A DNA stretch of 64,000 nucleotides from Amoebidium appalachense (lineage: Eukaryota; Protista; Ichthyosporea). A program made the position numbers and the translations under genes. The notes under the pieces were generated by a model. That model saw only the letters and a program-made list of their open reading frames with translations, was not told the DNA's origin and did not search any database. Location: the NCBI GenBank assembly GCA_963693365.1, contig CAVNZM010000005.1, positions 1,674,001-1,738,000 on the forward strand, read 5' to 3'. The first letter of the stretch is position 1. Each line of letters opens with the position of its first letter. Shown here piece after piece: positions 1 to 64,000 of this stretch.

Positions 1-176
1 GAGATGGAGAGGGGGGAGTGGGGAGGTTGGGTTATGTATGTCCTAGCAAAGCTTACGGTTCCGTGTGTGAACAACGACGCAAGAAGCAAAAGGGAATTAA
101 TGAGGGGTAAATCAGCATAATTACATCTGTATAGCCGCACCACATAACCCTTCTAACTGATATTGCTGCTCCGCAG

Positions 177-9737
<9,561 letters not shown>

Positions 9738-11478
9738 TTGGAGGAGAGTCACGTGTGGAATTTGACGTTTTGGTTGAATAGACATTTGTGGTTGGTCGGT
9801 AGTGGTTAATAAAGGTTTATGGGGAATGCTTCTTTTGCACACCTGATGGGTGTGCATTTCTTTTTGGTGGGAAAGCTTGACGAAGGTGAAATGTATGCTT
9901 GATTGTGCGCATGTTTCTCACCCACACCGGCACTTGTTTCCGGAATATATGTATATATGTATCATTAGCCGTGATTTTCGCTAACATTTTTGTCAGGAAT
10001 GACGGATATATGGTCGGGGAAATTTCGTATGTATGTGCATTTTGCACTGAGTGGGGAACTTTTTTTGTCTGCTCTTTCTGGATATAGATGTATTAGGTAT
10101 TGATATATCGATGGGATTTGAGTGCACAAAGGAAATGTGTAGTGGGGTGATCGAATGTGCAGGCACTGTGAGAATGATTATGGACCAATGAACGGAGAGT
10201 GGACCGACCATGTGAATATGATTGGGTGCTTTGAGCCAATGCCGGAGGGTTAGCCATGTGTCTATAATTGTCTGCAGTGCTCGTTTTAATAAACTCGGGG
10301 AGAATGAAAGTGCTGTATCATGGATTCCACGTTCGAGCAGATAGTCATCGTGTAGCCCCCCCCCTCTCCCCCGTCTGACCCACCAAAAAAACAGTCAGTA
10401 CAGTCTTGAATATGTGTGTGTGTGTGTGTGTGTGTTGTCATGTGTGTGTTTGTGTATGTGTGTGTGTATGTGTTGTGTGTGCGCAAGTGTGGGTGTGTGT
10501 GTGTGTAATGTGTGTGTGTGTGTCTGTGTGTGTGTGGCTTGTGTGGCTTTGCGCGACATGCGTGCATGCGCGCGCGCCGGTGTGTGTGTTTGAGTGTGTG
10601 TGTGTGCGGATGTGTGCGCTTGTGTGGCATGTGTGCATGCGTGTGCTTGTGTGTGTGTGTGTGTGTGCGCGCGCGCGTGTGTGTGTTTTACTTGCTGCAT
10701 GCCCGGGTATGGATGTTTTAAGAGAGAGACATACACAGCGAGATCGAGAGCAGGGGAGATGAGAGTGTGTGTGCAAGCCACTGGGCCATGTCTATGCAGC
10801 AGGTGGGTGAGTATGTGTGTGTGTGTGGTGTGTGGTGGTGATGGTGTGTGTTTGTGTGTGTGTGGGGGGGGGGGGGGGGGGCTGATATTGAGGCGGACAT
10901 AGGTACATCTGAATATGCACTGCATATGCCTTTACTGACTGGTCACTGGCCATGGCACTGCCTGTCATATCACATACTTGTGCTATCCCAGATATCCCAC
11001 AGGGTTCCACATGTTATTTCTTCATATGTGCCATCTTGTCTAATTATACCTTCTCCCCGTCCTCCCCCCTCCCCCCATCCCCCCCCCACCTCCCCCTTCC
11101 TCCCAAAAAAACAGAAAGACAAAAGGAAAAAACGTTTGATTGAAAAGCTAATCTGTGTATGCAAACACCGTGTATGCAGGTACATTCATAGTCGCTCGTG
11201 CTGTTGCCTCTGTAGGTGCACCATCACTCGACCCAACTTTCGTGCTTCGGACGTCGTAAGACTCGGTCATGCCTCCCCTCTACGCTGATTGAGATGATTG
11301 TTAGCAAAAAGGAAGCAAACAACCAAGAAAAGCAAGATCTTTATACAAGGCTGACGACAAATGGGCCAAACAAATTGAGGAAAAGAAAGAGGCTTTAATC
11401 TTTTTTCAAAAAACCCAGATTTGCGTGTGGCCCGTATTTGCATATGTGCAAGTGCTGTGAGAGGGACGTGAAGGGTGC

Positions 11479-11537
<59 letters not shown>

Positions 11538-11589
11538 AGTGTGTGTGTGTGTGTGTACGTGTGTGTGCTGTGTGTCCGTGTGTGTTTGT

Positions 11590-11620
<31 letters not shown>

Positions 11621-12308
11621 GGGGGGGGGAGGGGGGAACGGGGGAGGGGGTAGGTAGTGGGTGAAAGTATGGGCGTGGGGGAGAGGTGGGCGGGGGGGGG
11701 GGGGGGGGGGAGGGGGGGGGGTTGAGTATAAAGTCTGCTTGCAGGAACTGGAAGAAAAGGGGCAAAGGAAGGCATGTGAGTAGAGATGCAGAGCAGCATA
11801 CGGCCAAGCAGACAAACAACTCACACACGGAGGGAACGTGGGTAGTGTAAGAATAGGCGATGTATGCAGCATAAATGATCAACCCTTACGAAGCCCAATC
11901 CCTTTTCCCTACAGTTCATCCTTTCCCCTCCCTCATTTCTACCCTCCTTCATTCTCCACATCCTCACTCCATCACTCCGTGCAATAGGTCCAGCACAACC
12001 AACTCTCTTCGGGTCAGCTTCCTCTAGCCTCCGCAAGCAACAAACAAGCCTAACATGGCGATGCAGATCAACCGAGTTACCGGCTTGCTCATTTAGAAGG
12101 ACACCTATAAATATTTGCAAAGACAAGAACAAGCCAGCTTGAAGCTGAGGGAAGGCTGAGAGAACAGGCAACAATAAGAAACGACAACCAGCCCGATGGG
12201 TAGGTGAACATGCTTAAATATCCGCGAGTGAACAAAACCCACAACAGTTTCCGGACTCATAAAACGCTCACAAAAAAAAACCCACCTTTTTTTTCGTTCT
12301 GTGTCTTT

Positions 12309-12476
12309 CTATCGTGCCTCAAACTGGACCATTCTCGTTGTTCTCTTCTTATACAGGATACGGTAGCCACAGTCACGGCAGCGGATCGGATCCTTGGGGC
12401 CCAGAGAGGTTTCCTTGCCACACTGCCCACAGATGTAGATCATAGCCTTTCTTGGCTGCTGTGGCTGTCCGTCCAT
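12309..12476 (-). CDS. RPB12: RNA polymerases I/II/III shared subunit RPABC4 (Rpb12), 55 aa, CDS uninterrupted
   Basis: Manual translation: [55 protein letters not shown]. Zn-ribbon CxxC...CxxC plus [10 protein letters not shown]...QFEAR is the Rpb12/POLR2K signature. It is shorter than the ORF-track cut-off. Probable 5'UTR intron 12597-12762 (GTAAGT...CAG on minus). Confidence 0.96.
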
Positions 12477-12759
12477 TTTAACTGTTCTGTTTATCTACCG
12501 GTGATGAACTATATGGGGTCTGTGTAGGACTTTCGTGTCTTTATCCGACTATAACAGCCAAGGCTTATGCGAGTTCCAACGAGCACAAGCCCAAATCTGT
12601 GCGTGTTGGTGTTGATGTATATTATGGCTTGCGTTTCTGCTTTATAACTATATTATCTTTAGCGTGGGTTATGCCTATATGAATGTGTGTGTGGCTGTGG
12701 ACTTGAGGCAAGTCTTGAGCACGACGCCTTAAGTGACTTGCAAAGTTTCAGCTCGCACT

Positions 12760-12925
12760 TACGGAAGAGCGGGAAAGCTATAAATAGCTTTGGAGTAAGA
12801 TAAAAACAAGAAGCATTTAAAAAGCTGCTTAAGTTTTGTAGGATGGCTGTTAAAATATTGCTATTTAATTTGTCATGGTATTTTAGCGCCGGAAATTAAC
12901 GCAAGAGCGACTAACCAATCCGTCG
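12760..12925 (-). promoter_or_regulatory. Putative RPB12 promoter
   Basis: Microsatellite-free, AT-richer segment with CCAAT (12915-12919), CCGGAAAT (~12889) and a pyrimidine run (CTTTCCCGCTCTTCC on minus) just before the putative UTR-intron donor. Confidence 0.4.
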
Positions 12926-13310
12926 GTGGTCGGTTGTGCACGTGTTTCGTCAATGCATCAAAACGTATATTAGCTGTGTGTCCTGTGGATCCGTCACAGT
13001 GCATGTGACACACCGTGGCATAGTTAAAGGCTGTCAGCATGCGCAGGGGTGGGCAACAGGCCAACGCCACTTCCACCCAACAATATGAAAGGGTAGGTTA
13101 GGATTTCTTCTCACTCACTTTTGAGGAAATATTTGTTGTTTTATCATATATAGTTGATTTTTTCATATGTACGAGACGAGTTTTTGTATGGACTTGATCG
13201 AGGCGGCTGCTGTTTCTTCTCCCGGAGGAGGGGGGAGGGGGAGGGGGGGGGGGGGATGCATTCTGCCAGCACGCACATGTCACTCAAGGGAGGGAGGGGT
13301 GTGTGTGTGT

Positions 13311-13365
<55 letters not shown>

Positions 13366-14105
13366 CGTTGTGTCACGTCGAGGTTGCACTTCGAGTCGTG
13401 CACGCGTGACTTCCACGTTCACGGTACATAACCAAACGGTGAACTTAACGTTAAATGTGTTATCTTGCAAGACAACAATATTACGGTGCTCGTAATGCGT
13501 TCCCCCAGGCCTATACAATTAACATGTTAATGGTTCAGACTACAACTTGAATAATAGAAACTACAGTTTGTATTTCTCAACGCTGAGTGGGACCGCCGGC
13601 CTCAGGGTGTCACGGGTACCGGTGGGGGGCCATACGTCCACAAAATCTAAGTACATATGCACCTGTGGACAGTGGTGTGCCCTAATATAAAAGCCTCTAA
13701 AATGGAGGGGAAAAAAAAAGAAAAAAAGAAAAAAGAAAAGAAGAGAAAGAAAGTGAGAAATATAAAAAAAAATTACATAACCAGTCTTCTCGAGCTCACT
13801 CCCATGTCCCTTAGCCCCCTCCAACCCTCCCGCTCCCGCCGCCCCACCCCCTAGACCCCCCCCACCATCCTCCCACCTCCCTCCCACCCTCTCCCCTCCC
13901 CCTCCGAGGGCCCCTGCCCCAATCTCCTCCTCCCGTACACGTGGAGGCCCTCGAGTCTTTCCACACATCTTGACACGCACACACACACGCGATGCATGTC
14001 AAACTGTCTGGCGAACGAGGGCGAACGACCCGCAAACTAGTAGTAGGCCCTAGAGTTTGTGAGCACATACTACGACACCCACACCCACACACACACCCAC
14101 ACACG

Positions 14106-14138
<33 letters not shown>

Positions 14139-14213
14139 AAATGCCAGCACGCCCGTGCACACGCACGCACGCACGCAAGCACGTACGCACAAATGCACAC
14201 ACTGTACACACGC

Positions 14214-14249
<36 letters not shown>

Positions 14250-15259
14250 GTGGCACATGTACACGCTCACACTACATTAGTTCCATACGGTATACGTAGA
14301 CGTAGGCCTTGGAACCCTTCCGTACCAAGAATCAGGAACTTCATTATTTCACCAGTCCCTTACCGCTTTGGCTCACCTTCCAGCAGCTCTGCACTGGCCC
14401 AAAGCCCAGATAGCATGTTACAAGCAAGTAAAATGTGTACAGTGACATGTAACACCCGTAGGGCACGTGCACACACACACACACACACACACAGACACAC
14501 ACACGGCGGCGCACGCACATTCACACACACACACCGTGACAAACACACACATCATCATTACACACACACCGCAATGTGGCAAGCATTAACACGGAAACTA
14601 TTTGCTACGTAGTGTCTCAATAACTAAGCGTCATGTGCGGCCGCCATGATCAACAAATTTGGTGCATCAGCTGTGCTGCCATTGAAAGTTTCAACCTGAA
14701 AGCAGCTTCTGAGCACCATATGTGGTTTGCTCTAGATAAAAACGTCTCCACGGACAATAGCCTCGAGCTCAACTTGGCTTCGAGCCCGAAGTTTATTTTA
14801 AAGTTTAAAAAGTTTATTTCCAGCTCCTTGACCCAGAATCTCGTACACTGACGATAATACATCAGCCCGTGCCCGACTGCAGGTAAAATACCACCCAACA
14901 GCTAGCGGTATAAAGAAGACGTGGAACTGTTGAAGAAAACAACAATAAAAACAGTAAAAACCCCGTAGTAAGATATAAAGCCTTTAATAGCAGTCTGGCA
15001 TGCATCTCAGAGTCAGACTAGTAGTAGCCCTAGCTATAGTAATCACAGTGAATTACCCATATATGTACATATTTACCCAGTAAAACGGGCATCATGGCAT
15101 CGAATGTACATCCAAGTACCAACATCAAAAAACTAACGATACTGTACATTTTTACACGGCTGCCTGCCCTGCACTATATAGCCATATCATACTCCACCCG
15201 ATTTGCCAACTCAGCTGCTTGTGCAGGCGCATGCACGTACCCGGTGCACATGCTTCTAA

Positions 15260-15754
15260 TTAGTAATTGGTGTACACACCGCGGACACCGTCAATTGCGC
15301 ACACAAGCAAAGTGATGACACCAAACAGCCACGTAAGGCTCCGCCAAGGCTGGGCGGCATTTGCATATGCGATAGTGTGTGCAATGCGGAGGAAGGTGTA
15401 GACGGACGTGCAGATGATATGAAGGACCGCAACGCCGTTGCCGAAGAGGGCCGCCCACAGAACGATAAGACCGAATGGAATGTTTTCAAGGTCGTTGCCG
15501 ACAATGTGAAGCCATCTCTGTGCGTCTTCCTCTGCCCGAGTGTCTACTTCAACGGCGGTATCTTTGCCACCACTTTTCTCTGTGTCATTCGCGCCGCCGT
15601 CAACATAATCCTCAGGAACACGGTGACCTGGGGCGACCTTTGTGTAGTTTGCTTGAATGAGGGTAGTTGCGACAAACTTGAGCCAAAGGATGATTGTGCA
15701 GGTCAGAAGCGCCTGGAGAGCGCGGGGATCAACGGTGATGACTTGAGCAGCCAT
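15260..15754 (-). CDS. MAPEG family membrane protein (microsomal glutathione S-transferase/PGES-like), intronless, 164 aa
   Basis: ATG at 15754 (MAAQVITV...). Four hydrophobic helices and motifs R-x-PED, QRWLHIVGNDLENIPFGL, RIAHTIAY, QPWRS typical of MGST1-type MAPEG proteins. Confidence 0.9.
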   Translation of the reverse strand: MAAQVITVDPRALQALLTCTIILWLKFVATTLIQANYTKVAPGHRVPEDYVDGGANDTEKSGGKDTAVEVDTRAEEDAQRWLHIVGNDLENIPFGLIVLWAALFGNGVAVLHIICTSVYTFLRIAHTIAYANAAQPWRSLTWLFGVITLLVCAIDGVRGVYTNY

Positions 15755-15799
15755 TTTGTGGAGAGCCTCGTTTAGAGAGAGACTTAGCGTTTGCAAGTT

Positions 15800-16320
15800 G
15801 CGTTTGTTTGTGCTGGGTGTGTGGGACTGATTGACTTTTATAGCTGGATTGTGAACGACAGGCCCCTCACTTCATTGGCCGATGGCACTATCGGCTTATT
15901 CCGGTCGTTGCGGTAGTGTAAGGTGGTAAAGGGGGTCCTATGATTCCTAACTTTGAAAACATTTTGAGCCCCTTGAGGAAATATTTGAAAAACGGTCGGT
16001 AATGTGCTGATATCGTATTAGCCAATCGGAATATCTACGTGTCGACCGAAACTTTACTCCAATCAAAACTGTGCCTCGCACCGGCACGGCGCCTATTATG
16101 GTATTGCGGCCGCGTAAGCTCGACCCAGCTCGACCCAAGGCTTGGCAAGGGTTGCATATCTACAAGCGTCACGGTCTATAAACTTTCCACATATTATTCC
16201 TCATCCTGGGACATATATAGCCTCGCAAGCACAGCACCCCTTCACCAGAAAATATCATACCCAGTTTAGCATTGATTCCACGTTTAAATTTCCTTAACCC
16301 ACAAGTAACTGATTTAAAGG
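15800..16320. promoter_or_regulatory. Divergent (bidirectional) promoter region between the MAPEG and SET genes
   Basis: Head-to-head ATGs at 15754 (-) and 16321 (+). The spacer is repeat-free, with ATTGG (~15874), AGCCAATCGG (16020-16029) and a further CCAAT (~16059). Confidence 0.5.
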
Positions 16321-26735
<10,415 letters not shown>

Positions 26736-26812
26736 GCACGTTTTGTAAACAATGGTCGAATGCACACACACAATGTATATATATGGGGAACGTGCAAACA
26801 CAAACACGCACA

Positions 26813-26887
26813 TGCAACACACACTGATTCGACTACACAACAAAACACACTGCAACACACTCTGATTCGACTACACAACAAAACACA
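26813..26887 (+). repeat. 38-bp tandem duplication in the SET gene 3'UTR region
   Basis: TGCAACACAC(A/T)CTGATTCGACTACACAACAAAACACA at 26813 and 26851. Confidence 0.9.
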
Positions 26888-27213
26888 TTCGAGTGCATGG
26901 AAATGGAGATAATGCACTCCAGGTGATGTACATGTAGTAAAGAATGAGGTGAGGCACACACATGCCGGAGTGAAAAATGAGATGCTGCTTCCAAATATGT
27001 TGATTTCACATGAAACGTGGTCAAATTCATGATGATAGGTCATCAAATGGTGTTGCTCTTTTGCTGCCCCTATATTGTCAAACGTGTGGTAAAGGAAATC
27101 GTTATCTTTGAACCTCTTGGCATGTCAATTTGTTTGAAAGAGGGTACCCGGATTTTCTTTCTTTATTCCTTTTTTATTTCTTTTCTTATCTTTACTTTTT
27201 TCTCTTTAATTTT

Positions 27214-27270
27214 CCTTCTTCTTCTTCTTCTTCTTCTTCTTCTTCTTCTTCTTCTTCTTCTTCTTCTTCT

Positions 27271-27301
<31 letters not shown>

Positions 27302-27329
27302 TTTTTTTTTTTTCTCCGGGGGCCGGGGG

Positions 27330-27363
<34 letters not shown>
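27214..27363 (+). repeat. Compound microsatellite (CTT)n-(CT)n-poly(T)-poly(G)
   Basis: Read directly from the sequence. Confidence 0.95.
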
Positions 27364-27364
<1 letters not shown>

Positions 27365-27603
27365 CGGTCCTCGTTGCTCATAATTATCCATCCAGGCATG
27401 TTACTTTGCAGGCTTGCTGGTTGTGAGGTCTTGTGTTTGTAAGGAAATCCGAATGATGGATGCTATGGTGTGGCTGGGCCCACCGGGAACCTAACAGAAT
27501 GAATGACCCATCTTTATAGCAGACAGTGAGTCGCATGACTCAGTAATGTAAACCACACGGCACCTCTCATATCTCTCTCTCTCAGACTTACCACTGGTAC
27601 TGC

Positions 27604-27659
<56 letters not shown>

Positions 27660-27697
27660 ACCCCCCCACCACAACCACCACCACCACCACAACCACC

Positions 27698-27803
<106 letters not shown>

Positions 27804-28053
27804 ATGGAACACACACCCCAACCCCACCCCACCCTGCGCCCCTCCCCCCCCCCATCCACCACCATCACCACCACCATCACCCATTACCCCAAAGGTTCCG
27901 AGTAGCGATATACAATCGATCACAAATGCTCTCCCCACCCCCCTCCCCGGCCCCCACCTGCCCACCCACCGAATAACAACAACAACAACAAAAAAAAAAG
28001 AAAAAGAAAAAAAGAATAACGAGGAAGAGGATTCCGAAATGGTGATATTGGAA

Positions 28054-28089
<36 letters not shown>

Positions 28090-28891
28090 TTTTTTTTTTC
28101 CCCCACCCACACACCCACACACCACCACCACCACCACCACCACCACCACCACCATCCAGCCAAACGGATAGTATTACGACACTTAGAGGAAACTTCAGCA
28201 AACGGTGTCCTGTGTGTAGCAAGTTCCATGTGTGTCATGCATGGCTGGCAGTGCGTACATGTACACGTGTACATTAATGTGTGTTGTAGAAGTATTATTA
28301 TTATTTTTTTCTCCAGAGCTTGCTATCATAAACCTTGGGGGCAATAATTAGTGCATCGAAATTTGTGTTATACAGATTGCATGGGTCATGGCCTTGGTCT
28401 GCAGCTGTTTGCGAAGGCACACTGTCAGTGAAATAACTAATAACTAAGGTGGGAACATTATTTCCTATCCGTTAGACTACCGATCGTTCTATAGAAGTCT
28501 AACACAAGCAATATATACCACAAAGCCACCGACACGATACACAATAGTTTCTGTACCACGAACACATACATACTAGCAAACTAATTAGTGTGAACACAAA
28601 AGCAGAAGTATATATACGGCTAAGTTACTGTATAACAAGTAGATATGTCTCCATCAAACTTCACCGTTGACAGCATTTTCGGGTATACAACTATCCACCA
28701 CAGGATATTCGAAGATTATTGTAACAGACTTTCGAGCAAACAAAAGAAGACAGAGCTCCCTAAACTGGCAAACACAGATACAACTTAATGAGCAATTTAA
28801 AGCCGGTACAGGATATCTCGATAAGAAAACTAAAAACGATATGCATATCTCACAACTACCATTATTTCAGCATATTTTGCCCAACCCATGC

Positions 28892-29962
28892 TCACTTCAT
28901 TTTAGCACACTCATGCCTGTGCTTAGCCTTCCAACTTTCAGCTGGCAATCCGCCGTGCAGTACCGAACCTTCTTGCATGCTGCACACGAGCAATTTTTCA
29001 GGGGCGAGACAGCACGATGAGCAGATAAACCCAAGTTCTTTAAGTGGCATAATCTCAATCCCCCCGGATATCCCGTCTCGAAAAGGCTTAGATATCTCAC
29101 GAGTGCCCGGGAGAGTTCCGACCCTCGTTTCGACCTCGGAAAACCATGCCCCTTCATCCGGGTCCCACATGATGGTAAAGTACGGCCGCCAGTATTTCGT
29201 TGTAAATTTTGTAATATCCAATTTCTGCATGGCCGTCAGCATCCTTGCCGCCGCTTTAACCGTTTTTTTGTTGCCGGAAAACACCCGAGTCAAGACTTCC
29301 TGTGTTTCCTCCTTGCCGTATATGAGTGAGATCAACTAGAATATGCCTGTGATGTTAAAAACGGGCTCCCAATGTGTTTCGGTCGCCAAACCGGCCAATA
29401 TACCATGAAAAAACCCGCCATTTTCAAGCGTTTTTATGTCCGGTTTTATGTGTGTACATTCTGGAATAAACCGGGTGCTGCTGACCATTTTCACGAATGC
29501 ATACAATCCGTTCGTGGCGTGGATTCGCTCCATTGCCGACCGTGACTCGAGATTCCGCGCCAAGACTAGCATTCCTGCCGTCATAATTTCCTTCGTGAAA
29601 GGCATGGTAAAGTGCTGAATAATTGGTTCGGTGTATTTAGTGTGAACCAATAACCGCAGGGTTTCCGCAGCGCATTCGCGAATTTCGGAGGCAATTCCGT
29701 AGGATTTTGCCCGTACCGTTCTGTCGTCCCAGAAAGCCATCCGGCCGTAGAGTTTGAGACACCGGACGGGTGGCACGCCCATCTGCACGTGTGATACGAA
29801 CGGAGAGCTGCAAATGGAAAGCAGAATTAGTATTGACCCATTTGTGATACATTAGTCAATATGTGGATATCTACTGGAAGTTGTGCATGGAAGAAGGCTA
29901 AGATGACATGAGGCCAAAAAGACCTCAGAACGAGGCTTGGGGGGGTGAAAGGGAGCCGGGCT

Positions 29963-29995
<33 letters not shown>

Positions 29996-31526
29996 GGGGG
30001 GGAGAGAGAGGGGGCGAGGAAGGGGGGGGGGGGGGGGGGGAGAGGGGGGGGGGCTGGTGCGCGCAGGAGGGGAGGGGGAGGGGGGGGAGAGAGAGGAAGG
30101 GGAAGGAAAGAGACACACACACAGAGAGAAAGAGGAAGGGAGGGAGGTAGGTAGGTAGGGAGTGAGGGAGAGAGCGGGGGAGAGAGAAAGAGAGGGAGAA
30201 AGAAGAGAGGGGGGGGGGGCAGGCAGAGAGGGAGAGAGCTCTCTCGGAGCTAGGACCGGGAGGAAAGAGAGGGGGGTAGGGGGAGGTAAAGAATCTGAGA
30301 AAAAACCGTTGGGAAAAAGTAGAGCAATAGGATGTTTTGTTTGTTGTCTTGTGTTTGCCGGAGAGAGGGGAGGGAGCGAATGATGAGAGGGTTTGATGGG
30401 ATGGGTGGGGGTTTGCAGGGGGTGCTGGTGATAGAGGTATGTATGCACAGCGTGGCAAACCTGTGATTAACTTTATGTTCCCTCCATGGGGAGGGGAGGG
30501 GGGGGGGGGGGGGGGGGGGGAGAGAAAGAGAGAGGGGTGTACCGGGAGGAGAGAAGAGGGTGGGTGGGGAATGCTAAGAATGGGAGAGACGGGACGGGTC
30601 TTGGGGTGTATAAGTACAAGGAGAAGGGTGAGAAGGAGGCGGCTCTGGGGACTGGGGAGAAAAAGGGAATGGAGGGGGGGGAGAGGGAGGGAAGGAAGGG
30701 ACTGTAGGGGGGGGGGGGGAAGGGGGGAGGGGGCAAGGGAACAATGCACTAAGCATACCTCCGCACACACGTCCTCCTCGGTGCACGTAGCCAACATCAG
30801 CCCAGCCTGCACGGCGGCAGGATAATACAGTGCAGCACGGGCCCTGGTTTCCTGCGTGTACCTGCTGCAGTCTCGCAGCGCGGACAGTGTGTGAGCAACG
30901 GCAACGAGGGCTTGTCTTCGCTCCAGTAGCAGGCCGTCCCTAGCAACACCAATAAGACGGGGTATCCCAGGGAGGAGCCTCTCCGGATATCTCTCGGCCG
31001 CCAACATTAGCACACGCGTTGCGTAAAATCCGACGAAGTCTAACCTCCAAGCCAGCATCTCAAAAAGCGCAGGTACCATGCCAGCGTTTACACAATCTCT
31101 CCACAGATCATCCTTATCAGGACACTCCACGGTCAACATAAGCGTCATGACACTCCACGGTCAACATAAGCGTCATGTTCGCAAGTGCAGTCTGCACGTG
31201 GCAATTGAGTATTTGCGTAAAAGGTCGGAAAGCCCTCGCAGGGCCTCGGTGCGTTGTGTGGGGCATCCTAGAACCGCGGCATCGACCCACATGTCCCCAA
31301 AGGTTGAGCGGACGCACGCGGTGCACTCATCCTCGTCATCATCCCCAAGGATTTTTTGGCTCGCTACCTGTTGCGGGTTTATTACTCCATGATTTTCGTA
31401 GGACTTTAGCATGGGGGGGGTTATTCCAAGCTCCTGTCTCCATTTTGTGACGTGTGTTTTAAGGGTGGCTTGGGATGTGAAGAGAGCGCGTGACGCGGCA
31501 GCGTCAAAGCTGCTCTGCCCAAGCAT
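28892..31526 (-). pseudogene. Disrupted gene for a helical (ARM-like) protein with a C-terminal MYND zinc finger
   Basis: Coding-like blocks 31526-~31198, 31148-30759 (donor GTATGC at 30758) and ~29808-28892. The MYND is split across two frames: CSSC...KLLVC / ACKKVRYCTADCQLK / WKAKHRHEC. Lesions: in-frame TAG at 29336-29338, frameshift near 31198, 28-bp tandem duplication 31121-31176, two indels at ~28936 and ~28985. Confidence 0.75.
31121..31176 (+). repeat. Perfect 28-bp tandem duplication inside the MYND gene exon
   Basis: GACACTCCACGGTCAACATAAGCGTCAT at 31121-31148 and 31149-31176. Confidence 0.97.
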
Positions 31527-32880
31527 GGTTGCGGTTTACTTGCACGTTGGTATTAATATAAATATGAAATAAGTATTTTTATTTAAGAGAAAGCAAAGAG
31601 AGACCAGCCTACAAACAGGCTATTTAGTGGCAGCCTGTGCTCACGGCCCCCAACTGCAGGTCGAGTTCTGTCGGTGTGTTTTCTTGTTGTGGCCGGGAGC
31701 GGGTTTACCGGGAGCGCGCCTTTTCCGAGCCACTTGGCGCGAATTAGTCCCCTCAGATGACCTGGGTTCTTGACAAAACACTTAAAAAAAAATAATAGCT
31801 TAATACAATAGTATTAATACAAAAAAAAAGACAATTTGGTAAACAATGATAGTATAAAGACCATAATATTTTAAACATTTTATATAAAATAGATATGCAG
31901 TTAACCAAGTCATTATTTCTGAAGAAATAGTTACAATAGCTGTCCGACTCTTCAAGTTCTAAGATTTGTTGGCAATTTTTTTTCTTCTTTTGACTCGGGT
32001 TTATAGATCCGTTTAAAAAGGAACGTGCAGCCACAGGCTACATAACCACTAATAGAACTGAAAAAGCCAAAGCTACGAAATAAAAATAAAGCGACAAGTG
32101 ACAAAGGACACCAGCGGGCAAAACCTTAAGTGTACGTGTATGCGTGAAACTAGTTTGCTCCAACTAGTCATATGCATCGATGAAGTTGACCAGACCACAC
32201 TCCGCAAGAAGACATCATTACTGCTCCTTCCCAACAGGCCCCCCTCAAAACCTACCGAGGCACAACAAGCAAGTCAGCCTCGAAAAGAGCAATGCAGACC
32301 AAATCTGAGCTAAAAAACAATTCCAACGGGCCCGGTTCCTAGATAACCCGGAGAAACTGCATCTAGCTCTCTGATAAGGTGGCCTAGTTGTGGCAGGACC
32401 ACACAGAAAAACACAATTACAGAATGCATGCAAGCAAACCCGGTCATTGGCAATTTAGGTGGAGACCAAAAACACCCCTCCTCAGAAAGTGTGGGGTGTT
32501 TTGGGATGCGCGCCATTTTGAATCCAGGCCCAGGAAGGCCCATAGTATCCTTATCTATTTTAGACCTTCTGATATCTGTCTAGGCTATTTTAAGACAGCA
32601 TGACGCAAAATCTACCTGGCAATGATTGGTGCGAGAATCTCGTGTCATGCCGATAACATAATTGATTTAAAAAATCTACTAACCAGACAATTACCTTTAA
32701 AGTATCTCTTACAGTAGACAGTAAAAGATTTAGGTACTTTAAAATGTTCAAAGTCATGAACTTAATATTGGCTACGGTTTCCCGCCCCCAAAATCACGCT
32801 GCGTTTACTAGCACCATTTCGCGTTTTTTCTTGTTTGTGGATCCGGAAGGCTAACGGGAGGCTTTGCTCTCAACTAGAAA

Positions 32881-32976
32881 ATGGTGCAGAACATTAGCAA
32901 CTTCGAGACTTATCTCGAGACAGACACGCTTCTGTATTGGTACGCTGTTATCCTTCCCCCCTTCCCCGCCCCCCAC

Positions 32977-33009
<33 letters not shown>

Positions 33010-34259
33010 TTTTCACGGCTTCCCCTCTAGATCTTACATCTGCTGTAGCCTCTTCCCCGTACTCATGAGATTATGACACAGGACTAGTGTTTCGTTTGTC
33101 CTGGAGTAACAAGTTTGAAGATATTTCTAGTATAAGCGCTTTTCAGTGCTGTGCTCTTTCTTGTTTCTGGCCCCTCGTATTTTGTGCACTCTCTTTTCAA
33201 TAAAGGCGCCTGCTACAATAAAAGGCAAAGGACAAGCTTCGGCTCTCTTTCGTAGTTGCCTTGCGCATGGGTGGGAAGCAGATGTTTTGGCTGAAGAAAA
33301 TCTCAAGATCCCTGCTATGTTGATGAGGATTACTTGTGAATGCCGTGCTCCAATCGAAGCCACCACAGTGCATTCTTACGACCTACACAGATCAGTGCTT
33401 CATAGCGTTCTTTCCCCTTTCTTTTCTTCATTCTACCCCAAGCAAGAGCCATGCATCACCCTGATCCCTTTCAATTCCGGCCGGAATTACACCTCCCCCC
33501 CTTCTTCTTCCTCCCCCCCCCCCTCCCCCCCTCCCCTCGCCCCACCTTGCCCCTTGCTTCCTGCACTTACCTCCCACTCAATCATTAAACCGACAAAGTT
33601 CAACCAACTAACCCTGACCCTCTTGCCACAGCTGGACATGGGCACTCACCTGTGTGGGCTCTGGTCTCGTGACGGGTATTCTTCTTTCACGCAACAGCAG
33701 TGGGTGGGATAAGTTCAGCATCTACTGGTTCTCTATCTGTGCCTTTATTCACTTCTTCTTGGAGGGGTCGATGGTGGTGCTGAACGATAGCGTAGCTACA
33801 CGGGAGGACATCTTCGGCGCAACATGTAAGTGTGGGGGCTCTACACGGCTCTTAGGTGGACACTGTGGTGATACTTGAAAATACGTGTCAAGTGTGTTGC
33901 ATAGCATGGCTGGAAAATGAGAGCGTGGGGGATCGTCTTACAGAGATGGGAAGGCAAGGGGCGACCCAGGGAGGGGGGGGGGGTTTGGAGGCTGGATGGG
34001 TTTTTTTTTTGTTTTTTGTTTTTTTTTTTTGGGGGGGGGGGGGACGGTGGGGTGGGGTGTTTGAGAGTTTAGGGCATGTGAAAGAAAGGCGATAACAACG
34101 GAAGAGACCAGACTTAGAATGGTCGAATGTTCCTTAGTATGCACTAAACGGCACCTTTGGATGAGGGAAGGGCGAAGGAGAGAATGCGCCAGGGGGGAGG
34201 GGGGAGGGGATCGATAGAAGAAAGAGGTGTCAACGGAACGGGAGGGCAGGGAAGGGGCG

Positions 34260-34294
<35 letters not shown>

Positions 34295-34700
34295 GGGGGG
34301 GGGGGGGGGGGAGGGGGGGGGGGGGCAGTGATAAGGAGGGAGATCATGAGTAGTGAGGACGCCGGTGGTGGGGAAGGGGGAGTGGAAAGGGGCACGGAGA
34401 AGGGGAGGGGAAAGGGAGGAGGGGAGGGATGAGGGAGGGAAGAGTCTCGGAGAGGTTTCAAGCTGTGACACTGACTGGGGTTTTTTCAGGGAGGGAGTAT
34501 GGCCGTGGTGATGCTCGCTACATCACCTCGGATGGGTTCACCGTTATCATGGAGGGGTAGGTGCACATCCGGTGTGTGTGTGTGTGTGTGTATTATTTTT
34601 GGGCCTGTCGCTCACTTATGTGTGGTGGGGATAAAGGATCCGTCCGGTAGAGCGGAGCTTCACCCCGTTGTCTGCCCCCCCCCCCCCCCCCCCCCCCCCC

Positions 34701-34733
<33 letters not shown>

Positions 34734-36055
34734 ACCCCACCTGTCTGTCTTCCACCTCGTCTCCTTCCCCATCCCCCTCATGTACGGCAGGCCCACTCTG
34801 TCCTCATGTTACATGGCCATGTTAAAGCTTTTTTAGGCAATTTATGATCACATTTTGAGGCTTTTTTTGACTCTCCCCCCCCCCCCCCCCCCCCTCCTCC
34901 GCCTCGGGGGCCACTCGCCCTTTAAAAAACACATATGCATACTCACACACCACACACCCTAATGCTCTCCCTGCCCCCCCCCCCCCCCCCCCCCCCCCTC
35001 CCTCGCCCGTGCACTCGCCCTTAAAAAAGCATATATACCCCCCCCCCCCCCACACACACACACACATATAAACACATTTTTCGTTAAGACTAGCTTCCCC
35101 CCCCCCTCCCCCCGCCCGCCTGCCCCTCTACTCTCCCTTACCCCTGGGGGTGCGCATCCACACACACATCCTTACACCTGTAGATCCACAAACACATGCA
35201 CACGTGTCAGTTGCGCCCCAATCAGCCAGCCCCCCACTGCATCCCTCCCCCCCAAACCCCCCCCCCTCTTCCCCCACCCCATCCCTGGACCCTTGACCTA
35301 CTGTCGTTTCTAAAGGCCTTCGGGACTTAATTCTTTTCAGCTGGTGTAGTATGTTAGCCAGGGAAGTATCGACTTAGGTAGCGACGGGGGAGCTTCCTAG
35401 AAGCCCCGTCTCCTGAGTTCCTATCTATATTTTTCTTGCTTCTGCTTACTGCTGCAACTTTACCCCCGGCCTTTCCCACTGCCCTTGCCTGCATAAGCAA
35501 CCCTGCTCGTCTCTGATCAAGACGGGTGACCTACCCATGTTCAAGTGAAACAGTATCTGAGTTGGGTTTCGTCAACGAAGTGAATAGGTCGAAACTCGGG
35601 TACTGTGGGTGACGTGGGCCCCCCCTGAGGATGGGCTCTGCTTATTATGCATACTCTTTATGTATGGTTTGCATTCTGCATCGTGTTATCCGTTTGTTCT
35701 TGTGTACTTCGTACTTTTTGACGCATTCAAACCCCCCCCCCCCCCCCCCCCCCCCCCTTCTCCATACACCCACACCCACCTACCCACACACCCACCTCTG
35801 TTGCCGGTTTCAAACCATGCTCATCCCATCCACACCATCATGCATGGTCACATCCCCCAACCAGTCTGCCTCTCTCTCCCCATGTGCCACCGCATATGCC
35901 CCTATTTCCTGACCCACCCACCCACAGGATCACGGCGTTCTTTGATGGCCCCGTGGCCCTCCTTGTTGCTGTGGCCATCTCCAGGCGCTCCCACTTCCGC
36001 TATCCCTTCCAGCTCATGGTCTCCATCTGCCAGGTCTGTACACTACCCCCCCCCC

Positions 36056-36091
<36 letters not shown>

Positions 36092-36634
36092 AGCCCCCCT
36101 TCCCCGCCTCCCGCGCGTCTTCAGCCCTTCGTATGATCTCTTTTTGTATGTCTGAGTTCCATGTGTTCATTTTGCTGCCGGCTGTGTTTGTGTGGAAGCC
36201 CTCTTCTGTACGCTGTCCACAAGTTCCCCCCCTCCCCCCCCCCAGCCCTAGCCGCCGCCATCCTGCCACTTCTCCTCCCCCTTATACTGATGCATCAACA
36301 GCACCCCAACCCATACCATACCACGGTTGCGCATGTCGGGTGTTACTAGTATTTTGTTGAGATGGACTCTTTGTCTTGTTTGGAACTTACACTGCAATTA
36401 CACACCTCACAATTTCCGTTGACCTGAATTTGTCTGTTCGACTTGCCCGATATTCTCTTGCTCTCCACCCATCCCCCCCTCATCCCGCCCCCCAACTCCA
36501 CCCATCTCCACCTTTCCTCTGTGCCGTTGTGCAATCAAGCACCCTCTTTCTTGCCCAACCCTGCTCTGTCTCCCCCCCCCCCCCCCCCCCCCCCCCCCCA
36601 CCCCCTCCCCACCCTGCCCCAATCACTTACACAC

Positions 36635-36665
<31 letters not shown>

Positions 36666-36751
36666 ATGCACACGCACACTCTCTCCCTTCCTCACCACCA
36701 CCATACACACACGCATATACACATGCGCACACACCCTCGCCATCCCTCCAC

Positions 36752-36821
<70 letters not shown>

Positions 36822-37042
36822 AACAGCTCTACGGGTGCATCCTCTATTTCGGCATTGAAATCTTTGAGGGATTCAAGAGCATCAACACGGGCTCTCCGTT
36901 CCACTTCTGGGTGTACTTCTTCCTCATGAATTTCATCTGGATTGTGATTCCCTTGACACAGGCTTATGATTCTGCTAAGTTCCTGCTGAATGCTTGCAAG
37001 TTGGCACAGCAGCCAATTGCTAACGGGAAGAAGCGCCACTAA
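32881..37042 (+). CDS. EBP: Emopamil-binding protein family sterol delta8-delta7 isomerase, 5 exons
   Basis: Exons 32881-32939, 33632-33825, 34490-34556, 35928-36033, 36827-37042 (TAA). Motifs [66 protein letters not shown]; C-terminal KKRH (KKxx ER-retrieval-like). Confidence 0.93.
35290..35758 (+). mobile_element. Dispersed intronic element, longest copy C (SINE/non-LTR-like; 5' limit uncertain)
   Basis: Unique-complexity island in EBP intron 3. Its 3' part (35587-35732) matches copies at ~18.7, ~23.5, ~43.7 (-) and ~58.0 kb. It contains several hairpins and ends in CATTCAAAC + poly(C). Mobility is inferred, not shown. Confidence 0.55.
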
Positions 37043-37324
37043 GAAAGCATGATTATAAGATTTGAAAGTGAATGTCCCACTACCAATTTTTACCCTTTTA
37101 TTTGGCGTTATTGGTGAAGGTTACAGTGGATGCAGACGTGGATGTGGAGGTGGTAGTGAAACTTTAAGCCCCTCCCCCCCCCCCGTATATCCGGTGACTC
37201 TTTATACATATGAATGTAGGAAATATTTATCGCAGTCCCTTTCCCCCCAGTCTATTAGTTTGACCCATTTCCATTACTTTGTGTGCTTTTTGACGCAGAA
37301 TATCATGGTACCACTTTTACAAGG

Positions 37325-37366
<42 letters not shown>

Positions 37367-37557
37367 TTTGCTTTTTTTCTTTGAAACATTTGAAGCGCCT
37401 AAACTAACCACACCACAGCACACATCCCAGGTGGATGTATTAGATGAGGGTTTTTGTGTCAGCAGTGAGCTATAGGATGGCAGGTCCTATCCCGTATGGA
37501 ATTAAATTTAAATTGTCCACATCCGGATCCAGAAATTTAGTTCTTATTGCGGTCTTA

Positions 37558-37607
<50 letters not shown>

Positions 37608-38787
37608 ACACCCTGAAAAAAAACAAAAAAAAAAACATCAACACCACTAACCCGCCCACTATCTGTCTGTTCAATAGCACGAACATGAGATGTATGGATA
37701 GATATATTTGTGTGTGTGTGTGTGTGCGTGCGGGGTAAAACACAGGCAAAAATGACCCGAGCATCGAAGGCATGTGCATGTGCCTAGCCAAGCATGATCG
37801 TCAATTGCAATGTATGATGCGCATCTATAGCTTAGGAGTCCTAACTGGTTTACCTCGGCTATGCCATAATGAATTGTGTAGGCGAAGTGTGCACAAACAC
37901 AGAAAAGGAATCGCTGTGACCACGAAGGTCCGTGCTCCAGAAATATCGTAGCAAGTAACTCATCTGTTTGGTGGTGTGAGGGGACCATGGCTGTAGACGG
38001 GCACGAGGCCTCTCTCTTCCCCTCCCCCCCGGGCCCCCCTTCTTTTGTTTCTTCAGTATTTTTTTTGCCACTTCCATTTTCGTTGGTGTATGTGTTTGTA
38101 CACGTGTACACGTGTGTGTGTGTGTGTGTATCTGTGGAAACAAGGCAAGCCCTCCAAGGGGATAACCTGACCGGAAATGCCCCCATACATCGATGATCCC
38201 CCTCCCCCTCCCCACACCCACACACCCACCGACATGTACACACACACACACGTCACACACACACACACAGATGGCGGGCAAAAATGGATGGGGAAAAGAT
38301 ATTCAGCTGCAGGCCTAGGAGACGAAAAGATATAAAGCCAGCTCTTTGTTTATTTATATATATTTGGGGGGGGGGGGGGGGGGGGGGGGGGGGTTCTCCT
38401 GGCATCAGGTGTTTGTTGCATTGTTCTATAAGGATCTATCCGCACCAAGTTTATCTCGTGCTAGAAATTCATTACGCTACAATCGCTACCTTATCGTCAA
38501 ACTGTCGGTGATTACAGAAATTAAATTTGGATTCAATGCGAAAATTCTAACTCCTCACCAGTAAGGGCTTAAGTTATCCCTACAAAATGCTTAACTCTCA
38601 AGGTTAAAAAAGCACTCCTGAATACCTAAATATGTCCATATCATGCATTTGAATTCAAGAACTTGCTTTGAAGAAGCACAGTAAGACACAGTAAGACATC
38701 TTTTTGCAGATAAAAAAGGCAAGTCGGAAAATCAATAAAAAGGGGGAACCCCATAACAGACGGCCAAAAAAAATCCTCGCGTCTACA

Positions 38788-38819
<32 letters not shown>

Positions 38820-39347
38820 GGGGGGAATCTCGACGCATGTTTCTATTTATGAGAGCTTACCACACAACACATGTGAATGCCCGATTAAAAAAAACCGGGT
38901 TTCCAGAACCAACCGCGTCCATTTAAACACATGGCCTAGGCCCTACCTTTGCTAGAAAAGATTCACAGCCTTGAACTATTAAGGTAGTAGAAAAATTGGA
39001 ATGATAAGTAAAACCCCCACGAAAAGGCGAAAAGAATGCAGGAATTACCACAGCGTCCACAGCATATATCCATGTTCGCGTCAACCCCTTCTCTCCATCT
39101 CTTTATGCTCTCCCCAACTTTTTTATCGCGGTCCCCCCCCCCCCCCCCCCCCCCAGTAGTTCGTTGTTTGTGTGTGCACACTTCAAAGCACGTCCTACGT
39201 CAGCTCAACTGGATCCCGGCATTCTGACAATGCACGCGTGTGTTTGCTGTGTGTGTTCACCTGTACACAAGTCGTGTGTGTACGTGTTTGTGTACTAAAT
39301 TGTACGACCTGCTACGTATCTCTCTATGGTAGCAGGAGACGGGGCAA

Positions 39348-49972
<10,625 letters not shown>

Positions 49973-50017
49973 TACCAATTCGTATGTACGATCATCGTGA
50001 TGTGTTGGCTCGAGATC

Positions 50018-50145
<128 letters not shown>

Positions 50146-50691
50146 CTTTCTTTCTTCCTGTCTTTTTTCTTTGTTTTGGGGGGGGGGGGGGGGGGGGGAG
50201 GGGGAGAGGGGGGCATGGGAGGCATTTGCAGTTGCTCGAATTTTTGTGTGTGTATGTGCTTTTTTCTTCTTTTTTTCTTTTACCTTTTTTTTTTGCGGGG
50301 GGAGAGGGGAGGGGGAGGTCAGCGTGTGCGTGTTTGCAAGTGCTTTTGTGGGCACTTGGACACAACTGTTTCTCTACTATTTGTTTCCTCAAGCACTGTA
50401 CATTGACCAGAAAAGTGGAAATTTTCGAAGGTGTTGGTGTTTGAGCCCGCGGGGCGGGGGGGAAGGGGGAGGGGGGGGGGAGGGTCTTGATGTGCGGATG
50501 TGAATGTGCACACGCAGCTGTAGTGAGCAATCAACGGGGTGAATGCGTCCATAAAGTCCGTGGAAAATAAGTGTGCTTGCAGATGGCATGTGTTACTGCC
50601 AAATCCCTTAGGTTGTTAAAATGGATGCACCGGCTTGATCCGAAGTTAGTGATTCGTTGAATCTTAGCAGTGTTACATGTGCAGGCAACCG

Positions 50692-50742
50692 GTAAACGGG
50701 ACTGAGTGCTACACGGATGTAAACGGGACTGAGTGCTACACG
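50692..50742 (+). repeat. 27-bp tandem duplication
   Basis: GTAAACGGGACTGAGTGCTACACG occurs twice, 27 bp apart. Confidence 0.9.
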
Positions 50743-51699
50743 AGAGAAGGGTCAAGGATAGAGAACAAAGGCATATGGAGGAAGAGGGCGGAGAATGGGA
50801 TGTGGGAAGAGACCGAAAGACAGAGAGACAAAGAGGGACGAGAGAAAGAAGGGGGAGGGGAGGAGGGAGGGGAGGGCAGGGAGGGAAGGAAGGATGGCGG
50901 AAGTCACTGAGGTCAGAGAGGGCAGAGGAAGCTGGGGAGTGGGGGTTGAACAGTGGGGGTTGGTCGGGGAGCGGGGTGAGGCCCCGGGGGGTGGGCGGGA
51001 GGGGAAGGGGGAGGGGGGGGGGGGAGGGGGGGGGGGGGGGAGGGGGGGGGGAAGGGGGGGGAGAGGGGGGTAGGGGATGATAGCTGTTCCGGAAGCAAGA
51101 GGGGGGGGAAAGGGGGGGGGGGGGGGGGGGTGAGAATGGTGAGGGATTGAAAGATTGGGATTTGAAAAGCAATAAGGTATAGGAATCATTTTCAGTTGCA
51201 CTGTAAGACTTCTGAGTTCCACCCGTGCCCGTTCAAAACTAATCACCAGCATCAAAACCACCACTTGGACCCACCTAGTGATTGCAGGCGTTTCGCCGGG
51301 ACTCGCCTACGCGGCGGCCCGACCTCCGTTGTGTGGGCGGTCTGCATCACAGACAGGAGCCTAAAAGATCATAATATAAGCCTAAAAATAAAGAGAAGCA
51401 ATCAAAGTACTGGACCCCATTCACATTCAATCGCCGTGTACTTCAAAGGGAGCTATGCACAGCTATAGTGTGTGTTGGCTGCAGCTTTGTGGGTACCGAT
51501 TCCCTTATGTAGTTTCATATGAGGTTATGGATGATAAGACGTTTTAATTTTACATACGCACATGGGTGTAGGTATATAGCGTGCAGACCGTCCGATAACA
51601 CGACAAAAAGGAGTCAACCCGCTGCCTTTTCGCTTGTTTTTTTCCAAGAGAGGCCTTTGCAACTTGCATTTGTGTGCGATTTCAAGTTGATGAGCACTG

Positions 51700-52220
51700 G
51701 ACAAAGCCAACCACCGGCAAATCAGCAGGTATAGTTAAGATTCTTTAAAGTTTGTTGAATGCATTAATCAGATCTTAAAAAAGAAATTTCTGCCGTCACA
51801 CATTTTATGTGAGGTAAAAGTCATCTAACTGATTTTAGTAAGGTGTAGCAGTTGTAGCCAATCGGTATGAGCTTTGGCACATTCCGGAATCCTCAGTGAA
51901 TTTCCGGACTCCGCCGGGAGGCTCCGAGCCTCCAAGCCCGGCCGGGCCACCGTAGGTATACAACTTATGTTCAATAGGATGAGAGTTTCTAAACAAAGCT
52001 GTAAAAATAGATTTGGCCCGTAATTTTTATAATAAACTGAAGAAAAGCTGACACTACGCATTCTGCTGTACCGTATCACTTACTCAATTTGCTGTCGCAC
52101 TCGCATACCGGAAGCCAACTTTGAAGGAGCCTCCCTGGAAGCCAATCACATACGCAACAGCTCTTCTCAGGAATTTGAAAACTACTAATCGCGCTCAGCA
52201 ATTAACCATATATAGGTATA
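51700..52220. promoter_or_regulatory. Divergent promoter region between the lipase (-) and DENND6 (+)
   Basis: Repeat-free spacer with AGCCAATCGG (~51857), CCGGAAG (~52108) and AGCCAATCAC (~52140). Probable DENND6 5'UTR intron ending TTTCGCAG at 52678. Confidence 0.45.
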
Positions 52221-52748
52221 AGTTTACAAGACTCGCTTTCCTATTGCATTCCTATATTAGATACTCTGTTCCTATTCGCAGCTTTGTGGCCTCAGAGGAC
52301 GGCAAATTTTACTGAGTGAGCCAACCGTGACGGCTGGCAACCGTTGAACTTCGTTTTTGATCAATACACTTTTCTTTTTTTTTTTAAAGAAAACCTTTCC
52401 AGAATTCATGTTGTTATCAGTGATGCGCCACACACCATTACACCTTCTTAGACGAACCTTATAGCGGAGGCTTTCTTTATATAGATCCCCCCCCCCCCCC
52501 CCCCTTCAACCCTGTATTGTGCCCCCCTCTCCCCGTCACGCCCAACCCCCCCCCCCCCCCCCTCCCCCCTTCCCCCCCTCTTGATTTTACGCCCTCCTCG
52601 TTCTGTATACTCTTAAGCTTGGTCGTTCCCACACCAACACACATATCCGTTCTCTTTTCTGCTTATGTGCTTTCGCAGGCGCAGCCTTCACATTAGCCAG
52701 AACATGGTTTTATTCCGTACCCCAACCTAGTGGCGCAATATCGCAAAA

Positions 52749-63857
<11,109 letters not shown>

Positions 63858-63864
63858 GTACGTG

Positions 63865-63922
<58 letters not shown>

Positions 63923-64000
63923 TGCCTGCCAGGAGGGGGAAGGAACGCCGCGGGGGGGGGGGGGGGGGGGGAGGGGGGAGGGGGGAAGGGGAGTAAATGG

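What the first reader, a model, noticed from the sequence alone, without database searches (positions are those of the whole stretch)
35290..35758. Dispersed intronic element: always host-sense, nested 5' truncations, 3' end fused to poly(C)
Seen: five related copies in 64 kb (18725-18802, 23467-23665, 35587-35732, 43655-43801 on minus, degenerate 58016-58153) in introns of four unrelated genes. All five lie in the host gene's sense orientation, including the minus-strand lipase. Four share the 3' terminus (..GTACTTCGTACTTTTTGACGCATTCAAAC or a variant) followed by a C-run and differ in 5' extent. An internal C-run has expanded into long poly(C) in copies B and E. Established: a shared 3' end with variable 5' truncation is the footprint of target-primed retrotransposition (LINE/SINE/Penelope), normally with A-rich tails. 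Inference: this may be a retroelement with a poly(C) tail, or one that targets or seeds C-tracts, which could help explain the intronic poly(C) load; alternatively an intron-hosted ncRNA or splicing element. Five of five in one orientation is only suggestive on its own.
Basis: partly seen in the sequence, partly recalled or inferred. Interest (0 to 1): 0.8.

Follow-up and report, generated by a model that had tools for sequence, protein, structure and literature searches.

The report
Poly(C)-targeting retroelement fragments in introns
This stretch is one end of a very abundant repeat whose copies sit between runs of C in introns; it is likely a jumping gene that pastes itself into existing C-runs by reverse transcription, as known Penelope-like elements of green algae do, so it is likely a new family of a known kind rather than a new mechanism.

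Summary
The repeat is real. Six copies (the five reported plus one) lie in introns of four genes, all host-sense, with nested 5' starts; four share the end ..CATTCAAA followed by a C-run. Public DNA runs lay 5,810-9,543 contigs each on the longest copy, with depth 2-6 times higher toward the 3' end. Other copies extend further 5', so this 417-bp copy is itself truncated. C-runs flank copies on both sides, what follows the C-run differs between copies, no poly(A) is seen, and some copies stand head to tail. This fits insertion into existing (C)n tracts better than a poly(C) tail. The pattern is published for Chlamys Penelope-like elements: (C)n targets, 5' truncation, intronic insertions, partial tandems. 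No reverse transcriptase could be reached, so Penelope-like versus LINE-type is open. The sense bias is not significant given the introns' C-strand bias (p 0.05-0.14). The element touches only about 10 of 256 C-tracts in the window, so it does not explain the poly(C) load. No Rfam family matches. Verdict: new family of a known kind.

The parts
35315..35731 (+). Copy C: longest copy in the window (417 bp), itself 5'-truncated; ends ..GACGCATTCAAA; in an EBP (sterol isomerase family) intron, about 34557-35927
   Evidence: (20 contigs of run X1 and one of X14 go on with other letters before 35315)
35732..35757 (+). C26 run after copy C; read as the downstream half of the target tract
35243..35285 (+). 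C-rich tract upstream of copy C; read as the upstream half of the target tract; 25-30 bases between it and the family match are unassigned
   Evidence: assignment inferred
35619..35625 (+). Internal C7 run; frequent 5' junction to poly(C) in other copies, and site of the long C-tract in copies B and E
   Evidence: table 7 (82 contigs in X3 and 38 in X4 have a poly(C) consensus before 35619/35620)
35550..35606 (+). Predicted long hairpin (z -3.2, 1 of 200 shuffles; one of 8 segments folded); overlaps a sub-threshold hammerhead-like half motif
18759..18801 (+). Copy A, 43 bp, 91% to C, between a broken C-tract and C7; first intron of the SETD6-like gene
23553..23663 (+). Copy B, starts at the internal C-run, long C-tracts on both sides; SETD6-like gene intron 23464-24212
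23933..24147 (+). Copy F (not in the finding), 68% to C, no C-run after its end; same intron as B
43661..43801 (-). Copy D, 84% to C, C21 tract before and C28 after; GC-AG intron (43849-43317) of the patatin/DUF3336 lipase
57977..58142 (+). Copy E, degenerate, internal C-run replaced by a long C-tract, 3' end lost; intron of a DENN/Avl9-like gene

Best explanation
These are copies of one end of a high-copy repeat, cut off at different points on the other side and flanked by C-runs, likely the 3' ends of a retroelement, most likely Penelope-like, that inserts into existing (C)n tracts by target-primed reverse transcription. Shown: shared end, nested 5' starts, C-runs on both sides, thousands of matching contigs, depth rising toward the 3' end, a longer form upstream of 35315, some head-to-tail joints, no poly(A) after the end. 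Inferred: an endonuclease of an unseen autonomous partner nicks a (C)n/(G)n tract; its reverse transcriptase starts at a fixed point of the element RNA (at ..CATTCAAA plus about 6 C, with or without pairing to the G strand) and usually stops early; the cDNA is joined to the upstream half of the tract, often at the internal C7 run; target duplications are hidden in the C-run, whose length then drifts by slippage. Copies are intronic because the tracts are, and lean sense because C-tracts lean to the sense strand. About 0.85 that it is a (C)n-targeting retroelement of some class; about 0.55 that it is Penelope-like.
For: Window: 6 copies with nested starts, 4 of 4 intact ends at a C-run, C-rich 5' flanks in A, B, C, D (47-92% C in 60 bases). 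Reads: 9,543, 5,810 and 8,701 contigs laid in DNA runs X1, X3, X4; summed depth at 35622-35653 is 2.3, 6.2 and 5.5 times that at 35334-35365. Loose ends before 35610-35620 have poly(C)-led consensus in X3 and X4. After the end, contig depth keeps its full per-base step through about C6 in X1 and X3, and the listed loose ends behind 35738-35743 are mixed C-rich flanks, none starting with an A-run. Five distinct joints go from the terminus through a few C back to an internal start (35439, 35503, 35599, 35618, 35623; table 5c, 12 of 20 rows shown), one more. Precedent: Chlamys elements show frequent 5' truncation, partial tandems, (C)n targets, hidden target duplications and mostly no canonical hammerhead (PMC8557442 sections 9, 15); de novo Chlamys-9/N4 insertions had median length 128 bp and were all intronic on (C)n targets (bioRxiv 2022.05.23.493040). 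A Penelope-like reverse transcriptase starts inside its RNA, which would give a fixed end without poly(A) (PMC11167929).
Against: No reverse transcriptase or GIY-YIG gene was seen: none among 295 of 421 candidate frames scanned with Pfam, and the upstream part of the element could not be read. Six 12-14 base motifs found no match in the Naiad/Chlamys/Hydra consensus files (line breaks or divergence could hide one). Head-to-tail joints could equally arise from a new copy inserting in the C-run of an older one; the tool warns that joints at 80% likeness can come from repeats. No inverted joint was among the 15 of 45 shown. Copy F lacks a C-run at its end and is not C-rich upstream (33%), and E has lost its end. 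In X1 the depth gradient falls again at the 3' end (ratio 1.4). Chlamys are described from green algae, streptophytes and slime moulds; this host's lineage is not established and RPB12 leans slightly away from plants.
Confidence: 0.55

Rival explanations
1. The copies are 3' ends of a non-LTR (LINE-type) retrotransposon, or of a SINE-like passenger of one, that targets (C)n tracts. Same insertion route, different enzyme.
For: Shared 3' end, 5' truncation gradient and microsatellite targeting are also LINE traits (established knowledge, recalled). All window and read evidence fits except as noted.
Against: No A-rich or short-repeat tail other than the C-run; no AATAAA, A box or tRNA head in the 417 bp seen; head-to-tail partial copies are more typical of Penelope-like elements. 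A paper search for poly-C-targeting non-LTR elements listed 5 papers, none on this by title or abstract start (listing only).
Confidence: 0.27
2. The element carries or adds its own poly(C) tail in place of poly(A) and so seeds new C-tracts in introns.
For: Essentially all laid 3' ends continue into at least about 6 C; the internal C-run has grown into a long tract in E, so element-borne C-runs can expand.
Against: C-tracts also precede the copies, which a tail cannot explain. Only 2 of 256 C-tracts in the window are preceded by TTCAAA, 3 by TCAAA, and AAA before a tract is at the expected rate (8 seen, 7.7 expected; CAAA is 7 against 1.8, of which 2 are known copies). About 10 tracts touch a recognisable copy.
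Confidence: 0.08
3. A rolling-circle DNA element (Helitron-, Helentron- or Replitron-like) with one fixed end and one variable end, inserting in C-runs.
For: Rolling-circle elements give one conserved end, orientation-specific insertion and no target duplication (bioRxiv 2022.12.15.520654 passages); the element has predicted hairpins.
Against: The terminus is not CTRR on either strand and no terminal direct or inverted repeat was found (Helitron features recalled); truncations are spread along the element, not a fixed non-autonomous form.
Confidence: 0.05
4. An intron-hosted non-coding RNA or splicing element kept in sense orientation by function.
For: 6 of 6 copies sense and intronic; one local hairpin with z -3.2.
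Against: No Rfam match at gathering score in 64 kb; only sub-threshold hits. Whole-copy folding is not better than shuffles (z -1.3). Copies range from 43 to 417 bp. Distances to the acceptor are 65-759 bases and to the donor 48-2339. Thousands of matching contigs.
Confidence: 0.02

Closest known systems
Chlamys Penelope-like elements, (C)n-targeting families such as Chlamys-9_cRei and its non-autonomous partner Chlamys-N4_cRei (PMC8557442; bioRxiv 2022.05.23.493040)
   Same: Insertion in (C)n tracts, very short 5'-truncated copies (median 128 bp there; 43-417 bp here), intronic location, head-to-tail partial copies, no discernible target duplication, no canonical hammerhead, high copy number.
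   Different: No coding region seen here, so N-terminal GIY-YIG, CxC motif and IFD are untested; no motif match to the published consensus files; host may lie outside the green lineage (weak).
Canonical Penelope/Poseidon, Hydra and Naiad elements and non-LTR retrozymes
   Same: 5' truncation, partial tandems, microsatellite bias; a hammerhead-like half core (GAAAC..GTA) about 130 bases from the 3' end.
   Different: Their listed targets are (TA)n or AT-rich; canonical elements have a full type I hammerhead, which is not met here.
Microsatellite-targeting non-LTR retrotransposons and their SINEs (recalled, not looked up in detail)
   Same: Target-primed insertion, shared 3' end, 5' truncation, repeat tracts on both flanks.
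   Different: No poly(A) or other tail; no Pol III boxes in the part seen; I found no described (C)n-targeting LINE in one search listing.

Membership tests
Penelope-like elements (Chlamys type) | PLE-type reverse transcriptase with insertion-in-fingers domain and CxC motif | not testable with these tools
   No genome held; upstream part unreadable; collection scans empty
Penelope-like elements (Chlamys type) | N-terminal GIY-YIG endonuclease lacking CCHH | not testable with these tools
   No coding part in the window copies
Penelope-like elements (Chlamys type) | Frequent 5' truncation with a shared 3' end | tested here: met
   six nested starts; depth 2-6 times higher toward the 3' part
Penelope-like elements (Chlamys type) | Insertion bias for (C)n or (CA)n | tested here: met
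   4 of 4 intact ends at C-runs against about 2% background; C-rich 5' flanks; poly(C)-led 5' loose ends; C-run after ends. Empty alleles not seen.
Penelope-like elements (Chlamys type) | Partial tandem (pseudo-LTR) or inverted arrangement | tested here: inconclusive
   Five terminus-to-internal joints and one, each at single-locus depth; none in the window; no full-length partner seen; could be nested insertion
Penelope-like elements (canonical clades) | Canonical type I hammerhead in the pseudo-LTR | tested here: not met
   Hammerhead_1 14.2 bits against gathering 34, E 4.8; CTGANGA does not precede GAAA; stems I and II do not close. Absence is normal for Chlamys and Naiad.
Penelope-like elements | Optional 30-40 bp 'tail' extension at one end | tested here: inconclusive
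   25-30 unassigned bases lie between the upstream C-tract and 35315 in copy C; origin unknown
LINE/SINE | Poly(A) or A-rich 3' tail | tested here: not met
   The end is AAA then C-run; none of the 18 behind/before loose-end rows shown after the terminus starts with an A-run (22 of 75 rows shown)
LINE/SINE | Pol III head (tRNA-like, A and B boxes) or APE/RLE plus RT ORFs | tested here: inconclusive
   No tRNA, no A box, one isolated B-box-like word in the 417 bp seen; the 5' end is missing
LINE/SINE | Target-site duplication | tested here: inconclusive
   Only C-rich direct repeats flank copy C; a duplication inside a C-run cannot be seen
MITE or solo LTR | Two fixed ends with terminal inverted repeats or TG..CA | tested here: not met
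   5' ends vary; no inverted repeat links the element's ends
Helitron-like rolling-circle elements | 3' CTRR terminus after a short hairpin, insertion between A and T (recalled) | tested here: not met
   Terminus is CATTCAAA between C-runs
Known non-coding RNA families | Rfam match at gathering score | tested here: not met
   0 matches in 64 kb; sub-threshold only

The most novel reading that the evidence does not exclude
A (C)n-targeting Penelope-like lineage active outside the green algae and slime moulds, in a protist that may be an animal relative, with a permuted (type II order) hammerhead relic near its 3' end and a real preference for the sense strand of introns, which would tie target choice to transcription or to the strand bias of intronic C-tracts.
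Probability: 0.15. Interest if true: 0.55.

Novelty: new member of a known kind. Interest (0 to 1): 0.3.

Why it matters
If right, it adds an abundant, apparently recent repeat family (roughly one to a few thousand close copies, a rough estimate) to the short list of (C)n-targeting retroelements, and offers many insertions for asking how such elements choose homopolymer tracts, a point the Chlamys paper leaves open. If the host is outside the green lineage, it would widen the range of this targeting mode or show that it arose twice. It does not point to a poly(C)-tailing mechanism or explain why this genome's introns are full of C and G runs.

Tried and rejected
Whole-genome search: no genome is held, so copy table, orientation and empty alleles could not be done genome-wide. 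Exact-pattern scans found nothing in metagenome contigs, viral contigs or prokaryote genomes. Earlier findings: none by sequence, genome or place. Sequencing runs: no RNA holder listed; X14 and X20 are only guessed to be RNA, so their contigs are not used as evidence of expression. One X14 contig runs through C12 into a CT-rich flank, and another reaches 411 bases upstream of 35315; both may be DNA. Protein searches with two host exons returned no scored hit, and RPB12 searches were not decisive for lineage. Pfam scans covered 295 of 421 candidate frames and found no RT, endonuclease or transposase; short exons could be missed. Hammerhead: considered in type I, II and III order and rejected as canonical. 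snoRNA, SECIS and tRNA-head readings: only sub-threshold or partial words. Remnant-insertion origin of C-tracts: rejected. A possible seventh fragment at 18103-18141(+) is not significant (E 0.2-4.4) and is not counted. Paper searches for Penelope-like elements in opisthokont protists gave nothing on point (listings only); one search was seen as a listing only and not used.

Full report
Observation. Self-comparison of the window recovers copies A, B, C and D. Pairwise alignment to copy C gives A 18759-18801 (39 of 43 identical), B 23553-23663 (90 of 109), D 43661-43801 minus (118 of 141) and a sixth, older copy F 23933-24147 (138 of 202) (nhmmer E 0.0016 with no comparable hit in the reversed window). 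Copy E is weak as it stands but spans 57977-58142 at E 6e-7 when long C-tracts are collapsed, with no control hit at E<=2, so its internal C-run is indeed replaced by a long tract. The 5' starts are nested (35315, 35505, 35546, 35587, 35622, 35689 in copy-C coordinates). A, B, C and D end at 35730-35731; F stops about 6 bases short and has no C-run; E has lost its end.

Hosts and orientation. Exon frames on both sides of each copy and family hits place A, B and F in a plus-strand SETD6-like gene, C in a plus-strand EBP gene and D in a minus-strand patatin/DUF3336 lipase, and E in a plus-strand DENN/Avl9-like gene (weak). All six are sense. In these four genes C-tracts lie on the sense strand 74 times and G-tracts 47 times, so a C-targeting element gives 6 of 6 with p=0.052 and 4 of 4 genes with p=0.14; under an even split the figures are 0.016 and 0.062, one-sided. 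The bias is suggestive only. Distances to splice sites vary widely (48-2339 bases from donors, 65-759 from acceptors), against a splicing role.

Family-wide evidence. No genome is held. Twenty of 24 listed runs hold the stretch or part of it. Laying four runs on 35270-35735 at 80% likeness placed 9,543, 5,810 and 8,701 contigs in DNA runs X1, X3 and X4. Depth begins at 35315; 20 X1 contigs go on upstream with a common other sequence (agreement 0.85), so copy C is truncated and a longer form exists; one contig of X14 extends 411 bases further. Summed depth at 35622-35653 is 2.3, 6.2 and 5.5 times that at 35334-35365, and at 35670-35701 1.4, 5.0 and 4.8 times, as expected of 5' truncation, though X1 sags at the end. 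The tool warns that summed depth is no copy number; taking the per-base step of the depth ramp (about 33,000 in X1, 30,000 in X3) over the depth of eight long single pieces per run gives roughly 600-1,900 and 1,400-4,300 copies at 85% likeness. This is a rough inference; six copies in 64 kb point the same way.

Tail or target. In the window 4 of 4 intact ends meet a C>=7 run, against about 2% of positions, and the 60 bases before A, B, C and D are 47, 92, 52 and 70% C. In the reads, loose ends before 35619-35620 have a poly(C) consensus (82 contigs in X3, 38 in X4) and those before 35610 are led by C-runs in X3 and X4 (24 of 1,105 rows shown). After the terminus the depth keeps its full step through about C6 in X1 and X3, then falls fast in X1 and slowly in X3 (chemistry or strain may explain the difference). 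Loose ends behind C7-C12 are mixed C-rich sequences of low agreement (0.41-0.58), none A-led (22 of 75 rows shown). One related end in a 2,040-base contig has no C-run after it. C-runs on both sides, with different flanks beyond, fit insertion into existing tracts. Of 256 C-tracts in the window only 2 follow TTCAAA, and AAA precedes a tract at the expected rate, so the element does not account for the poly(C) load.

Tandems. Table 5c (12 of 20 rows shown) has five distinct joints from the terminus through a few C back to internal positions 35439, 35503, 35599, 35618 and 35623, two more through variant termini, and one search has one. Each is at single-locus depth. They resemble pseudo-LTR partial tandems but could be insertions into an older copy's C-run.

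RNA features. Rfam finds nothing at gathering score. A Hammerhead_1 half match at 35528-35601 scores 14.2 against 34. Whole-copy folding is ordinary (z -1.3 and 0.4); one hairpin at 35550-35606 reaches z -3.2 among 8 segments. The two hammerhead core words occur in type II order (GAAAC at 35591, GTA, CTGAGGA at 35625) in C and D; a strict pattern drawn after seeing the sequence occurs in 7 of 5,000 shuffles and a loose one in 185, but stem I does not close and stem II pairs at only 5-6 of 8 positions, and a narrow Rfam scan gave no hammerhead. I treat this as a possible relic. There is no tRNA, A box, AATAAA or long ORF.

Mechanism. Shown: the anatomy above. Inferred: nicking of a (C)n/(G)n tract by an unseen partner, reverse transcription from a fixed point near the RNA's 3' region, early stop, joining to the upstream half of the tract (often at the internal C7), later slippage of the runs. 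Whether priming uses C:G pairing is open; the one Penelope-like enzyme studied starts internally at a site not homologous to the cut DNA (PMC11167929, passages).

Comparison with known systems. PMC8557442 (passages; sections 9, 10, 15; supplement parts 1-2 of 59) describes Chlamys elements with frequent 5' truncation, partial tandems, (C)n or (CA)n targets, hidden target duplications, non-autonomous partners sharing 3' ends, and mostly no canonical hammerhead. bioRxiv 2022.05.23.493040 (passages; supplements not seen) reports de novo Chlamys-9/N4 insertions of median 128 bp, all intronic, on (C)n targets. This is the same footprint. Six motifs of the element are absent from that paper's consensus files, so it is not evidently one of those families. 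The Replitron preprint (passages) and a retrozyme preprint (abstract only) were read as rivals. Membership in Penelope-like elements is not shown, because the defining proteins could not be reached; it works like Chlamys.

Lineage. RPB12 from the window scores 69 bits against chains I take from their names to be animal, 65 against plant and 47-61 against fungal chains (organism assignment recalled), and the Atlas lists plant and chordate clusters alike. This is a weak lean, not an assignment. Searches for Penelope-like elements in opisthokont protists gave no paper on point (listings only), which does not show absence from print.

Verdict. A real, abundant, 5'-truncated repeat family in intronic C-tracts, most likely a (C)n-targeting retroelement of the Chlamys-like kind. 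New member of a known kind; interest 0.3.

Noticed in passing
window 35591-35631 (+) and the same part of copy D: Both hammerhead core words occur in type II order (7 of 5,000 shuffles for a pattern drawn after the fact), but the stems do not close.
   Followed up: partly
record 10 of run X14 (also in X20): A 2,040-base contig carries a 34-base match to the terminus with different sequence upstream and no C-run after it; possibly a related family or a decayed copy.
   Followed up: no
loose ends at 35483, 35527, 35610, 35655, 35694: Recurring alternative sequences show at least one diverged subfamily; one stem appears to keep its pairing with changes on both sides (read by eye, not tested).
   Followed up: partly
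whole window: 256 C- or G-tracts with a core of 7 or more; strand bias differs by gene (28:9, 12:3, 15:12, 19:23 sense C:G), and some introns are G-rich throughout while neighbours are C-rich.
   Followed up: partly
window 43849 (-): The intron holding copy D has a GC donor; the reading frame runs cleanly across it.
   Followed up: yes
window 31121-31177: A 28-base direct duplication inside the likely first exon of the minus-strand MYND-finger gene; it would shift the frame.
   Followed up: no
window 15263-15772 (-): Intronless MAPEG-family gene (Pfam E 1e-17) with no scored relative in the word-indexed protein search.
   Followed up: partly
window 18103-18141 (+): Possible further decayed fragment of the element, sense strand, not significant.
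   Followed up: yes
window 54764-54802 and 55006-55042: Local duplication of about 39 bases (92%) in an intron of the DENN/Avl9-like gene.
   Followed up: no
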